In this document: in pieces, positions 1 through 64,000 of the stretch
How the letters are laid out: every line of letters begins with the position of its first letter
Position numbering within the stretch: the first letter of the stretch is position 1
DNA from: Candidatus Gastranaerophilaceae bacterium
GTDB lineage: Bacteria; Cyanobacteriota; Vampirovibrionia; Gastranaerophilales; Gastranaerophilaceae
Direction: 5' to 3'
NCBI GenBank assembly: GCA_045638625.1
Contig: JAZUBR010000020.1
Coordinates: 9,660 to 73,659 of the forward strand
DNA length: 64,000 bases
Made by a program: the position numbers and the translations under genes
Notes under the pieces: generated by a model
Databases searched by the model: none
What the model was told of the DNA's origin: nothing
Seen by the model: only the letters and a program-made list of their open reading frames with translations

Positions 1-996
1 CATTAAATATGCAGGTTTATTTTGAATGCTACTTCCGATATAACTTGGCAATAACTTTTCAAAACCTTCTTGAAATTCTTTGAAAAATCTTTCGATTACT
101 TTTGCTCTTGCATTATACGGTCTTGCAAAAACTGTTTCTATTCCGAGTTTTGAGTATAGTCCCTGAAAACCGAGTTCAGTGAAACCTTTATCGTCAGTAA
201 AATATTTAGCTCTAAATGCTCTGCCGTTATCCTGATAAATAACTTTTGGTATCATATCGAGATTTATTATTGCGTTCCTGAGAGCTGAAGCTATACATTG
301 AGTATTTTCTTCAAGCATAATTTCATAACCGACCAATGCAGTTGATTTCCAATCCAAGAATCCAACTAATGTTGCTCTACAAGGTTTTCCTGTAAATGGA
401 TTTATTACTTGAAACGCTAATTTGTGTCCGTCAGTTACAAGAACATCGCCGACTTCAAGCAAGCTTGCATCACGTTTTATGTACGGTTCAACTTTATCTG
501 ATAAAGCTTTTTCTCCATCACGGGCAAGAATCCATTTGTCATAATTATTATCCTTAAACCATTTGGCATAACGACGAAATGTAATATCAGCGGGGATAAA
601 ACTTTGCCCTTGCTCATGCAATTTGTATTTCGTGAGTGCGATTGCTTTACCAATTGATAATCTATTTGGATGCAAAAGCAATCCCATAAATATTTTTATT
701 TCTTCATCATTTAATATGGTCCTGTAATCATTTACCACAGAATATTTGTATTGAGGTAAAAGTTTTGTGTAATCTTCAGTTCCGTTGAGCATCGCATACC
801 AACGATGTAAGCTTCCACGAGAGATTTTGCCTAAAATATCAAACAAGTAAGAGTTTGAAGTATTATGCAATTTCACAAAATCATAATCTGCTTGAAGTTT
901 ATTTTGAGATTTCTTCCTAAACTCAAGCCATTTATGAACTATATCTAATCTTGCTAGTGCTATTTGTTTTGATTTTTCTGGTGTGAAGTTTGTCAT
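1..996 (-). mobile_element. DDE (rve/integrase-core) transposase, TniA/TnsB/MuA-like or IS481-like. The N-terminus is at ~996 and the C-terminus lies beyond the window edge; the gene is absent from the ORF track because it runs off the edge.
   Basis: Reverse translation from the ATG at 996..994 gives MTNFTPEKSKQIALARLDIVHKW... through to ...KPAYLM with no stop before position 1. The ~190-aa N-terminal region is HTH-like. A DDE triad is visible: D in LVTDGHKL, D in IYQDNGRAF, E in AKVIERFFKEF, spaced ~60 and ~35 aa apart. An AAGGA RBS lies ~11 nt upstream. Confidence 0.6.
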
Positions 997-1089
997 AATT
1001 TAAAATCCTTATGACACATTCATCACTCTTGTCTTGGCAGAAGTCAACTATTGCATCTCATATCAAGAGATATTTCGACACATATCAAA

Positions 1090-1300
1090 CTGGAAGATAA
1101 ATTATTTTTGCACTTTGTTGCACAAAGTTGCACGGGGTAAATATTCAAATATATCAAGACTTTAAGCCAAGTTTAAAGGCAAAAAACCAAAATATGAGTG
1201 CAAAATAGTGCAAGAAAAGGGATGAAAGTGCAAAAATTGCCCCTCAAATATCAACACTATTAATCTGCCTCATTCGCCCTAAACTCGGCACTTTTTCTAC
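1090..1300. repeat. Cluster of short TGCAA/TTGCAC repeats in both orientations between the transposase start and tRNA-Arg. These are candidate transposase-binding terminal repeats marking a mobile element end.
   Basis: The sequence reads tttGCACtttgtTGCACaaagtTGCACgggg, then gAGTGCAAaatAGTGCAAgaaaagggatgaaAGTGCAAaaattgcccc. Three direct AGTGCAA copies sit beside a near-palindromic actttgTTGCACaaagt. The region is non-coding. Confidence 0.35.
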
Positions 1301-1396
1301 AAAACTCCCATCATAAAAGTCCTGTTAGGTTATACCGTTTGCGGAGCTAATATGGTTCGACTCCCTTCTCACGGTTTTTACGTAAAAAAAAACATT

Positions 1397-1472
1397 TGCG
1401 GCTGGAGGGAGTCGAACCCACGGCAGACAAGGTTTAGGAAACCTCCGCTCTATCCTACTGAGCTACAACCGC
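1397..1472 (-). tRNA. tRNA-Arg (anticodon CCT)
   Basis: The reverse complement is GCGGTTGTAGCTCAGTAGGATAGAGCGGAGGTTTCCTAAACCTTGTCTGCCGTGGGTTCGACTCCCTCCAGCCGCA. It has a 7-bp acceptor stem (one G.U), a D-arm GCTC/GAGC, an anticodon stem GAGGT/ACCTT with loop TTCCTAA (U33, CCT, A37) and a GGTTCGACT T-loop. The T-stem has one mismatch and no CCA is encoded. The six-frame ORF 1352..1543 (+) is spurious over this gene. Confidence 0.85.
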
Positions 1473-1481
1473 AAATGCTTT

Positions 1482-1745
1482 TTACAGACCTGCACCCCTT
1501 AGAGCACTTACTATCAAAGATTGAACTATTGATAATAGAATAAGCGCAACTATAGGTGAAAAATCAATCATTCCAACAGGCGGAATGAACGCTCTAAAAA
1601 TCTTCAAATACGGCTCCGTTACTGAACGCATCGCACTAAAAGGTTGTGAATTCCAATCAATATTAGGAACCCATGAGCATAGCAAGCATATCAGAATCAG
1701 CAAGCCATAAAAATGAAAAATCAAATCGATACCGTATGAAATCAT
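1482..1745 (-). CDS. YggT/Ycf19-family small integral membrane protein
   Basis: The 87-aa product has two hydrophobic helices. The sequence ...FSAMRSVTEPYLKIFRAFIPPVGMIDFSPIVALILLSIVQ... fits the YggT family signature (R..TEP.L...R.IP..G.iDfSp). Confidence 0.6.
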   Translation of the reverse strand: MISYGIDLIFHFYGLLILICLLCSWVPNIDWNSQPFSAMRSVTEPYLKIFRAFIPPVGMIDFSPIVALILLSIVQSLIVSALRGAGL

Positions 1746-1758
1746 AAGTTACACCTTA

Positions 1759-2556
1759 TTACAATTGAGAATTTTTCTTTGTATTTGCACATTCACAAAT
1801 AGCACGTTCAGCAGGAATATTCTCTATCATAGTGAATAATAACTTTTTCAAATTAGCTACGTTGTTATTGAATACTTGAATTACTTCATGGTGAGATACT
1901 GGTGGAACATCTCCAACAAGACCTGCATCATAATCTGTAATCAAAGAAATGTTCAATGGACACATATCCATTTCTTTCACAAGGTAAGCTTCTGGGAACG
2001 CTGTCATATTAATAACTTCCCAACCTTGATTTGTAAAGAACTTAGATTCAGCTTTTGTAGAGAATCTAGGTCCATTTATAACAACAACAGTACCAGTCTC
2101 ATGAACAGTAATTCCTAAATCTTTAGCAGTCTTGATTGCTAAAGCTCTTAATTCTGGACAATATGTTTCTGCAGGTGATGGGTGAGTTACAATAGGACCT
2201 TCAAAGAAAGTTGATTTTCTACCATCTGTCCAATCTACGAACTGATCACAAACAACAAAATGACCAGGTTCAACATGTTTTTGCAAACTACCTGCTGCAC
2301 AAGGAGAAATTACTCTTGTACAACCAATTTCTTTCATCGCCCATACATTAGCTCTAAAGTTAATCAAATGAGGTAATATAGTGTGATTACGTCCGTGTCT
2401 TGGCATGAAAGCTACACGATGATTGCCAATTGTACCAATAAACAAACTATCACTTGGCATACCATAAGGAGTTTCAATTTTTACTTCTTCAATATCTTCT
2501 AAAAACTTATAAAAACCTGAACCACCAAATACACCAATTTCTGCTAATTTTTCCAT
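1759..2556 (-). CDS. mtnP: S-methyl-5'-thioadenosine phosphorylase (PNP/MTAP family)
   Basis: The protein aligns along its length with human MTAP. Shared motifs include IGVFGGSGFY, PYGMPSD, MPRHGRNHTILP, NFRANVWAMKEIGCTRVI, INGPRFSTKAES and WEVINMT. Confidence 0.85.
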   Translation of the reverse strand: MEKLAEIGVFGGSGFYKFLEDIEEVKIETPYGMPSDSLFIGTIGNHRVAFMPRHGRNHTILPHLINFRANVWAMKEIGCTRVISPCAAGSLQKHVEPGHFVVCDQFVDWTDGRKSTFFEGPIVTHPSPAETYCPELRALAIKTAKDLGITVHETGTVVVINGPRFSTKAESKFFTNQGWEVINMTAFPEAYLVKEMDMCPLNISLITDYDAGLVGDVPPVSHHEVIQVFNNNVANLKKLLFTMIENIPAERAICECANTKKNSQL

Positions 2557-2620
2557 TCTGTCACCTCACTAACTTTAACTATAGCCACATTCTAACATAA
2601 ACATGAAATAATTTAACCAA

Positions 2621-2660
2621 AAAGAAAGCCCGAAAGAAACTTTCGAGCTTTCAAAAAACC
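2621..2660 (-). terminator. Rho-independent terminator downstream of the minus-strand hup gene
   Basis: On the minus-strand RNA, AAAGCUCGAAAG-UUUC-CUUUCGGGCUUU forms a 12-bp stem with one G.U pair, followed by CUUUUUGG. Confidence 0.6.
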
Positions 2661-2673
2661 TATATCATTAAGA

Positions 2674-2952
2674 CTATTTGCCGTTAACGATAGTTTTGAA
2701 GTTTTTACCAGCTGAGAATACAGGAACTGTCTTAGCAGGAATTTTAATTTCTTTGTTAGTTTGTGGGTTTCTGCCGTTTCTTGCAGCTCTCTTACGTGGT
2801 TCGAAAGTACCAAAACCAACTAAAGTAACTTTTTTACCTTTAGCAACAGTCTTTTGAATAGTATCAATTAAAGCACCTAAAACTTCGCTAGCTTCTTTTT
2901 GAGTAACTTTAGCTTTTTTTGAAATCTCTTGCACTAATTCTTCTTTGTTCAT
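2674..2952 (-). CDS. hup: DNA-binding protein HU (paralog 1)
   Basis: The 92-aa product has the HU signature GFGTFEPRKRAARNGRNPQTNKEIKIPAKTVPVFSAGKNFK. An AAGGAG RBS lies 8 nt upstream. Confidence 0.9.
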   Translation of the reverse strand: MNKEELVQEISKKAKVTQKEASEVLGALIDTIQKTVAKGKKVTLVGFGTFEPRKRAARNGRNPQTNKEIKIPAKTVPVFSAGKNFKTIVNGK

Positions 2953-2983
2953 TGTAAAACTCCTTTCTTATGTGTACAACCCT

Positions 2984-3011
2984 ATTATACTTGTCCACTA
3001 AAATATTGCAA
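2984..3011 (-). promoter_or_regulatory. Sigma-70-type promoter for hup paralog 1 (TTGCAA-N16-TATAAT)
   Basis: On the minus strand, TTGCAAtattttagtggacaagTATAAT lies ~35 nt upstream of the RBS. The second hup gene at 4401-4428 has the same architecture. Confidence 0.5.
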
Positions 3012-3290
3012 GCAAAACTTTTCAAAAATACTGGGGTTTAGACCTATTTACGCATAAAAATCCACAAAAAGTATGATTTTAGTATTAACACACGAGATGC
3101 TAACGGACTGTCCTCTCTCCCACTACAACACGCTTCTTTATTAGGTTTTAACCCTATATATAAATTTTCAACACTCTTTATACCCAACTTTGTAAACTTT
3201 TGTTAAACTTTCTCTACATGCTGAAATCCGCAAGGTTTAAAAGACTTTATATTAATGTAAGCTTTAGTAAGATATTAGAAAGAGTAAGTT

Positions 3291-3533
3291 ATGACAAACA
3301 ACGATGCAATTGAAAGAAACAAAAAACCAATTGGAGCTCTTGAAATTCCAGATAACTTTAATTGTTATTATTTGAACAAAAAAGACCGCCAAATGAGATT
3401 CAACAATGCAAAAGACCCTCTTTACTATATCTTTGACGGTATGGAACAAAAACCAATGAAAGCAGTAATTAGAGACTTTGTAAAAGACATCGTCACTGAT
3501 CTTAAAAGATACTATAAAAAGCTTGCCAGCTAG
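3291..3533 (+). CDS. Hypothetical small protein (80 aa)
   Basis: The protein is K/D/E-rich and looks protein-like, whereas the overlapping minus-frame ORF 3264..3542 is F/V/I-rich junk. A terminator hairpin lies 40 nt downstream. No family was recognised. Confidence 0.4.
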   Translation: MTNNDAIERNKKPIGALEIPDNFNCYYLNKKDRQMRFNNAKDPLYYIFDGMEQKPMKAVIRDFVKDIVTDLKRYYKKLAS

Positions 3534-3570
3534 ATTTGGCACTAGAGAAAAAAAAGGAAAAGAATAATAA

Positions 3571-3602
3571 AGTCCAACATTTAGTTGGACTTTTTATTTT
3601 TG
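3571..3602 (+). terminator. Rho-independent terminator
   Basis: The 8-bp stem AGTCCAAC/GTTGGACT with loop attta is followed by TTTTTATTTTTGTT. Confidence 0.6.
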
Positions 3603-3632
3603 TTATAATAGGGAAAAAGGAGGTTTTGGTTT

Positions 3633-4373
3633 ATGAAAAGATTATTGATTTTAACATTAATACAATTAGGGCTTGTAATGCCATCATTTGCGGCATGCAA
3701 CTGTACTAATTCTCAACCAGAAGCAACTATTAATGTAAGTGCTACTGCAACAAAAGAAGTCTCTCCAGATACAGTAGAAATTAATATCGAAATCCAAACA
3801 GAAGATGCGAAAAGCATGCAAGCTGCATCAAAAGAGAATTCAGAGCTTTCTCTCAAGGTTCTTGAATCAATGAAGCAATTCCTCAACACCTCCAATGGAG
3901 ATTATGTTAAAACTGCATATTTTAGAGCTGACTCAAAATACAAATATATAAACAACAGACAAGTTTTTGACTGTTATCAAGTAACTAATACAGTTGTCGT
4001 CCATACAAAAGACATTTCTAAAATATCTGAAATCATAGAAAAAGCAATCTCTGAAGGAGCAACTGGAGTTTCAAACCTCAACTTTAGTATTTCAAATTAT
4101 GATTCTTTTAAAAATGAGCTAATCTCAGAAGCAATGAAAAAAGCTGAATCTCAAGCTTGCACTGCCGCAAAAACAGCAAACTCTGAAATTTTAAAAATCA
4201 AAACAATAAACATTTCCAACAATGCCTACGGTCATGCCAGAAACACTGTACTTAACTTCAAAGCAGCCAGAGGTTCTTACGACGCAGCCGTTGCAGAATC
4301 CGCAACACCGTCCATAGAGCCTGGTATTATTAAGATACAGGCAGATGTTAATGTCATCTACTACATCAAATAA
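3633..4373 (+). CDS. SIMPL-domain (DUF541) secreted protein or lipoprotein
   Basis: A signal peptide MKRLLILTLIQLGLVMPSFAAC carries a lipobox-like FAAC. Downstream, ATINVSATATKEVSPDTVEINIEIQTE matches the hallmark 'i.v.g.g...v.pD.a.v...v' of SIMPL/DUF541. A GGAGG RBS is present. Confidence 0.6.
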   Translation: MKRLLILTLIQLGLVMPSFAACNCTNSQPEATINVSATATKEVSPDTVEINIEIQTEDAKSMQAASKENSELSLKVLESMKQFLNTSNGDYVKTAYFRADSKYKYINNRQVFDCYQVTNTVVVHTKDISKISEIIEKAISEGATGVSNLNFSISNYDSFKNELISEAMKKAESQACTAAKTANSEILKIKTINISNNAYGHARNTVLNFKAARGSYDAAVAESATPSIEPGIIKIQADVNVIYYIK

Positions 4374-4400
4374 AACCTAGTAATAATAAGGATTTAACTC

Positions 4401-4428
4401 TTGCAAAAACCTGAAATATGTGTATAAT
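4401..4428 (+). promoter_or_regulatory. Sigma-70-type promoter for hup paralog 2 (TTGCAA-N16-TATAAT)
   Basis: TTGCAAaaacctgaaatatgtgTATAAT lies ~58 nt upstream of the ATG. The architecture is identical to the hup-1 promoter. Confidence 0.5.
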
Positions 4429-4486
4429 TAAGATATCGGAATGGTTTTCGTTAGTGTTATATTATTTAATGTTCAAGGAGGGTTAA

Positions 4487-4759
4487 ATGAACAAAGAGGA
4501 ATTAGTAAAAGAGATTGCTAAGAAAACAAACTTATCACAAAAAGTAAGTTCAGAAGTTTTGTCTGCACTTGTAGAAACAATTCAAAAAACAGTTTCTAAA
4601 GGCAAAAAAGTTACATTAGTAGGTTTCGGTACTTTCGAAGCTCGTAAAAGAGCTGCTAGAACAGGTCGTAACCCAAGAACTAGCCAAGCAATTAAAATTC
4701 CTGCAAAAACCGTTCCAGCTTTCTCTGCAGGAAAAACTTTCAAAGAGCTTGTTAAGTAA
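4487..4759 (+). CDS. hup: DNA-binding protein HU (paralog 2)
   Basis: The 90-aa product is ~70% identical to paralog 1 and carries GFGTFEARKRAARTGRNPRTSQAIKIPAKTVPAFSAGKTFK. A GGAGGG RBS is present. Confidence 0.9.
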   Translation: MNKEELVKEIAKKTNLSQKVSSEVLSALVETIQKTVSKGKKVTLVGFGTFEARKRAARTGRNPRTSQAIKIPAKTVPAFSAGKTFKELVK

Positions 4760-4787
4760 TTAACTTCTGGTTAAAAGATTTGAGAGC

Positions 4788-4820
4788 AACGGGCAGTCAA
4801 TGACTGCCCGTTTATTTATA
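4788..4820. terminator. Bidirectional rho-independent terminator between convergent genes
   Basis: The perfect 12-bp stem AACGGGCAGTCA/TGACTGCCCGTT is followed by TTTATTTATA on the plus strand. It sits between the hup-2 stop and the stop of the minus-strand gene ending at 4826. Confidence 0.7.
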
Positions 4821-4825
4821 CTCTA

Positions 4826-6295
4826 TTAAATTTCACCTACTGTTTCTATATCAGAATCGTGTCTTAATTCTTCAAATGCGATAACTCTTAAATTATTCAC
4901 AAACTCTGAGAAAATTAAAAACGTCATCTGTCGAATTTCAAAAGGAGCTAACAGAATAATCTCATCCAATTCTGCAGATTTTGCCAGTCTTTTCATCTTT
5001 CTAACAAGCTTTAATACAGACTCACTATCAACCTTTACAACGCCTTCTCCTTCGCCACAGATTGAGCTCTCATAGAAGTTTTCTATCGTCTTCATTGAGA
5101 GTTCTATAACCTTTAGAGAATCTTTCCCTGCAAACAAATCTTTAGTTATTTGTTTACTCAAGGATAAGCGGATTTTTTCTATTAATTGGTCTTTTGATTC
5201 TTCGGAAGAAAAATCATTTATTTTTTCAAAAATATAAACAATATCCTTAACAGAAACTCTTTCTTTTATCAAAGAAGACAGAATGTACTTTATCTCTGCT
5301 GCAGAGATATAATCAGGATAAATATTATTAATTAAAAACGAGTTCTTTTCCTGCACAACTTCTAGATATTTATTGACAGAATTATAGTCTAGAATTTCTT
5401 CAACATTTTTTATAGAAACAAACTCTAATATCCTCCCGATATACTCTACAGGAGTCAATTTATTAACCCAGTAATCCTTGGCAATATCTTCATCAATCCA
5501 AATTACAGGCTCGTCAGTAATATAGTCCTTTGAAAGAATATCTGTTTTATGTTTTTTATAGGAATCAAAGTCCTTCTTAAACACACATACTTTATTAGGG
5601 AAAACATAATCCTTTACAAGCTCTATCCCATGAAGATTTATGCTAAACTCATTAGCCTCTAAATCCTCTTCATTTGAAAATACAACATTAGGAATTACAT
5701 ACCCTAATGAATCTGCAAGATTCTGTCTAACCTTAACGGTCTCTGCTAAAAGATTATCATCAGTATCCTGAATAACTGTCTCTATAAGTTCTTCTGATAA
5801 GTGGATAACAAACTTATCTTGACTTAGGTTAGAATACATATTATCAGGAGATATTTCCTGAATCAAAGACGCTTTTAATGAATCCAAACGCAATATTTCA
5901 TCAGAAAGTTGCTTATTAAGCAAGTCCTTATCTTTCAATGTAAAAGCATCATTATCTAATTGATATTTTATCTTTGAAATTATCTCTTTTTGCTCTTTTA
6001 TCTTAACTTGCAAATCTTTACAAGTTGAATAAGGTGACAAAGTAGAAGAAAACATCTTTTCCATTGTATTCTTGAAGCTCTTAATCTTTATCACATCATC
6101 AAAGTCTTGGGAAGGTTCTTCTTCTTTCTGACGCATAAAAATACAGTCAAAATAAATCCCGTCTTTTCGCTCAACCTCATGCATTCCGTACAAATCCCAT
6201 CCAGAATTTGACATTTCATTAAGCAAATCCTCTAAACCCTGCTTATCATTAACAATAGCAGACTTTATCACATACTGCATTTTCTGTTTAAACAT
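4826..6295 (-). CDS. Soluble FlhA/SctV (FHIPEP) cytoplasmic-domain homolog with an unrelated N-terminal domain and no transmembrane region
   Basis: The C-terminal ~350 aa match FlhA C-domain blocks. [45 protein letters not shown] matches [46 protein letters not shown] matches [50 protein letters not shown] matches PVLLVSPALRRPLRRLLERFLPDLPVLSYNEI. The N-terminal ~60 aa ([11 protein letters not shown]...) are DUF4177-like, followed by a coiled coil. Confidence 0.7.
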   Translation of the reverse strand: [489 protein letters not shown]

Positions 6296-6305
6296 TATCT
6301 TGCCT

Positions 6306-7613
6306 CTACTTTATAATCCTATATATTAAATCATGTTCCACATTTTCGGTATCCGATAACAGGAACGCATCTTGACAATAGTTTAAAGCATTCTGTGTTT
6401 TACTCTCATCATTAGAATATATTGTACAAAGAGTCTCGCCCTCTTTAACGTACTCTCCAGACTTTTTATCAAGAAAAATACCAACACCATAATCAATCGG
6501 ATCAGATTTTTTATCTCTCCCAGCTCCTAACAATTTACAAGCATAAGCAATTTTTAAAGCATCAATATTTTTGACAAATCCTGATTTTTGCGCCTTCATT
6601 TCATAACGAATATTTGTTGGCGGGAACAACGAGTAATCTTCAAGTACAGCAGGATTGCCACCTTGTGCAACAATAAGTTCCCTGAACTTATCTAATGCAC
6701 GCCCAGAAGCAATTGCTTCTTTTAAAATTAATTTTGCAGATTCTATATCTGCAGCCTTTCCAACCTGAAGCATTGAAAGAGCAGCAAAATCATAGGTAAG
6801 CTCTGCAATATCTCCAGTCGTAATATTGCCTTTTAAGAACTCAATGGCCTCTATAATTTCTAAAGAATTCCCAACGGCACGCCCCAAAGGTTCTTCCATC
6901 GATGTTATAACTGCTGTAATTTTTTTATTCAAATTTTTGCCAATTTGAACCATAATTTCAGATAATTGAACGGCATCCTCTGGTGTTTTCATAAACGCAC
7001 CAGAACCGTACTTAACATCCAAAACTATATTATTTGCCCCAGAAGCAATCTTCTTAGACACAACAGAAGATGCAATCAAAGGTTTGCTATCAACAGTAGA
7101 TGTTACGTCTCTTAAAGCATACAATTTTCCATCAGCAGGTGTTAAGTTCTGAGTTTGTGCTCCAATAGCCACGCCGATTTTTTCAACCTGACTCACCAAA
7201 TCTTTAATCGCTAAGTTCGTATTAAAATTTTGAATCGATTCAAGCTTATCAATAGTACCACCCGTATGCCCAAGCCCTCTCCCAGAAAGCTTTGCGACAG
7301 GAACACCACAAGCAGCCAACAAAGGAATAAGTGTTATCGTAACCTTGTCACCTACGCCACCAGTAGAATGTTTATCTACAACAGAATCTGATAAAGCTCC
7401 TAAGTCAACAATATCTCCAGAATTAATCATAGCCTCAGTCAGGTATGCAGTTTCAGCATCAGTCATACCTTTAAAATAAACCGCCATTAGCCAAGCTGCA
7501 AGCTGATAATCAGCAGCCGTACCATCCATTAGCGAATCTATCAGATAATTAATTTCTTCCTTTGAGAGCTCTTTTCCAAGCTTCTTAGATTGGATAATAT
7601 CAACGACACGCAT
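6306..7613 (-). CDS. pdp: Pyrimidine-nucleoside (thymidine) phosphorylase
   Basis: The 435-aa protein carries STGGVGDKVT, LSGRGLGHTGGTIDKLESI and TLCTIYSNDE in a family-typical layout. Confidence 0.85.
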   Translation of the reverse strand: MRVVDIIQSKKLGKELSKEEINYLIDSLMDGTAADYQLAAWLMAVYFKGMTDAETAYLTEAMINSGDIVDLGALSDSVVDKHSTGGVGDKVTITLIPLLAACGVPVAKLSGRGLGHTGGTIDKLESIQNFNTNLAIKDLVSQVEKIGVAIGAQTQNLTPADGKLYALRDVTSTVDSKPLIASSVVSKKIASGANNIVLDVKYGSGAFMKTPEDAVQLSEIMVQIGKNLNKKITAVITSMEEPLGRAVGNSLEIIEAIEFLKGNITTGDIAELTYDFAALSMLQVGKAADIESAKLILKEAIASGRALDKFRELIVAQGGNPAVLEDYSLFPPTNIRYEMKAQKSGFVKNIDALKIAYACKLLGAGRDKKSDPIDYGVGIFLDKKSGEYVKEGETLCTIYSNDESKTQNALNYCQDAFLLSDTENVEHDLIYRIIK

Positions 7614-8062
7614 TAATTTTTAATACCTTTCAATCTGTCAATAACGATGTCTGTAATATCAACACCGCCTGCAAAAATCACTTTAATATCAACAATGGCA
7701 TCAAGCTTTTGTTCAGCCATTACAATCTTTGCAGCAGATTGAACTTTACTAAAAACTTCTTTTTCTTTGTTTATACGATACTTAACATAAGCATCTTCTT
7801 TTGCTTTATATTCATTTGCAATTCTATCTTTGAACGCTTGTTTTTTCACAGGAGTATCAATAGCTTTAAATTCTTTTTCTCTATCCATCAAATATTGTTG
7901 CAATTCCATACCCTTTGCATCCAAATCTTTGGCAACTGTTTTAGCCAAATCATAACTTGCTAAAACTTTTTCATAGTTAATATATCCTAAGCCTTCTGCA
8001 AAACAAGGTGATGAAACTAAGCCCATAAGAGCCATTAACGCAATCAATTTGATTTTCTTCAT
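7613..8062 (-). CDS. skp: Skp/OmpH-family periplasmic chaperone
   Basis: The 149-aa protein has a signal peptide MKKIKLIALMALMGLVSSPCFA and a K/E-rich helical body. It lies immediately downstream of bamA, the conserved bamA-skp order. Confidence 0.55.
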   Translation of the reverse strand: MKKIKLIALMALMGLVSSPCFAEGLGYINYEKVLASYDLAKTVAKDLDAKGMELQQYLMDREKEFKAIDTPVKKQAFKDRIANEYKAKEDAYVKYRINKEKEVFSKVQSAAKIVMAEQKLDAIVDIKVIFAGGVDITDIVIDRLKGIKN

Positions 8063-8080
8063 ATTATTCTCCTTAAATTA

Positions 8081-18370: not shown

Positions 18371-19215
18371 GGACCGCTTTCACCTTCAGCCTCCATTCCT
18401 TCTTTCTTATGTACATAACTAATGTTAATTCTCTTTATATCTGTAGCGTGTAACTCATCTAATGTTACTTCTACAGCATTAATTTGAAGCCTCGCACTTT
18501 CTGCAACTTCATAACGTACAGGCATTCCTGTCAGAAAACGTTTCAGAGATGATTCGTAATCCATACCAATCACTCCATCAGGAGCGCCACACAAACCGGC
18601 ATCAGAAATATATGCCATTCCATTAATAATCTTTTCATCAGCTGTTTGAACGTGAGTATGAGTCCCCGTAAAAAATGAAACTCCTAGTTCACTTAAATAT
18701 TTACCAAGCGCTATTTTTTCAGCTGTCGCCTCAGCATGAAAATCTACAACAATATAATCTACCGTTGGTTTTATAAGTTCAATTTTTTCTTTCAAAATTG
18801 CCCAAGGAGAATCAATAGGAGCCATGAAAACTTGCCCTAAAGCATTCAACACAGCAATCTTTTTACCATTTTTCTCAAAAACCCTACACCCAACCCCTGG
18901 AGTGTTTTCTGGATAATTAATCGGACGAACAAGAACCGTGTCATCCTCAATATAATCAAAAATATCTTTCTTATCCCAAATATGATTCCCAGCCGTAAAA
19001 CAATCTATACCGTACGACTGCAACTCCTCATAATTTTTCTTTGTTAGCCCAAAACCATGAGAAGCATTTTCGACATTTGCAATCACAAAATCAGGTTTCT
19101 CAGCAGCAGGAATTGAAGACAGGTAATCCCGAACCGCAATGCGTCCGGGTTTACCTGTTAAATCTCCAAAAAATAATATTTTAAACTGCTTGTTTCCCAT
19201 TATCCTATTTTGCAA
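18367..19215 (-). CDS. ymdB: YmdB-family metallophosphoesterase (2',3'-cyclic-nucleotide phosphodiesterase, TIGR00282)
   Basis: The protein carries [22 protein letters not shown] and FHAEATAEK. It lies immediately downstream of and overlapping rny, as in Firmicutes. Confidence 0.8.
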
Positions 19216-20722
19216 TTTCCGTAGTTCTGAATTCTCTTACAACAGTTACTTTGATTTGTCCTGGGTAATCTAATTCATTTTCAATCTTGGCAGCAATATC
19301 TCTTGCTAGTCTCTGAGATGCTAAATCATCAAACATTTCAGATTGAACGATAACCCTTACTTCACGCCCAGCTTGAACTGCAAAAGATTGTTTAATACCA
19401 TCATAGCTGTTTACAATCTCTTCAATTTTTTGAAGACGTTTAATATAAATTTCTAAGGTATCACGTCTTGCTCCTGGTCTTGATGCAGATATTGCATCTG
19501 CTAATTTAACCAAGACAGCTTCAACAGTATTTGCGGTAACACCATCATGGTGAGCTTCAATAGCATGAATGATTTCAGGTTTTTCACCATATCTTTGAGC
19601 TAATTCAACACCTAACTCAATATGAGTACCTTCCTGAGTTTGGTCAACAGCCTTACCGATATCATGAAGTAAACCAGCACGCTTAGCAACATAAACATTC
19701 GCACCTAGTTCAGCCGCCAACATTCCTGCTATGTGACCAACTTCTAAAGAGTGTTTTAGAACATTCTGACCATAACTGGTTCTGTAATATAAGCGTCCTA
19801 AGTTTTTAACTAACTCTTTATTTAAACCGATAATACCTGCATCAAGAGCTGCATTTTCACCTTCTTCAAGAATCTTTTTATCAATTTCTTCTTTGGCTTT
19901 TTCAACCATTTCTTCAATTCTTACAGGGTGAATACGTCCATCTTGTATAAGTTTTTCTAATGCAAGTTTTGCAACTTCACGTCTTACAGGATCGAAAGAA
20001 GAAAGAACAACAGCCTCCGGAGTATCATCAATAATTAAGTCAACACCTGTTAATGTTTCTAATGTTCTAATATTTCTACCTTCTCTACCAATAATACGAC
20101 CTTTCATTTCGTCATTTGGCAATGAAACTACAGACACAGTTGATTCAACAACTTGTTCTATCATACATCTTTGCATTGTTGTAGAAAGAATCTCTTTAGA
20201 TTTTTCTAAAGCTGTTTCTCTAATTTTTGCTTCGTTTTCTCTTATTAATTGCATCTGTTCTTGCGCTAAATCAGTTTTTAATTGTTCTAAAAACATCTTC
20301 TTAGCTTCTTCTGTAGACAAACCACTAATACGTTCTAATTCAGAAGTTTGGCGTTGAATTAAATCTGCAAGAATATCTTCCTTATCAAGAATTTGGTCTT
20401 TTAGTTTATCAAGTTCAACTTCTTTATCAGTGATTTCCTGTACTTTAGACTCCAAGAAATCTTCTCTTTTGTTCAACTTTTGTTCAAGATTTGCAAATTC
20501 TCTTCTTCTTTCTCTTTCATCCTCTTTTAATTGTTCTCGTTCAGATTGCAAAGCTTCCTTAGCTTTTATCAAAGCTTCTTTTTGGATAAGCGCCTCTCTT
20601 TGGGCAAAATCAGCCTTACTCTGTTCAGAGAGTGCTGAAAGGCTATTGTATCTTACCTGTTGTACAGCAGTGATTACTATTAGTACAACACATACAACAA
20701 TAGCTACAATGGTCCATATCAT
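19205..20722 (-). CDS. rny: Ribonuclease Y
   Basis: The 505-aa protein has an N-terminal TM helix and a long coiled coil. A KH domain ([24 protein letters not shown]) and an HD domain ([17 protein letters not shown]...LLHDIGKA) follow. Confidence 0.85.
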
Positions 20723-20889
20723 ACCTGCACCTTGTCCTTTTCTATTCTTTTGTTTATCTATATACGACTAAACCGGCACATATAACCTACCGGAACATCA
20801 TTTATTAATTTTTAAATAACTTCATCGCATATATTTCAAAAAAATTTTATCTACTACATCTAAAATTATCATATCATGTAAATCCGTTT

Positions 20890-21732
20890 TTGTATAGGAA
20901 TTTTTATTTTTTTGTTATAATAACTTGTATGGAGCGCTTTTTATTTAAAGATACAGTAAGTTATAAACTTTTATTATCCTTACAAGATTCTTTTAAAATC
21001 TTTTTAGAGACCCTCGGAAACATTGTTATAATGCTAGTTGCAGTGGTGCAACAAATACTGAAATTTAACGTAAATATTAAAGAATTATTATATCAATGCG
21101 CACGATTCGGAGTCAGCTCATTACCAATAACACTATCAATTGTGGGAATGTCATCTATTATTGTTGCTTCTCAAGTTGCAGGCGAAATGGTAAAGCAAGG
21201 TGGCGGGAACTATGTGGGAATGTTTGTAACATTATTACTAGTAAGAGAAGAGGCTGTTATCATGGCAGGTTTTGCTATTATTTATATGATAGGCTCGTCT
21301 TTAGCTTCGGAAATAGCAACAATGCGAGTTACCGATCAAATTGACGCAATCAAAGTATTAAAAGTAAACCCAATAAGTTATTTAATGGCACCAAGAATTT
21401 TAGCAGGGTTATTAATGATGCCTCTAGTTTGTATTATTGCAACAGTTTTCGGAATTATTGGAGGTGCATTTGCTTCTAATTTAGCATCTGATTTAGGTTA
21501 CAGGGCTTTTTTTGATTCAGTTTGGTTTGGGTTAAGCCTAAGAGATATTTACATTAGCATGTTCAAAGCTGCAACTTTTGGGTTTGTTATCGCTCTTATT
21601 AGCTGTACTTGCGGATATTATGCAAAAGGCGGTTCAAAAGGGGTTGGTGACGCAACAACAAAATCAGTTGTTTGGTCCTTCATCGCTATAGTATTTATTG
21701 ATATGATTTTTGCAATAGGATTTTTCTTCTAG
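20890..21732 (+). CDS. mlaE: MlaE/YrbE-family ABC transporter permease
   Basis: The protein is polytopic and carries QCARFGVSSLPITLSIVGMSSIIVASQ and GGAFASNL. The true start may be the ATG at ~20929 (MERFLFKD), directly after an extended -10 (tgTTATAAT). Confidence 0.75.
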   Translation: MYRNFYFFVIITCMERFLFKDTVSYKLLLSLQDSFKIFLETLGNIVIMLVAVVQQILKFNVNIKELLYQCARFGVSSLPITLSIVGMSSIIVASQVAGEMVKQGGGNYVGMFVTLLLVREEAVIMAGFAIIYMIGSSLASEIATMRVTDQIDAIKVLKVNPISYLMAPRILAGLLMMPLVCIIATVFGIIGGAFASNLASDLGYRAFFDSVWFGLSLRDIYISMFKAATFGFVIALISCTCGYYAKGGSKGVGDATTKSVVWSFIAIVFIDMIFAIGFFF

Positions 21733-21743
21733 ATAGGTGAGAA

Positions 21744-22463
21744 ATGAGTATACACGTTAAAAATTTAATAAAAGATTTTAATGATAAAAGAGTTATTGAT
21801 GATATATCTTTTAAAGTTGAAGATGGTGAAATTCTTGCAATAGTAGGCTTTTCAGGTTCTGGTAAAAGTACAGTTCTAAAACTAATCAGTGGACTTCTTG
21901 AACCTGACAATGGAGAAATTGAAACCACTGGAGATATTGCAATGGTTTTTCAATATTCAGCACTTTTCGATTCTTTAAACGTATTTGATAATATATCTTT
22001 TGCATTAGTTGAACGCAAGGATTTAAGAAAGAAATATTCAAAAAAAGATTTAGAAAAGATTGTTAAAGAAAAACTAGAGATGGTTGGGCTGCAAGGAATT
22101 GAAGAAAAGTTTCCTTCAGAACTATCTGGGGGGATGCAAAAAAGAGTAAGCTTTGCCAGAGCAATTGTAACAGAGCCACAAATAATACTCTATGACGAAC
22201 CTACAGCAGGACTAGACCCAATGTCCTCTACATTAATAGAAGATTATATCGTGAGGTTAAAAAATGAAACTAAAGCGGCATCAATTGTTGTTACACACCA
22301 AATGTCAACAATTACAAGAACTGCCGATAAAGTAATAATGCTATACAACGGGAAAATAGTTTTTGCAGGAACTCCAGATGAATTACAACTGCAAAATACA
22401 CCTTATACAAAACAATTTGTTACTGCAGCACTTGAAGGACCTATGAAAATGCTTGCAGAGTAA
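21744..22463 (+). CDS. mlaF: ABC transporter ATP-binding protein (MlaF-like)
   Basis: Walker A is GFSGSGKST, the ABC signature is LSGGMQKRVSFARA and Walker B is ILYDEPTAGLD. Confidence 0.8.
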   Translation: MSIHVKNLIKDFNDKRVIDDISFKVEDGEILAIVGFSGSGKSTVLKLISGLLEPDNGEIETTGDIAMVFQYSALFDSLNVFDNISFALVERKDLRKKYSKKDLEKIVKEKLEMVGLQGIEEKFPSELSGGMQKRVSFARAIVTEPQIILYDEPTAGLDPMSSTLIEDYIVRLKNETKAASIVVTHQMSTITRTADKVIMLYNGKIVFAGTPDELQLQNTPYTKQFVTAALEGPMKMLAE

Positions 22464-22505
22464 CAAATCTTTTTGATAAGATATTGGAAGAAGAGGTTTT
22501 ATATA

Positions 22506-23867
22506 ATGAAAGTTTCATCATCAATTAAAGTAGGAATTTTAGCTCTTGTAGCTCTTACCATATTCTTTATGACAATTTTATGGGTAAAAGGACGCTCTTT
22601 CTCATCTGCTGAACGTATTGAAATAAAATTCAAAGACGTTAACGGTATGCGCCCTGGCTCTGGTGTTCAAATGATGGGTTATAGAGTTGGCCAAGTTGAA
22701 GAAATTACCCCTGTAATTGACGGAACATCTAGTTATGTAAAATTAAAATTTGTTATCACAGCTCAAGGTGTAAAAATACCAAAGGCATCAGCGATTTCGA
22801 TACAACAATCAGGGTTAATCGGCGAACAGTTCCTTGAAATCACTCCACCTAAATATAGAACTATTTATCTTCCAATCACAACACGTGAAGTTCTACCAGA
22901 GTCAATGCCTGTTGAAATCAAACTAGATGACAAGTTCTACGATGCAGGTTTAGTTAAAAAATCTCAAATTATTGCAGCACAACTTGTACCAGTAAAATTC
23001 CAAGAAGGTATTAAAACTCCTTATGCTTATAAAATAGGATACATTGTTGATATGCCAGGGTTAATTTTACCAGAATTTATGACAGGTAAAATTATTACTC
23101 TTAACGGGAAGAAGAAATTAAGAATATTCCCGATTGATAATGCTCCAATCCCGTATCCAAACCAAACTTCACCTTACACAATAATTGAACCAATGAGAAT
23201 TGCAGACTTTTTAGATTTACAATACAGAGCTGCAGAAGGTTTAACAGAAACAAATAAGATTGTTAACGACTTGTTAAACGATAAAACAATTGCTGACCTA
23301 AAAGATACTGTAGAAAACTTCAAACAACTTACAGCACAAGCAACATCTACATTAACTAAGGCAGAAGCTCTTATCGAAAACTCTAAGACCGATTTAGACT
23401 TGCTTATGGGCATGATGAACGATGTATCTGCAAACTTTAATAAGTTAGCTGTTAACGTAAATAACATTATTGGAGATGATAAATTTAGCCAAAAATTATA
23501 CAATTTATCTGATGCTGTTACAAATCTATCCAATAGCGCTACTCCAATATTGGCGTCTATTGATAATAAGGCATTTGCGAGTGACTTAAACGCAGTAATG
23601 CACAACCTTAATGAAATTTCGCAATCTGTTAATGCTATGACAGGTGACGAAAATATGAAGAAAAAATTATCAACAAGTATGGATAATATAAACCTCGCTC
23701 TTACAAAAGCTAACATAGCATTAGATACTTTAAATAGTTGTTCTTCAGATAAATCTGGTTCAAATCTACAACAAATAATCAACGATACCTCTGAATCAGT
23801 ATCTAATCTTAGAAAATTCTCTGAGAAATTAAATAAGAGATTCTTATTGTTCAGATTAATGTTTTAA
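22506..23867 (+). CDS. mlaD: MCE-domain protein (MlaD-like) with a long C-terminal helical extension
   Basis: A TM anchor is followed by an MCE domain (IEIKFKDVNGMRPGSGVQMMGYRVGQVEEI). The start was set at MKVSSS because GAAGAAGAGG lies ~8 nt upstream. The C-terminal ~250 aa are helical and N/L/S-rich. Confidence 0.7.
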   Translation: MKVSSSIKVGILALVALTIFFMTILWVKGRSFSSAERIEIKFKDVNGMRPGSGVQMMGYRVGQVEEITPVIDGTSSYVKLKFVITAQGVKIPKASAISIQQSGLIGEQFLEITPPKYRTIYLPITTREVLPESMPVEIKLDDKFYDAGLVKKSQIIAAQLVPVKFQEGIKTPYAYKIGYIVDMPGLILPEFMTGKIITLNGKKKLRIFPIDNAPIPYPNQTSPYTIIEPMRIADFLDLQYRAAEGLTETNKIVNDLLNDKTIADLKDTVENFKQLTAQATSTLTKAEALIENSKTDLDLLMGMMNDVSANFNKLAVNVNNIIGDDKFSQKLYNLSDAVTNLSNSATPILASIDNKAFASDLNAVMHNLNEISQSVNAMTGDENMKKKLSTSMDNINLALTKANIALDTLNSCSSDKSGSNLQQIINDTSESVSNLRKFSEKLNKRFLLFRLMF

Positions 23868-23876
23868 GAGGAATTT

Positions 23877-25262
23877 ATGAAAAAAGTATCTGTAATAATA
23901 CCGACAGTTTTAAAATGTCCAAAAGTTCTAGCAGCTTGTGTTGAAGCCTTTCATAGAGATGAAGCTGTCGGAGAAATTATCATAATAAAAAATACCCAAG
24001 AAGATTTACCTTCAGACTTTCCTTTTTTAGGAAAAGTACAGGTCATTTTATGTGCTGAAAATTTATACGTAAACAAAAGCTGGAATTTTGGGCGTTTAAT
24101 ATCTCAGTTTGATATCATTGCGCTAGTTAATGATGATCTAATTCCAGAAGAGAACCAGATATCAAGAATCCTTGAAAAAGGCTGGCTAGACGATGCACAA
24201 ACCGGGCTTCTTGGCATAGATATTTTTGCAACCATCGGGATTGATAAAGAAAACTTTCACCCAAATGCAAATTTTGCACCCCAAAATTTAGAAAGAAAAG
24301 AGCTCCCCTTAACAGATGGCATTGGAGATTGGGGGTCTTTTATTATTGGTAGAAGAGAATGTTTTTATGACATACCAGAAGATCTAAAAATCCTCTGGGG
24401 AGATCACTATCTCATAAGAAAGAATATGATGAATGGCAGAACTAATTATATTATAAAGAACCTACGTTGCCAGCATATACATTCTTGCTCTTGCATGTCT
24501 CCAGAGTTTCATGAAATCAATGGATTAGACCACGATTTGTGGCATAAAACTATATCAAAAGAATTTAATTCTTTGATGAGTAGATTTTCAGTTATTATTC
24601 CTACTCTACTCATCAGGGAAGATATTTTGAGAATTTTAGTTAATACCATATCCGACGAAGAGATAGTCAATGAAATTATCATAATCAACAATAATACCGA
24701 AAAACAGATATCATTTGATAATCCTAAGGTTACAGTTTTAAATCAAGAAACAAACTTATACGTAAATAAAAGTTGGAATCTTGGAGTTTCATTAGCTAAA
24801 AATTCATTATTTGCACTTTTAAATGATGATATTATTGTCGGGAAAAATTTCTTCAAAACCCTCTCTGAAAGTGTATGGCTACAAGATACCCAAGTTGGAC
24901 TTGTTGGAATGGGGAATTATATCAACTTTGAAAATGGCGAAGATGATTTATCTCTCCCTGAAAAAAGTAATGATACTGTATTTTGCGCAGAAGCTGATAT
25001 TAAACAGCTAGGTGACTGGGGAATATGTATTGTTGGCAAAAAAGATGACTATTACACAATTCCCGAAGAATTAAACATCCTATTTGGAGATAATTACATT
25101 ATTGAAAAAAACACGCAAGCGGGAAAGAATATTATATCAATTTTTGATTTACCTATAAAACATATTCATTCACTGTCAACAAGAGGTTCCGACTACGCTG
25201 ACATCATTATTAATGATTTTGCAATTTGGGATAATAATAAAGAAGCTCTTTTAGCCAGATAA
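23877..25262 (+). CDS. Tandem-duplicated glycosyltransferase family-2-like protein
   Basis: The halves at aa ~1-230 and ~231-461 are homologous. Each has VSVIIPT or FSVIIPT, NLYVNKSWNFG or NLYVNKSWNLG, an NDD motif, and WGDHYLIRKN or FGDNYIIEKN. Confidence 0.5.
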   Translation: MKKVSVIIPTVLKCPKVLAACVEAFHRDEAVGEIIIIKNTQEDLPSDFPFLGKVQVILCAENLYVNKSWNFGRLISQFDIIALVNDDLIPEENQISRILEKGWLDDAQTGLLGIDIFATIGIDKENFHPNANFAPQNLERKELPLTDGIGDWGSFIIGRRECFYDIPEDLKILWGDHYLIRKNMMNGRTNYIIKNLRCQHIHSCSCMSPEFHEINGLDHDLWHKTISKEFNSLMSRFSVIIPTLLIREDILRILVNTISDEEIVNEIIIINNNTEKQISFDNPKVTVLNQETNLYVNKSWNLGVSLAKNSLFALLNDDIIVGKNFFKTLSESVWLQDTQVGLVGMGNYINFENGEDDLSLPEKSNDTVFCAEADIKQLGDWGICIVGKKDDYYTIPEELNILFGDNYIIEKNTQAGKNIISIFDLPIKHIHSLSTRGSDYADIIINDFAIWDNNKEALLAR

Positions 25263-25292
25263 AAAAGCCGAGATAAAAATCTCGGCTTTTAA
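25263..25292. terminator. Bidirectional rho-independent terminator between convergent genes
   Basis: The hairpin AAAAGCCGAGAT-aaaa-ATCTCGGCTTTT is flanked by A and T runs on both sides. Confidence 0.7.
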
Positions 25293-25293
25293 A

Positions 25294-27087
25294 TTATATT
25301 CCTCTGAATTTTACCAAATCCATTTTTCTTATACGAACATTCTCTGGAGTTACTTCCATCAATTCGTCATCAGCAATATATTCCAAAGCATCTTCTAGAG
25401 ATAATTCTCTGTGCGCTTGGAGCGTAACCATCACATCTGCTGTTGCACTACGCATATTGGTTAACTTTTTAGTCTTACATACGTTCACAATGATATCTTG
25501 AGGTTTATTACCTTCTCCAACAATCATTCCTCTATAAACTTTTGTTTTTGGAGTAATAAAGAAAACCCCTCTGTCTTCGAACTGAGCTAATGCATAAGGA
25601 ACAGCTTCACCTGCTTCGTGGGCAATCAAACTACCATTACGTTGCTTAGGGATGTCTCCAGCATAAGGTTTGTACTCCTCAAAAGTATGATACATAATAC
25701 CCTCACCACGAGTCATTCTTATAAACTCTGTTCTAAAACCTATCAATCCTCTTGCTGGAATAGAAAAACGCATTTGAGTACGACCATTTGCATTATTCAT
25801 TTCTAGCATATTAGCTTTCCTACCTGCTAATCTTTCAATACAAGACCCTGCATAGGTTTCTGGGACATCAAGTGTTAAATTTTCAAAAGGCTCATGTCTT
25901 TGTTCATCTATTGTCTTAAAAATTACCTCAGGTTTTGATACTTGGAATTCGAAGCCTTCTCTTCTCATTGTTTCAATAAGAATACTCAAGTGTAATTCGC
26001 CACGGCCACTAACACGGAACATATCAGTACTATCAGTGTCTTCTACTCGCATTGATACATTCTTTTCCAATTCATCATACAAACGTTTTCTAATCTGTCT
26101 ACTTGTAACGAATTTACCTTCAGTACCCGCAAAAGGACTATCGTTTACAGAAAAATTCATCTGTAATGTAGGTTCGTCAACTTTTATTAAAGGTAAAGGA
26201 TTTACATCATTCAATGCACAAATTGTTTCACCAATCTGGATATCAGAGAAACCTGCTATACCAACAATATCACCTGCAGAAGCTGATTCAATCTCAACTC
26301 TACCTAAATCTTTGAATCCGAAAAGCTTTGTAACCTTTCCTCTTTCAACATTTCCATCTGCATGAACAACAGAGACCATTTCCTGAGAAGAAACCTTACC
26401 ATTTGCAATTCTACCAATTACTATTCTTCCAACGTAATCATTATAATCAAGAGTTGTCGCTCTGAATTGTAATGGCAATGAAGCATCTCCAGATGGAGCA
26501 TCAATATGTTCAATAATACTATCTAATAAAGGAACCATATCTTTTGGTTCATCATCAAGATTTTTTATTGCATAACTATTCAAGCTACTTGCATAAATAT
26601 AAGGGAAATCGATTAAATCTTCTCTATCTGTCAACTCAGTGAATAAATCAAAAATTTTATCTAGAGTAGAATCCGGATCTGCTGCAGGTTTATCAATTTT
26701 GTTTATTACAACAATGATACGAATACCCAATTCTAAAGCCTTAGAAAGAACAAATCTTGTTTGAGGCATCGGTCCTTCAGCAGCATCTACAATTAATAAC
26801 GCACCGTCAACCATACCTAAAACACGTTCTACTTCTCCACCAAAATCTGCGTGACCAGGGGTATCAACAACATTAATCTTATAATCTTTATAATTAATAG
26901 AAATGTTTTTAGATAAAATAGTAATCCCACGTTCTCTTTCAAGGTCATTACTATCAAGAACACGTTCTTGCATATTTTGATTTTCTCTAAAAGCACCTGC
27001 TTGTTTAAGCATACAGTCAACCATTGTTGTTTTACCGTGGTCAACGTGAGCTATAATCGCTATATTTCTTATTTTTTTTGTATCCAT
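25294..27087 (-). CDS. typA: Translational GTPase TypA/BipA
   Basis: The protein carries IRNIAIIAHVDHGKTT and DTPGHADFGGEVER and has a five-domain EF-G-like layout. Confidence 0.9.
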   Translation of the reverse strand: MDTKKIRNIAIIAHVDHGKTTMVDCMLKQAGAFRENQNMQERVLDSNDLERERGITILSKNISINYKDYKINVVDTPGHADFGGEVERVLGMVDGALLIVDAAEGPMPQTRFVLSKALELGIRIIVVINKIDKPAADPDSTLDKIFDLFTELTDREDLIDFPYIYASSLNSYAIKNLDDEPKDMVPLLDSIIEHIDAPSGDASLPLQFRATTLDYNDYVGRIVIGRIANGKVSSQEMVSVVHADGNVERGKVTKLFGFKDLGRVEIESASAGDIVGIAGFSDIQIGETICALNDVNPLPLIKVDEPTLQMNFSVNDSPFAGTEGKFVTSRQIRKRLYDELEKNVSMRVEDTDSTDMFRVSGRGELHLSILIETMRREGFEFQVSKPEVIFKTIDEQRHEPFENLTLDVPETYAGSCIERLAGRKANMLEMNNANGRTQMRFSIPARGLIGFRTEFIRMTRGEGIMYHTFEEYKPYAGDIPKQRNGSLIAHEAGEAVPYALAQFEDRGVFFITPKTKVYRGMIVGEGNKPQDIIVNVCKTKKLTNMRSATADVMVTLQAHRELSLEDALEYIADDELMEVTPENVRIRKMDLVKFRGI

Positions 27088-27345
27088 AATCGTTCCAATT
27101 CCTTAGTGTAAAATCAACACTTATTATATTCGCTAAAGTTTTTTGTGCAATATTTTATTCAATGTTTACAGATATTTCCGTATAAGAATTTAGTAAATTT
27201 TAGCATTCGTATGTAAATTTTTGTAAAAGTTTCATATTAAACTAACAAAATAATATATTTAGAGGTTTTAAAATGTCATCAAAAAAGTTTAAACTCATAA
27301 AGAGGATGCAGTAGAGTTTAAATTTGATTGTGAGGTTATGTTTAT

Positions 27346-27783
27346 ATGGTAGATAATCGCTCAGCAGGTTTCTTTGGAATAGGCGGCGCTTTTAACTTTA
27401 AAAGTGGCGACCCTTCTGGGACTGCAGCAAAAACCAGTGACGAAAAATATGGTCCGGGCACCGAATATGGTGTTATTGGCAGAGGTGAAGGTGAAGAAGA
27501 ATCTTTCAACCAAGAACCTTATACCGACCGTAGTGCGCAGCTACGAGCAACTCTTAATTCCTTAGCAATGATGAATGTTGCGGCGGTAATGAATTCTAAA
27601 AGACCTCAAAAGCCAAAACCTTTAAATTTTAAAGATTTAGAAAATGAAACAGAAGAAATCCTTGAAGAAAATTCTAAACAAGGAAGACAAGATAAACACG
27701 ATAAAGAAGAGGATTTACCAGAAGACATTGATATAGAAATGTTTGAAGAAGATTCTGATGAAGAATACGAAGCTGGGTTTTAA
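27346..27783 (+). CDS. Hypothetical acidic, low-complexity protein (145 aa)
   Basis: The N-terminus is G-rich and the tail is strongly E/D-rich (EEDLPEDIDIEMFEEDSDEEYEAGF). GTGAGG lies 9 nt upstream. No family was recognised. Confidence 0.45.
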   Translation: MVDNRSAGFFGIGGAFNFKSGDPSGTAAKTSDEKYGPGTEYGVIGRGEGEEESFNQEPYTDRSAQLRATLNSLAMMNVAAVMNSKRPQKPKPLNFKDLENETEEILEENSKQGRQDKHDKEEDLPEDIDIEMFEEDSDEEYEAGF

Positions 27784-27792
27784 TAATTTACT

Positions 27793-29157
27793 ATGGCAAA
27801 AATAAAATCAAAATACGTATGTCAACAATGTGGGTATGAATCCGCCGGATATTTAGGCAAATGTCCTGAATGTGGGACTTGGAGCAGTTTTGTAGAAGAA
27901 GTTTCTACCCCAAATAACAAAAAAGCTCTATCAATTATTGACGACACCCCTCCGATGAAAATCGGCGAAATCACAACTAAAAGCGAGACTAGGTTTTCTA
28001 CTGCAATTTCAGAATTTGATAGGGTTCTAGGTGGTGGTATAGTTCAAGGTTCTGTAATCCTACTTGCGGGAGACCCAGGGATTGGCAAATCCACTCTCTT
28101 ATTACAAACAGGCGGGACACTTGCTGAAAATAATAAAAAGGTACTTTATACATCAGCAGAAGAATCTCTTTCCCAAATCAAATTAAGAGCAGAAAGATTA
28201 AAAGTTTCTTCAAGTAATTTGTTAATTTATGCTCAAACACAATTAGAAGCAATCAAAAAACAGATTGAAGAAATTTCGCCAGATTTAGTAATCATCGATA
28301 GTATACAAGCAATTTATTCTCAAGAAGTACAAAGCACTGCTGGAAGTGTAAGTCAGATAAGAGAATGCTGTAACACATTAATAAACATTGCGAAAAGAAA
28401 CGGAATAGCAATCATTGTAATCGGGCACGTCACAAAAGAAGGAAATATTGCAGGCCCAAAGATTCTTGAACACATGGTTGACACCGTTATACAATTTGAA
28501 GGCGATAAATACAAGACTCATCGTATTTTACGCTCAGCAAAAAACCGTTTTGGGAACACCTCTGAAGTAGGAATTTTTGAAATGGAAGAAAACGGGTTAC
28601 GTGAAATTACCAACCCTAGCGAACTTTTCATCAAAGATTCAGAAAATATTCAAGCCCCCGGAAGTGTTACTATTGTTACTAATGAAGGTTCAAGACCAAT
28701 GTTAGTAGAAATTCAAGCTCTTGTTGGAACAACCCCTTATCCAACGCCAAGACGAATCGCAAATGGAGTGGACACAGGTAGAGTTCATCAAATCCTTGCT
28801 GTATTAGAAAAAAGAGTCGGGTTAAACCTTTCAAGACAAGATGTTTATTTAAACGTTATTGGCGGGATGGATATTACAGAAACAGCTGCAGACCTCGGGA
28901 TTGCGCTAGCTATTACAACTTGCGCTAGAGATATTGTTCTAGATAAAGCAACAGCTATTGTTGGTGAAATAGGTCTTTCTGGCGAAATCAGAGCTGTGAG
29001 CAATATTGAAAAGCGAATAGTCGAAGCTCAAAAACTTGGGTATAAAAGAATCCTAATCCCAAATATGAACAATCTCTCTAAAGAAATTAAAGGAATAGAT
29101 ATCATAAAGGTTAAAAATATACTAGAAGCTTTTAATTTTGGTCTTTCAAAGGAATAA
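27793..29157 (+). CDS. radA: DNA repair protein RadA/Sms
   Basis: The protein carries a zinc ribbon (CQQCGYESAGYLGKCPECGTW), Walker A (GDPGIGKST), KNRFG and a Lon-protease-like C-domain. Confidence 0.9.
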   Translation: MAKIKSKYVCQQCGYESAGYLGKCPECGTWSSFVEEVSTPNNKKALSIIDDTPPMKIGEITTKSETRFSTAISEFDRVLGGGIVQGSVILLAGDPGIGKSTLLLQTGGTLAENNKKVLYTSAEESLSQIKLRAERLKVSSSNLLIYAQTQLEAIKKQIEEISPDLVIIDSIQAIYSQEVQSTAGSVSQIRECCNTLINIAKRNGIAIIVIGHVTKEGNIAGPKILEHMVDTVIQFEGDKYKTHRILRSAKNRFGNTSEVGIFEMEENGLREITNPSELFIKDSENIQAPGSVTIVTNEGSRPMLVEIQALVGTTPYPTPRRIANGVDTGRVHQILAVLEKRVGLNLSRQDVYLNVIGGMDITETAADLGIALAITTCARDIVLDKATAIVGEIGLSGEIRAVSNIEKRIVEAQKLGYKRILIPNMNNLSKEIKGIDIIKVKNILEAFNFGLSKE

Positions 29158-29159
29158 AT

Positions 29160-29891
29160 ATGCCGCATTTTTTTATCAACTCAACTCAAATATCAGAAAA
29201 CATAATAACAATCAACGACAAAGAAAACTACAACCACATTGCAAAATCACTAAGAATCCGCATTGGCGAAAAAATTTCTTTTTGCGATGAAACCGAGTTA
29301 ATTTATTGCTGCAAAGTAAATGAAATTACCAAGCAAGAAATAATATCCGAAATCTTAGAAATAAAAAAATCGGAACGAAAATTAGATTTTAATCTATCTA
29401 TTGCACAATCGCCCTTAAGAAGTGATGCACAGATAACATTGATAGAAAAAGCTACTGAACTAGGAGTTAATGAAGTTTTTCCTATCCATACAAAATACTG
29501 CGCTCTTGCAAAACTTACAGCTAACGCCAAAGTCGAAAAATGGCAAAAAACAATGTACGAAGCTTCTAAACAATGTGAAAGAGCAAATATTCCAGTATGC
29601 CACAAACTTACAACAATAGAAGAGCTTCCATTTTATCAATTTGATAAAGTTATTGTATTTGCCGAGCGCTATGACCAAATGAGTCTTAAAGAATTCATTT
29701 CTAACAATCCCATATCAACAGGAGAAAGTATTCTTGCTATAATAGGACCAGAGGGCGGCTTTTCTGATAAAGAATTTGACTGGTTCAAAGAAAAAAACTT
29801 ACCACTAGTGAGCCTTGGCAAACTTATCCTAAAAGCAGAAACTGCCTCTATTACCGGAATAGGGAACCTTATTTATGGATATTCTAAATAA
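29160..29891 (+). CDS. rsmE: 16S rRNA (uracil1498-N3)-methyltransferase RsmE
   Basis: The C-terminal SPOUT knot motifs are AIIGPEGGFSDKE and LGKLILKAETASITGIGNL. Confidence 0.8.
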   Translation: MPHFFINSTQISENIITINDKENYNHIAKSLRIRIGEKISFCDETELIYCCKVNEITKQEIISEILEIKKSERKLDFNLSIAQSPLRSDAQITLIEKATELGVNEVFPIHTKYCALAKLTANAKVEKWQKTMYEASKQCERANIPVCHKLTTIEELPFYQFDKVIVFAERYDQMSLKEFISNNPISTGESILAIIGPEGGFSDKEFDWFKEKNLPLVSLGKLILKAETASITGIGNLIYGYSK

Positions 29892-31263
29892 CGAAATTAT
29901 AAACGCAATAAAAAACACTGGGCGAAAAGTCTACTTAGTTGGTGGAACCGTTCGAGACTATCTACTTAACAGACCTACTTATGATAGAGATATAATCGTC
30001 TTAGATAAAAACGCTAGACACTTCTCTCAAAAACTTGCCCAGACTCTTGATGCAACATTCATCCCACTAGATGAAGAAAATAATATTTACAGACTTGTCC
30101 TAAAAGATAAGCTAAATTATTTAGATATTACTAACCCTATAGAAAACAACTTTGAAAAAGATTTACTTCGAAGAGATTTCACAATTAATGCATTAGCAAT
30201 GGACATCTACACAGGGGAAATCATTGATTCCTGTGGCGGGAAAAGCGATTTAAAAACAGGCGTCATAAGAATGATTTCTGATAAAAATTTTGATGATGAC
30301 CCTCTTAGAATATTAAGAGCTTATAGATTTCAAGCAAATCTTGGTTTTAATATAGAAGACGAAACAATAAAAGCTATCCTATCAAGGAAATGTCGAATAT
30401 TAGAACCCGCAATTGAAAGAATAAACACTGAAGTTTTAAAACTATTTGAAGGTAGATACACGGTTAAAGCACTAATAGGACTTGATAATGCAGGGATTTT
30501 AGAAAAACTTTTCCCTCCAATCACTGATGTAAAAAAAGTCCCTCCAAATAGCCACCACCACCTAGACTTATTACATCATTCTTTAGAAGTTGTTAACCAA
30601 ATTCAACTACTCTATGAAAATAGCAATAATATTATTAAAGAAGAACTAGAAAAGTCTGATTTCGGTGGAGCTTCTCGCTTAGCACACATAAAATTAGTTG
30701 GGTTACTTCACGATATTGGCAAGTTTTCAACTTGGACAATTGAAGAAAATGATAGACATAGATTCATAAAACACGATGATATTGGTGCAAAAATGGCAGA
30801 AAAAATGCTAAAAGAAATGCATTTTTCAAAAAAACAAATTGAATATATCTCGAAGCAAATCAAGCTTCACATATATCCATCAAGTGTTATCCAAGCCCCA
30901 AACCTATCTGAAAAACACTATATGCGCTATATCAGAAAAATGGAAGGTGCTATCATTGATAATATTTTACTTGCTAAAGCAGATAGATTAGCTGCTCAAG
31001 GTAAAGATATCACACCAGAAATTCTGGAAACCAACCTATCTGGACTAGATAAAATGCTAAATTACTATCTAGAAATAAAAGATTCTTTAAAACCTTTACC
31101 TAAACTCATTGATGGAAACGAAATTATAAAAATACTAGACATCAAACCTTCTCCAATCTTAGGACAAATTATCGACGCCCTGCACGAAGCACAAATTTCA
31201 GGTGATATTGAAACTAGAGAAGACGCTATTGTTTTTATAAAAAGCTTTTATAAAAACTTATAA
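29875..31263 (+). CDS. cca: CCA tRNA nucleotidyltransferase/poly(A) polymerase family protein with an HD domain
   Basis: The head domain carries YLVGGTVRDYLL and RRDFTINALAM. The HD domain carries HHHLDLLHHSLEV...LLHDIGK. Confidence 0.75.
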   Translation: MDILNNEIINAIKNTGRKVYLVGGTVRDYLLNRPTYDRDIIVLDKNARHFSQKLAQTLDATFIPLDEENNIYRLVLKDKLNYLDITNPIENNFEKDLLRRDFTINALAMDIYTGEIIDSCGGKSDLKTGVIRMISDKNFDDDPLRILRAYRFQANLGFNIEDETIKAILSRKCRILEPAIERINTEVLKLFEGRYTVKALIGLDNAGILEKLFPPITDVKKVPPNSHHHLDLLHHSLEVVNQIQLLYENSNNIIKEELEKSDFGGASRLAHIKLVGLLHDIGKFSTWTIEENDRHRFIKHDDIGAKMAEKMLKEMHFSKKQIEYISKQIKLHIYPSSVIQAPNLSEKHYMRYIRKMEGAIIDNILLAKADRLAAQGKDITPEILETNLSGLDKMLNYYLEIKDSLKPLPKLIDGNEIIKILDIKPSPILGQIIDALHEAQISGDIETREDAIVFIKSFYKNL

Positions 31264-31340
31264 AAATTCCATGATTTGGATGATAAAAATTTTCTCTTTT
31301 ATTGCTAGAATCAGAAAGAAGATTTGAAAGGGAGATTTTT

Positions 31341-32660
31341 ATGACCATTTGTTCAAAATGCGGAAAAGAACTAGATTCACATTCTTTCCAAGGTATTCAG
31401 TTTGAAATTTGTACAGCTTGCGGGGCAATTGCTCTTAACCAAGCAAATATAGAAGAAATTAGCAAAAGAATAGAATTAAAAAAAGATATAATAAACTTAT
31501 TTAATTTGCCTGCTGTTAATGTAGAAGAAGCAGGTAGAAATTGTTGCAAATGTTCTAACAAAATGGACAAAGTCTACCACGAAGGCGTTCTTCTAGATAG
31601 ATGTAAAGATTGTGGCTTAATATTTTTCGATAATGGAGAACTTTCAAGATTCTTTAACTTGTTCTCAAGATACAATCTTGATATCGTAAGCAATGCTCAA
31701 TTTTTAAAGAAATTCTGTACACAAAAACAAACTCAAATACAAAAACCGGAATTACGTCAACATTATGAACCAACAGCGCTAAAAATCGTAAACAAAGAAG
31801 TTGAATACGAAGCAAATTCTACTAGTGGCTGGGCAGTATTAGCGTTAATGATAATCGGAGCAATGATAGCATTAGTTTGCTTATTTACACCATTTACTGC
31901 TATTCTTTCAGGTTTTATGTTCTTAATAGGCCTGTTCTGCTTAGGTGGATTCAAAATTGTAAAACCACAAGAAGCTTATGTTTTAGTATTATTTGGTAAA
32001 TACGTCGGAACATTAAAGAGAACTGGTTTCCACTGGGTAAACCCATTCTCACAACCTTATGCAGGAAACAGTTTCGGAGCAGTTTCTCTTAAGGCAAGAA
32101 CCTTGGATAACGGCAAACAAAAAATCAATGATGCGCAAGGTAACCCTATAGATGTTGGTATCATTGTTGTATGGGAAGTTAAAGATACAGCTAAAGCAAT
32201 CTTTAATGTAGAAGATTATCCTCGTTTCTTATCAGCACAAGCAGATTGCGCTTTAAGAAACATTGTTAGAATGTATCCTTACGATGCACCTGATGAAGCT
32301 AATGTACAATCATTAAGAGGTGATAGTGCAGAAATCTCAGACAAATTAAAAACAGAAATTCAAAAAAGTGTGACTGCAGCAGGTATCAATGTTATTGATG
32401 CAAGGATTACTCACCTAGCATATTCGACTGAGATTGCAGTTGCGATGTTACAAAGACAACAAGCACACGCAGTTATTGATGCAAAAAGAGCAATCGTTGA
32501 CGGGGCTGTTGGAATGGTAGAAATGGCATTAGATAAATTATCCCAAAACGAACATATTCATCTTGATGAAGCGACTAAAGCAAGTATGGTTAACAATTTA
32601 TTGGTAGTATTATGCGCTAACAAAGATAGCCAGCCTGTTATTAGCAACAATATTCATTAA
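31341..32660 (+). CDS. Double zinc-ribbon plus SPFH (band-7/stomatin-like) domain membrane protein
   Basis: The start was set at MTICSKCG because AGGGAG lies upstream. There are two CxxC...C ribbons (CSKCGKE...CTACG and CCKCSNK...CKDCG), then two TM helices. An SPFH core follows (FKIVKPQEAYVLVLFGKYVGTLKRTGFHWVNPF). Confidence 0.7.
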   Translation: MTICSKCGKELDSHSFQGIQFEICTACGAIALNQANIEEISKRIELKKDIINLFNLPAVNVEEAGRNCCKCSNKMDKVYHEGVLLDRCKDCGLIFFDNGELSRFFNLFSRYNLDIVSNAQFLKKFCTQKQTQIQKPELRQHYEPTALKIVNKEVEYEANSTSGWAVLALMIIGAMIALVCLFTPFTAILSGFMFLIGLFCLGGFKIVKPQEAYVLVLFGKYVGTLKRTGFHWVNPFSQPYAGNSFGAVSLKARTLDNGKQKINDAQGNPIDVGIIVVWEVKDTAKAIFNVEDYPRFLSAQADCALRNIVRMYPYDAPDEANVQSLRGDSAEISDKLKTEIQKSVTAAGINVIDARITHLAYSTEIAVAMLQRQQAHAVIDAKRAIVDGAVGMVEMALDKLSQNEHIHLDEATKASMVNNLLVVLCANKDSQPVISNNIH

Positions 32661-32685
32661 GAACCCTATATCCCAATCAACAACA

Positions 32686-32722
32686 AAACCGCAAGAATCA
32701 ATTTGACTCTTGCGGTTTTAGT
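32686..32722. terminator. Bidirectional terminator hairpin between convergent genes
   Basis: The 10-bp stem AAACCGCAAG/CTTGCGGTTT has a 13-nt loop. TTTTGTTGTTG follows on the minus strand and tagttttc on the plus strand. Confidence 0.65.
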
Positions 32723-32740
32723 TTTCTAAAGAATTAGATA

Positions 32741-33700
32741 TTAGTCATCAGCGTGACCAGCTGTTCCTAATACGTCTTTCATTTTGTGCATAACCATTTC
32801 TTTAACAGCTTGTCTGCCTGGTCCCATATATTCACGTGGGTCGAATTTTTCTGGGTGTTCTACAAAGAATTCTCTGATTGTAGAAGTCATAGCTAATCTC
32901 AAGTCTGTATCAATGTTAATCTTAGCAACACCGTGTTTAGAAGCGTATGCAAGCATTTCTTCTGGAACACCTTGTGCATCAGGTAAGTTACCACCGAATT
33001 GGTTACACTTAGCAACGAATTCTTTTGGAACAGAAGATGAACCGTGAAGAACGATTGGGTAATCACCGAAACCCGCTTCTTTAAGAGCATCTTTGATTTC
33101 TTTCAATCTTTCGAAGTCTAATTTAGCTTCACCTTTGAATTTGTAAGCACCGTGAGAAGTACCGATAGCGATTGCTAAAGAGTCACAACCTGTTCTCTTA
33201 ACAAATTCAACTGCTTCTTGAACGTTAGTGTATTTAGCATCTTTTGCATCAACTTTAACGTCATCTTCAACACCAGCAAGTTTACCAAGTTCAGCTTCAA
33301 CTGAAACTCCTCTTTCGTGTGCGTATTCAACAACTTTTTTAGTTAATTCAACGTTTTCTTCGAATGGGAATCTAGAACCGTCAATCATTACAGATGAGAA
33401 ACCACCATCGATACAAGCTTTACAAATTTCGAAATCTGCACCGTGGTCTAAGTGTAATGCGATAGGTACTGTTGTAGTAGCTAAAGCAGCTTCAACCAAC
33501 TTGATTAGGTAAGTTTGGTTAGCATATTTTCTTGCACCAGCAGAAACTTGAAGAATGATTGGTGATCTTGTTTCTTCAGCAGCTTCAGCGATAGCTTGCA
33601 AGATTTCCATATTGTTAACGTTGTAAGCACCAATAGCGTATCCGCCTTCTAATGCTTTTTTGAACATTTCGTTTGTTCCTACGAGTTTTCTTTCGCTCAT
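32741..33700 (-). CDS. fba: Class II fructose-bisphosphate aldolase
   Basis: The protein carries LHLDHGADFEICKACIDGGFSSVMIDGS and GTSHGAYKF, and ends ...LGTAGHADD. An AGGAG RBS is present. Confidence 0.9.
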   Translation of the reverse strand: MSERKLVGTNEMFKKALEGGYAIGAYNVNNMEILQAIAEAAEETRSPIILQVSAGARKYANQTYLIKLVEAALATTTVPIALHLDHGADFEICKACIDGGFSSVMIDGSRFPFEENVELTKKVVEYAHERGVSVEAELGKLAGVEDDVKVDAKDAKYTNVQEAVEFVKRTGCDSLAIAIGTSHGAYKFKGEAKLDFERLKEIKDALKEAGFGDYPIVLHGSSSVPKEFVAKCNQFGGNLPDAQGVPEEMLAYASKHGVAKINIDTDLRLAMTSTIREFFVEHPEKFDPREYMGPGRQAVKEMVMHKMKDVLGTAGHADD

Positions 33701-33850
33701 TTTGAGTCTCCTTCTAAAAAATTAAAACCGTACATGCTCTAAACTACATCAAACACACTAGGAAAACAAGCAGGTTTTATTAAAAGGAGCCTTTCGTAAA
33801 TAATAAAAGCCTAAAATTAAGATTAATTTTTAAAATTTATTTCAATATAT

Positions 33851-36800
33851 TTAATCTCCAAAAATTACAAAAGGTATATCATGTTCTAACGCATAGCGCC
33901 TCAAAAATTCAGTTCTTTCTGATACAGATTTGGCAGGAGCATTACCAAAACTGTGATGTTCATTAGAATTAATTGTAGTTCTACTTAAGAATTCTATAGG
34001 ATTTTCAATCCGTTCGGTATAGTCTATACTATATGCAAAAACTGCCATTGGTGGTTGTGGGTTAGAGCCATACATCTCATTATATTCTCTATTACCCTTT
34101 CTAACATTTGAGTTTATGGTAGCTAGTGCTTTAATAATAGCTTCTCTTATTTCTACTGGATATATCTCAGAAAAAGATTTATTTTTATTTTCTCCTACAA
34201 ACCGAACATATTGTTCATCATCCATGCCAGTAGCTTCTTTAATTAAGTTTGATACATAAACACGCTCCGATTCTCTTTCGCCGCCAAAAATATAATTTGA
34301 TTTAAATTCTTCAATATTCTTACGACGACCCGAGCCAGAATCTGTGTTACCGCCACCATGGATATAGGTTGTATCGAAATTTAGCAATACACCTTGTGGT
34401 CTAAAGAATCTATATTTGCTTTCTGGGCGTTCTGCGTAACTTACTGATAATAATGCATCATTATCAACTAATGAAAAGGCATCAAACTTTGTCAGTTGAT
34501 ATTCATAATCAAGTGCGTGAGCAAAAAATTTTATATTACCAGTGTCGACATCACATTCCTCCCCTGCCTCGTTGACACCTTTTGCACTAATACCGTGCGA
34601 ACAAGTACCCTTAGAAAATCCAATCAATTCCCAATCCTCTACTTCATTAAACTTTATTATTACCATACCATTTGAATCTACATAAACACCTTTTAAGTTA
34701 GTGGTTCCATCTGGTTTAATATCCATTATCGCTTGCTTAATTCTGCTCATTGTCGGAATTTGTGTCACAGGTAAAATAGGTTTTGATTTTTGCAATTCTT
34801 GTACATAATCTTTTATTCTTTGAGCATATACTTCTGCAGAATCCCCAAAGCTACGTCTTACTCCTTCTATAGTAATTCGATTACTACCATCCATTGTATC
34901 GCGAAAACTATCATCAGTTTTCACAGCTCTTAAATCAGCATTAGCAAACATTAATGCCATATCAAAAAGATTTTCGTGCTGTAGATCAAATGCTACGGAT
35001 TGTAAACGTTTAGTAAGCACCTCTTCATTTTTAGAAGTGTTTACATATTCTAGCCACTCATGATGTTTGATGAGCGTATATAACTTAAGTTCCTGCTCTC
35101 TTGGCAAATTAAATTTCTTCGCAATAAAGAAACTGTCAAAACTACTTTCATTAGCATGCGTTTTATCATCAGAACCTTCTCTTTTTGTCACATCATGTAA
35201 AAGAGAGGCTAATAACATAATTTTTTTATCATCATCATTTAATTTCTCAAATTTTGGATCTTGTGCTATTTTTTGCATTACTTTTAATGAATGTTGTAAA
35301 ACATCATAGCTATGGGTACGATGTTGTGGCTTTCCTAATTGAACTCTTAATTCTGGGAGCACATCAACTATTTCATTTAAAATGCGTTCCACTTCTGGGT
35401 TATTACACTTCACCTTGTTGTTTTCTGAAAACTTAATTACATCAGGACGAAGTAGTTCAACAACTTCTTTTGTTTTTAAATTAGTAATCTGTGCTAGTTT
35501 TTTACCATTGTTTAAGTTTACAGGATAGCCCGTAATTGTATAACCTGTAGGATTTTTCTTACTGTGATGTAATTCAAAGCCAAAATAGTCATATACTTTT
35601 TGACGTTCTTTAGAAGAGAGCTCTTTGGTTTTCTCTAAAACAAGCTTTATAAAATCATTTTTAGACATTTCTTGAGTTATGTTGAGATTTGCAAAATCAT
35701 TATCCGATAGTTTTGCAAGACAGGTCGCAGCCTCACTTACTGATTTGTTAAAGTTATTTACTTCATCTGGCTTTAAGGTATTTGTTTCAATACCAAGAGA
35801 ACGTACTATTAATGGTAATAAGGTACAGTATTCATCTTTATTAGTAGGAATTAATGGAAAAGCCTCTTTTATTCTATCCGTTGTTTTAAACAAGCCTTCA
35901 TTACATTTTACTAGACGTCGTAACAGTTCTTTTTTACCCGCTTGCGGAATTTCATTAATATTTTTAACATGATAAATGTCAACCATTTGACACGCTAATA
36001 AGAATTCTTCATTTGCAAGTTTCTTCACATTATCTTTACCCATCTTCTTAATGAGTTTTTTCGTATCTAAATAGTTTATACTATTGGAGTTGGCAATTAA
36101 AGTATTTAGCTTTTCTATTGGAATTTCCAATTTAGAGTATTCTTCACAAAGCTTTTCAGCAAATGAAATATTATCTTTTGTCGTTACCATGAGAATAGTC
36201 GCTATCTCTTCTGGGGGAAACGCCTTATCAGCATATAGTTTTTCAGCAAGCGCAAGATTATTTTCATTTGTTTCCCAAAGAATGCTTGAGATATGTTCTT
36301 TGGGAAATTCTTTGTCAGTACAAAGTTTTTTAGCAAACGAAAGATTAATTGAACCTGCTCCCCAAAGAATGCTTGAGATATGTTCTTTTGGGAAATCTTT
36401 GTCAGCACAAAGAGCTTCTGCTAGAGGTAATTTTTCTTTACTAACTCTGCGCAGGATATCCCTTATATATTCTTTGGGGAATTCTTTATCTGCACAAAGT
36501 GCTTCCGCTAGAGGTAATTTTTCTTTATTAACACTGTATAAGATATCTCCTATATGTTCTTTTGGGAAATCCTTGTCTGTAAAAAGCCTTTCAGCAAATT
36601 CTAAATTGACATTATGTAACTCTACAACCAATGAAAATAAATCTTTACTCAAGAAATCTTTGTTTGAATAAAGAAGGAGGTTTTCAATAAAAGAAATTTC
36701 TTTTTCTTTGTACCCGCGGGTATCAATTATATGCAGAATCCGCATACATTCTCCTACATCAATTTCTTGGTGTATACAAAGCTTTTCTGCAATTTTATTA

Positions 36801-44914: not shown

Positions 44915-45928
44915 ATGAAATTAACAGTACTAGGACCAGGATGTTGGGGACTTACATTAGCTTGGTTATTAACAGATAATTTTGAAAAAATAACAGCTTG
45001 GGGAAGAGAGTCAGATTTATATGACGATTTAGTTATTAATAAACACTGCCCAAAACCTTTAGAAATTCAATTGGATAAAAAAATTGAAATCACATCTAAC
45101 CTAGAAGAAGCTATTAAAGATGCAGAAATTATCCTTTCTGTAGTTGCTACTGTCGGAATGAGAGATGTTTGTGAAAAATTAAAACTTGCAGGTATCAAAT
45201 CTAATCAAATTTTGGTTAATGCCTCTAAGGGTATTGAATTGAACACACTTTTAAGAATGTCAGAAGTCATTAAAGACGTTCTTCCAGAACAAAAAACTGC
45301 TGTCTTATCAGGTCCAACTCTTGCTAAAGAAGTTTTACAAGGAAAACCTACAGCAGCATCTGTAGCTTCAGATGATATGGAAGTTGCTGAATTCGTTCAA
45401 AAAGCTATGAATGTAACTAGCAAGTTCAGACTATACACAAATAGTGACGTAATTGGTGTTGAACTCGGAGGCAGCCTTAAAAACGTAATTGCGATTGCCT
45501 CTGGTTTTGCAAGTAGCATGAACCTTGGCGATAACTGCAAAGGCTCTTTGCTAACTAGAGGGATGGCAGAAATCGTACGTCTTAGCGTTAAAATGGGAGC
45601 AAATCCTTCTACACTATACGGGCTTTCTGGCATGGGAGATTTAATTGCAACTTGTTCAAGCCCTATGTCTAGAAACTTCACAGTAGGTTCTTTACTAGGA
45701 CAAGGTAAGAAAATCGATGATATTCTAAAAGAACTTGGGTCAGTTGCAGAAGGTGTTAAAACTTCTAAAGCGGTATGTGATTTAGGTAAAAAGTTCGGAG
45801 TGGAAACTCCTGTTTCAAGTGCAATATATGACGCTCTTTACACAGATATTACACCTAAAGAAGTTTTAGACAAATTAATGAATAGAAAATTAAAGGAAGA
45901 AGAAAAATATGATAAAGTGGGCGGTTAA
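44915..45928 (+). CDS. gpsA: NAD(P)H-dependent glycerol-3-phosphate dehydrogenase
   Basis: The N-terminal Rossmann motif is LGPGCWGLTLA, and the C-domain carries LKNVIAIASG and GDLIATC. Confidence 0.85.
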   Translation: MKLTVLGPGCWGLTLAWLLTDNFEKITAWGRESDLYDDLVINKHCPKPLEIQLDKKIEITSNLEEAIKDAEIILSVVATVGMRDVCEKLKLAGIKSNQILVNASKGIELNTLLRMSEVIKDVLPEQKTAVLSGPTLAKEVLQGKPTAASVASDDMEVAEFVQKAMNVTSKFRLYTNSDVIGVELGGSLKNVIAIASGFASSMNLGDNCKGSLLTRGMAEIVRLSVKMGANPSTLYGLSGMGDLIATCSSPMSRNFTVGSLLGQGKKIDDILKELGSVAEGVKTSKAVCDLGKKFGVETPVSSAIYDALYTDITPKEVLDKLMNRKLKEEEKYDKVGG

Positions 45929-46847
45929 TTACCTTAAAAACACTTTCCATCCGCTCAATGTTCCTGACAATATTGATTTGGAAGAAAGCCAATTAGTCAT
46001 CGCTCGTACAGATAAAGGTGAAGAGGTTTTAAAAGTTTTTAGAGTTAACTCTGTAGTTGCAAAATGTTTTGAAAAAAGCAAAAAAACATTAGAGCCTTTT
46101 GAATTTATCAGAGTAATGACCAATGAAGATTTAATGGTTTACGAAGAAATAAAAAAAGAAGAAGTCACTTCTTTCTTTAAGTGTAAAGAATTGGTTCAAC
46201 AACATAGACTATCAATGAACCTTGTACAATGTCGTTTAACTTTTGATAGAAGAAAAATAACTTTCTATTACACAGCTCCTGAACGTGTTGACTTTAGGGC
46301 TTTATTAAAAGACTTAACTCAGATTTTCAGACACATGAGAATAGACCTCAGACATATAGGAGTTAGAGATGAGACCTCTATTATGGAAGGAACAGGGCTT
46401 TGTGGACAACCTTTCTGCTGTTCAACTTTCTTGAGGAAGTTTGCATCTATCAATGTAAAACTGGCAAAAGACCAAGGAATGCCTATTACACCTGCTAAAA
46501 TCTCAGGAACCTGTGGGCGTTTATTATGTTGCCTAACATACGAATACTCTAACTACATAGAAGCAGCAAAAGGTATGCCTCCAGTAGGTTCTACAGTAAT
46601 GACTCCAACAGGATTGGGTAAAATTTGTTATATCAAATTCTTAAACAACGTTGTTGCTGTAAAATTTGAAGATGAAAAAATAAGAGAGTTCCCTAAAAAT
46701 GAAATTGAAATGGTTGATGCTGAAGTTAACGTTGATATTAATACTTCGATACAACCAAATATAAACTACTCTCCAGATGAAAAAATTGACATGCGTCAAT
46801 TAAAACAACTTGAAGACGATAGAAATAGTTCAACAGGGAATGTATAA
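45909..46847 (+). CDS. PSP1 C-terminal domain protein (RicT/YaaT-like)
   Basis: FDRRKITFYYTAPERVDFRALLKDLTQIFRHMRIDLRHIGVRD and GLCGQPFCCSTFLRKF...SGTCGRLLCC match the PSP1_C Cys signature. Confidence 0.7.
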   Translation: MIKWAVNYLKNTFHPLNVPDNIDLEESQLVIARTDKGEEVLKVFRVNSVVAKCFEKSKKTLEPFEFIRVMTNEDLMVYEEIKKEEVTSFFKCKELVQQHRLSMNLVQCRLTFDRRKITFYYTAPERVDFRALLKDLTQIFRHMRIDLRHIGVRDETSIMEGTGLCGQPFCCSTFLRKFASINVKLAKDQGMPITPAKISGTCGRLLCCLTYEYSNYIEAAKGMPPVGSTVMTPTGLGKICYIKFLNNVVAVKFEDEKIREFPKNEIEMVDAEVNVDINTSIQPNINYSPDEKIDMRQLKQLEDDRNSSTGNV

Positions 46848-46855
46848 ATTAACAA

Positions 46856-46885
46856 AAGAGGATGTCTACAGACATCCTCTTAGTT
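46856..46885 (-). terminator. Rho-independent terminator (minus strand)
   Basis: A perfect 11-bp stem AGAGGATGTCT/AGACATCCTCT is followed on the minus strand by TTTTGTTAATTT. Confidence 0.6.
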
Positions 46886-46922
46886 TAGTAGAGCAAGAAA
46901 GGAGCTCTATTATTGAGGGGTA

Positions 46923-47070
46923 CTAATTATTTTTAGTCAATTGTTCATTATTTTTAGCGAATTTCTTTAAGAATTCTGCACCGACTTTTAGTTTAACCAA
47001 TCGATTTTCGGGCTTTTCATCCCTAGATTCGTAGCTACCATCTCTATCAGTCTCGTATACTACTTGATTC
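46923..47070 (-). CDS. Candidate small protein (~48 aa), translationally coupled (TAATG) to the upstream 382-aa gene and followed by the terminator
   Basis: The minus-strand ORF encodes MNQVVYETDRDGSYESRDEKPENRLVKLKVGAEFLKKFAKNNEQLTKNN*. Its ATG overlaps the TAA of gene 47072..48220, and the strong terminator lies ~40 nt downstream. It is below the 60-aa cut-off of the ORF track. Confidence 0.3.
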
Positions 47071-47071
47071 A

Positions 47072-48220
47072 TTAAAGATAGCAACTTAGAGATTTTTTAT
47101 CTATAGTTCGAGCCTCATCTTTTGAAGGATCGGCTTTTCTATCATGATCCAAGATTACACCGATACGGTCAGCTTCTTCAGCTAACGATTTGTATTCAGG
47201 GGTCAGTCCAAGTCCCATACTTGCAGCTTGTTTCAGTAGGCTCTGCGCTATATCATAAGATTCACCCAATGTTAATTTATTAAACGGATCACTAGTATCA
47301 ACTAAAGTTTTTTCATTAACACCTTTTTCAACGCCTTTTTTTACAGCTGTTAGTACAGTAAAGGCATTCTCACTATTAATTTCGCCAATAAGTTCTTTAA
47401 TCTTATCATTATCAACAACTACAGAATCAAATTCTTCAAGTATTTTTTGTGCAATTACCATACCTTCAGTTCTACCTTTTTCAGAGATAACTGCTTTATC
47501 AAACATTGTTGCTCTTTTTGGTTCTTCATTAACAGGTGTACCTTCAGGTTTTGTTGGATTTGCAGGTTCTGTCTTTTCTTCTTCAATAGGCTTCTTCTTC
47601 GGAGCTTTTTTTACCGGCTGTTGATTAACAGGAGCTTGTTTATCAATTTGCGGTTCACCAACAGCAGCTTTTGTATCAATATTTTCATTAGATTTACCAG
47701 CTTCTGTTTCAGTATCTTTTACCTGCGCAGGAGGTAGATTCTTTTTTTCTTCAGGCTGAGTATTAGGAGTTGTAGGAGCTGTTGCTCTGCCTCTTCCTTG
47801 CTGAGGATTAAACATTTCTAAATAATGTCCATATCCATTTTTAATAAGAATTTGTTTAATATATTCTAAATCAGCTCGGTTCAAATCTCCTCTTGAATTT
47901 CTCAACAATGTTGCTAATGCAAACGCCTCTTCATCTGAATCTATTTTCTTTTTGTCATAAGTTCTTTTTGCAATGTCTTTTACAAGGTCCTTTGTTGCAT
48001 CAGTAACATTTTCTTCAAAAGCTTTTTCTTGATATTCAATCATCAACCCAACAACATAATCTTTTTCATGAACATTCATGTTTTGATGATTGCCTGCTAG
48101 AAATTGACTAAGCTGCATACACTCTCTTTGAGTGTCAATTTTCTTTTTGCTTCCTTCAGTCTTTGCAATTTCTTTGATTGTGTTTTGCACTGCTTCTGAA
48201 ATTTTGTTGAAATCTACCAT
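47072..48220 (-). CDS. Hypothetical protein with a duplicated N-terminal module and a P/K/E-rich low-complexity linker
   Basis: An internal repeat is present (KEIAKTEGSKKKIDTQRECMQLSQFL and KDIAKRTYDKKKIDSDEEAFALATLL). The central region is TAPTTPNTQPEEKKNLPPAQ...KKAPKKKPIEEEKTEPANPTKPEGTP. No family was recognised. Confidence 0.55.
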   Translation of the reverse strand: MVDFNKISEAVQNTIKEIAKTEGSKKKIDTQRECMQLSQFLAGNHQNMNVHEKDYVVGLMIEYQEKAFEENVTDATKDLVKDIAKRTYDKKKIDSDEEAFALATLLRNSRGDLNRADLEYIKQILIKNGYGHYLEMFNPQQGRGRATAPTTPNTQPEEKKNLPPAQVKDTETEAGKSNENIDTKAAVGEPQIDKQAPVNQQPVKKAPKKKPIEEEKTEPANPTKPEGTPVNEEPKRATMFDKAVISEKGRTEGMVIAQKILEEFDSVVVDNDKIKELIGEINSENAFTVLTAVKKGVEKGVNEKTLVDTSDPFNKLTLGESYDIAQSLLKQAASMGLGLTPEYKSLAEEADRIGVILDHDRKADPSKDEARTIDKKSLSCYL

Positions 48221-48446
48221 TGTAATCTCCTTTCATTTATGGTCCCTAAGTCTACTCATTGGCTATGATTCCAATAACGGCAGATTCAACAATAACTTTA
48301 ATTTTCAGGTTATTTAAAGAATATATACTTTTTCAAAAAAGGCTTTTATAAAAGAGTTCCGCTGATAAAATTCGAATTTACAAAATTTAACAAAATTAAG
48401 AAGTTTTAAAATCGTATATAAGCGTTAGATAATTGAGCTATAACAC

Positions 48447-48480
48447 AAAAAACGCCCCTGCGGGCGTTTTTGTTGAAAAA
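48447..48480. terminator. Strong GC-rich terminator-like hairpin inside a 630-bp intergenic region
   Basis: AAAACGCCCC-tgc-GGGGCGTTTT is flanked by A and T runs on both sides. No ORF of at least 60 aa lies nearby. Confidence 0.5.
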
Positions 48481-48849
48481 CAAAACTTAATAAAAGTAAT
48501 ATAAAATATTAAGTGCAAGTCAATCCATCAAGAATGCGAAAACATATATTCGTTCGATAGCTCGAATTAACCATCTGATATAATTGACCTACACATATAT
48601 AATAACGCTTTTTTAGGCAGTTATTCATCCCTAAAAGTATTATTTTTTATTACATTCTTAGTATATAAGAATTAACTCTTTAGAATAAAAGAAAGCCACT
48701 TATTCTAACAAGCGGCTTAACCTACATACAACTAACTAACCTTTATTAAACAATATATTTTAATCATAGTTTTAATCTTTTCGTATAAAATTCCCCATTC
48801 TTACTTATATAAAGTATTTGAATGGGGAAAAATTGCCTTTTTTATAAAA

Positions 48850-50238
48850 TTATTTTTTCTTTGTTGCAATTACTTCTAGTAAAGCTTCGACTATTATTGG
48901 GTCCCACTTTATTCCAGATTCTTCTTTTATAATCTGTATAGCCTTAGATTTTGGTAGAGCTTTTCTGTAAGCTCTGTCAGAAATCATTGCACAATACGCA
49001 TCTGCAACTGCAATAATTCTCGAACCTAATGGAATAGAATTACCTTTTAAGCCTTCTGGTTCACCTTTACCATCCCAGCGTTCTTTATGGTAATGAATAT
49101 ATGGAATAACTTCTGACAAGAAGTTTATATTCATCAATAAATTCACACCAACATTTGGATGGTTTTGAAGTTTTTCCCATTCTGCCTTTGTAAGTTTCTT
49201 ATCAGAAGCAAACAAAGACTCTGGCAAAGTGATTTTACCAATGTTTTGCAACAAACCTGCAAAATATATTAAGTCAGTTGTTTTTTCATTCAAACCTAAA
49301 TGATTACAAATCTTTCTAGAAAGTTTTGCAACATTCTTTGAGTGTTCAACCTTATATTGACCTTTTGCATCCACAGCTTTTACAAGTTTTTCAACAAACG
49401 ATTGTTGGCAATCACCTAAATCACCAATAAGTGCTGTTAATTCACCTCTTGCATGCTGTAATTCAATTGCATCTGGCTCATCTTCTGCTAACAATTCTTG
49501 AGCTACATCAATTGTTTTTTGAAGAGAAAGTGATGTCCCAAACAGTGCTGCGATTGCCTCTAGCAGTTTGATATAAGGCTTTCTCATTGCCTGAGCTTGC
49601 TTACATCCTACTACCACAACACCCACAATATGAGCATTGTTATGCATAGGAACAATTAATAAAGACTGTAACGTTTCCTCTTCTAATTCTGATTTAGGGA
49701 AGAAGTTCTTGCACTCCGCTACACTTTCTACCTCGATAGTTTTAATCGATTTAAAAGCTTTAACTGCAACATCTTTACCAGTAAGTTTATAACCTAAATC
49801 TTTTTCATAAATATCAAAGTCACATTCCAATGAAGTACCAACCAGTGGTAAATCATTTTCTGAAGAGTCAAACTCTCTAGCGAATTCCTTTGTTAAATAT
49901 ATATTACAAACATCAGTATCCAAAATATTTGTCATTGTCTTTGCGATAGCGTTATAAATAACATACTCTTCTTTTGAATTGAACCCCAAAACTCTAAGGG
50001 TATTATCCAACGAGTAAATAGAAATAAGCTCTCTTAACTGCGAAATAAGCTTTTCAGACTTAGAACGCATGTCTTTGCCGATTTTGCTTGCCAACTCATC
50101 TGATATCAGGTACTCGGAGATAAAATCGCCTAAATTCAGCGCAAAAATCTCTTCGAGGGGGTCGCCTTCCATCAAATCGAGAGTTCGTCCAAACAATGAT
50201 GCTCCTGATTGTTCTTCCGGCATGTTATTTCCTTCCAT
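48850..50238 (-). CDS. HD-GYP domain c-di-GMP phosphodiesterase with an N-terminal GAF-like sensor
   Basis: The protein carries HSKNVAKLS...LLQNIGKI and HYHKERWDGKGEPEGL (HHExWDGxGYP-like). A terminator hairpin (TCCCCATTC/GAATGGGGA) lies just past the stop. Confidence 0.75.
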   Translation of the reverse strand: MEGNNMPEEQSGASLFGRTLDLMEGDPLEEIFALNLGDFISEYLISDELASKIGKDMRSKSEKLISQLRELISIYSLDNTLRVLGFNSKEEYVIYNAIAKTMTNILDTDVCNIYLTKEFAREFDSSENDLPLVGTSLECDFDIYEKDLGYKLTGKDVAVKAFKSIKTIEVESVAECKNFFPKSELEEETLQSLLIVPMHNNAHIVGVVVVGCKQAQAMRKPYIKLLEAIAALFGTSLSLQKTIDVAQELLAEDEPDAIELQHARGELTALIGDLGDCQQSFVEKLVKAVDAKGQYKVEHSKNVAKLSRKICNHLGLNEKTTDLIYFAGLLQNIGKITLPESLFASDKKLTKAEWEKLQNHPNVGVNLLMNINFLSEVIPYIHYHKERWDGKGEPEGLKGNSIPLGSRIIAVADAYCAMISDRAYRKALPKSKAIQIIKEESGIKWDPIIVEALLEVIATKKK

Positions 50239-50424
50239 AATAATCTCTACTTATACTAAACATATCGGCACATTTTTCAAAAACTTTAATTATTTTTACA
50301 AAAATTTATACTTTGGTTTGAGAAACCTTATACCAAATATTTAATCCGCAATAAATTATATTTAATTATAAAAAAGCGGCAGAAATAACATTCAACCGCT
50401 TTAAAAGTATTCTTTTATAAAAAA

Positions 50425-52518
50425 TTAATCTTCTTTTTTTGCTTTAACTGCAGCAATTGTTACTCCTATTGCAACAAGAGCAGCTGCACCTAATGTAATC
50501 ATGCTGGTTTTAGTTTTTGCAAACTGTGCAATCTTCTGCCATAGGTTCAACACTGGTTTAGGTGGAACAGGATCAATCTTACGCTTACGAATTTTATCAA
50601 TAAATCCTTTAAAGTCCTCTGGAACTTTCTGAACTTTTTCTTCGCCTATTAATCTTTGCATAAGTTTCTTTTTAGCGTCAGCAGAAGCTTTTGGAGTATC
50701 TGTAATTTTATCCATATATTGCTGCATGTACTCTTGAATTCTTGCCTTTTCAACTTTTTCTTTTATACAATTTAAGCTAAACAACATGCCAGCTAGAGCA
50801 TAAACAACTCTCTCTCTAACATCTATATCCATCTGTGAGTTTTCATCTAGAGCAATATCTTCAACATTTTCTATATTACTAGCTTTAATAATATTCTCTA
50901 TATACGTTTCAATTGAAGAAAATTCTGTTTTTAAAAGCTTGTTTTTATATTCTTCAGGATTTGAAAGAGCTTTGTACTCCTCGGCTATTTTTTCATCTTG
51001 AGGATAAGATATTTCGTACTCGGCGACTTGTTTTTGAATTTCTGGAGTAAGATTTTTTCTAAACTCTTCATTTACCTTGGCATAACTTGCGACCGCCATT
51101 TTTATAGCTTCGTCAAGTGTTTGAGGCTTATTGGAATCTTTCGGGTCAACATGGATAAATCTCAATCTGCCATCATAGTTACAATACTTGTTACGCTCAA
51201 GCATTTTTGAGATTTCAGATTCCTTATCAGCACGCTCTGCATCAGTTCTATTATCAACATAAATAGAAACTAACGGAATATTATCAAATTGTTTTGCTTC
51301 ATATTCATTTGCCGGTATAAATACCTTATCTGTGAAATTTACATAATTAGATACGGTTAGCATATTTACATCATTAGCACCATCACCAGCAACAACAACT
51401 AAATCATTTTTTCGATTTTCCACAATGTCACGGAGTTGCGCTCGAGTATCTAAAAACTTATCTATACCATAAGGTTTTATTTCTACCTCATAGCCAGCAT
51501 AAGAACCCTTATTTATTGATGAAACAACTCCAGTAATTTGAGAATCTTTAGCATAGTTATCTACAATCGGTAAGATAGAATCTTTGTATTTTTCGCTCAC
51601 TGCAACTCTTATACCCAATCCACCATCATCTGAGAATGCAATATAATCGGCATCTCTAGAAATACCTTTTTGTTCTAAAGCTGACTGTAGAGACAAACCT
51701 TCACCATACTCACGGCTTGAACGAGTTGTAGGGATATTTTCTAATATCATATGCTTACCAATTTCCTTATGGACTATATCAGAGAGAATACCCATATACC
51801 ACTCAAACATATCTTTTGTCTCGGGGGTAATTACAGTTTTATTATTTGCTTCCAACTCTTTTCTCACTTCTTGAGGAGTAAGGTTCCTTTTCGCTATCCC
51901 ATATAGCAAACTAGTTGCTTCATTCTCTTTTATACTTAAATGCTCCGCAATTGCCTGAGGAAGTTTTTGTTCCTTATCCTTAAACATAACATCAACATCA
52001 TAAGATTTACTTGTTATAAAATAATCCTTTATTTCTTGTACCATCTTATTAAAATCCCAACCTAGGCTCTCTTTATAAGCCTCTCTCTTTTCTTGATTCA
52101 CCTTTTCTTTTGTAAAAGCTGGTTTGGCACTCTTAAAAAATTCATCCTCATTTTTTACATTCAAATAGAACTCGTCTTGACCATTACAAGTTATCAATTT
52201 GTCAGGAAGCGGAACCCATAAATCTTGAGAACGAAGTTTATTTAAGAAGTAATTCGTCTCTGCAAGATTTCTGCCAGTTGTTATATTAAAATTAAACTTA
52301 CCCTCTTTTCCTCCACCTTTCAATTCCCAAAACAACTTCCAAGTATTGCTCATTGCAGTTTGAAATTCGTCTTTATTAACTTGTGGAGAATGATTACAAA
52401 CACTGTCATGATTGTATTTTTTAGGAATATATGTACCGTCGAAATCCGAATATAAATTTGTTATACCCGCACCAAAATTAGGCTTAGTCGTTTGTTGCAC
52501 AATTTTTTGAATTTTCAT
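50425..52518 (-). CDS. HAD-superfamily hydrolase-like protein (697 aa) with a C-terminal transmembrane anchor
   Basis: Motif I is LYSDFDGTY (DxDGT) and motif IV is VVVAGDGANDVNML. The C-terminus is ITLGAAALVAIGVTIAAVKAKKED. An AAAAGGAG RBS is present. Confidence 0.7.
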   Translation of the reverse strand: MKIQKIVQQTTKPNFGAGITNLYSDFDGTYIPKKYNHDSVCNHSPQVNKDEFQTAMSNTWKLFWELKGGGKEGKFNFNITTGRNLAETNYFLNKLRSQDLWVPLPDKLITCNGQDEFYLNVKNEDEFFKSAKPAFTKEKVNQEKREAYKESLGWDFNKMVQEIKDYFITSKSYDVDVMFKDKEQKLPQAIAEHLSIKENEATSLLYGIAKRNLTPQEVRKELEANNKTVITPETKDMFEWYMGILSDIVHKEIGKHMILENIPTTRSSREYGEGLSLQSALEQKGISRDADYIAFSDDGGLGIRVAVSEKYKDSILPIVDNYAKDSQITGVVSSINKGSYAGYEVEIKPYGIDKFLDTRAQLRDIVENRKNDLVVVAGDGANDVNMLTVSNYVNFTDKVFIPANEYEAKQFDNIPLVSIYVDNRTDAERADKESEISKMLERNKYCNYDGRLRFIHVDPKDSNKPQTLDEAIKMAVASYAKVNEEFRKNLTPEIQKQVAEYEISYPQDEKIAEEYKALSNPEEYKNKLLKTEFSSIETYIENIIKASNIENVEDIALDENSQMDIDVRERVVYALAGMLFSLNCIKEKVEKARIQEYMQQYMDKITDTPKASADAKKKLMQRLIGEEKVQKVPEDFKGFIDKIRKRKIDPVPPKPVLNLWQKIAQFAKTKTSMITLGAAALVAIGVTIAAVKAKKED

Positions 52519-52743
52519 ATTAACTCCTTTTAAACACTAAAAATAAAGACAAAAGCACCTGAGAAATCTCAGATGCTTTTGTTAGACAATTCTGCCGTGC
52601 CGTCCGTAATAGACTGACACTGTTCTGTAACACTAAATAACCACTGTCTCGTTTTTCTACTCAAAACAACCCCTTGTTTCTTTACTGAATTGTAAAGTAA
52701 ATTATAGTTAAAGTCTACAATTTATTACTAAAATTTTACATTT

Positions 52744-52752
52744 TTGATATAA
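52744..52752 (+). promoter_or_regulatory. Extended -10 promoter element (TGaTATAAT) positioned to start rnpB transcription
   Basis: The sequence ttttGaTATAATaaacgaGAATAAAG places the predicted transcription start 6-7 nt downstream, coinciding with the P1 5' strand of RNase P RNA. Confidence 0.4.
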
Positions 52753-52758
52753 TAAACG

Positions 52759-53114
52759 AGAATAAAGTAGCCGGATAATCGCGCTTTAAACTAGTTTTAC
52801 AGTGAGGAAAGTCCGTGCATTCAAGGACAACCCGCCGGAGAAACTCCGGACAGCGTGAGCTGGTGGATAGTGCCACAGAAATGAAAACTGCCAATGGGAA
52901 TTCATTCCACAGGCGAGGGTGCAACGGTGAGTTAAGAGCTTCACCAGTGAAATTGAGAAATTTCAGCTAGGTAAACCCCGGGTGAATGCAAGATTGAATG
53001 GAAGGTTATCAAGGTGTCCGCCAACTTCCGAAAAATCGCTAGAGATTGTAAGTAATTACAATACCAGACAGATGATTATCTAGAAACAGAACACGGCTTA
53101 TGAGCTGCTTTATT
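52759..53114 (+). ncRNA. rnpB: RNase P RNA (M1 RNA)
   Basis: Three universally conserved blocks are present. The P4 5' strand is GUGAGGAAAGUCCGUGC. The P11-12 junction is AGGGUGCAACGGUGAGUUAAGAGCUUCACC, matching AGGGUGAAAnGGUGcGGUAAGAGCgCACC. The P4 3' strand is ACAGAACACGGCUUAU. P1 pairs GAAUAAAGUAGC with GCUGCUUUAUUC. A T-tract follows. The minus ORF 52736..52924 is spurious. Confidence 0.8.
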
Positions 53115-53142
53115 CTTTTTTCACACACAACAGGCTTATTAG

Positions 53143-54057
53143 ATGAGAATTTCTCCAGTTACAACTAGTATCTCAAATACACATTTTACTAAGAATAATC
53201 GTATTTTGCGACAACAGTACTTAGAAAGATTTGAGCACAAAACTCCTGAAATCAAGACTTTGGATGGGATAAAAAAACTCTACAACGGTATTCAAAAATT
53301 TTTCTTATTTGCAGGAGCTTATTCAATAGGTTTATTAGGTTATGAGCTTCGAACAAATAATTATGAAGCTCTTGATAAACAAGGCGTCATAAATTACATT
53401 GAACCTCAAAAAAACAAATTTGATTCCAGACGAGATGTTTATAACTATGCAATTAACCAAGCAACGAATGCTCTTAACAGCAATCAACCCTACGAACATG
53501 CCGTTTACATAAACAATGCAAACAACGAAGTTTTAGCAGAATTTGAAGGTAACAAAGACAAAGTCTATACCGCTATCAGCTTTATCGATAAACTAAAACT
53601 AAAATTATATGGAGAGGGCGCTACTTTAATCCACGGACACCCTAGCTTTGAAAACGGTGTTACACCTCCAATAAGTCATCCAGATTTTGAAACATTATGT
53701 AACAACGATTTTTTGACTGAGATTGTAGCTGTAGACAAAAAAGGAAAAGTCTCTTTATTAAGAAAAACCCCTTTCTTCTCTCCTCCAAATGAAACCATCA
53801 AAGAACTAGTATCAACAGAACTTGTTGTTATACTTTTTGACTCCTTCGAAGAGACTCAGCCCGATAAATTTGTAGAAATTATTTCCGCATACCAAAAAGA
53901 AACAGACAGTTTAAAGACTCTAGAATTAAAAAAAGAATTGGATTATTATGTTTTAGGACAAGACTCTACAGAATATACGAACAGAGCAATCCACGAATAT
54001 TGGCAAACAACAGCTAAAAAATTAGGTTTAGAATACTACACTAATTTTTCTAAGTAG
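53143..54057 (+). CDS. Hypothetical protein (304 aa)
   Basis: The long ORF shows no recognised family. It contains LIHGHPSFENGVTPPISHPDFE. The start context is weak. Confidence 0.5.
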   Translation: MRISPVTTSISNTHFTKNNRILRQQYLERFEHKTPEIKTLDGIKKLYNGIQKFFLFAGAYSIGLLGYELRTNNYEALDKQGVINYIEPQKNKFDSRRDVYNYAINQATNALNSNQPYEHAVYINNANNEVLAEFEGNKDKVYTAISFIDKLKLKLYGEGATLIHGHPSFENGVTPPISHPDFETLCNNDFLTEIVAVDKKGKVSLLRKTPFFSPPNETIKELVSTELVVILFDSFEETQPDKFVEIISAYQKETDSLKTLELKKELDYYVLGQDSTEYTNRAIHEYWQTTAKKLGLEYYTNFSK

Positions 54058-54071
54058 AAAAGGATGTTTTT

Positions 54072-55103
54072 ATGAAAGGACTTGTAAGAAACGGTAGTAA
54101 CATAGAACTAAGGGATTTGCCTACACCTAAACTAATTAATCCCGATGATGCTATTGTAAAAGTAACCTATTCATCTGTGTGTACAAGCGACTTTCATATA
54201 AAGAATGGTTTCGTCCCCAGAGCAAATAACAATATTGTACTCGGACACGAGTTCGTTGGTGAAATCGTTGAATTAGGTAGTAATATTAAAAACCTTACGA
54301 TTGGGCAAAGAGTTGCTGCAAATTGTATCACCTTCTGCGGGGAATGTTTTTACTGCAAGAAAGGTTTTATCAACAACTGCGAAAATGGCGGTTGGGAGCT
54401 TGGGTGTCGTATAGATGGATGTCAGGCTGAATACATTAGAGTGCCTTTTGCCGAAACAGGATTAACTCCAATACCAGAAAATGTGCCTTACACTCAGGCT
54501 CTTTTCACAGGGGATATCCTTTCTAGTGGGTACTTTGGAGTTGAATTATGCGACATAAAACCAAATGAAAATGTGGCAATTATAGGCTGTGGCCCCGTAG
54601 GACTTTGTGCAATGAAATGCGCACGCTTATTTACTAAAGGAAAAATCTTTGCAATCGATATAGATTCTAACAGATTAGAAATTGCACAAACAAACAAGCT
54701 TGCAGATATCTTCATAAACCCTCTAAAAGAAAACATAAACGAAATTATAAAAGCATATACAGACAACCATGGAGCAGACAACGTAATCGAGGCCGCAGGT
54801 ACAAAAGAATCTTTTAAAACAGCATGGGAAATTGCAAGAGCAAATGCTACACTAGCAATTGTTGCAATGTACGAAGAGAATCTAGAATTGCCACTTCCTA
54901 ATATGTACGGTAAAAACTTGATTTTCAAAACAGGTGGCGTAGATGCTATCCATTGCAAAAAACTTCTACAACTAATATCAAATAATGAACTCTCAACCGA
55001 TTTCCTTATTTCTAAAACATTCAAACTAGACAATATACTTGAAGCTTATGAATACTTCGAAAACAAAACTAATAATTGTCTAAAGGTGGCAATTCAGCAT
55101 TAA
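54072..55103 (+). CDS. Zinc-dependent alcohol dehydrogenase family protein (MDR; threonine/sorbitol dehydrogenase-like)
   Basis: The catalytic-Zn signature is GHEFVGEIVELG. The structural-Zn Cys cluster is CGECFYCKKGFINNC. The Rossmann motif is IIGCGPVGL. An AAGGATG RBS is present. Confidence 0.8.
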   Translation: MKGLVRNGSNIELRDLPTPKLINPDDAIVKVTYSSVCTSDFHIKNGFVPRANNNIVLGHEFVGEIVELGSNIKNLTIGQRVAANCITFCGECFYCKKGFINNCENGGWELGCRIDGCQAEYIRVPFAETGLTPIPENVPYTQALFTGDILSSGYFGVELCDIKPNENVAIIGCGPVGLCAMKCARLFTKGKIFAIDIDSNRLEIAQTNKLADIFINPLKENINEIIKAYTDNHGADNVIEAAGTKESFKTAWEIARANATLAIVAMYEENLELPLPNMYGKNLIFKTGGVDAIHCKKLLQLISNNELSTDFLISKTFKLDNILEAYEYFENKTNNCLKVAIQH

Positions 55104-56907
55104 GAATCTCTTCTGGAGTAACTATCTTTTTCATCTTCAATTCTGTATTTACTATTCGTCCTTTTTTAACGTCACCATTAAGCAACTGATCTAAATAATA
55201 TGGCATTTTGGTCGCAATCTCGCTTGTTGAAGCATATTCTGACATCGGCATATAAGAAACTTGGGCTCCTATTAATATAGGTTTGCCCTCATCAGAAGAA
55301 CGAATAATCCCTCCATCATAAGAATCTATATTCATAACTGATACTCGTTCAGGAGATTCAACTTTTATTGAGTAATATTCAAAGTCAACATAACGAGGAG
55401 ATTTAACTCTAGTAACAGAAATTTTTGTTCCATCTTTAGTCATCACAAAGAATTTTCCACCAAAGATTCTGCCATCTTTTAGTCGTTCATGCGAAAATCT
55501 AGAATCTCTTAACTCAACAGGTTGCATAAATATCTCCTGAATTTGAGTTACTGCATCTTGTAATATTTGCTTGGTAAATATTTTAGGAACCTGTTTTACC
55601 TTATTTGCCTGAACTTGTTTTCTTTCTAAAGCTTTTTTCTTAGCCAATTCTTTTTCTTTGCGCCTGTTTGCGGCTCTAGCTGCCTTTTCAGCTTTTATTT
55701 GAGCTTGCTTGTCTAATCTTAACCTTAATCGTTCATTCTTTGCATTTAACTTTGCCAAAGCTATTTTCTCTTTTTGAAGCTTTTTAGCTTTCTCCCTTGC
55801 TAGTTTAGCAGCTTCTTTTTCGGCAGCATATTCTTGTAAATCCTTGATTTCATATTTACCATTTACAACCACAAATTTATGGGTTTTAATATATTCGTCA
55901 ATAAATCCAGAAAAATTACTAAAACTATCAGAGATAAAGTCTAACTCTTTTTTTATATCAAGAGTACTTAATTCGTTAGAAGTAAGTTTAGTCAAGTTAG
56001 AAGGTCTCATATCATGGGGCTTACTCATATCCTTTAAAGTTGCAAAAGTACCATCTTCAAAAGCTATAACAGCCTTTTTCAAAACACCTTTTGTGTCAAA
56101 AGCTTGTATCCTAAATATTCTATCGTCATCTGCGGAATGCAATGGAGTATAAACAGCAAAGGCTCCATTGTTATCATAGAAGCGTAAACCTTTTTCTTCT
56201 ATTATCTGTCCTTCTTGGTAGTATGCCTGCTTTATCTGAAAAGCTGATTTTCTATAATCCAATTTTGTTTTTAACTCTTCAAAACCTTTTAATAAAGCAT
56301 CAATCTCTTGTTTAAATTCATCACTTGGAAAAGGTACCTGCTTTTTTCGTTCGATTTCGATAAGTTTGGCAATCTGAGACTTTGGAGTATCAGGAGTTAT
56401 AAAACTCTTTATGTTCATATACTCCTCTGAATAATCCAAGAGAAGTTTGAATTCATTTTTCATTGAAGCTGCAAATTGAGAAATTTTATCTTTTATATCA
56501 ACTCCACCTTTTAAAAGTTCCGCATCATACTGTTCTGTAGATTCTACAACAAGTTCATCGGAACCTTTTCCACAACTACAAGATACTAGAAAGTTTTTAT
56601 CTGTCCCCTCATAAACCCTCATTGTTAATGGGGCTTTTGCTGAAAACTTATACAAATGGAATTGGGCATTAACAGGGTTATCGCCTTCAAAAAGATTAAA
56701 TCCCTTAGTTCTATCTCCCGTATAAAGCCCTGGAAATAAACTTCTAAACTTAGTCCGCGTTGGTCCATTTTGTTTAGCAAGTTTAAGAGTCAAAGAGTCA
56801 TAAGCACCTTCTAACTCTTGAATTTCAGCAAGCCTCTGAGGAGGTAATTTCAAAACAAATCTACCTTTGAAAGTTTGATCATAAAATTTTAATGGAGTAA
56901 TTTGCAT
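55069..56907 (-). CDS. Hypothetical 612-aa protein with a central K/A/E-rich coiled coil, probably co-transcribed with the upstream kinase-like gene
   Basis: No TM segment or signal peptide is present. A ~90-aa coiled coil reads AAEKEAAKLAREKAKKLQKEKIALAKLNAKNERLRLRLDKQAQIKAEKAARAANRRKEKELAKKKALERKQ. It lies 71 nt downstream of the kinase-like gene on the same strand. Its 3' end overlaps the convergent ADH gene by ~35 nt. Confidence 0.6.
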   Translation of the reverse strand: MQITPLKFYDQTFKGRFVLKLPPQRLAEIQELEGAYDSLTLKLAKQNGPTRTKFRSLFPGLYTGDRTKGFNLFEGDNPVNAQFHLYKFSAKAPLTMRVYEGTDKNFLVSCSCGKGSDELVVESTEQYDAELLKGGVDIKDKISQFAASMKNEFKLLLDYSEEYMNIKSFITPDTPKSQIAKLIEIERKKQVPFPSDEFKQEIDALLKGFEELKTKLDYRKSAFQIKQAYYQEGQIIEEKGLRFYDNNGAFAVYTPLHSADDDRIFRIQAFDTKGVLKKAVIAFEDGTFATLKDMSKPHDMRPSNLTKLTSNELSTLDIKKELDFISDSFSNFSGFIDEYIKTHKFVVVNGKYEIKDLQEYAAEKEAAKLAREKAKKLQKEKIALAKLNAKNERLRLRLDKQAQIKAEKAARAANRRKEKELAKKKALERKQVQANKVKQVPKIFTKQILQDAVTQIQEIFMQPVELRDSRFSHERLKDGRIFGGKFFVMTKDGTKISVTRVKSPRYVDFEYYSIKVESPERVSVMNIDSYDGGIIRSSDEGKPILIGAQVSYMPMSEYASTSEIATKMPYYLDQLLNGDVKKGRIVNTELKMKKIVTPEEILNAELPPLDNY

Positions 56908-56978
56908 TTACGCACCTCACTCCATTAAAACTTCAAACAAAATATTTTTTGCTATATTTGTAATATATTTTTACATTA

Positions 56979-58100
56979 TTATTTAACTCCAACTGAACAA
57001 ATGATATCCATTTCACGGAATGTTCTATAATATAAATCACCTAGTCCAAATCTGCTATCTACATCTTTTATAAAATCCAGATATTTTTGTTTATTAGTAT
57101 CCAAGCCTTGTTTTTCAGCAGCATCCAAACATTTTTTATTTATTGTTGAAACAGCCAATCTAAACTCTTCTTGAGAGCTTTCTAACAATTTAGGATAAAA
57201 ATCTCCAAAGTTTTTAAAATCAACCAACGGTGCCACTAAATCACACAACGAGTTGCGCCCTTTATCTTTATCGTATTTATAAAAGTCAATGATAGATAGT
57301 TCCTTAGTCTCATAATCAACCATAATATTATTTGGATTGAAACTGTCCATCTTATAACCTTTATCATCTAATAATTTTAATTTTTTTGCATAGTCATCAA
57401 ACGACTCTTGTGGGAATTGAGAAATCTCCTTAACTTCTTTTAAGAAAGATTTTACTTCTTTAGGAGAATACGGAACATTATCTCGTCCCCTTGTAGCCCA
57501 CTCTGCAATTGCGTGAGGAGAACCCGTTACACGTCTCAATATCGCAATACCATCTCCAAACCCAGCAATAGCTTGTCCCATATTCATTTCTGCTAAATCA
57601 TCAGGCAAAATTCTCATTTCTTGGTTATGAAACATATGCTCAGGAATATTCTTCCTAATTTTTACGACCCAATTTTCTAACTCCGGATCAGAAAATTTAT
57701 AGACGGTAGATGAAGCTCCACTCCCCAAGAAATTTTCATTTTTACGATTTTTTAAAATATCGTCAGAAGATTTAATCCCCAATTGTTCTAATTTCTTGGT
57801 CAATTTTTCAATACTACTATCACGAGCTATACGAGCAGCTTCTTTCATCTTTTCAAGGTCATCGACCGTATATAAAACCCCAGGTGGATATTCTTTAATA
57901 GCATTTTTATTCATGCCACGTTTTACACCTATAGCATACCCGACTCCAGCTGCTCCAACTACAGCCAAGCACGCCAATGCTGTAGAAAGTTTCTTAGAAT
58001 CATTTTTACTCTCTGCCTTTGATTGACTTACTATATTTTTCTTTTTAGCCTGCATCCCAAACTGAACAGCAGCAGGCATTGCTGTAATACCATTAATCAT
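56979..58100 (-). CDS. Membrane-anchored protein-kinase-fold protein (eukaryotic-like kinase / APH-like)
   Basis: The start was set at MINGITAM because AGGGAA lies upstream and the longer track ORF would begin inside the upstream terminator. A TM helix LACLAVVGAAGVGYAIGV is followed by a Gly-rich loop FLGSGASSTVYKF, a VAIK-like lysine in WVVKIRK, a catalytic-loop-like DSFNPNNIMVD and a DFG-like IIDFY. Confidence 0.6.
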   Translation of the reverse strand: MINGITAMPAAVQFGMQAKKKNIVSQSKAESKNDSKKLSTALACLAVVGAAGVGYAIGVKRGMNKNAIKEYPPGVLYTVDDLEKMKEAARIARDSSIEKLTKKLEQLGIKSSDDILKNRKNENFLGSGASSTVYKFSDPELENWVVKIRKNIPEHMFHNQEMRILPDDLAEMNMGQAIAGFGDGIAILRRVTGSPHAIAEWATRGRDNVPYSPKEVKSFLKEVKEISQFPQESFDDYAKKLKLLDDKGYKMDSFNPNNIMVDYETKELSIIDFYKYDKDKGRNSLCDLVAPLVDFKNFGDFYPKLLESSQEEFRLAVSTINKKCLDAAEKQGLDTNKQKYLDFIKDVDSRFGLGDLYYRTFREMDIICSVGVK

Positions 58101-58172
58101 TATAATATTTCCCTTTATAATAAACACCTTCCCTAAGTTTATATCAAATAAAAATAAAAGCAAATAAAAAAA

Positions 58173-58196
58173 TCCCTGACATATTTGTCAGGGGTA
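58173..58196 (-). terminator. Rho-independent terminator after the phosphohexomutase gene
   Basis: On the minus strand, CCCTGACA-aata-TGTCAGGG is followed by ATTTTTTTATTTGCTTTT. Confidence 0.7.
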
Positions 58197-58219
58197 TAAA
58201 CTCCTAATGAAAACTGTTA

Positions 58220-60484
58220 TTATAACTTGTATACTGGAATCTCAAAAGGTTCGTTATTTGCATCTTTTTCTACAAACCTTAAATAATATTCCATAGCTTT
58301 TTCTTTGGAATTTTCGTAAAACTCTTCCGTAATATATTCGCTATGAAGAGCTGTACGTTCACCAGAATAATTTCCAAGAATCTTGGCATATTCTGAAATT
58401 CCTTCCAAATCCGCACCGCCTGAATAAGCCTTTGTCTTAGCATCAGTTCCTGAAGGACGAATTTCAATATACTTGTCATCAAATTCCAAATATGTACCGT
58501 CACCAACAAACTTAACTGATTTTAAATTATCAAACTTTAATGCTGGGAATGCATCATTCAAGACAGCTTTGATATTTTCAAGGGTCATTACCCCTTCTCT
58601 CAAGCCCATCGCCATTGAAAGATAGAACAAATCGTTCTTTGTACGTTGTTTTTCACCTTCCAATTTTGCTATTTTAAGCTTTTCAATATCCGGCTCAGAT
58701 TCATTATAATACGAAATGTCTTCTCTTACATCATATTTTGAAGTTATGTTACAAGATTCAAAAATGCTTTGTAGATACTGAGATAATGTCTCATTATTTT
58801 CTTCAAGCATTGCCGCCAACGAAGATGCAACAATAATAGCTTCAGTTGCACTCTTTTCTCTCATTGCAATAGCTTTTCTTCCAGTCAAAGATTCAATTAA
58901 ATCTTCTGCACCCATAATCATACCGCCAGATTCTTCACCCGCAAATACTAGTCTTGGTTGCACTCCTAGATTAATTTTGTTACCAAATACATCTTCTACA
59001 ATAACTTCTGAATCAGGATTGTTCTTCAATTGAAGCTCTACCTTTTTCATAATATTTGCAATTTCTTTGAATCCAACCGGAACATTAACAACTTTTATAC
59101 CATTGTGATTTGCCCACTCATCCCAAGAAAGAGCAGATGCTGTAGTCTTAATCATAAATCTTGGATGAGAAGAGAACTTGCCAGAATGTTTTAATTGTCT
59201 TGTTCTATATTCCATCAACATCAAGAACGCTTGGTTTGCAGTATACACTGTCAAAACTCGATCCTCATCTAATTTAATATAAGAAATACCAAACTCATCT
59301 AGTGTCGGAATATTTCCTGATACTTCTACCTGACAAACTGTCAATCTATCGTGGTCTGGGTCTGTAATTAAAACAACAGTTCCTAAAGGATAATTCTTTA
59401 ACAATTCTGGATAATGCAATGTTTCAATTACTGGGAAATACTTCTCACCATTCGGTCTTGTTGCCAAAACAGTAGCATCAACCGAATAATCATAGAATAC
59501 ATTATTCCCTTTTGAATCGTGATCGTATTTTCCAATTGAATGGAAGAAAGGATCCTCTTCAGTATTATTCCACGCAAAGCTTTCTTCTACCTCTAAAGCT
59601 TCTAAAACTCGACTTAAAGTTCTATAAGCACAACCACCAACACACTCAACGAGAATTTTATTCTTCATTTTTTTCAACGCAGATAAATCTTGTGCGACAC
59701 CTGATTTTAAATATTCTACATACAAATCAATACCATCATTCAACTTGCCCATTATAAATTCATCAATCAACGGGTCAGAAGCAGAGGCAATTTTAATTTC
59801 ATAAGAGCCATTCTTTTCAGTTTCTTCAAAGATTTGTTCAATCTTTTCAACAAACTCTAATGATTCATCTGGTAAATATTGGCTACCTTGGTTATTTAAG
59901 TCTTTAGTTGCAGTTTTTACAGAAATACCATGGCTTGAAGTTATATACTCACCCCCTGCCAAGTCTAATTTAAAAGCCAAGAATGATGCCAACCAGATTG
60001 GTATTGACACTCTTTCTGGAGTAGTAAGTGTTTTGATACCCAACGCCGCTTGTATTCTAACAATAGCATCTAAGTACAAATCAGAATTATATCTAACCTC
60101 ACTACCTGCAAGCTTTAATATTTCCTTGTTTGGATATTTTTCTCTTAAAACTAAGCCTTTTGCTAAAGTTGCTAACACAATGCCAACTAAGTTAATAGGA
60201 AATCTTGTATCTTGAGGAAACAAAATATTCTGAGGACCTCTGATACCTGCAGTTGACACTTTTGCTTCTTTTGCATACCCTGCAAACCAATCCTTTAAAT
60301 TTAAACCTTCTGGGTTTGTTGTTTCATCATAAGGATACAAATGCTCTTTCTTTAAAGTAAATACAAACTCATTTTTATTAGTAAAATTCATTAAATTCAA
60401 AGTTTTTATATAATCAGGAGTTTTATCAAAGACATTTTTAAACAACTGATTTTCAAGTTCACAAGATGCGTTTCTTATCATCAT
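58220..60484 (-). CDS. Alpha-D-phosphohexomutase family protein (PGM/PMM-like), 754 aa
   Basis: TAGIRG is the substrate loop. TSSHGIS resembles the TASHNP active-site Ser. ITDPDHDRL is the metal-binding DxDxDR. GEESGGMIMG and RPSGTDAKTKAY are also present. Confidence 0.65.
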   Translation of the reverse strand: MMIRNASCELENQLFKNVFDKTPDYIKTLNLMNFTNKNEFVFTLKKEHLYPYDETTNPEGLNLKDWFAGYAKEAKVSTAGIRGPQNILFPQDTRFPINLVGIVLATLAKGLVLREKYPNKEILKLAGSEVRYNSDLYLDAIVRIQAALGIKTLTTPERVSIPIWLASFLAFKLDLAGGEYITSSHGISVKTATKDLNNQGSQYLPDESLEFVEKIEQIFEETEKNGSYEIKIASASDPLIDEFIMGKLNDGIDLYVEYLKSGVAQDLSALKKMKNKILVECVGGCAYRTLSRVLEALEVEESFAWNNTEEDPFFHSIGKYDHDSKGNNVFYDYSVDATVLATRPNGEKYFPVIETLHYPELLKNYPLGTVVLITDPDHDRLTVCQVEVSGNIPTLDEFGISYIKLDEDRVLTVYTANQAFLMLMEYRTRQLKHSGKFSSHPRFMIKTTASALSWDEWANHNGIKVVNVPVGFKEIANIMKKVELQLKNNPDSEVIVEDVFGNKINLGVQPRLVFAGEESGGMIMGAEDLIESLTGRKAIAMREKSATEAIIVASSLAAMLEENNETLSQYLQSIFESCNITSKYDVREDISYYNESEPDIEKLKIAKLEGEKQRTKNDLFYLSMAMGLREGVMTLENIKAVLNDAFPALKFDNLKSVKFVGDGTYLEFDDKYIEIRPSGTDAKTKAYSGGADLEGISEYAKILGNYSGERTALHSEYITEEFYENSKEKAMEYYLRFVEKDANNEPFEIPVYKL

Positions 60485-60575
60485 ACTCTCCTTTTTCTAA
60501 AGCTTTATTATTATAATATAAACATAATATCCCGTAAAGAGCCACAACACTTGATTATACGTTATTTAAAAGCTT

Positions 60576-60600
60576 AAAGGGCTGATTACCTCAGCCCTTT
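60576..60600 (-). terminator. Terminator hairpin downstream of the tsaE-tsaB-methyltransferase operon
   Basis: AAGGGCTGA-ttacc-TCAGCCCTT forms a 9-bp stem immediately after the stop of the gene ending at 60604. Confidence 0.5.
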
Positions 60601-60603
60601 AGT

Positions 60604-61473
60604 CTATTTTTTAGCATTTATCAAAATCGCATTTGTTTTTAAAGTAATCTCTTTACCAGTCAGGAAGTTCTCAACATCCTTGATGTATTTATTAACCACA
60701 CTCTCTGTAAAATACATTAGGAATCTTTCTTTCACACACTTCGTAGTTGGTGATGGTGGAGTTAGGAACCACTGTTCAACCATTTCTCGTTTAACTTCAT
60801 ACTGAGATTTTACAACCTGCAAATTAACCTCACACTGTTCAAACCCAGCTTCTTCTAAATTCTTCTTAATTGTTTTTTCATCAAAGTTAAACAATGGGTC
60901 TAGAGGATTCTTTGAAAATTCTTCTTCTGCAGCTTTAAATTCGTCATATCTATCAATAAATGATGGGTGCAATAACTCCCAATATTTTGTATTAGAACGA
61001 ATAATCGGTTCAAAAGCACAGAATCTACCACCGTGACGTAAAACTCGGTAAATTTCGTTAATTGCAGCCTGTTTATTCACGATATGAACTAACACAGAAC
61101 GCATTACCGCCTTTGTGACAGTACATTCATTTAAAGCAATATGTTCGCACTCAGATAGTAAAAAGTCATAGCCTTCAGTAACACCATTATCTTCCAAGAA
61201 ACCTTTACAGCTATCCAAGCAATCTTGGAATTTATCAGAGAAAATAACTTTACCTTGCCCTTGTTGCATTTCCAAAGCCTTCATACCCAAAAGCCCTGTA
61301 CCCGTACCGATATCAAGAACAACATCGTTCGCATTTATCTCTGCATAAGTTAAAATTACATCTCTAACTGCCTCTAGCCATTTCATGTTTTGCTCTTTCA
61401 TCTCGTCAGTTAAAGCTGAAAATCTAGTTTCATTCAACCATTGTGACCAATTTTGACAAATACCTTTGCTCAT
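60604..61473 (-). CDS. Class I SAM-dependent methyltransferase
   Basis: Motif I is VVLDIGTGTGLLG, with an acidic residue downstream and VLRHGGRFCAFEP. Confidence 0.7.
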   Translation of the reverse strand: MSKGICQNWSQWLNETRFSALTDEMKEQNMKWLEAVRDVILTYAEINANDVVLDIGTGTGLLGMKALEMQQGQGKVIFSDKFQDCLDSCKGFLEDNGVTEGYDFLLSECEHIALNECTVTKAVMRSVLVHIVNKQAAINEIYRVLRHGGRFCAFEPIIRSNTKYWELLHPSFIDRYDEFKAAEEEFSKNPLDPLFNFDEKTIKKNLEEAGFEQCEVNLQVVKSQYEVKREMVEQWFLTPPSPTTKCVKERFLMYFTESVVNKYIKDVENFLTGKEITLKTNAILINAKK

Positions 61474-61477
61474 ACTG

Positions 61478-62110
61478 CTAATTCCTCTTTAATGTTACTG
61501 GTGGCGGCTGGATATATAATGGTTTCAAATTTTGCCAAACATCTTCACTACCACAATTTTTATTTGCAATTATTCCAAATAATACTTCGCCGAGTGGGAA
61601 ATTTACTTCTTGATAAGATAATACACTATTTCCCAACTCTTTAAATCGTTCAAATAATGTGTTATCAGTAACTATACTACGACCTTTTGCCAATTTGTCA
61701 ATGTCTTCTAATAGCATTGCATCCAACAGTTGCCCGTCCCAAACATATCCCATGTTCTTCCTTGCATCCAATACTACCAACGGATTTTCAAAACCAGATG
61801 CTTTTGCCAAAATTTCTAAAGAAGACACTCCAAAAGTAGCAGCACCCGTTTCCTGAGCAAGAACTCTTGCAACAGTAACACCCGCTCTTATCCCTGTAAA
61901 ACTCCCTGGACCAACGTTAACTCCTACTTTTTTTATATCCTTTGGAGTCTTTCCATTTTTCTTTAAAATTTCAGATATTGTAGATATCAAATAGGCAGAA
62001 TGATAATTTTTCTCATCGGATTTTATTTCAATCGATGATAAAATCTCATTACCTTCTCCTAGTACTATATATGTTTTATCTAAACTCGTATCAAAACTAA
62101 GCGTTAACAC
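61478..62110 (-). CDS. tsaB: tRNA threonylcarbamoyladenosine biosynthesis protein TsaB (YeaZ)
   Basis: MLTLSFDTSLDKTYIVLGEG and GPGSFTGIRAGVTVARVLA show the inactive Kae1/YgjD-like fold. Confidence 0.8.
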   Translation of the reverse strand: MLTLSFDTSLDKTYIVLGEGNEILSSIEIKSDEKNYHSAYLISTISEILKKNGKTPKDIKKVGVNVGPGSFTGIRAGVTVARVLAQETGAATFGVSSLEILAKASGFENPLVVLDARKNMGYVWDGQLLDAMLLEDIDKLAKGRSIVTDNTLFERFKELGNSVLSYQEVNFPLGEVLFGIIANKNCGSEDVWQNLKPLYIQPPPVTLKRN

Positions 62111-62573
62111 TGTTTAATCCTTCTATAATATATTCATACATCTTACCCTTTGATGAAAACTCATAGCATCTATTGTCGTCATCATCATAAGTAACTCTAA
62201 TTTCTAATCTATCAAAAGGCAAAGAGCCTGCATCAAACTCCGCCCACTCAACAAGCGTAATCTTTTTCCCGCTAGTATACTCTCTTAATTCATCTTCAAT
62301 AGTTGAAATTCCAACATTCTCAAGACGATATAAATCAAAGTGATATAATGGTAATTTTGCACTGTGATATTCATTTAATATAACAAAACTCGGACTAGTT
62401 ACTCTTTCAGTAACCCCAATAGCTTCAGCTAATTTCTTTACGAAAGCCGTTTTTCCAGCACCGATTTCACCATACAAACATACAAAAACTCCGTTTTCTA
62501 TTAATTTAGAAAAATCTTGAGCAAGTTTAGCAGTTTCATCTAATGTTGTACAAACTCTTTTATACACGTCCAT
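62097..62573 (-). CDS. tsaE: tRNA threonylcarbamoyladenosine biosynthesis ATPase TsaE (YjeE)
   Basis: The P-loop is LYGEIGAGKTAFVK. The size and its operon with tsaB fit TsaE. Confidence 0.8.
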   Translation of the reverse strand: MDVYKRVCTTLDETAKLAQDFSKLIENGVFVCLYGEIGAGKTAFVKKLAEAIGVTERVTSPSFVILNEYHSAKLPLYHFDLYRLENVGISTIEDELREYTSGKKITLVEWAEFDAGSLPFDRLEIRVTYDDDDNRCYEFSSKGKMYEYIIEGLNSVNA

Positions 62574-63978
62574 TTACCTCAACCCTATTCCTTCCATTAC
62601 GTTTTGCTTCATACAACGCATCATCAGCTTTTATATAAAGCTCTTCAGGCTTACTACCTTGTGAATATTGGGCAACTCCAATACTCACTGTCACCTTAAG
62701 ATTCAAACTTTTTTCTTCTTCCTCAAATTTTACATTTAATTCTTCAACTCCAGCTCTCACACGTTCCGCAACTGCCTTTGCGGCATCCAAATCTGTAAAA
62801 GGAAGTAATACACAGATTTCTTCACCACCATATCTCGCAGGAATATCCGCTTCACGTAAATTTTGACGAACAGTAGTTGCAACCTCCTTCAAAACAACAT
62901 CTCCTACAGCATGCCCGTATGTATCATTGAAATTCTTAAAGAAATCAATATCTAGCATCATTACAGACAGTGCATGTCCTTGACGTTCAGCTTGAGAAGT
63001 TTCCTGCTTCAAACGAACTTCTAGCTGTCTACGGTTATTAAGCCCAGTCAAAGCATCTAAAGTTGCATACTGCAAGACTTCTGAATAAGAATTTGCTCTA
63101 CTAATCGTAATAGAGGATTGTTTAGTCAATTGTTCTAAGTAATCAATCTCTCCAGGTTTTAATCTTTCTGATAAACTTTTTGCAATGATACACCCTAACA
63201 GATTATTCTCAGAAACCATTGCAAAAGCACCTAATTTACCATCTTCTGACAATAGATAATGAGTTTCACAATCCAACTGAGACATCAATACCTTTGCTCG
63301 TTCGTCATTACAAGAATTTGGCCACATCAATTCAAACTTATCATTATTTCTCAAGAAGACATAAATTAAGTGGTCTTCTATAAACCTATCCAACATTTCA
63401 CCAATCAATGGAATAATATAAGTTAGCTCATATTGTGTTTCAATAATTTTGGCAATACTCTTCATTGAGTCATAGAACTCAACATTAGTATGCATTTTTT
63501 CATCAAGAACACTATTTTGAATCTTCAATGCAATTACCGCAGAAAAGATTTTCATAACAGAAAGAAATGACAACTGGATAGAAGTTTCACGTTCAAACCC
63601 TACCTCTATCAAACCTGTTATCTCATCTCCTTTCATTATAGGAAACGCTAACTTTGAAACTTTTATAGAAACCTCTTCCATATTTTGAGGTAATTTATAA
63701 GCTTTTTCGTTAATAATAAAATCATTGAACCAAAACTCATCTATCATATTATTGTATGCAGTAGCAACTTCATCAGGATAAACCTCTTGCAGTGGCTTCA
63801 TATCAGAAAAACAATCTCTAAGAATTTTAGTATTGTTATCTATCAAGAAAATATTCAAGCTTGTAGCATCACCAAAAGAAGAAAAAGCTTTCTTCAAGTC
63901 ACCACCAATTTTATCTGCCGGATGGTCAGAATTTACCAATTTCGTAATATTTTCTAGAAACTTTATATAACTAATCAT
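62560..63978 (-). CDS. GGDEF-domain diguanylate cyclase with an N-terminal GAF-like sensor region
   Basis: LTGLNNRRQLE, ALSVMMLDIDFFKNFNDTYGHAVGD and RYGGEEICVLLP (a GGEEI active-site variant of GG[DE]EF) are present. Confidence 0.75.
   Translation of the reverse strand: MISYIKFLENITKLVNSDHPADKIGGDLKKAFSSFGDATSLNIFLIDNNTKILRDCFSDMKPLQEVYPDEVATAYNNMIDEFWFNDFIINEKAYKLPQNMEEVSIKVSKLAFPIMKGDEITGLIEVGFERETSIQLSFLSVMKIFSAVIALKIQNSVLDEKMHTNVEFYDSMKSIAKIIETQYELTYIIPLIGEMLDRFIEDHLIYVFLRNNDKFELMWPNSCNDERAKVLMSQLDCETHYLLSEDGKLGAFAMVSENNLLGCIIAKSLSERLKPGEIDYLEQLTKQSSITISRANSYSEVLQYATLDALTGLNNRRQLEVRLKQETSQAERQGHALSVMMLDIDFFKNFNDTYGHAVGDVVLKEVATTVRQNLREADIPARYGGEEICVLLPFTDLDAAKAVAERVRAGVEELNVKFEEEEKSLNLKVTVSIGVAQYSQGSKPEELYIKADDALYEAKRNGRNRVEVNGRV

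Positions 63979-64000: not shown

Follow-up and report, generated by a model that had tools for sequence, protein, structure and literature searches.

This study provided comparative evidence that the window (the whole 64,000-nucleotide stretch of DNA analysed here) begins inside a mobile element: as read from the alignment of related insertions, positions 1–1334 are the transposase-proximal end of a cargo transposon, with its boundary at base 1334. The first-pass annotation had proposed that the boundary of an inserted element was captured here, and the comparison now maps it to a single base. We consider it likely that the element is a Mu-derived cargo transposon, with a module comprising an ATPase, a winged-helix/CB protein and an HTH protein, and that it inserts in one orientation behind tRNA and tmRNA genes. 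The further genes and the cargo of the window's own copy we infer from relatives, whose left ends are 80–89% identical.

The transposase-proximal ("left") end comprises 338 bp of non-coding DNA (997–1334, minus strand) and was delimited by the start of homology among insertions. At different tRNA loci, the homology starts exactly at TATAACC..., which corresponds to window base 1334, and the same-base break was found at six loci and then at about 60 more. The tip carries a terminal inverted repeat, 5′-TATAACCTAACAGGAC (1319–1334, minus strand; family consensus T(A/G)TA..(C/T)T..CAGGAC), which was recognized from the end alignment of relatives and from its right-end match. The right ends of relatives finish ...GTTAAATTACA, the reverse complement of which, TGTAATTTAAC, agrees with 8 of the first 11 tip bases; the matching inverted-repeat end that the first-pass annotation had suggested looking for is thus present in the relatives. 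The element tips read T(G/A)TA..., and the short terminal inverted repeat is common to both ends. Tn7-like ends start with 5′-TGT, carry several directly repeated transposase sites of ~20 bp at each end and come with a 5-bp duplication, and a target duplication is expected of Mu/Tn7-type transposition. The search for such a duplication yielded nothing consistent: no 5-bp or other clear target-site duplication was found in four complete copies, three of which abut other elements. A scan of the genome contigs with a 14-mer of the tip returned mostly chance matches.

Between the tip and the tRNA gene lies a 61-bp chromosomal spacer (1335–1395), identified by an inverted repeat and by element-free orthologous loci. 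It holds a 13-nt antisense copy of the T-arm of tRNA-Arg itself (1354–1366; inverted repeat I6, 13/13), and the element-free orthologous loci carry the 1335–1395 segment as the start of a unit of ~115 nt. The remainder of this tRNA-Arg unit reads GGTTCTTACC...CTCCAGCCGCA. The tRNA-Arg(CCT) gene, the landmark of the target site, was located at 1396–1473 on the minus strand (ARAGORN; Rfam tRNA, 57 bits at 1397–1472), and its 3′ end faces the transposase gene, as had been annotated. The terminus had been described as abutting this gene, with ~300 bp of non-coding DNA between the transposase start and the tRNA, and both statements need correction: the tip is 61 bp away from the tRNA, and the non-coding stretch 997–1395 measures 399 bp, namely 338 bp of element and 61 bp of chromosomal flank. 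No Rfam RNA family except the tRNA itself was found in the element end or the tRNA-Arg unit. Orthologous tRNA-Arg loci were found via the HU protein, and none of them carried the element. The site behind tRNA-Arg is hypervariable: other strains hold a prophage, remnants of integrase type or further islands there.

The suspected preference for tRNA 3′ ends was borne out by the related insertions. Of 61 loci that were informative by having 250 nt or more of flanking sequence, 56 show a tRNA or tmRNA gene upstream of the element, 25–250 bp away; the insertion distance given for the family is 25–140 bp, with a median of ~61. All 56 tRNA-adjacent copies share one orientation, with the transposase end toward the 3′ end of the RNA gene; 54 of them lie within 200 nt of it, and the sites comprise more than 20 tRNA species as well as tmRNA. 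Copies with a 100% identical transposase (P0074) and an identical end were found behind tRNA-Leu(GAG), tRNA-Gly(CCC) and a third tRNA, two different elements occupy +40 and +97 behind one tRNA-Gly, and new copies land 1–47 bp inside the left ends of resident ones. The left ends were searched for a T-arm-like or antisense "guide" sequence, with no match. The P0198 loci all go back to a single copy, degenerate and fixed, whose transposase gene is fragmented.

Islands of tyrosine integrases encode a catalytically complete integrase, have their junction inside the 3′ part of the tRNA and are bounded on the opposite side by a directly repeated tRNA 3′ end. An island of this kind was considered and rejected, since the third gene of the family lacks a catalytic domain, the junction lies 25–140 bp past the tRNA and the flanks are unrelated; tRNA 3′-end repeats near some sites belong to separate integrase-type remnants.

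The comparison was extended to more distant relatives. Those at 50–57% identity that retain the third gene, in versions of 225–595 aa, among them those of 534–595 aa in L232–L234 and L254, include copies behind tRNA-Leu and tRNA-Asp. Among the 44 intact Mu-like relatives without a detectable winged-helix gene (at most 51% identity; Mu-like phages from IMG/VR with 1 kb or more of sequence upstream), none had a tRNA within 1.5 kb upstream. The loss of the third gene coincides with the loss of tRNA association, as a clade-level correlation that is not phylogenetically independent.

Concerning the transposase, the minus strand of positions 1–996 carries the 5′ part of a MuA/TnsB-like DDE transposase gene, recognized by a stop-free translation of 332 codons, a Pfam rve match and identity to homologues. 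As the first-pass annotation had stated, the gene reads leftward and leaves the window at its left edge, and the window encodes the first 332 amino acids. The rve match (residues 207–295; 27.2 bits) is below the gathering score; the fragment is 93–97% identical, along all its length, to proteins of 564–572 aa with rve and Mu-transpos_C domains. In the relatives' transposase, rve is also present and the Mu-transpos_C match (E 7.8e-14) exceeds the Pfam cut-off. The residues D189, D256 and E302 are unchanged across relatives as distant as 33% identity, and the first two catalytic aspartates are 67 residues apart, the same spacing as in MuA. A close homologue of the window enzyme matches phrog_310 (Mu-like transposase) over residues 6–560 with an E value of 2.9e-88, and the top annotated matches among phages were to transposase A of Mu-like phages, with 23–31% identity. 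In PDB sequence/profile searches, ShCAST TnsB was the only transposase matched among solved structures, and weakly (E 0.025–0.33). The AF2 model of the transposase (pLDDT 37) was too low in confidence to use, and no Pfam HTH match was found for the HTH that the first-pass annotation had placed at the N-terminus of the window transposase. With an rve core bearing the DDE triad, together with Mu-transpos_C in the full-length relatives, the window enzyme falls by its sequence within the MuA/TnsB/TniA class, in agreement with the affinity first assigned to it.

In the relatives, the MuA-like transposase shares an operon with a MuB/TnsC-like AAA+ ATPase, the winged-helix/CB protein and a small HTH protein. 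The ATPase (226 aa) matches AAA_22 (2e-12) and TniB (6.5e-6; 26.2 bits vs a cut-off of 22.4), with weak PDB matches to VchTnsC and MuB; an AAA+ regulator of TnsC/TniB type therefore lies beside the transposase. The module matches phrog_310 (E 2.9e-88), phrog_296 (E 5.4e-40) and phrog_756 (E 3.8e-12), and the transposase, the ATPase and the HTH protein all match Mu-like phage families. The small HTH protein also has weak matches to DUF1804 (24.9 vs the Pfam cut-off of 29), Terminase_5 and MerR. By these matches, the transposition module is derived from Mu-like transposable phages. Tn7-like transposons carry a TniQ/TnsD-family selector and the TnsA endonuclease, the latter absent in type V-K systems and Tn5053. 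In our data, TniQ was absent from the Pfam labels of all called genes of copy L001 and of the first ~12 kb of L002–L004, TnsA was absent from those of the L001–L007 genes, and no resolvase, Cas12k or CRISPR was among the Pfam labels of the relatives' genes. Of the tniB/tnsC and tniQ homologues sought, the former was represented by the TnsC/TniB-like ATPase and the latter did not appear among the labels. Of the Tn7/Tn5053/Mu-like elements to which the first-pass annotation had likened this end, Tn7 and Tn5053 were set aside, since the module is Mu-phage-like (phrog_310, phrog_296) and TniQ, TnsA and resolvase labels are lacking.

The third protein (167–191 aa) combines an N-terminal winged helix with a tyrosine-recombinase core-binding (CB) domain; its Pfam label is Phage_int_SAM_3 / CB fold, not TniQ, and its AF2 model (pLDDT 87) contains one winged helix and one CB domain in 167 aa. 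It has 722 homologues, and among the 120 listed nearly all measure 167–169 aa and none has a catalytic domain. Within the transposition operon, translation of this gene is coupled to that of the ATPase gene. The winged helix is conserved and the C-terminal domain is variable, occurring as CB types A and B. The specificity is not accounted for by the variable C-terminal domain, because tRNA sites go together with CB type A, with type B and with an unrelated C-terminal domain alike. Nor do the tRNA targets divide by CB type, and covariation of this type with the TTGCAC array described below is likewise lacking, since one and the same array accompanies both A and B.

The complete copies measure 12.1 kb (L001), 11.9 kb (L140), 7.4 kb (L162) and 7.3 kb (L202) and consist of the four core genes and defence cargo only, with no phage structural or lysis genes. 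The cargo of the relatives occupies 4–9 kb before the right end and includes CBASS, type I restriction-modification, retron RT, WYL, SoFic, TIR/ThsB-like (Thoeris-like), PDC-S02, RmrA and RosmerTA; the largest cargo ORFs are 455 aa (L140), 568 aa (L162) and 388 aa (L202). These relatives were found in Gastranaerophilaceae (gut Melainabacteria). The idea of a cargo-carrying element with defence modules is thus supported by complete relatives of 7–12 kb, from which a similar cargo is presumed for the window's own copy.

Inside the left end, a motif count revealed three TTGCAC copies at a spacing of 10 bp (1108, 1118 and 1128; 1108–1133, plus strand) and three GTGCAA copies (1198, 1208 and 1228; 1198–1233, plus strand), inverted relative to the first triplet. 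These six copies within 126 bp compare with 44 in the whole 64 kb, and no other 140-bp segment of the 64 kb reaches four (Poisson ~1e-9 per segment), which confirms the dense, two-way TGCAA repeats (1108–1233) first noticed. The repeats sit 102–227 bp inside the tip rather than at the terminus, and the array is confined to the transposase end of the elements. The TTGCAC triplet is kept within its own subfamily, and different subfamilies have different hexamers in its place, although their transposases remain at least 82% identical. Between the two triplets lies a promoter-like site, TTTAAA-18-TATATT with an upstream TG (1148–1177, minus strand; consensus scan only), directed at the transposase gene. 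The clustering seen at first is real, but the role then given to it, that of multi-site transposase-binding ends, is doubtful, because the repeats are not terminal, are found at a single end, vary by subfamily and flank a promoter-like site. The six copies are probably accessory or regulatory (operator, enhancer or pac-like) sites rather than terminal transposase sites.

Just upstream of the transposase start, a block at 1014–1092 (minus strand), GTTTGATATGTGTC ... CTCTTGATATGAGAT ... GAGTGATGAATGTGT, is conserved in all the end subfamilies sampled, as seen on aligning 11 left ends. It overlaps a weak, sub-threshold Rfam Mu-gpT-DE match at 1017–1068 and may represent candidate transposase sites or a 5′ leader. 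Conserved GA(G/T)AT repeats, a short motif, occur at both ends, with the GAGAT copies inverted in the right ones.

Compared with known systems, the element shares with Mu-like phages (Mu, D3112/B3-like, BalMu-1) a transposase with rve and Mu-transpos_C followed by a MuB-like AAA+ "DNA transposition protein", the position of the transposase beside the left end and strong PHROG matches for both proteins. Mu-like transposable phages carry A and B together with head, tail and lysis genes in 35–40 kb and insert at near-random targets with a 5-bp duplication. In contrast, copies of the element carry defence cargo and an extra winged-helix/CB protein in place of structural and lysis genes, use oriented tRNA/tmRNA sites and have no observed 5-bp duplication. 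A complete Mu-like prophage was accordingly rejected: A and B are present, but the copies of 7.3–12.1 kb hold four core genes plus defence cargo.

Type V-K CASTs (ShCAST-type) likewise lack TnsA, have the order transposase, ATPase and a third protein of ~170 aa at the left end, face a tRNA gene tens of bp away with this end and encode a small MerR/HTH-type regulator; in addition, the element resides in a sister lineage of the Cyanobacteria. They differ in possessing Cas12k, a tracrRNA and a CRISPR array, none of which is listed in the complete copy L001, in having TniQ instead of a winged helix plus integrase CB domain, and in using one guide-defined site instead of many tRNAs; the TnsB similarity is marginal. 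Such a CAST was rejected, as L001 (12.1 kb) has no Cas12k/TnpB-type Pfam label and the left ends hold no T-arm-like or antisense guide. The pair of transposase and ATPase without TnsA is also shared with Tn5053/Tn402 and Tn552, which have TniQ and/or a resolvase and res or dif-type targets, whereas the element has neither protein listed and uses tRNA/tmRNA targets.

Cyanobacterial Tn7-like elements with a tRNA-targeting TnsD (PmcCAST/McCAST) share protein-guided, oriented insertion behind a tRNA, with a DDE transposase and an AAA+ regulator (PMC9881144). Their homing uses a TnsAB fusion and a TniQ-domain TnsD, with one tRNA per TnsD, and insertion behind tRNA-Leu occurs at 29 ± 1 bp (PMC9881144). 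The element differs in using more than 20 tRNA species plus tmRNA at a loose distance of 25–140 bp, with no TniQ or TnsA listed. The co-option of a non-catalytic, tyrosine-recombinase-derived CB protein into a DDE transposon has a parallel in TnsF (Tn6022-like) and Tsy (PMC10293859). TnsF, a target selector of ~500 aa, has zinc fingers at its N-terminus, a pair of CB domains and an incomplete catalytic domain; it acts via TniQ and targets comM (PMC10293859). The protein of our family, at 167–191 aa, has a single winged helix, a single CB domain and no listed TniQ partner, and its selector role is putative.

Concerning the mechanism, a role of the winged-helix/CB protein as target selector or adaptor appears plausible to us, at somewhat less than even chances. 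The protein would recognize a feature common to tRNA and tmRNA genes (T-arm/acceptor DNA) and would nucleate the ATPase on the DNA downstream of the tRNA gene; once there, the ATPase would bring in the transposase in a single orientation. A tentative extension, to which we give about one chance in three or slightly less, is that Mu A and B with this minimal adaptor constitute a protein-only, TniQ-independent homing to any tRNA gene via T-arm/acceptor DNA, possibly nascent tRNA or an R-loop, with oriented insertion into a safe zone; the element could also join helper-phage packaging as a Mu satellite and so spread defence systems. We rate just as low, hence as possible but doubtful, the alternative that the winged-helix/CB protein works at the element's own end, as a repressor or an architectural factor, that it or the HTH protein binds the repeat array, and that targeting comes from the HTH protein, from the ATPase with the transposase, or from a host factor. 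Such a regulator would suit the inverted repeat triplets on either side of the promoter-like site, their restriction to the transposase end, a hexamer that varies by subfamily beside a transposase at least 82% identical, and tRNA targets that are not partitioned by CB type. It is at odds with the shared TTGCAC array of CB types A and B, which leaves the CB domain and the repeats without covariation, with the translational coupling of the third gene to the ATPase gene, and with the loss of tRNA association in relatives that parallels the loss of this gene.

In our estimation, the element is unlikely to be a natural "mini-Mu" or satellite of transposable phages, in which A, B and the ends would be kept for replicative transposition, the HTH protein would be small-terminase-like and the left-end array would be a pac site for helper-phage packaging together with the cargo. 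Phage Mu has its pac site in the left end, and satellites are established carriers of defence systems. The matches of A, B and the HTH protein to Mu-like phage families, the weak DUF1804, Terminase_5 and MerR matches of the latter, the confinement of repeats to the left end, the size of 7–12 kb without structural genes and the Mu-like phages with 43–51% identical transposases among IMG/VR viral contigs are consistent with this. However, the DUF1804 score (24.9) is under the cut-off of 29, hallmark genes of satellites, such as those for capsid remodelling, did not appear, no helper phage was found, and a satellite has no need of tRNA-specific, oriented insertion. A further alternative is a survival bias, by which random insertions would persist only in permissive, recombination-prone islands behind tRNA genes. 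The hypervariable island behind tRNA-Arg and the integrase-type duplicated tRNA 3′ ends at some sites speak for such a bias, which we nevertheless hold to be very improbable given one orientation in 56/56 copies, 54/56 within 200 bp, hardly any use of the many other intergenic regions, no fewer than three different tRNAs with an identical element behind them, and 0/44 tRNA-adjacent copies among Mu-like relatives without the third gene. Least probable, with a negligible chance, is a simple, cargo-less insertion sequence of IS481 or IS3 type. Weak NCBIfam matches to IS481, ISNCY, IS3 and IS21 point that way, but all are far under the cut-offs, and membership in IS481, IS3 or IS21 was rejected on these scores (39.8 vs 224, 17.5 vs 160 and 16.5 vs 160, respectively). 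Moreover, the full-length homologues measure 564–572 aa and carry Mu-transpos_C, and in the relatives the transposase is followed by the ATPase, two DNA-binding genes, 4–9 kb of cargo and a right end. The cargo-less IS481 element that the first-pass annotation had named as its own counter-case is thus contradicted for the relatives, by the IS481 score and by complete copies of 7–12 kb.

Targeted DDE transposons, such as Tn7 and CASTs, shape bacterial genomes and serve as genome-insertion tools. In the published systems reviewed, the transposase and ATPase are coupled to the target by a TniQ-family protein or a CRISPR effector, with one site per protein selector. Our literature search found no description of this transposon family, a variant of targeted Mu/Tn7-type transposons, and its gene set is undescribed for tRNA-targeting transposons in the literature searched. 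The family apparently reaches the region behind essentially any tRNA/tmRNA gene with Mu-type A and B and an integrase-derived protein of 170 aa, with no listed TniQ. If the adaptor role of this protein is true, it would represent a third, independent route to target selection, a bacterial counterpart to the tRNA-gene homing of eukaryotic retrotransposons, and a compact system for which every genome offers many natural safe-harbour sites. For the Gastranaerophilaceae, a little-studied gut lineage, the family is a major vehicle of defence systems (CBASS, retrons, restriction-modification, RosmerTA and Thoeris-like) and explains the hypervariable islands behind their tRNA genes.

The DDE transposase that the first-pass annotation read leftward out of the window was confirmed: the 5′ part of its gene occupies 1-996 (-), starting at 996 and leaving the window after 332 codons without a stop, and it contains an rve core (residues 207-295 of the fragment). 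Over its full length, the fragment was 93-97% identical to rve plus Mu-transpos_C proteins of 564-572 aa in a search of 5.8 billion proteins, one of them named from a Candidatus Gastranaerophilaceae MAG. The tRNA-Arg(CCT) gene was identified at 1396-1473 (-) by ARAGORN and Rfam, with its 3′ end directed toward the transposase gene.

For left-end mapping, the window was aligned to contigs that carry genes for the nearest homologues. Similarity begins at one identical base, 5′-TATAACCTAACAGGAC (window 1334-1319 (-)), outside which the flanks are unrelated between loci, each holding a different tRNA or a tmRNA; 80 further metagenomic loci with transposases 80-98% identical gave the identical result, with the end subfamilies TATAGGTTTTCAGGAC, TATAGTTTATCAGGAC, TGTAGTTTATCAGAC, TGTAAATAAAGTGCAAG and GGGGTTTATTAGTCC. 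Since the homology limit lies at 1334, the window holds a 338 bp element end (997-1334) and a 61 bp chromosomal spacer (1335-1395). The repeat-bearing non-coding DNA, put at ~300 bp earlier, measures 399 bp in these two parts, and the element boundary faces the tRNA-Arg 3′ end but does not abut it.

The matching inverted-repeat end was found in relatives, where it was recognised next to another copy (...CCATCTCATAGTTAATTTAATCTTGTTCTGTATGTTAAATTACA); read as its reverse complement, TGTAATTTAAC, it forms an imperfect inverted repeat with the left tip, and it lies ~65 bp past the last cargo gene. Four complete copies were delimited on database contigs (L001, 12.1 kb; L140, 11.9 kb; L162, a deletion derivative, 7.4 kb; L202, 7.3 kb). 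No target-site duplication was found in these four, three of which adjoin other copies, where recombination could have swapped flanks; the flanks of L001 are two paralogous hairpins. Left ends collect nested 13-47 nt terminal fragments (L142:9615-9664, L153:2470-2510, L202:6080-6122 and 13421-13475, L140:16362, L217:3145-3150, L203:3933), and at the junctions of the same loci right ends meet the next left end across spacers of 0-4 bp, or with slight truncation, and show no 5-bp duplications; L202 also holds a footprint-like 8-nt right-end tail, GAATTACA, within a left end. The 14-nt tip, TATAACCTAACAGG, also makes up the last codons and stop (…YPVRL*) of a gene family that is duplicated in tandem in other genomes of Gastranaerophilales type (Clostridium sp. 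CAG:768; L014:~7281-7294; L071:3632 and 4508), these being two of 87 matches listed of 120, from the same rare clade, in a scan dominated by chance matches.

The packing of TGCAA repeats in both orientations between the transposase gene and the tRNA was a real observation, since TTGCAC (1108, 1118, 1128) and GTGCAA (1198, 1208, 1228) give six copies in 126 bp vs 44 in 64 kb (Poisson probability ~1e-9), and no 140-bp window elsewhere in the 64 kb has at least four. Their reading as terminal transposase-binding sites is doubtful, because the repeats lie 102-227 bp inside the tip, bracket a promoter-like site (1177-1148 (-)) and are absent from the right end, which has no TTGCAC copies; moreover, the array is conserved within the window's subfamily, and other subfamilies carry ATGTCC or GGAC-type hexamers instead, with transposases still at least 82% identical. 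Common to the sampled subfamilies are the tip, a motif of TGAGAT type around +100 and, directly before the start codon, a block of 80 bp (window 1014-1092); GAGAT copies are also present at right ends, where they are inverted. These motif comparisons suggest that the array would be an operator, enhancer or pac-like accessory array. Within the conserved leader, window 1017-1068 (-) gave a sub-threshold Rfam match to the Mu-gpT-DE RNA motif (23.9 bits vs 49, E 0.0034). In L001 (4290-4430), the otherwise conserved leader is broken between conserved left-end blocks, shortly before the transposase gene, by ~130 bp of GC-rich, hairpin-rich DNA that may be a small mobile insert; similar insertions are present in L189 and L191.

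In relatives, the left end is followed by an operon of overlapping genes for the transposase, a 226-aa AAA+ protein (AAA_22, TniB), a protein of 167-191 aa that contains a phage-integrase SAM-like domain, and a 135-aa HTH protein. PHROG matches of the transposase (phrog_310 'transposase', E 2.9e-88, residues 6-560), the AAA+ protein (phrog_296 'DNA transposition protein', E 5.4e-40) and the HTH protein (phrog_756) group the first, second and fourth genes with Mu-like phages. The best annotated phage matches were transposase A genes of phiRTG5, BalMu-1 and D3112-like phages (23-31% identity), and ShCAST TnsB was the sole, marginal match among solved structures. Of the tniB/tnsC and tniQ homologs suggested for search, relatives gave the TniB match; TnsA, TniQ, resolvase and Cas12k families were absent from the Pfam labels of called genes (L001 complete; first ~12 kb of L002-L004).

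Complete or long copies carry defence systems as cargo: type II CBASS in L001 (transposase 97% identical to the window fragment); CBASS in L162; retron reverse transcriptase, WYL, SoFic and TIR/ThsB-like genes in L140; PDC-S02 and RosmerTA in L202; and type I restriction-modification with Fic in L002-L004. The expectation of a cargo element at the boundary was therefore supported through relatives, although the window's own cargo lies outside it: what the window holds, 61 bp behind tRNA-Arg(CCT), is the left end of a transposon of Mu derivation that carries defence genes. The L001 cargo also includes a 181-aa tyrosine recombinase (10280-10825) that has only the catalytic domain, with recognisable R, HxxR and Y motifs. 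It complements the third gene, restricted to the core-binding (CB) part, and may represent a split recombinase or a cointegrate resolvase; for L002-L004, no such gene is listed in the part that was sequenced. A degenerate copy (L218-L224, L185, L225/L231) ~3.4 kb downstream of tRNA-Ser(TGA), the same on seven contigs from different samples, has an eroded left end and a transposase gene in three pieces (102, 112 and 337 aa); its cargo comprises an Eco57I-type methylase, HATPase and HNH.

Insertions of this family lie behind tRNA and tmRNA genes of many kinds, in a single orientation. Among 61 loci with at least 250 nt of flank, a tRNA or tmRNA lay upstream in 56, in all 56 on the same strand with the RNA 3′ end facing the left end, at 25-140 nt (median ~61), plus two at 250 nt with a duplicated tRNA 3′ end in between; two of the other five are tandem copies adjoining another element's right end. 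The targets comprise more than 20 tRNA species and tmRNA. One tRNA-Gly(CCC) is followed by two different elements at +40 and +97, and new copies often lie 1-47 bp inside a resident left end, of which short terminal fragments remain.

For the third gene, a winged-helix/CB protein, 722 homologues were obtained; nearly all of the 120 listed measure 167-169 aa, and a recombinase catalytic domain is missing from every one of them. Its winged helix (~50 residues, invariant ECDC motif) is conserved, and the CB part occurs as two divergent types, A and B, swapped between otherwise similar elements and each found at many tRNAs and tmRNA. Relatives at 50-57% transposase identity join the same N-terminus to unrelated C-terminal regions (225-595 aa). 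Such a conserved putative adaptor with a variable DNA-binding module resembles the pattern of TniQ/TnsD and TnsF selectors (PMC10293859). The 50-57% clade also has a second, very divergent Mu-like gene module ~0.5 kb past the third gene (L226:4406-7262, same contig as L235; L237:6077-8050; L241:3620-5578); in L226 it comprises an A/B pair and, after it, early genes of phage type, and in L237 and L241 just the first ~650-aa ORF was observed; a Mu-like phage seems to lie repeatedly inside or adjoining these elements.

Transposon-free strains carry, after tRNA-Arg(CCT), a ~115-nt unit (L130:11556-11670, L131:8996-9220, two in tandem, L136:6471-6590). In it, 28 AT-rich nt precede an antisense copy, perfect over 12-13 nt, of the T-arm of this same tRNA; then come a hairpin, GGTTCTTACCTCTC and another hairpin, and last the tRNA 3′ end as a direct repeat (CTCCAGCCGCA). 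The window retains the first third (1335-1395; antisense copy 1354-1366), and GG|TTC in the first hairpin marks the position of the transposon tip. Among 73 tRNA flanks, this locus alone has the perfect antisense copy, no Rfam family matches the unit, and a Y1 transposase gene adjoins it in L136; it may be either what is left of an integrase att site or a small PATE-like element. The region behind this tRNA (window ~1335 leftward; L128-L137) is hypervariable among strains sharing an identical HU protein, being occupied by a prophage (terminase, L129), radical-SAM or MerR-type islands (L128, L130), other small-gene islands (L131, L132, L135) or an IS200/IS605 TnpA (L136).

How the target is chosen can be read tentatively from the third gene. 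The winged-helix/CB protein would recognise a feature common to tRNA and tmRNA genes (T-arm/acceptor DNA) and nucleate the MuB-like ATPase on AT-rich downstream DNA, and the transposase would then join the element ends at the ATPase-bearing DNA; the loose 25-140 bp range is more easily explained by an ATPase filament that varies in length than by a ruler of set length. Among IMG/VR relatives of the 50-57% clade keeping the winged-helix gene, one copy lies 55 bp behind a tRNA-Leu and another downstream of tRNA-Asp; none of 44 relatives at up to 51% identity with no detectable winged-helix gene and at least 1 kb of upstream flank has a tRNA within 1.5 kb upstream, and these look like ordinary Mu-like phages. 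We consider it somewhat less probable that the small proteins are instead regulators of the TGCAA operator, with targeting lying elsewhere.

That helper phages package the element as a satellite or mini-Mu, which would be compatible with targeting by the winged-helix/CB protein, seems improbable. Survival bias is a very improbable source of the tRNA association; copies with 100% identical transposases and identical tips stand behind tRNA-Leu(GAG), tRNA-Gly(CCC) and a third tRNA. A simple IS, the IS481-family alternative of the first-pass annotation, is hardly credible, since matches to IS481, IS3 and IS21 models were all far sub-threshold and the complete relatives are cargo-bearing copies of 7.3-12.1 kb.

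Homing guides of type V-K CAST direct insertion of DDE transposons to tRNAs. TnsD-guided cyanobacterial Tn7-like elements use selectors that are each specific to a single tRNA and insert at 29 +/- 1 bp (PMC9881144), and TnsF is an integrase-derived, non-catalytic selector targeting comM (PMC10293859). Full-text literature searches found no description of the present family. While tRNA-directed insertion by DDE transposons and integrase-derived selectors are already known, this family differs in its Mu-phage-type A/B pair, with no TniQ/TnsA among Pfam labels, its minimal winged-helix/CB protein, its generic tRNA/tmRNA target set and its loose spacing.

What the first reader, a model, noticed from the sequence alone, without database searches (positions are those of the whole stretch)
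4826..6295. Soluble homolog of the FlhA/SctV (FHIPEP) cytoplasmic domain with no membrane domain and no nearby flagellar or T3SS genes
The C-terminal ~350 aa align block by block with the cytoplasmic ring-forming domain of FlhA, covering the [15 protein letters not shown]...[11 protein letters not shown] block, the ERVSIRDL block and the terminal P.iRr.l.rll.r.lp.l.VlSy.Ei block. The N-terminal ~330-aa polytopic export-gate domain is absent. It is replaced by a ~60-aa DUF4177-like module plus a coiled coil. FlhA-C is the docking platform for export chaperones and substrates, and a free-standing copy outside a flagellar or injectisome locus is unusual. The gene sits downstream of pdp in a housekeeping block. 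It could be an evolutionary remnant co-opted for another function, or a regulator.
Basis: partly seen in the sequence, partly recalled or inferred. Interest (0 to 1): 0.6.

Follow-up and report, generated by a model that had tools for sequence, protein, structure and literature searches.

The report
Membrane-free FlhA export-gate paralogue
A gut non-photosynthetic cyanobacterium (Gastranaerophilales) encodes a conserved soluble copy of the ring-forming cytoplasmic half of the flagellar export-gate protein FlhA; its membrane half is replaced by a small domain and a helical hairpin, and it is probably an uncharacterised accessory part of the flagellar secretion machinery.

Summary
Window 4826-6295 (-) encodes a 489-aa protein with no membrane segment. 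Residues ~150-489 match only the cytoplasmic part of FHIPEP/FlhA (Pfam E=7.6e-47, profile 321-655 of 657). The AlphaFold model superposes on Salmonella FlhA-C (TM 0.86). The N-terminus is a weak DUF4177-like beta-alpha-beta-beta domain followed by a helical hairpin. No flagellar or T3SS gene lies in the 64 kb.

It is not a remnant or a frameshift. It belongs to a family of full-length ~488-aa proteins found in 80 species-representative Gastranaerophilales genomes and many metagenome contigs. The gene is usually last in a bamA-ompH-(nucleoside phosphorylase)-X operon.

"No flagellar link" is true only for this window. In a basal lineage the gene is followed by fliJ-fliK-flgD-flgE. Flagellin genes lie nearby in 9 of 82 dereplicated loci, and one contig carries canonical flhA just downstream.

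The D3 motif is kept. G368 of the GYXLI motif and chaperone-pocket residues F459/T490 are replaced.

Best reading: a soluble, probably ring-forming accessory or regulator of the flagellar type III export apparatus (confidence ~0.4). Main rival: co-option for a flagellum-independent role. It is a new variant of a known kind, auto-annotated but unstudied.

The parts
4826..6295 (-). Gene for the 489-aa soluble FlhA-C paralogue (whole ORF including stop)
   Evidence: ORF list; FHIPEP E=7.6e-47 over the C-terminal part only; family of ~488-aa homologues
6128..6295 (-). N-terminal beta-alpha-beta-beta domain (residues 1-56), weakly DUF4177-like; conserved motif LLNxMSxxGW(D/E)LY
   Evidence: AF2 models; DUF4177 sub-threshold in 16 of 17 members; L25, N26, W33, E40 and F53 invariant in the 36-sequence alignment
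6068..6127 (-). Acidic, low-confidence linker (residues 57-76)
   Evidence: pLDDT below 50 for residues 59-68; least conserved N-terminal segment, 38% mean identity
5852..6067 (-). Short helix (77-83) plus antiparallel helical hairpin (helices 88-114 and 120-148), taking the place of the last FlhA transmembrane helices
   Evidence: AF2 secondary structure, pLDDT ~90; K98, I99 and N127 invariant
4829..5851 (-). FlhA linker-like segment plus FlhA-C fold with four subdomains (residues 149-489)
   Evidence: Pfam profile 321-655; Foldseek 6ch2_C TM 0.86 over 337 columns; alignment to B. subtilis and Salmonella FlhA-C
6303..6306 (-). GAGG Shine-Dalgarno-like motif overlapping the pdp stop codon, 7 nt before the ATG
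   Evidence: read directly from the sequence
6306..7613 (-). pdp (pyrimidine-nucleoside phosphorylase), immediately upstream in the same operon
   Evidence: Pfam Glycos_trans_3N, Glycos_transf_3 and PYNP_C; same position in 68 of 147 informative loci
7613..8062 (-). ompH/skp-like periplasmic chaperone gene, conserved operon partner
   Evidence: Pfam OmpH; synteny
8081..10012 (-). bamA (Omp85 with POTRA domains), first gene of the conserved block
   Evidence: Pfam Omp85 and POTRA; synteny in 78 of 80 genome loci
4788..4812 (.). 11-bp G+C-rich palindromic hairpin between the gene's stop and the convergent HU gene; likely bidirectional terminator that ends the operon
   Evidence: terminator scan; sequence

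Best explanation
The gene encodes a functional, membrane-free paralogue of the cytoplasmic domain of the flagellar export-gate protein FlhA. The family is specific to Gastranaerophilales and related non-photosynthetic Cyanobacteria.

Shown here: the eight-helix gate domain is replaced by a small alpha/beta domain and a helical hairpin. The FlhA linker-like segment and all four FlhA-C subdomains are kept. The family is under purifying selection. It coexists with a canonical FlhA in at least one genome.

Inferred: the protein still works with the flagellar type III export apparatus as a soluble accessory or regulatory platform. It probably oligomerises through the conserved D3 surface, as FlhA-C and SctV-C nonamers do, with the N-terminal hairpins substituting for the membrane domain as scaffold. 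It would engage cytoplasmic export components such as FliJ (and FliH/FliI) or export substrates. Binding is unlikely to go through the canonical FliS/FliT/FlgN chaperone pocket, which has diverged. By binding these partners away from the membrane, or by stacking on or mixing with the FlhA ring, it would tune export. In the crown group the gene moved out of the flagellar operon into the bamA-ompH operon. It may persist in lineages that keep only the export core.
For: Homology and fold. The best matches are flagellar FlhA, not SctV.

Real, constrained family. There are more than 120 clusters of ~488 aa. Full-length members occur in 80 species-representative genomes and 80 metagenome loci. The family is monophyletic in 50 of 50 NJ bootstraps. 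The N-domain and D3 are its most conserved parts.

Flagellar linkage in relatives. In L160/L164 the order is infC-rpmI-rplT-X-fliJ-fliK-flgD-flgE on one strand. fliJ, fliK, flgD and the flgE-like gene are Pfam-confirmed; infC and rpmI were only read from their translations. Pfam-confirmed flagellin genes lie within the held DNA in 9 of 82 dereplicated loci. They are directly downstream on the same strand in L010 and L095/L105. By my own rough estimate, fewer than 1 such locus of 82 would be expected if flagellin genes were placed at random in a ~2 Mb genome. Canonical flhA (863 bits) lies ~800 nt downstream in L050.

FliJ is a known partner of the FlhA linker and C domain (established knowledge of the Salmonella system).

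The lineage carries flagella or partial export-plus-rod gene sets, including FliI and FliJ (PMC3787301; PMC4040986 Table S5; bioRxiv 10.64898/2026.04.24.720558).

The D3 motif (L-I-K/R-E-x-V-S-V/I-K-D-I) and W465 are conserved as in canonical FlhA.
Against: No flagellar gene lies within 64 kb in this window.

In most loci the gene is in a bamA-ompH-(nucleoside phosphorylase) operon, not a flagellar one.

The invariant G368 of the GYXLI motif is S or T in the 8 representative family members aligned. F459 is T or S, T490 is R/K/N/Q/L, the THL motif is lost, and the RIRDN motif is degenerate. The canonical Gastranaerophilales FlhA keeps these residues. Canonical chaperone docking is therefore unlikely.

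The fliJ linkage is seen in one basal lineage only.

Genome-wide co-occurrence with flagellar genes could not be tested.

Oligomerisation and partners are inferred, not shown.

The family evolves about twice as fast as canonical FlhA: median 76% identity against 86-94%.
Confidence: 0.4

Rival explanations
1. Co-opted, flagellum-independent function. The FlhA-C fold was recruited as a soluble scaffold for something unrelated to type III export. That role would be tied to the genes it is co-transcribed with: outer-membrane protein biogenesis (bamA, ompH/skp) or nucleoside salvage (pdp or a PNP_UDP_1 phosphorylase).
For: bamA-ompH lies upstream in 78 of 80 genome loci and in most metagenome loci.

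The gene immediately upstream, with a gap of about 10-20 nt in most of these loci, is a nucleoside phosphorylase of one of two non-homologous families in 99 of 147 informative loci: pdp in 68 and PNP_UDP_1 in 31.

The two phosphorylase types interleave on the family tree, with at least 3 switches. The PNP-X pair persists in L080 without bamA-ompH.

The chaperone pocket and the GYXLI glycine are lost.

The literature says only about 25-33% of Gastranaerophilales genomes have a full flagellar set, yet the family is found in every sampled clade. No flagellar gene occurs in this window.
Against: Operons of small genomes mix unrelated genes, and pdp itself has no known tie to bamA or skp.

Basal members lack the bamA context, so the linkage is derived.

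Flagellar neighbours (fliJ-fliK-flgD-flgE, flagellin, flhA) recur in other members.

The protein has no signal peptide or membrane anchor that could bring it to BamA or Skp.

No known biochemical link exists between the FlhA-C fold and nucleosides.
Confidence: 0.3
2. Component of a reduced, non-motility type III secretion device. Non-motile Gastranaerophilales keep the export gate, ATPase and rod but no hook, filament or motor. In these the soluble FlhA-C, and the related 'FDYK'-type FHIPEP proteins, would serve as substrate-docking platforms for a secretion function.
For: Soo et al. 2014 Table S5 lists the genes kept in four non-motile genomes. They retain FlgB/C/(F)/G, FlhA, FlhB, FliE, FliI, FliJ, FliP and FliR. 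They lack FliC/D/S, FliF/G/M/N and MotAB.

The 2026 preprint makes a similar statement and mentions a postulated secretion role.

A second non-canonical FHIPEP family is present in the same lineage: an N-terminal soluble domain, the last TM pair and FlhA-C.

The diverged chaperone pocket fits a change of substrates.
Against: Whether the family is present in those particular genomes was not tested. Table S5 lists one 'FlhA' per genome, and its type is unknown.

Partial gene sets in MAGs can reflect incompleteness or decay.

No candidate secreted substrates were identified.
Confidence: 0.2
3. Non-functional remnant or artefact: a decaying 3' fragment of flhA, a frameshifted full-length gene, or a mis-assembly.
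For: Only the C-terminal half of FHIPEP is matched. Some short N-terminal-only ORFs of the family exist on long contigs and may be broken copies.
Against: The intact 489-aa ORF has its own SD-like motif and ATG 10 nt after pdp.

The same architecture and length recur in hundreds of sequences from independent assemblies.

The N-terminal module carries invariant residues.

The model is confident.

No FlhA N-terminal coding remnant occurs anywhere in the window.
Confidence: 0.02

Closest known systems
FlhA (flagellar type III export gate), cytoplasmic domain FlhA-C, e.g. Salmonella 3a5i/6ch1, B. subtilis 3mix, Vibrio nonamer 7amy
   Same: Same four-subdomain fold (TM 0.86), with a linker-like segment before D1. 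Shared conserved core motifs include LGYVIP in D1, W465, the D3 helix L-I-K-E-x-V-S-V-K-D-I, and D4 P-x-x-x-R ... E-E-L. It scores better against FlhA than against SctV models.
   Different: No 8-TM gate domain and no FHIPEP loop. The N-terminus is replaced by a beta-alpha-beta-beta domain plus a helical hairpin. G368 of GYXLI becomes S/T. Of the chaperone-pocket residues, F459 becomes T/S and T490 becomes R/K, and there is a 3-residue deletion in D2. The RIRDN motif is degenerate. The score is far below the FlhA equivalog cut-off (144 vs 772 bits). Here the gene is encoded in a bamA operon rather than a flagellar operon.
SctV (YscV/InvA/MxiA/CdsV) cytoplasmic domain of injectisomes
   Same: Same fold and ring-forming family. 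The Foldseek matches to CdsV, MxiA, InvA, SsaV and YscV are about as good structurally as those to FlhA.
   Different: Sequence scores are clearly lower: TIGR01399 gives 83 bits against 144 for FlhA, and PDB E-values are 1e-12 to 1e-5 against 1e-19. No injectisome genes occur in the window or in related loci.
'FDYK'-type non-canonical FHIPEP proteins of the same lineage (P0153, P0154, P0175; soluble variants P0156, P0213)
   Same: These are also FlhA-derived proteins lacking most or all of the gate domain, and they occur in Gastranaerophilales contigs (L079, L087). Their C domains are the nearest relatives of this family outside it, at 27% mean identity against 22% for canonical FlhA.
   Different: They have a different N-terminal domain (~180 aa, motif FDYK.FA...GEAL) and usually keep the last TM pair (FHIPEP profile from ~261). 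They keep G368. Their genomic context is different. They too are uncharacterised.
DUF4177 (PF13783) small domain proteins
   Same: Same beta-alpha-beta-beta topology in the model and the G-W-(D/E)-L motif. Sixteen of 17 family N-termini give weak hits.
   Different: All hits are below the gathering score (13.4 bits here against 25). The function of DUF4177 is itself unknown, so the resemblance gives no functional information.
Orphan flagellar export genes in non-flagellated bacteria (e.g. Chlamydia FlhA/FliI/FliF, PMC2830194)
   Same: Flagellar export-type proteins retained outside a complete flagellar system.
   Different: Those FlhA homologues are full-length membrane proteins. This one is soluble and has a new N-terminal module.

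Membership tests
FlhA / FHIPEP (PF00771; NCBIfam TIGR01398 equivalog) | N-terminal polytopic (8-TM) export-gate domain with the FHIPEP cytoplasmic loop | tested here: not met
   The Pfam match covers profile 321-655 of 657 only. The maximum KD19 hydropathy is 1.23 overall and 0.32 in the first 150 residues. No FlhA-N coding remnant occurs in the window.
FlhA / FHIPEP (PF00771; NCBIfam TIGR01398 equivalog) | C-terminal cytoplasmic domain with four subdomains (D1-D4) | tested here: met
   PF00771 E=7.6e-47. The AF2 model superposes on 6ch2_C at TM 0.86 over 337 columns.
FlhA / FHIPEP (PF00771; NCBIfam TIGR01398 equivalog) | Whole-protein score above the curated equivalog cut-off | tested here: not met
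   144.3 bits against a cut-off of 772.1. The Pfam domain-level cut-off (29.1) is passed.
FlhA / FHIPEP (PF00771; NCBIfam TIGR01398 equivalog) | Conserved GYXLI motif (G368 invariant) at the start of D1 | tested here: not met
   G368 is S (T in one) in all 8 soluble-family members aligned, giving the motif L-S-E-E-L. It is G in all 10 canonical and FDYK-type sequences aligned.
FlhA / FHIPEP (PF00771; NCBIfam TIGR01398 equivalog) | Chaperone-binding dimple residues D456, F459 and T490 (Salmonella numbering) | tested here: not met
   D456 is kept (D257). F459 becomes T/S (T260) and T490 becomes R/K/N/Q/L (R288). The canonical Gastranaerophilales FlhA (L050) has E/F/T, like B. subtilis. The alignment in D2 is of moderate certainty.
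FlhA / FHIPEP (PF00771; NCBIfam TIGR01398 equivalog) | Assembly into a nonameric ring under the export gate | not testable with these tools
   Only monomer prediction was available. Conservation of the D3 helix motif is compatible with a ring but is not a test.
FlhA / FHIPEP (PF00771; NCBIfam TIGR01398 equivalog) | Encoded among flagellar genes | tested here: not met
   None in the 64-kb window. Some family members do meet it: L160/L164 next to fliJ-fliK-flgD-flgE, and L010/L095 next to flagellin.
SctV (NCBIfam TIGR01399, injectisome export gate) | Score above the equivalog cut-off and injectisome gene context | tested here: not met
   83.3 bits against a cut-off of 692. No T3SS genes occur in the window or in any of the related loci whose neighbouring genes were annotated.
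DUF4177 (PF13783) | Score above the Pfam gathering threshold | tested here: not met
   13.4 bits (E=0.093) against a cut-off of 25 for the window protein. Sixteen of 17 family members hit at E<=10, best 5.6e-4.
DUF4177 (PF13783) | Small beta-alpha-beta-beta fold | tested here: inconclusive
   The model has this topology with pLDDT ~90. The structural search was swamped by helical-hairpin matches, and the AFDB library was unavailable.

The most novel reading that the evidence does not exclude
A membrane-free FlhA-C ring has become independent of the flagellum. In this reading it is retained in non-motile gut Gastranaerophilales as a cytoplasmic docking hub, either for a reduced rod-plus-gate secretion device or for an unrelated process. 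Its fixed position behind bamA-ompH would reflect functional coupling. So would the repeated swapping of two non-homologous nucleoside phosphorylases immediately upstream. This would be the first example of the type III export-gate cytoplasmic domain working as a free soluble machine.
Probability: 0.25. Interest if true: 0.75.

Novelty: new variant of a known kind. Interest (0 to 1): 0.5.

Why it matters
FlhA-C and SctV-C form the substrate-sorting ring of every flagellum and injectisome. As far as four full-text searches here showed, they have been studied only as part of the membrane-embedded gate.

A naturally soluble, conserved paralogue offers three things. It would be a ready-made tool for testing what the ring does apart from the gate. 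It is a possible new regulator of flagellar export in an abundant but uncultured gut lineage. It may also explain part of the 'partial flagellar gene sets' reported for non-motile Gastranaerophilales, because Pfam- or KEGG-based surveys are likely to score this protein as FlhA/FHIPEP.

There is also an annotation caveat. The name 'FHIPEP family type III secretion protein' on these ~488-aa proteins should not be read as evidence of an export gate.

Tried and rejected
(1) Exact look-up of the window protein's contig: not on record.

(3) A profile search of 5.8 billion proteins with the N-terminal 142 residues returned only fragments of the same family (one carries an extra precomputed Pfam hit, PF21699, which I did not examine). 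No other clear domain partner was found.

(4) The sigma-70 promoter scan gave 26 sites against 23.2 +/- 4.9 in shuffles, so it is uninformative.

(5) I tried to compare the abundance of canonical FlhA and the soluble family through cluster lists. Canonical FlhA has more than 120 clusters at >=86% identity, so the list saturates and says nothing about co-occurrence.

(6) PilZ adjacency. L170 has a PilZ gene just upstream. The equivalent 172- and 177-aa genes in L173 and L161 are not PilZ homologues, so this is not a general feature.

(7) Frameshifted or truncated flhA: rejected.

(8) Recent duplicate of the lineage's own FlhA: rejected. The L050 canonical FlhA C domain scores only 49 bits against this C domain, less than FDYK-type proteins at 90-124 bits.

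(9) Four literature searches for a described soluble FlhA-C protein found nothing relevant.
Full report
1. What is at the coordinates

The minus strand of 4826-6295 carries one intact ORF of 489 aa with an ATG start. A GAGG motif overlaps the stop codon of the upstream gene pdp, 7 nt before the ATG. The pdp-to-ORF gap is 10 nt. An 11-bp G+C-rich palindromic hairpin (4788-4812) lies between the stop codon and the convergent HU gene.

Pfam finds one family, FHIPEP (PF00771, E=7.6e-47). The match covers residues 150-480 against profile positions 321-655 of 657, which is only the cytoplasmic half of FlhA/SctV. NCBIfam ranks flagellar FlhA (144 bits) above SctV (83 bits). Both are far below their equivalog cut-offs because half of the model is missing. 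The best solved relatives are B. subtilis FlhA-C (E=1.5e-19) and other FlhA-C and SctV-C structures.

No stretch of the protein is hydrophobic enough for a membrane helix.

An AlphaFold2 model built on 36 family sequences has pLDDT 84 and pTM 0.71. It shows these elements in order:
- A beta-alpha-beta-beta domain (residues 6-56).
- A disordered acidic linker.
- An antiparallel helical hairpin (88-114 and 120-148).
- A complete FlhA-C fold.

The model superposes on Salmonella FlhA-C (6ch2_C) with TM 0.86 over 337 columns. It also superposes on CdsV, MxiA, InvA, SsaV and YscV.

The 'DUF4177-like' label is only weakly supported. The window protein scores 13.4 bits against a cut-off of 25, although 16 of 17 family N-termini give the same sub-threshold hit.

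2. The surroundings in the window

The gene is the last of four on the minus strand: bamA (Omp85/POTRA), ompH/skp, pdp, then the gene. The rest of the 64 kb encodes housekeeping and signalling proteins. None gave a flagellar or type III secretion Pfam hit. tblastn with FlhA-N, FliF, FliH, FliJ, FliK, FlgD, FlgE-N and flagellin queries from related contigs found nothing in the window.

3. It is a family, and it belongs to Gastranaerophilales

A search of 5.8 billion proteins returned more than 120 clusters of 481-491 aa at 47-82% identity, plus two shorter fragments. All carry PF00771 only.

An exhaustive search of 50%-identity representatives found about 18 full-length clusters that share the N-terminal module (30-47% identity). 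After these comes a gap, then other FHIPEP architectures.

In one-genome-per-species contigs, the 80 best loci are nearly all full-length members. Most come from MAGs labelled Gastranaerophilales, Melainabacteria or Vampirovibrio, from gut and rumen. A few are labelled Acinetobacter, Muribaculaceae or Anaerovoracaceae but share the same synteny, so they are probably mislabelled bins. Eighty further loci came from metagenomes.

NCBI already names members 'FHIPEP family type III secretion protein [Candidatus Gastranaerophilales bacterium]'. I found no paper that discusses them.

The alignment shows invariant residues in the N-domain (L25, N26, W33, E40, F53), in the hairpin (K98, I99, N127) and throughout the C domain. 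The N-domain and D3 are the best-conserved parts.

The N-terminal module was not found fused to any other clear domain partner.

4. Relation to other FlhA proteins

Gastranaerophilales have a canonical FlhA that is very conserved, at 86-94% identity over more than 120 clusters. The soluble family is 68-84% identical over the same clade, with a median of 76%. It evolves about twice as fast but is clearly constrained.

The C domain of the soluble family forms its own clade in 50 of 50 NJ bootstraps. It is not a recent copy of the lineage's FlhA, because the L050 FlhA C domain scores only 49 bits against it.

Its nearest outside relatives form a second non-canonical group. These proteins have:
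- An N-terminal soluble domain with the motif FDYK.FA...GEAL.
- Usually the last TM pair of FlhA.
- FlhA-C.

This second group also occurs in Gastranaerophilales contigs (L079, L087) and outside flagellar operons.

5. Which FlhA features are kept

I aligned Salmonella and B. subtilis FlhA-C, five metagenomic canonical FlhAs, three FDYK-type proteins and eight family members.

Kept in the soluble family:
- The LGYVIP block in D1.
- D456.
- W465.
- The D3 helix L-I-(K/R)-E-x-V-S-(V/I)-K-D-I-x-x-I-F-E-K-I-N-D.
- The D4 P-x-x-x-R ... E-E-L blocks.

Changed in the soluble family:
- The otherwise invariant G368 of the GYXLI motif is S or T, giving the family motif L-S-E-E-L.
- F459 is T or S.
- T490 is R/K/N/Q/L, and the THL motif is lost.
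- There is a 3-residue deletion in D2.
- The RIRDN motif is degenerate.

The canonical Gastranaerophilales FlhA (L050) keeps G, F and T. D456, F459 and T490 are the residues whose mutants define the chaperone-binding dimple. The PDB titles 6ai1 (D456V), 6ai2 (F459A) and 6ai3 (T490M) reflect this. From established knowledge of the Salmonella system, that dimple binds FlgN, FliT and FliS complexes.

I infer that canonical chaperone docking is unlikely in this family. The structural core, and probably the oligomerisation surface, are retained.

6. Genomic context across the family

Among 147 loci with enough upstream DNA, the gene immediately upstream on the same strand, usually 10-20 nt away, falls into these classes:

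| Upstream gene | Loci |
|---|---|
| pdp | 68 |
| PNP_UDP_1-family nucleoside phosphorylase (not homologous to pdp) | 31 |
| ompH | 33 |
| PSP1-domain gene | 5 |
| something else | 10 |

bamA-ompH precedes the gene in 78 of 80 genome loci. On an NJ tree of the family the pdp and PNP types interleave, with at least three switches. Direct ompH adjacency arose several times. L080 keeps the PNP-gene pair without bamA-ompH. This recurrent pairing with two unrelated nucleoside phosphorylases is unexplained.

Basal branches lack the bamA context. One of them is decisive for interpretation. In L160/L164 (36% identity, same architecture) the order on one strand is infC-rpmI-rplT, the family gene, fliJ (PF02050, E=2e-17), fliK, flgD, then a flgE-like gene. 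About 147 nt separate the family gene from fliJ. The infC and rpmI assignments rest on reading their translations, not on a profile hit.

Pfam-confirmed flagellin genes, some giant at 1,355 aa, lie within the held DNA in 9 of 82 dereplicated loci. They are directly downstream on the same strand in L010 (+271 nt) and L095/L105 (+249 nt). They are ~1 kb away in L042, L054 and L091, and upstream of bamA in L006 and L063. With a few flagellin genes per ~2 Mb genome and ~20 kb inspected, I estimate that fewer than one such locus would be expected by chance. Shared ancestry inflates the count, but the varied positions suggest an eroding ancestral linkage.

L050 carries the family gene, an integrase fragment, canonical flhA (863 bits) and a PilZ gene in a row. 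The two FlhA-type proteins therefore coexist in one genome.

7. Literature context

Di Rienzi et al. (PMC3787301) reported flagella in gut Melainabacteria.

Soo et al. (PMC4040986) found complete sets in 3 of 9 Gastranaerophilales genomes. Their Table S5 lists the genes kept in four non-motile genomes:
- Retained: FlgB/C/(F)/G, FlhA, FlhB, FliE, FliI, FliJ, FliP and FliR.
- Absent: FliC/D/S, FliF/G/M/N and MotAB.

A 2026 preprint (10.64898/2026.04.24.720558) reports about 25% of genomes with full sets and partial sets in the rest.

Surveys based on PF00771 or KEGG are likely to count the protein studied here as 'FlhA'.

8. Interpretation

Shown:
- It is a conserved, soluble FlhA-C paralogue with a lineage-specific N-terminal module.
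- It is distinct from the canonical FlhA and coexists with it.
- It is flagellar-operon-linked in a basal lineage and flagellin-linked in several others.
- It sits in a bamA-ompH-phosphorylase operon in the crown group, including this window.

Inferred (confidence about 0.4):
- It remains an accessory or regulator of the flagellar type III export apparatus.
- It is probably oligomeric through the conserved D3 surface, with the hairpins replacing the membrane domain as scaffold.
- It engages FliJ, FliH/FliI or substrates by a non-canonical surface.

The main rival (about 0.3) is co-option to a flagellum-independent role connected with its operon partners. A variant (about 0.2) places it in a reduced rod-plus-gate secretion device of non-motile members. 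A remnant or artefact is essentially excluded.

9. Verdict

The finding is real and more interesting than a stray domain, but it is a variant of a known protein kind. The family is already auto-annotated, and its function is unstudied. Interest 0.5; novelty: new variant of a known kind.

Noticed in passing
window 10090-13062 (-) and 13278-16274 (-): Two tandem paralogous ORFs of 990 and 998 aa (55% identical) with no Pfam hit. Local G+C is 27-29% against about 35% around them. They lie between the LOG-family gene and bamA. The 75%-identical relative (L083) has only a 110-aa ACPS gene at that spot, so this looks like a lineage-specific insertion of unknown function.
   Followed up: partly
L079 491-967 (-); L087 8001-10079; L085 742-2643; proteins P0153, P0154, P0157, P0175, P0156, P0213: A second non-canonical FHIPEP family in Gastranaerophilales. 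It has a ~180-aa soluble N-terminal domain (motif FDYK.FA...GEAL), usually the last TM pair of FlhA (profile from ~261), and FlhA-C. Some members (P0156, P0213) have no TM at all. It is not in a flagellar operon in L087. No description was found.
   Followed up: partly
loci L110-L155 (e.g. L111 9219-9989), L077, L080 5077-5832, versus window 6306-7613: The slot immediately upstream of the family gene is filled by either of two non-homologous nucleoside phosphorylases: pdp/PYNP in 68 loci and a PNP_UDP_1 family member in 31. The two interleave on the family tree. This looks like repeated non-orthologous replacement at one operon position and is unexplained.
   Followed up: partly
L095 11689-15756; L042 12440-15490; L006 347-4488; L059 18310-21399 (-): Giant flagellin genes next to the locus in several species: 1,355 aa in L095 and more than 1,000 aa in L042, with Flagellin_N and Flagellin_C ends and DUF3060 inserts. 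In L006 the gene is split into two ORFs, either a frameshift or an assembly error.
   Followed up: partly
window 33851-39265 (-): A 1,804-aa ORF whose only Pfam hit is a weak HD domain (residues 1322-1406). It is otherwise unannotated.
   Followed up: no
window 2674-2952 (-) and 4487-4759 (+): Two HU-family DNA-binding protein genes lie within 2 kb on opposite strands, flanking a SIMPL/DUF541 gene. The second is convergent with the FlhA-C paralogue and shares its terminator hairpin.
   Followed up: no
L003, L063 ('uncultured Acinetobacter sp.'); L074, L076, L080 ('Muribaculaceae'); L068 ('Anaerovoracaceae'): These MAG records carry taxon names at odds with their content. Apart from L080, their loci have the same bamA-ompH-(pdp)-X synteny as Gastranaerophilales, with BamA 60-67% identical to the window's. 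L080 lacks bamA-ompH but carries a full-length family member. The labels are probably wrong.
   Followed up: no
window 48850-50238 (-), 62560-63978 (-); L154 7614-9395 (-); L050 5966-6562; L170 7423-7941: Cyclic-di-GMP-type signalling genes are frequent around the locus in the window and its relatives: GAF-HD-GYP-like HD_5, GGDEF and PilZ. A PilZ gene directly follows canonical flhA in L050 and directly precedes the family gene in L170.
   Followed up: partly
proteins P0281 (172 aa, 51.6-kb contig), P0288 (177 aa, 270-kb contig), P0313, P0321: Short ORFs consisting only of the family's N-terminal module on long contigs. They may be broken copies or genuine stand-alone versions of the module.
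   Followed up: no

Follow-up and report, generated by a model that had tools for sequence, protein, structure and literature searches.

A predicted membrane-anchored protein-kinase-like protein of an unnamed, fast-evolving family and its lineage-specific 612-aa neighbour in a Candidatus Gastranaerophilaceae bacterium

The described kinases that come closest to the protein considered here are the APH/choline-kinase-like enzymes (PF01636; ELK: APH(2''), MTR kinase, homoserine kinase type II, NahK and maltokinase), the minimal atypical kinases KdkA/WaaP (PF06293, NF002475), YrbL (PF10707), RIO, Bud32 and NleH/OspG, and the Hanks-type kinases (PF00069; CK2alpha, PknB). The APH-type enzymes share an H-x-D-x4-N catalytic loop, with an I-D...(Y/F)-D-(L/I)-A motif after the metal-binding Asp. 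The present protein is encoded in a 64,000-nt stretch of DNA from a Candidatus Gastranaerophilaceae bacterium, called the window hereafter. When set against the APH motifs by eye, it conserves D252-x4-N257 and D272-x14-D287-L-V, with Lys for His, so that K-M-D is read here instead of H-x-D. It further differs from the APH-type kinases by the N-P-N-N proper to its family in the catalytic loop, by an N-terminal transmembrane (TM) anchor and three-helix linker, and by a model without the canonical alpha-C helix. Compared with the minimal kinases, none of the curated thresholds is reached, and only the window's family carries an extra helical C-terminal region of ~85 residues (285-368). Unlike the LPS kinases, it shows no conserved LPS-core gene neighbourhood among 23 distinct contexts, glycosyltransferase genes adjoining the kinase family in only three loci, and, unlike the T3SS effectors NleH and OspG, no sign of secretion. 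With respect to the Hanks-type kinases, K-M-D stands in place of H-R-D; with respect to the bacterial receptor kinases, the domain order is reversed, the TM helix coming first, and the extracellular sensor is absent.

The window's protein belongs to the PKL superfamily (Pfam clan CL0016 / ECOD protein kinase fold). Its family is without a name, and takes an intermediate place, with the minimal atypical kinases on one side and the small-molecule kinases of the APH/choline-kinase-like type on the other. The reading which we retain for the locus, with a probability of about 0.6, is that of a bitopic membrane PKL protein of this fast-evolving family, next to a lineage-specific 612-aa neighbour, the whole being neither a conserved module nor a recent insertion. 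The kinase-like protein would begin with an N-terminal tail of ~38 residues, followed by a single TM helix, a linker of three helices and a PKL domain of ~250 residues, in which the Gly-rich loop (G126xG128), the beta-3 Lys147, D252-x4-N257-N258 and Asp272 would serve ATP binding and phosphotransfer. Its most likely function would be the ATP- and Mg-dependent phosphorylation of a hydroxyl acceptor on the cytoplasmic side of the membrane, both activity and topology being putative; this acceptor may be either a protein or a small molecule/glycolipid. The features of the locus are collected in Table 1.

Table 1. Coordinates of the features of the kinase-612 locus, in window positions
Feature	Position	Strand	Details
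Zn-ADH gene	54072..55103	+	Convergent to the 612-aa ORF
3'-end overlap, 612-aa ORF / convergent Zn-ADH gene	55069..55103		35 nt (ORF list)
612-aa orphan gene	55069..56907	-	No TM segment, known domain or structural match
C-terminal domain, best-conserved part of the 612-aa protein	55072..55587	-	Residues 441-612; beta-meander 471-528
Lys/Ala/Glu/Arg-rich basic helix of the 612-aa protein	55597..55839	-	Residues 357-437; net charge +16
71-nt intergenic spacer	56908..56978	-	RBS GGAGTGAGGTG at 56913-56923
Kinase-like gene	56979..58100	-	373 aa from the ATG at 58100, stop codon included (ORF list and translation)
Protein-kinase-like domain	56997..57746	-	Residues ~119-368
Metal-binding DFG-equivalent IIDFY	57279..57293	-	Residues 270-274, D272; then N283, D287-L-V, D294
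Catalytic loop DSFNPNNIMVD	57315..57347	-	Residues 252-262; D252-x4-N257, then N258
Beta-3 strand VVKIRK	57651..57668	-	Residues 145-150; carries Lys147
Glycine-rich loop GSGASSTVY	57699..57725	-	Residues 126-134
Single N-terminal TM helix (predicted)	57924..57986	-	Residues ~39-59, LSTALACLAVVGAAGVGYAIGV
Leader of the kinase-like gene, with its probable promoter	58101..58173	-	Promoter putative
Intrinsic-terminator hairpin	58174..58193	-	CCCTGACA-AATA-TGTCAGGG and T-run; ends the upstream PGM-like gene

The fold of the kinase-like protein is well defined in the AlphaFold2 model (core pLDDT 84-97). Three helices at residues 79-117 precede the domain, which is bilobal as in the PKL superfamily, with a beta-rich N-lobe (119-189) and a helical C-lobe (201-368). 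The significant Foldseek matches in the PDB are all kinases (RIOK1, CK2, Bud32, OspG and Rio2), and the family profile matches CK2alpha (E=1.6e-4) in two regions, G-loop/beta-3 and catalytic loop/DFG. Together with the conserved catalytic residues, the model and the Foldseek matches bear out the kinase-like fold that had been proposed from four motifs, each found where it had been placed.

Residue conservation was counted in an alignment of 57 diverse family members sharing ~20-45% identity. In the Gly-rich loop, which aligns with the G-loop of CK2, G128 and Tyr/Phe at position 134 are found in 57/57 sequences, G126 in 53 and V133 in 50. The catalytic loop is conserved to a similar extent (D252 56, N255 56, P256 55, N257 54, N258 57 and D262 53 of the 57), as are D272 (57/57), D287 (50/57) and D294 (53/57). 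Lys147 aligns with the lysine of CK2 VVKILK; it does not vary among the nine closest homologues, its conservation over 22 sequences is 90% or more, and its column in the 57-sequence alignment holds Lys in 34 and Arg in 6, with apparent alignment slips. All the nucleotide- and metal-binding residues of the superfamily are present, namely the G-loop, the beta-3 Lys, the catalytic Asp-x4-Asn and the DFG-type Asp. Judged from the sequence, the residues for ATP binding and phosphotransfer are thus intact in the window's protein. The canonical long alpha-C is absent from the model, where a short helix (154-157) is all that stands between beta-3 and beta-4, and the 57-member alignment revealed no conserved Glu to pair with Lys147, D167 occurring in 33 of its sequences. 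Some members of the family may be inactive, since in P0009, a close homologue, Asn replaces both D252 and D272.

Profile models do not place the protein in a known family. In the Pfam analysis that the original prediction had proposed, no model scored above threshold for the window's kinase, and the weak votes were split among families. The sole sub-threshold Pfam match of the query is APH (14.4 bits against a gathering cut-off of 23.2, E=0.033), and it spans only the catalytic loop to the DFG region (residues 254-275, or 275-296 on the TTG-extended ORF). The query has no match to Pkinase (PF00069) at E<=1, nor to the Kdo/WaaP and YrbL models (PF06293, PF10707, NF002475). Among the 57 members, the weak Pfam votes go to YrbL (5, best E=0.0033), Pkinase (4, best E=0.0017), Kdo (2) and APH (1), and those of NCBIfam to KdkA (6, best E=0.0013) and NleH (1). 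The identity of a Hanks-type Ser/Thr kinase was rejected, in view of the missing Pkinase match and of the lack of HRD, activation loop, APE and an identifiable alpha-C Glu; the stretch from D272 to the next helix is only ~12 residues long.

The family itself is large. In an exhaustive profile search, E<=1e-3 was reached by 519 representatives and the stricter E<=1e-10 by 316, so that the family comprises no fewer than 519 clusters at the 50% identity level. Every organism-named match among 18 genome matches is a metagenome-assembled genome of gut Gastranaerophilales (Melainabacteria). Fusions with a HAD-phosphatase-like, a Zeta-toxin-like and possibly a nucleotidyltransferase-like domain occur among the members, to which an N-terminal leader 'M-x-I...N-F-x-G' is loosely common. 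One homologue has a hydrophobic N-terminal extension, on a contig that resembles an intracellular bacterium's.

The N-terminus of the window's protein depends on the choice of start codon. The original prediction was right to consider the annotated ORF (56979..58163 in its TTG-extended form) as too long, since the TTG start would sit inside the T-run of the terminator 58193..58174. The 373-aa start is supported by public gene calls and by the N-termini of homologues (MINGI/MISNV/MINKI); public assemblies contain the identical 373-aa protein among their gene calls, and an RBS-like AAAGGG lies at 58111-58116, 10 nt 5' of the ATG. A single TM helix had also been foreseen, and one hydrophobic segment is indeed observed (maximum Kyte-Doolittle 19-residue mean of 2.07), modelled as a helix at residues 37-57 by AlphaFold2. 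L42 and C44 of this segment are invariant across the nine closest homologues. A comparable segment is present in only 15 of 137 family members, most of which are soluble. The membrane topology is ambiguous because positive charges flank the helix on both sides; a periplasmic location of the kinase domain would make a role dependent on ATP improbable.

The two ORFs do lie on the same strand, separated by the 71-nt gap initially described. The hairpin upstream of the kinase-like gene (8 pairs, 5/8 G-C in the terminator scan) is the 5' boundary of the transcription unit. In the spacer between the two genes, the terminator scan found no terminator-like site, and the fold is no better than that of shuffled sequence (z=+0.98). 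With a 71-nt gap that holds an RBS and no terminator, the kinase-like and 612-aa genes are likely co-transcribed. The pair had been thought to be flanked by strong terminators, which is true only of the upstream side: no terminator-like fold is seen downstream of the 612-aa ORF, which overlaps the Zn-ADH gene instead. The same convergent overlap is found at two related loci, over 41 nt in L005 and 68 nt in L032. The flanks in the window hold TsaB/TsaE, MT, PGM, ADH and RNase P RNA.

The distribution of the pair was followed in 23 distinct kinase contexts, by gene tables and tblastn, and in 17 further metagenome loci, with flanks of 6-10 kb. Adjacency of a kinase and a 612-family gene is restricted to the window's lineage and to L005, where the gap is 61 nt and both proteins share 43-50% identity with those of the window. 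The order MT-PGM-kinase-612-ADH is the same in L005, with saturated synonymous sites. Between PGM and the kinase, the intergenic sequence shares 80% identity with that of L005, against only 55% nucleotide identity in the coding sequence downstream. Values of dN with respect to L005 reach 0.51 in the kinase and 0.41 in the 612-aa gene, as compared with 0.04-0.05 in MT and PGM and 0.15 in ADH; the two proteins thus evolve ~10x faster than their neighbours. At least seven types of neighbourhood are seen among the 23 kinase contexts, and no 612-family gene was found in the flanks of the other ~35 kinase loci, the 17 metagenome loci included. In L032, a 612-family gene lies beside ADH and a 304-aa homologue, with its own 114-nt upstream region and a divergent Na/Ca exchanger gene adjoining, and the kinase is absent from the locus. 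The 612-aa family was found in three lineages only. The kinase-612 adjacency is therefore a local, lineage-specific arrangement, not a conserved two-component module.

These distributions bear directly on the signalling or effector pair of the original prediction, in which a membrane-tethered kinase would phosphorylate the 612-aa basic-helix protein, or be regulated or scaffolded by it, as a dedicated functional unit. The co-orientation, the short gap with an RBS for the second gene and no terminator, and the similarly high rates of both proteins, as interacting pairs can show, speak for such a unit. Adjacency and co-orientation in L005, kept despite a divergence to 43-50% identity, would agree with a functional link within this clade. 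However, the L005 adjacency carries no special weight, because the whole block is syntenic, and the pair fails to co-occur in the ~35 other kinase loci, whose neighbours vary, and in L032, a lack of co-occurrence that the original prediction had itself named as a refutation, so that a dedicated unit looks rather improbable. An island acquired horizontally, be it of phage origin, a toxin module or a system of defence, is extremely unlikely. Both genes are lineage-restricted and fast-evolving and follow a strong terminator, and other family members lie near R-M, integrase and KAP-NTPase genes in L006 and L011, but the composition of the two genes (GC 0.33-0.34, GC3 0.23-0.25) is that of their neighbours, the window's flanks show no integrase, transposase or repeat boundaries, 50,697 phage records and IMG/VR gave no match, PADLOC and PHROG matches are at noise level, and synteny is kept in L005. 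The notion of an inserted module was given up on these grounds.

The nature of the acceptor leads to another proposal, that of a small-molecule or envelope-glycan kinase acting at the inner membrane on a sugar, an LPS core/glycolipid or an antibiotic-like acceptor, functionally tied to enzymes of sugar phosphates, namely the adjacent PGM-like mutase and HAD-IIB-like phosphatases, and not to proteins. We regard it as unlikely. A pseudokinase or scaffold, keeping the fold and perhaps nucleotide binding without transferase activity, is very improbable. It would fit the lack of a canonical alpha-C helix in the model and of an identifiable Lys-Glu salt bridge, the double Asn of P0009 and the contrast in dN between the kinase and PGM, and recent surveys report the co-option of PKL folds in bacteria as scaffolds without catalysis (bioRxiv 10.64898/2026.09.18.752743). 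Against it, G128, N258 and D272 are invariant and D252 nearly so at such low identity, a pattern expected from purifying selection on catalysis. A broader and quite speculative proposal is that of a large undescribed PKL clade, expanded in gut Melainabacteria as part of a lineage-specific set of fast-evolving enzymes acting on envelope, host or phage, with a rapidly co-evolving kinase-612 pair. It draws on the domain fusions, the leader and the homologue with a hydrophobic extension. If true, the pair would be an interaction module of one sub-lineage, rather than a housekeeping enzyme beside which another gene happens to lie.

As regards the 612-aa protein, neither ORF of the pair is a chance ORF, since both recur in conserved form in other metagenomes. 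No notable Pfam, NCBIfam, PADLOC or PHROG match was obtained for the 612-aa protein, and a word-index search of 5.8 billion proteins, which may have missed remote members, retrieved only three non-self clusters. Its model is less well defined (pLDDT 68, pTM 0.40) and has no Foldseek match in the PDB at E<=1e-3. As modelled, it is a lineage-restricted orphan of helix-plus-beta-meander modules with a strongly basic 80-residue helix. A Lys/Ala/Glu-rich coiled coil of ~90 residues had been proposed here. The Lys/Ala/Glu/Arg-rich helix is present, residues 357-425 forming a single continuous helix in the AlphaFold2 model, but it is basic (33% Lys+Arg) and shows no heptad periodicity, with a hydrophobic fraction in the best register of 0.22 at a/d positions and 0.17 elsewhere, so that the coiled coil is not retained. 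The C-terminal domain shares 58% aa identity with L005, as compared with 38-51% for the rest of the protein. It is dense in invariant columns in the 612-family alignment, and nucleotide similarity to L005 resumes in its region, at 55578.

Two minus-strand ORFs are found in the ORF list within 55069-58100, the segment originally predicted to hold an inserted module of a kinase-like protein and a coiled-coil protein. Translation of the upstream ORF confirms the four kinase motifs at their predicted positions (Gly-rich loop, beta-3 lysine, catalytic-loop equivalent and DFG-like motif). When begun at TTG, this ORF extends over 56979..58163, and its start falls in the T-run of the intrinsic terminator that closes the preceding 754-aa phosphoglucomutase-like (PGM) gene. 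As had been suspected, such a start lies too far upstream. The ATG at 58100 is the right one, since it is preceded by AAAGGG at 10 nt, yields a 373-aa product identical to the protein called in public assemblies, and gives an N-terminus, MI(N/S), which is also that of the closest homologues. The 373-aa protein has one hydrophobic segment, at residues ~39-59. A lipoprotein anchored through the invariant Cys44 was considered and rejected, because this Cys opens the hydrophobic stretch, where a lipoprotein Cys would follow it, and the residues in front of it do not match a lipobox.

An AlphaFold2 model of the kinase-like protein, built on nine homologues, displays a core with pLDDT values of 84-97, in which three helices (residues 79-117) are followed by a beta-rich N-lobe (119-189) and a helical C-lobe (201-368). 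The Foldseek matches in the PDB at E<=1e-3 are all kinases (RIOK1, a CMGC kinase, CK2, PCTAIRE1 and GSK3), and the next ones are OspG, Bud32 and Rio2, at E 1-2e-3. Given this confidently modelled core and these kinase-only matches, the predicted kinase fold is certain, and none of the known families is clearly nearest to the model. Searching the PDB with the single sequence gave nothing better than CK2 at E ~0.4. A 57-sequence profile reached CK2alpha at E=1.6e-4, through the Gly-rich loop, the beta-3 Lys, the catalytic loop and the metal-binding Asp elements. The sole Pfam signal of the query, located over the catalytic loop, is to APH and stays below the cut-off (14.4 bits, for 23.2 required), and its NCBIfam scan gave no match. 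More generally, neither target gene obtained a match above threshold when the two proteins and their neighbours were scanned with Pfam, NCBIfam, PADLOC and PHROG.

A word-indexed search recovered nine clusters of relatives, and an exhaustive profile search over 1.84 billion representatives yielded 519 of them at E<=1e-3 and 316 at E<=1e-10. Conservation was analysed on an alignment of 57 members, ~20-45% identical to the query. All of them have G128, N258 and D272, and conservation is at least 90% for G126, D252, N255, P256, N257, D262, D294, N173, G175 and Q176. K147 occurs in every one of the nine closest sequences, and its conservation among 22 is at least 90%. Read from the alignment, this set (Gly-rich loop, beta-3 Lys, D-x4-N loop and metal-binding Asp) is what a working active site should show, and a pseudokinase appears very improbable. 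[quoted passage not shown] An N-terminal TM-like segment is present in just 15 of the 137 near-full-length members, and membrane tethering is thus a trait of the query's subfamily.

Gastranaerophilales, gut bacteria related to cyanobacteria, are common but uncultured, and a large part of their proteome has no annotation. All 18 genome matches are Gastranaerophilales or gut MAGs, and most of the metagenome loci, which were scanned with a 22-sequence alignment, have 27-42% GC. Literature searches turned up no relevant work on kinase-like proteins in Melainabacteria or Gastranaerophilales. Among the distant members of the family, P0171 (profile E=2.4e-24) lies on a 51% GC contig of GCA_030841365.1, and its N-terminus is extended by 250 hydrophobic, Gly/Ala-rich residues. 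The genes around it (a Sel1-repeat protein, a transglutaminase/EDR1-like peptidase, SbmA/BacA, a rhomboid and FtsH) suggest an intracellular or symbiotic bacterium, so that the family does not look strictly confined to Gastranaerophilales.

By its predicted fold and active site, the kinase-like protein is a member of the PKL superfamily, and the membership tests place it outside Pkinase, APH, Kdo/WaaP/KdkA and YrbL. Several features speak against a Hanks-type kinase: K-M-D replaces H-R-D, only ~12 residues separate D272 from the next helix, the APE motif is lacking, and the model has no canonical alpha-C helix. What distinguishes the family from all four groups is its D-x-x-N-P-N-N catalytic loop, a conserved N-x-G-Q replacing the canonical alpha-C region, a helical C-terminal extension and, in the query's subfamily, a TM anchor at the N-terminus that comes without any extracellular domain. 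An unmodelled PKL family of hundreds of clusters is thereby defined, with a conserved active site and a membrane-tethered subfamily, which gives annotators a concrete family to model and biochemists a tractable target. New bacterial PKL families are described steadily (e.g. bioRxiv 10.64898/2026.09.18.752743), and this one is therefore an incremental finding.

The best-supported reading, with a probability of roughly 0.6, is that the kinase-like protein would be an active ATP-dependent phosphotransferase of an unnamed PKL family, tethered to the membrane with its catalytic domain in the cytoplasm, and that the 612-aa product is an orphan neighbour, not a conserved kinase partner. The main rival concerns the substrate, and it is rather unlikely that the protein is instead a small-molecule or envelope-glycan kinase. 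Such a role is favoured by the ELK-like architecture after D272, by members in which the domain is fused to a HAD-IIB-like phosphatase (a homologue of the 697-aa protein of the window) or to a Zeta-toxin/AAA_33 kinase, and by PGM-like and glycosyltransferase genes loosely nearby in a few genomes. These fusions, together with the weak KdkA/APH affinities, point to testable substrates, e.g. sugars or envelope glycolipids. The HAD fusion (P0038), seen on a single 2.2-kb contig, is a possible Rosetta-stone link between both families. Another family member, at locus L043, is extended at its C-terminus by ~370 aa that include SVGRKLAIPGSDCDGLF; the resemblance to a nucleotidyltransferase is by eye alone, and no Pfam or PDB match was obtained.

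The two genes of the window are separated by 71 nt, as originally described. This spacer carries a ribosome-binding site, GGAGTGAGGTG, ahead of the 612-aa ORF; the terminator scan gave no terminator-like site in it, and its fold is no better than that of shuffled sequence. Co-transcription is thus likely on these sequence features. Strong terminators had been predicted on both sides of the pair: the upstream one exists and ends the PGM-like gene, and none was found 3' of the 612-aa ORF. There, the ORF overlaps the 3' end of the convergent Zn-dependent alcohol dehydrogenase (ADH) gene. Since this overlap is kept in three lineages, the transcripts of the 612-family and ADH genes would be antisense at their ends.

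That the two genes form a signalling pair is a different matter. L005, a homologous locus, shares the window's gene order MT-PGM-kinase-612-ADH; the adjacency says little there since the whole block is syntenic. Over 23 distinct contexts, the kinase subfamily occupies at least seven different neighbourhoods with no recurrent partner, and of these contexts only those of the window's lineage and L005 contain a 612-family gene. Seventeen further metagenome kinase loci lack it, and a 612-family HMM run against all ORFs of all fetched loci detected no remote relatives among the kinase neighbours. Conversely, at locus L032 the 612-family gene adjoins ADH and a gene homologous to the 304-aa one of the window; a divergent Na/Ca exchanger gene is all that lies upstream, and the locus has no kinase. 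Judged by co-occurrence, the pair is therefore refuted at the level of 6-10 kb flanks, a kinase-partner relation is improbable, and the two genes do not make up a real module. Adjacency alone is no ground for annotating the 612-aa gene as a kinase partner or effector. The proposed insertion is not upheld either, both genes having the same GC (0.33-0.34) and GC3 (0.23-0.25) as their neighbours. No relative of the two proteins occurs in phage records or IMG/VR viral contigs; there is no sign of a mobile or defence origin, and a mobile island has hardly any credibility.

Comparison with L005 reveals a marked difference in rates. The flanking proteins are 97% (MT), 92% (PGM) and 78% (ADH) identical, versus 43-45% for the kinase-like protein and 50-51% for the 612-aa one. 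Nucleotide similarity, 82% over the PGM gene and the intergenic region, is lost at 58106, shortly before the start codon of the kinase gene (58100-58098), and returns inside the C-terminal domain of the 612-aa gene. The dN values are 0.51 and 0.41 for the kinase-like and 612-aa genes, about ten-fold above those of MT and PGM (0.04-0.05). Synonymous sites are saturated in all genes (PGM dS=1.28), and omega is thus not estimable. From these sequence comparisons, both proteins are weakly constrained and lineage-specific. Positive selection or allelic exchange at this segment is possible in view of the sharp identity drop at the kinase start codon; however, weak constraint explains this drop, and dS is saturated throughout.

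For the 612-aa protein, no Pfam or NCBIfam model matched, and PADLOC and PHROG gave noise-level matches. Searching 5.8 billion proteins with the charged helix cut from the query gave three non-self clusters, no more. Its model, of moderate quality (pLDDT 68, pTM 0.40), consists of three helix-plus-beta-meander modules along with an unbroken helix that spans residues 357-425. No PDB fold match was obtained at E<=1e-3, and the top one, KICSTOR (E=3e-3), is not credible with a TM of 0.14. The model suggested an internal triplication, for which the support is weak between modules 1 and 2 (hhalign E=0.006, probability 6%), and hhalign gave no repeat signal for module 3. The predicted coiled coil could not be recognised: the charged segment has no heptad periodicity, contains 33% Lys+Arg and bears a net charge of +16. 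It is better named a strongly basic single helix, which could suit polyanion binding. The best-conserved part is the C-terminal domain (residues 441-612).

Coordinates of features in the window and at homologous loci
Feature	Location	Strand	Details
Tandem ORFs	10090..13062; 13278..16274	-	each ~990 aa
Separate ORF	33851..39265	-	1804 aa
HAD-IIB-like protein	50425..52518	-	697 aa; C-terminal TM helix
RNase P RNA	52763..53116	+	bacterial class A; 230 bits, full-length; between HAD-like and 304-aa genes
Hypothetical protein	53143..54057	+	304 aa; N-terminal TM-like segment ~residues 53-70
612-aa protein	55069..56907	-	
Kinase-like protein	56979..58100	-	373 aa
Intrinsic terminator	58193..58174		8 pairs
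Phosphohexomutase-like protein	58220..60484	-	754 aa, unusually long, divergent
612-family/ADH overlap, window	55069..55103		35 nt
612-family/ADH overlap, L005	L005:6166-6206		41 nt
612-family/ADH overlap, L032	L032:3127-3194		68 nt
P0171	L035:5925-7463		distant kinase-family member
P0038	L034:128-2071		647 aa; HAD domain N-terminally fused to kinase-like domain; BLASTP to 697-aa protein E=6e-8 and 7e-7 over HAD motifs I and IV
P0143	L036:101-1915		kinase-like member; C-terminal Zeta_toxin/AAA_33 P-loop kinase domain, E=1e-15
Kinase-family frame	L043:5740-7911		724 codons stop-to-stop; ~700 aa from first ATG

Several other genes of the window deserve mention. The 754-aa protein has weak PGM_PMM domain I-III matches and scores 41 bits with GlmM, far below the 439-bit cut-off. 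It is strongly constrained, being 92% identical to its L005 counterpart and 71% to that of locus L016, and its gene lies at most four genes from the kinase-like gene in three lineages. The 304-aa protein contains IHGHPSFENGVTPPISHPDF, which resembles, by eye, the JAB/MPN (RadC-like) HxH...S..D metalloprotease signature; it has no Pfam, NCBIfam or PDB sequence match, and its L032 homologue (39% identity) stays beside ADH and the 612-family gene. A loose N-terminal pattern, M-x-I-x-x-(I/V/L)...(P/N/T/S)-N-F-x-(G/A), recurs in several lineage-specific proteins (window 50425..58100, loci L005-L031), namely kinase members, the 697-aa HAD-like, 304-aa, 612-aa and 151-aa proteins and a Metallophos protein of L008. 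Of 423 ORFs, 16 have '[PNTS]NF' among their first 30 residues, versus ~1% in most control windows. A genome-wide sorting motif 'M-x-I...NF-x-G' is not established by this ~three-fold enrichment, which comes partly from non-independent orthologues and to which AT-rich codon bias may contribute. The two tandem ORFs have similar N-terminal regions (…IKKVFLENKE…/…IKTVFLESKE…, then …SVSSALF(I/V)ANxTMNA…) and, from this resemblance, are probably paralogues.
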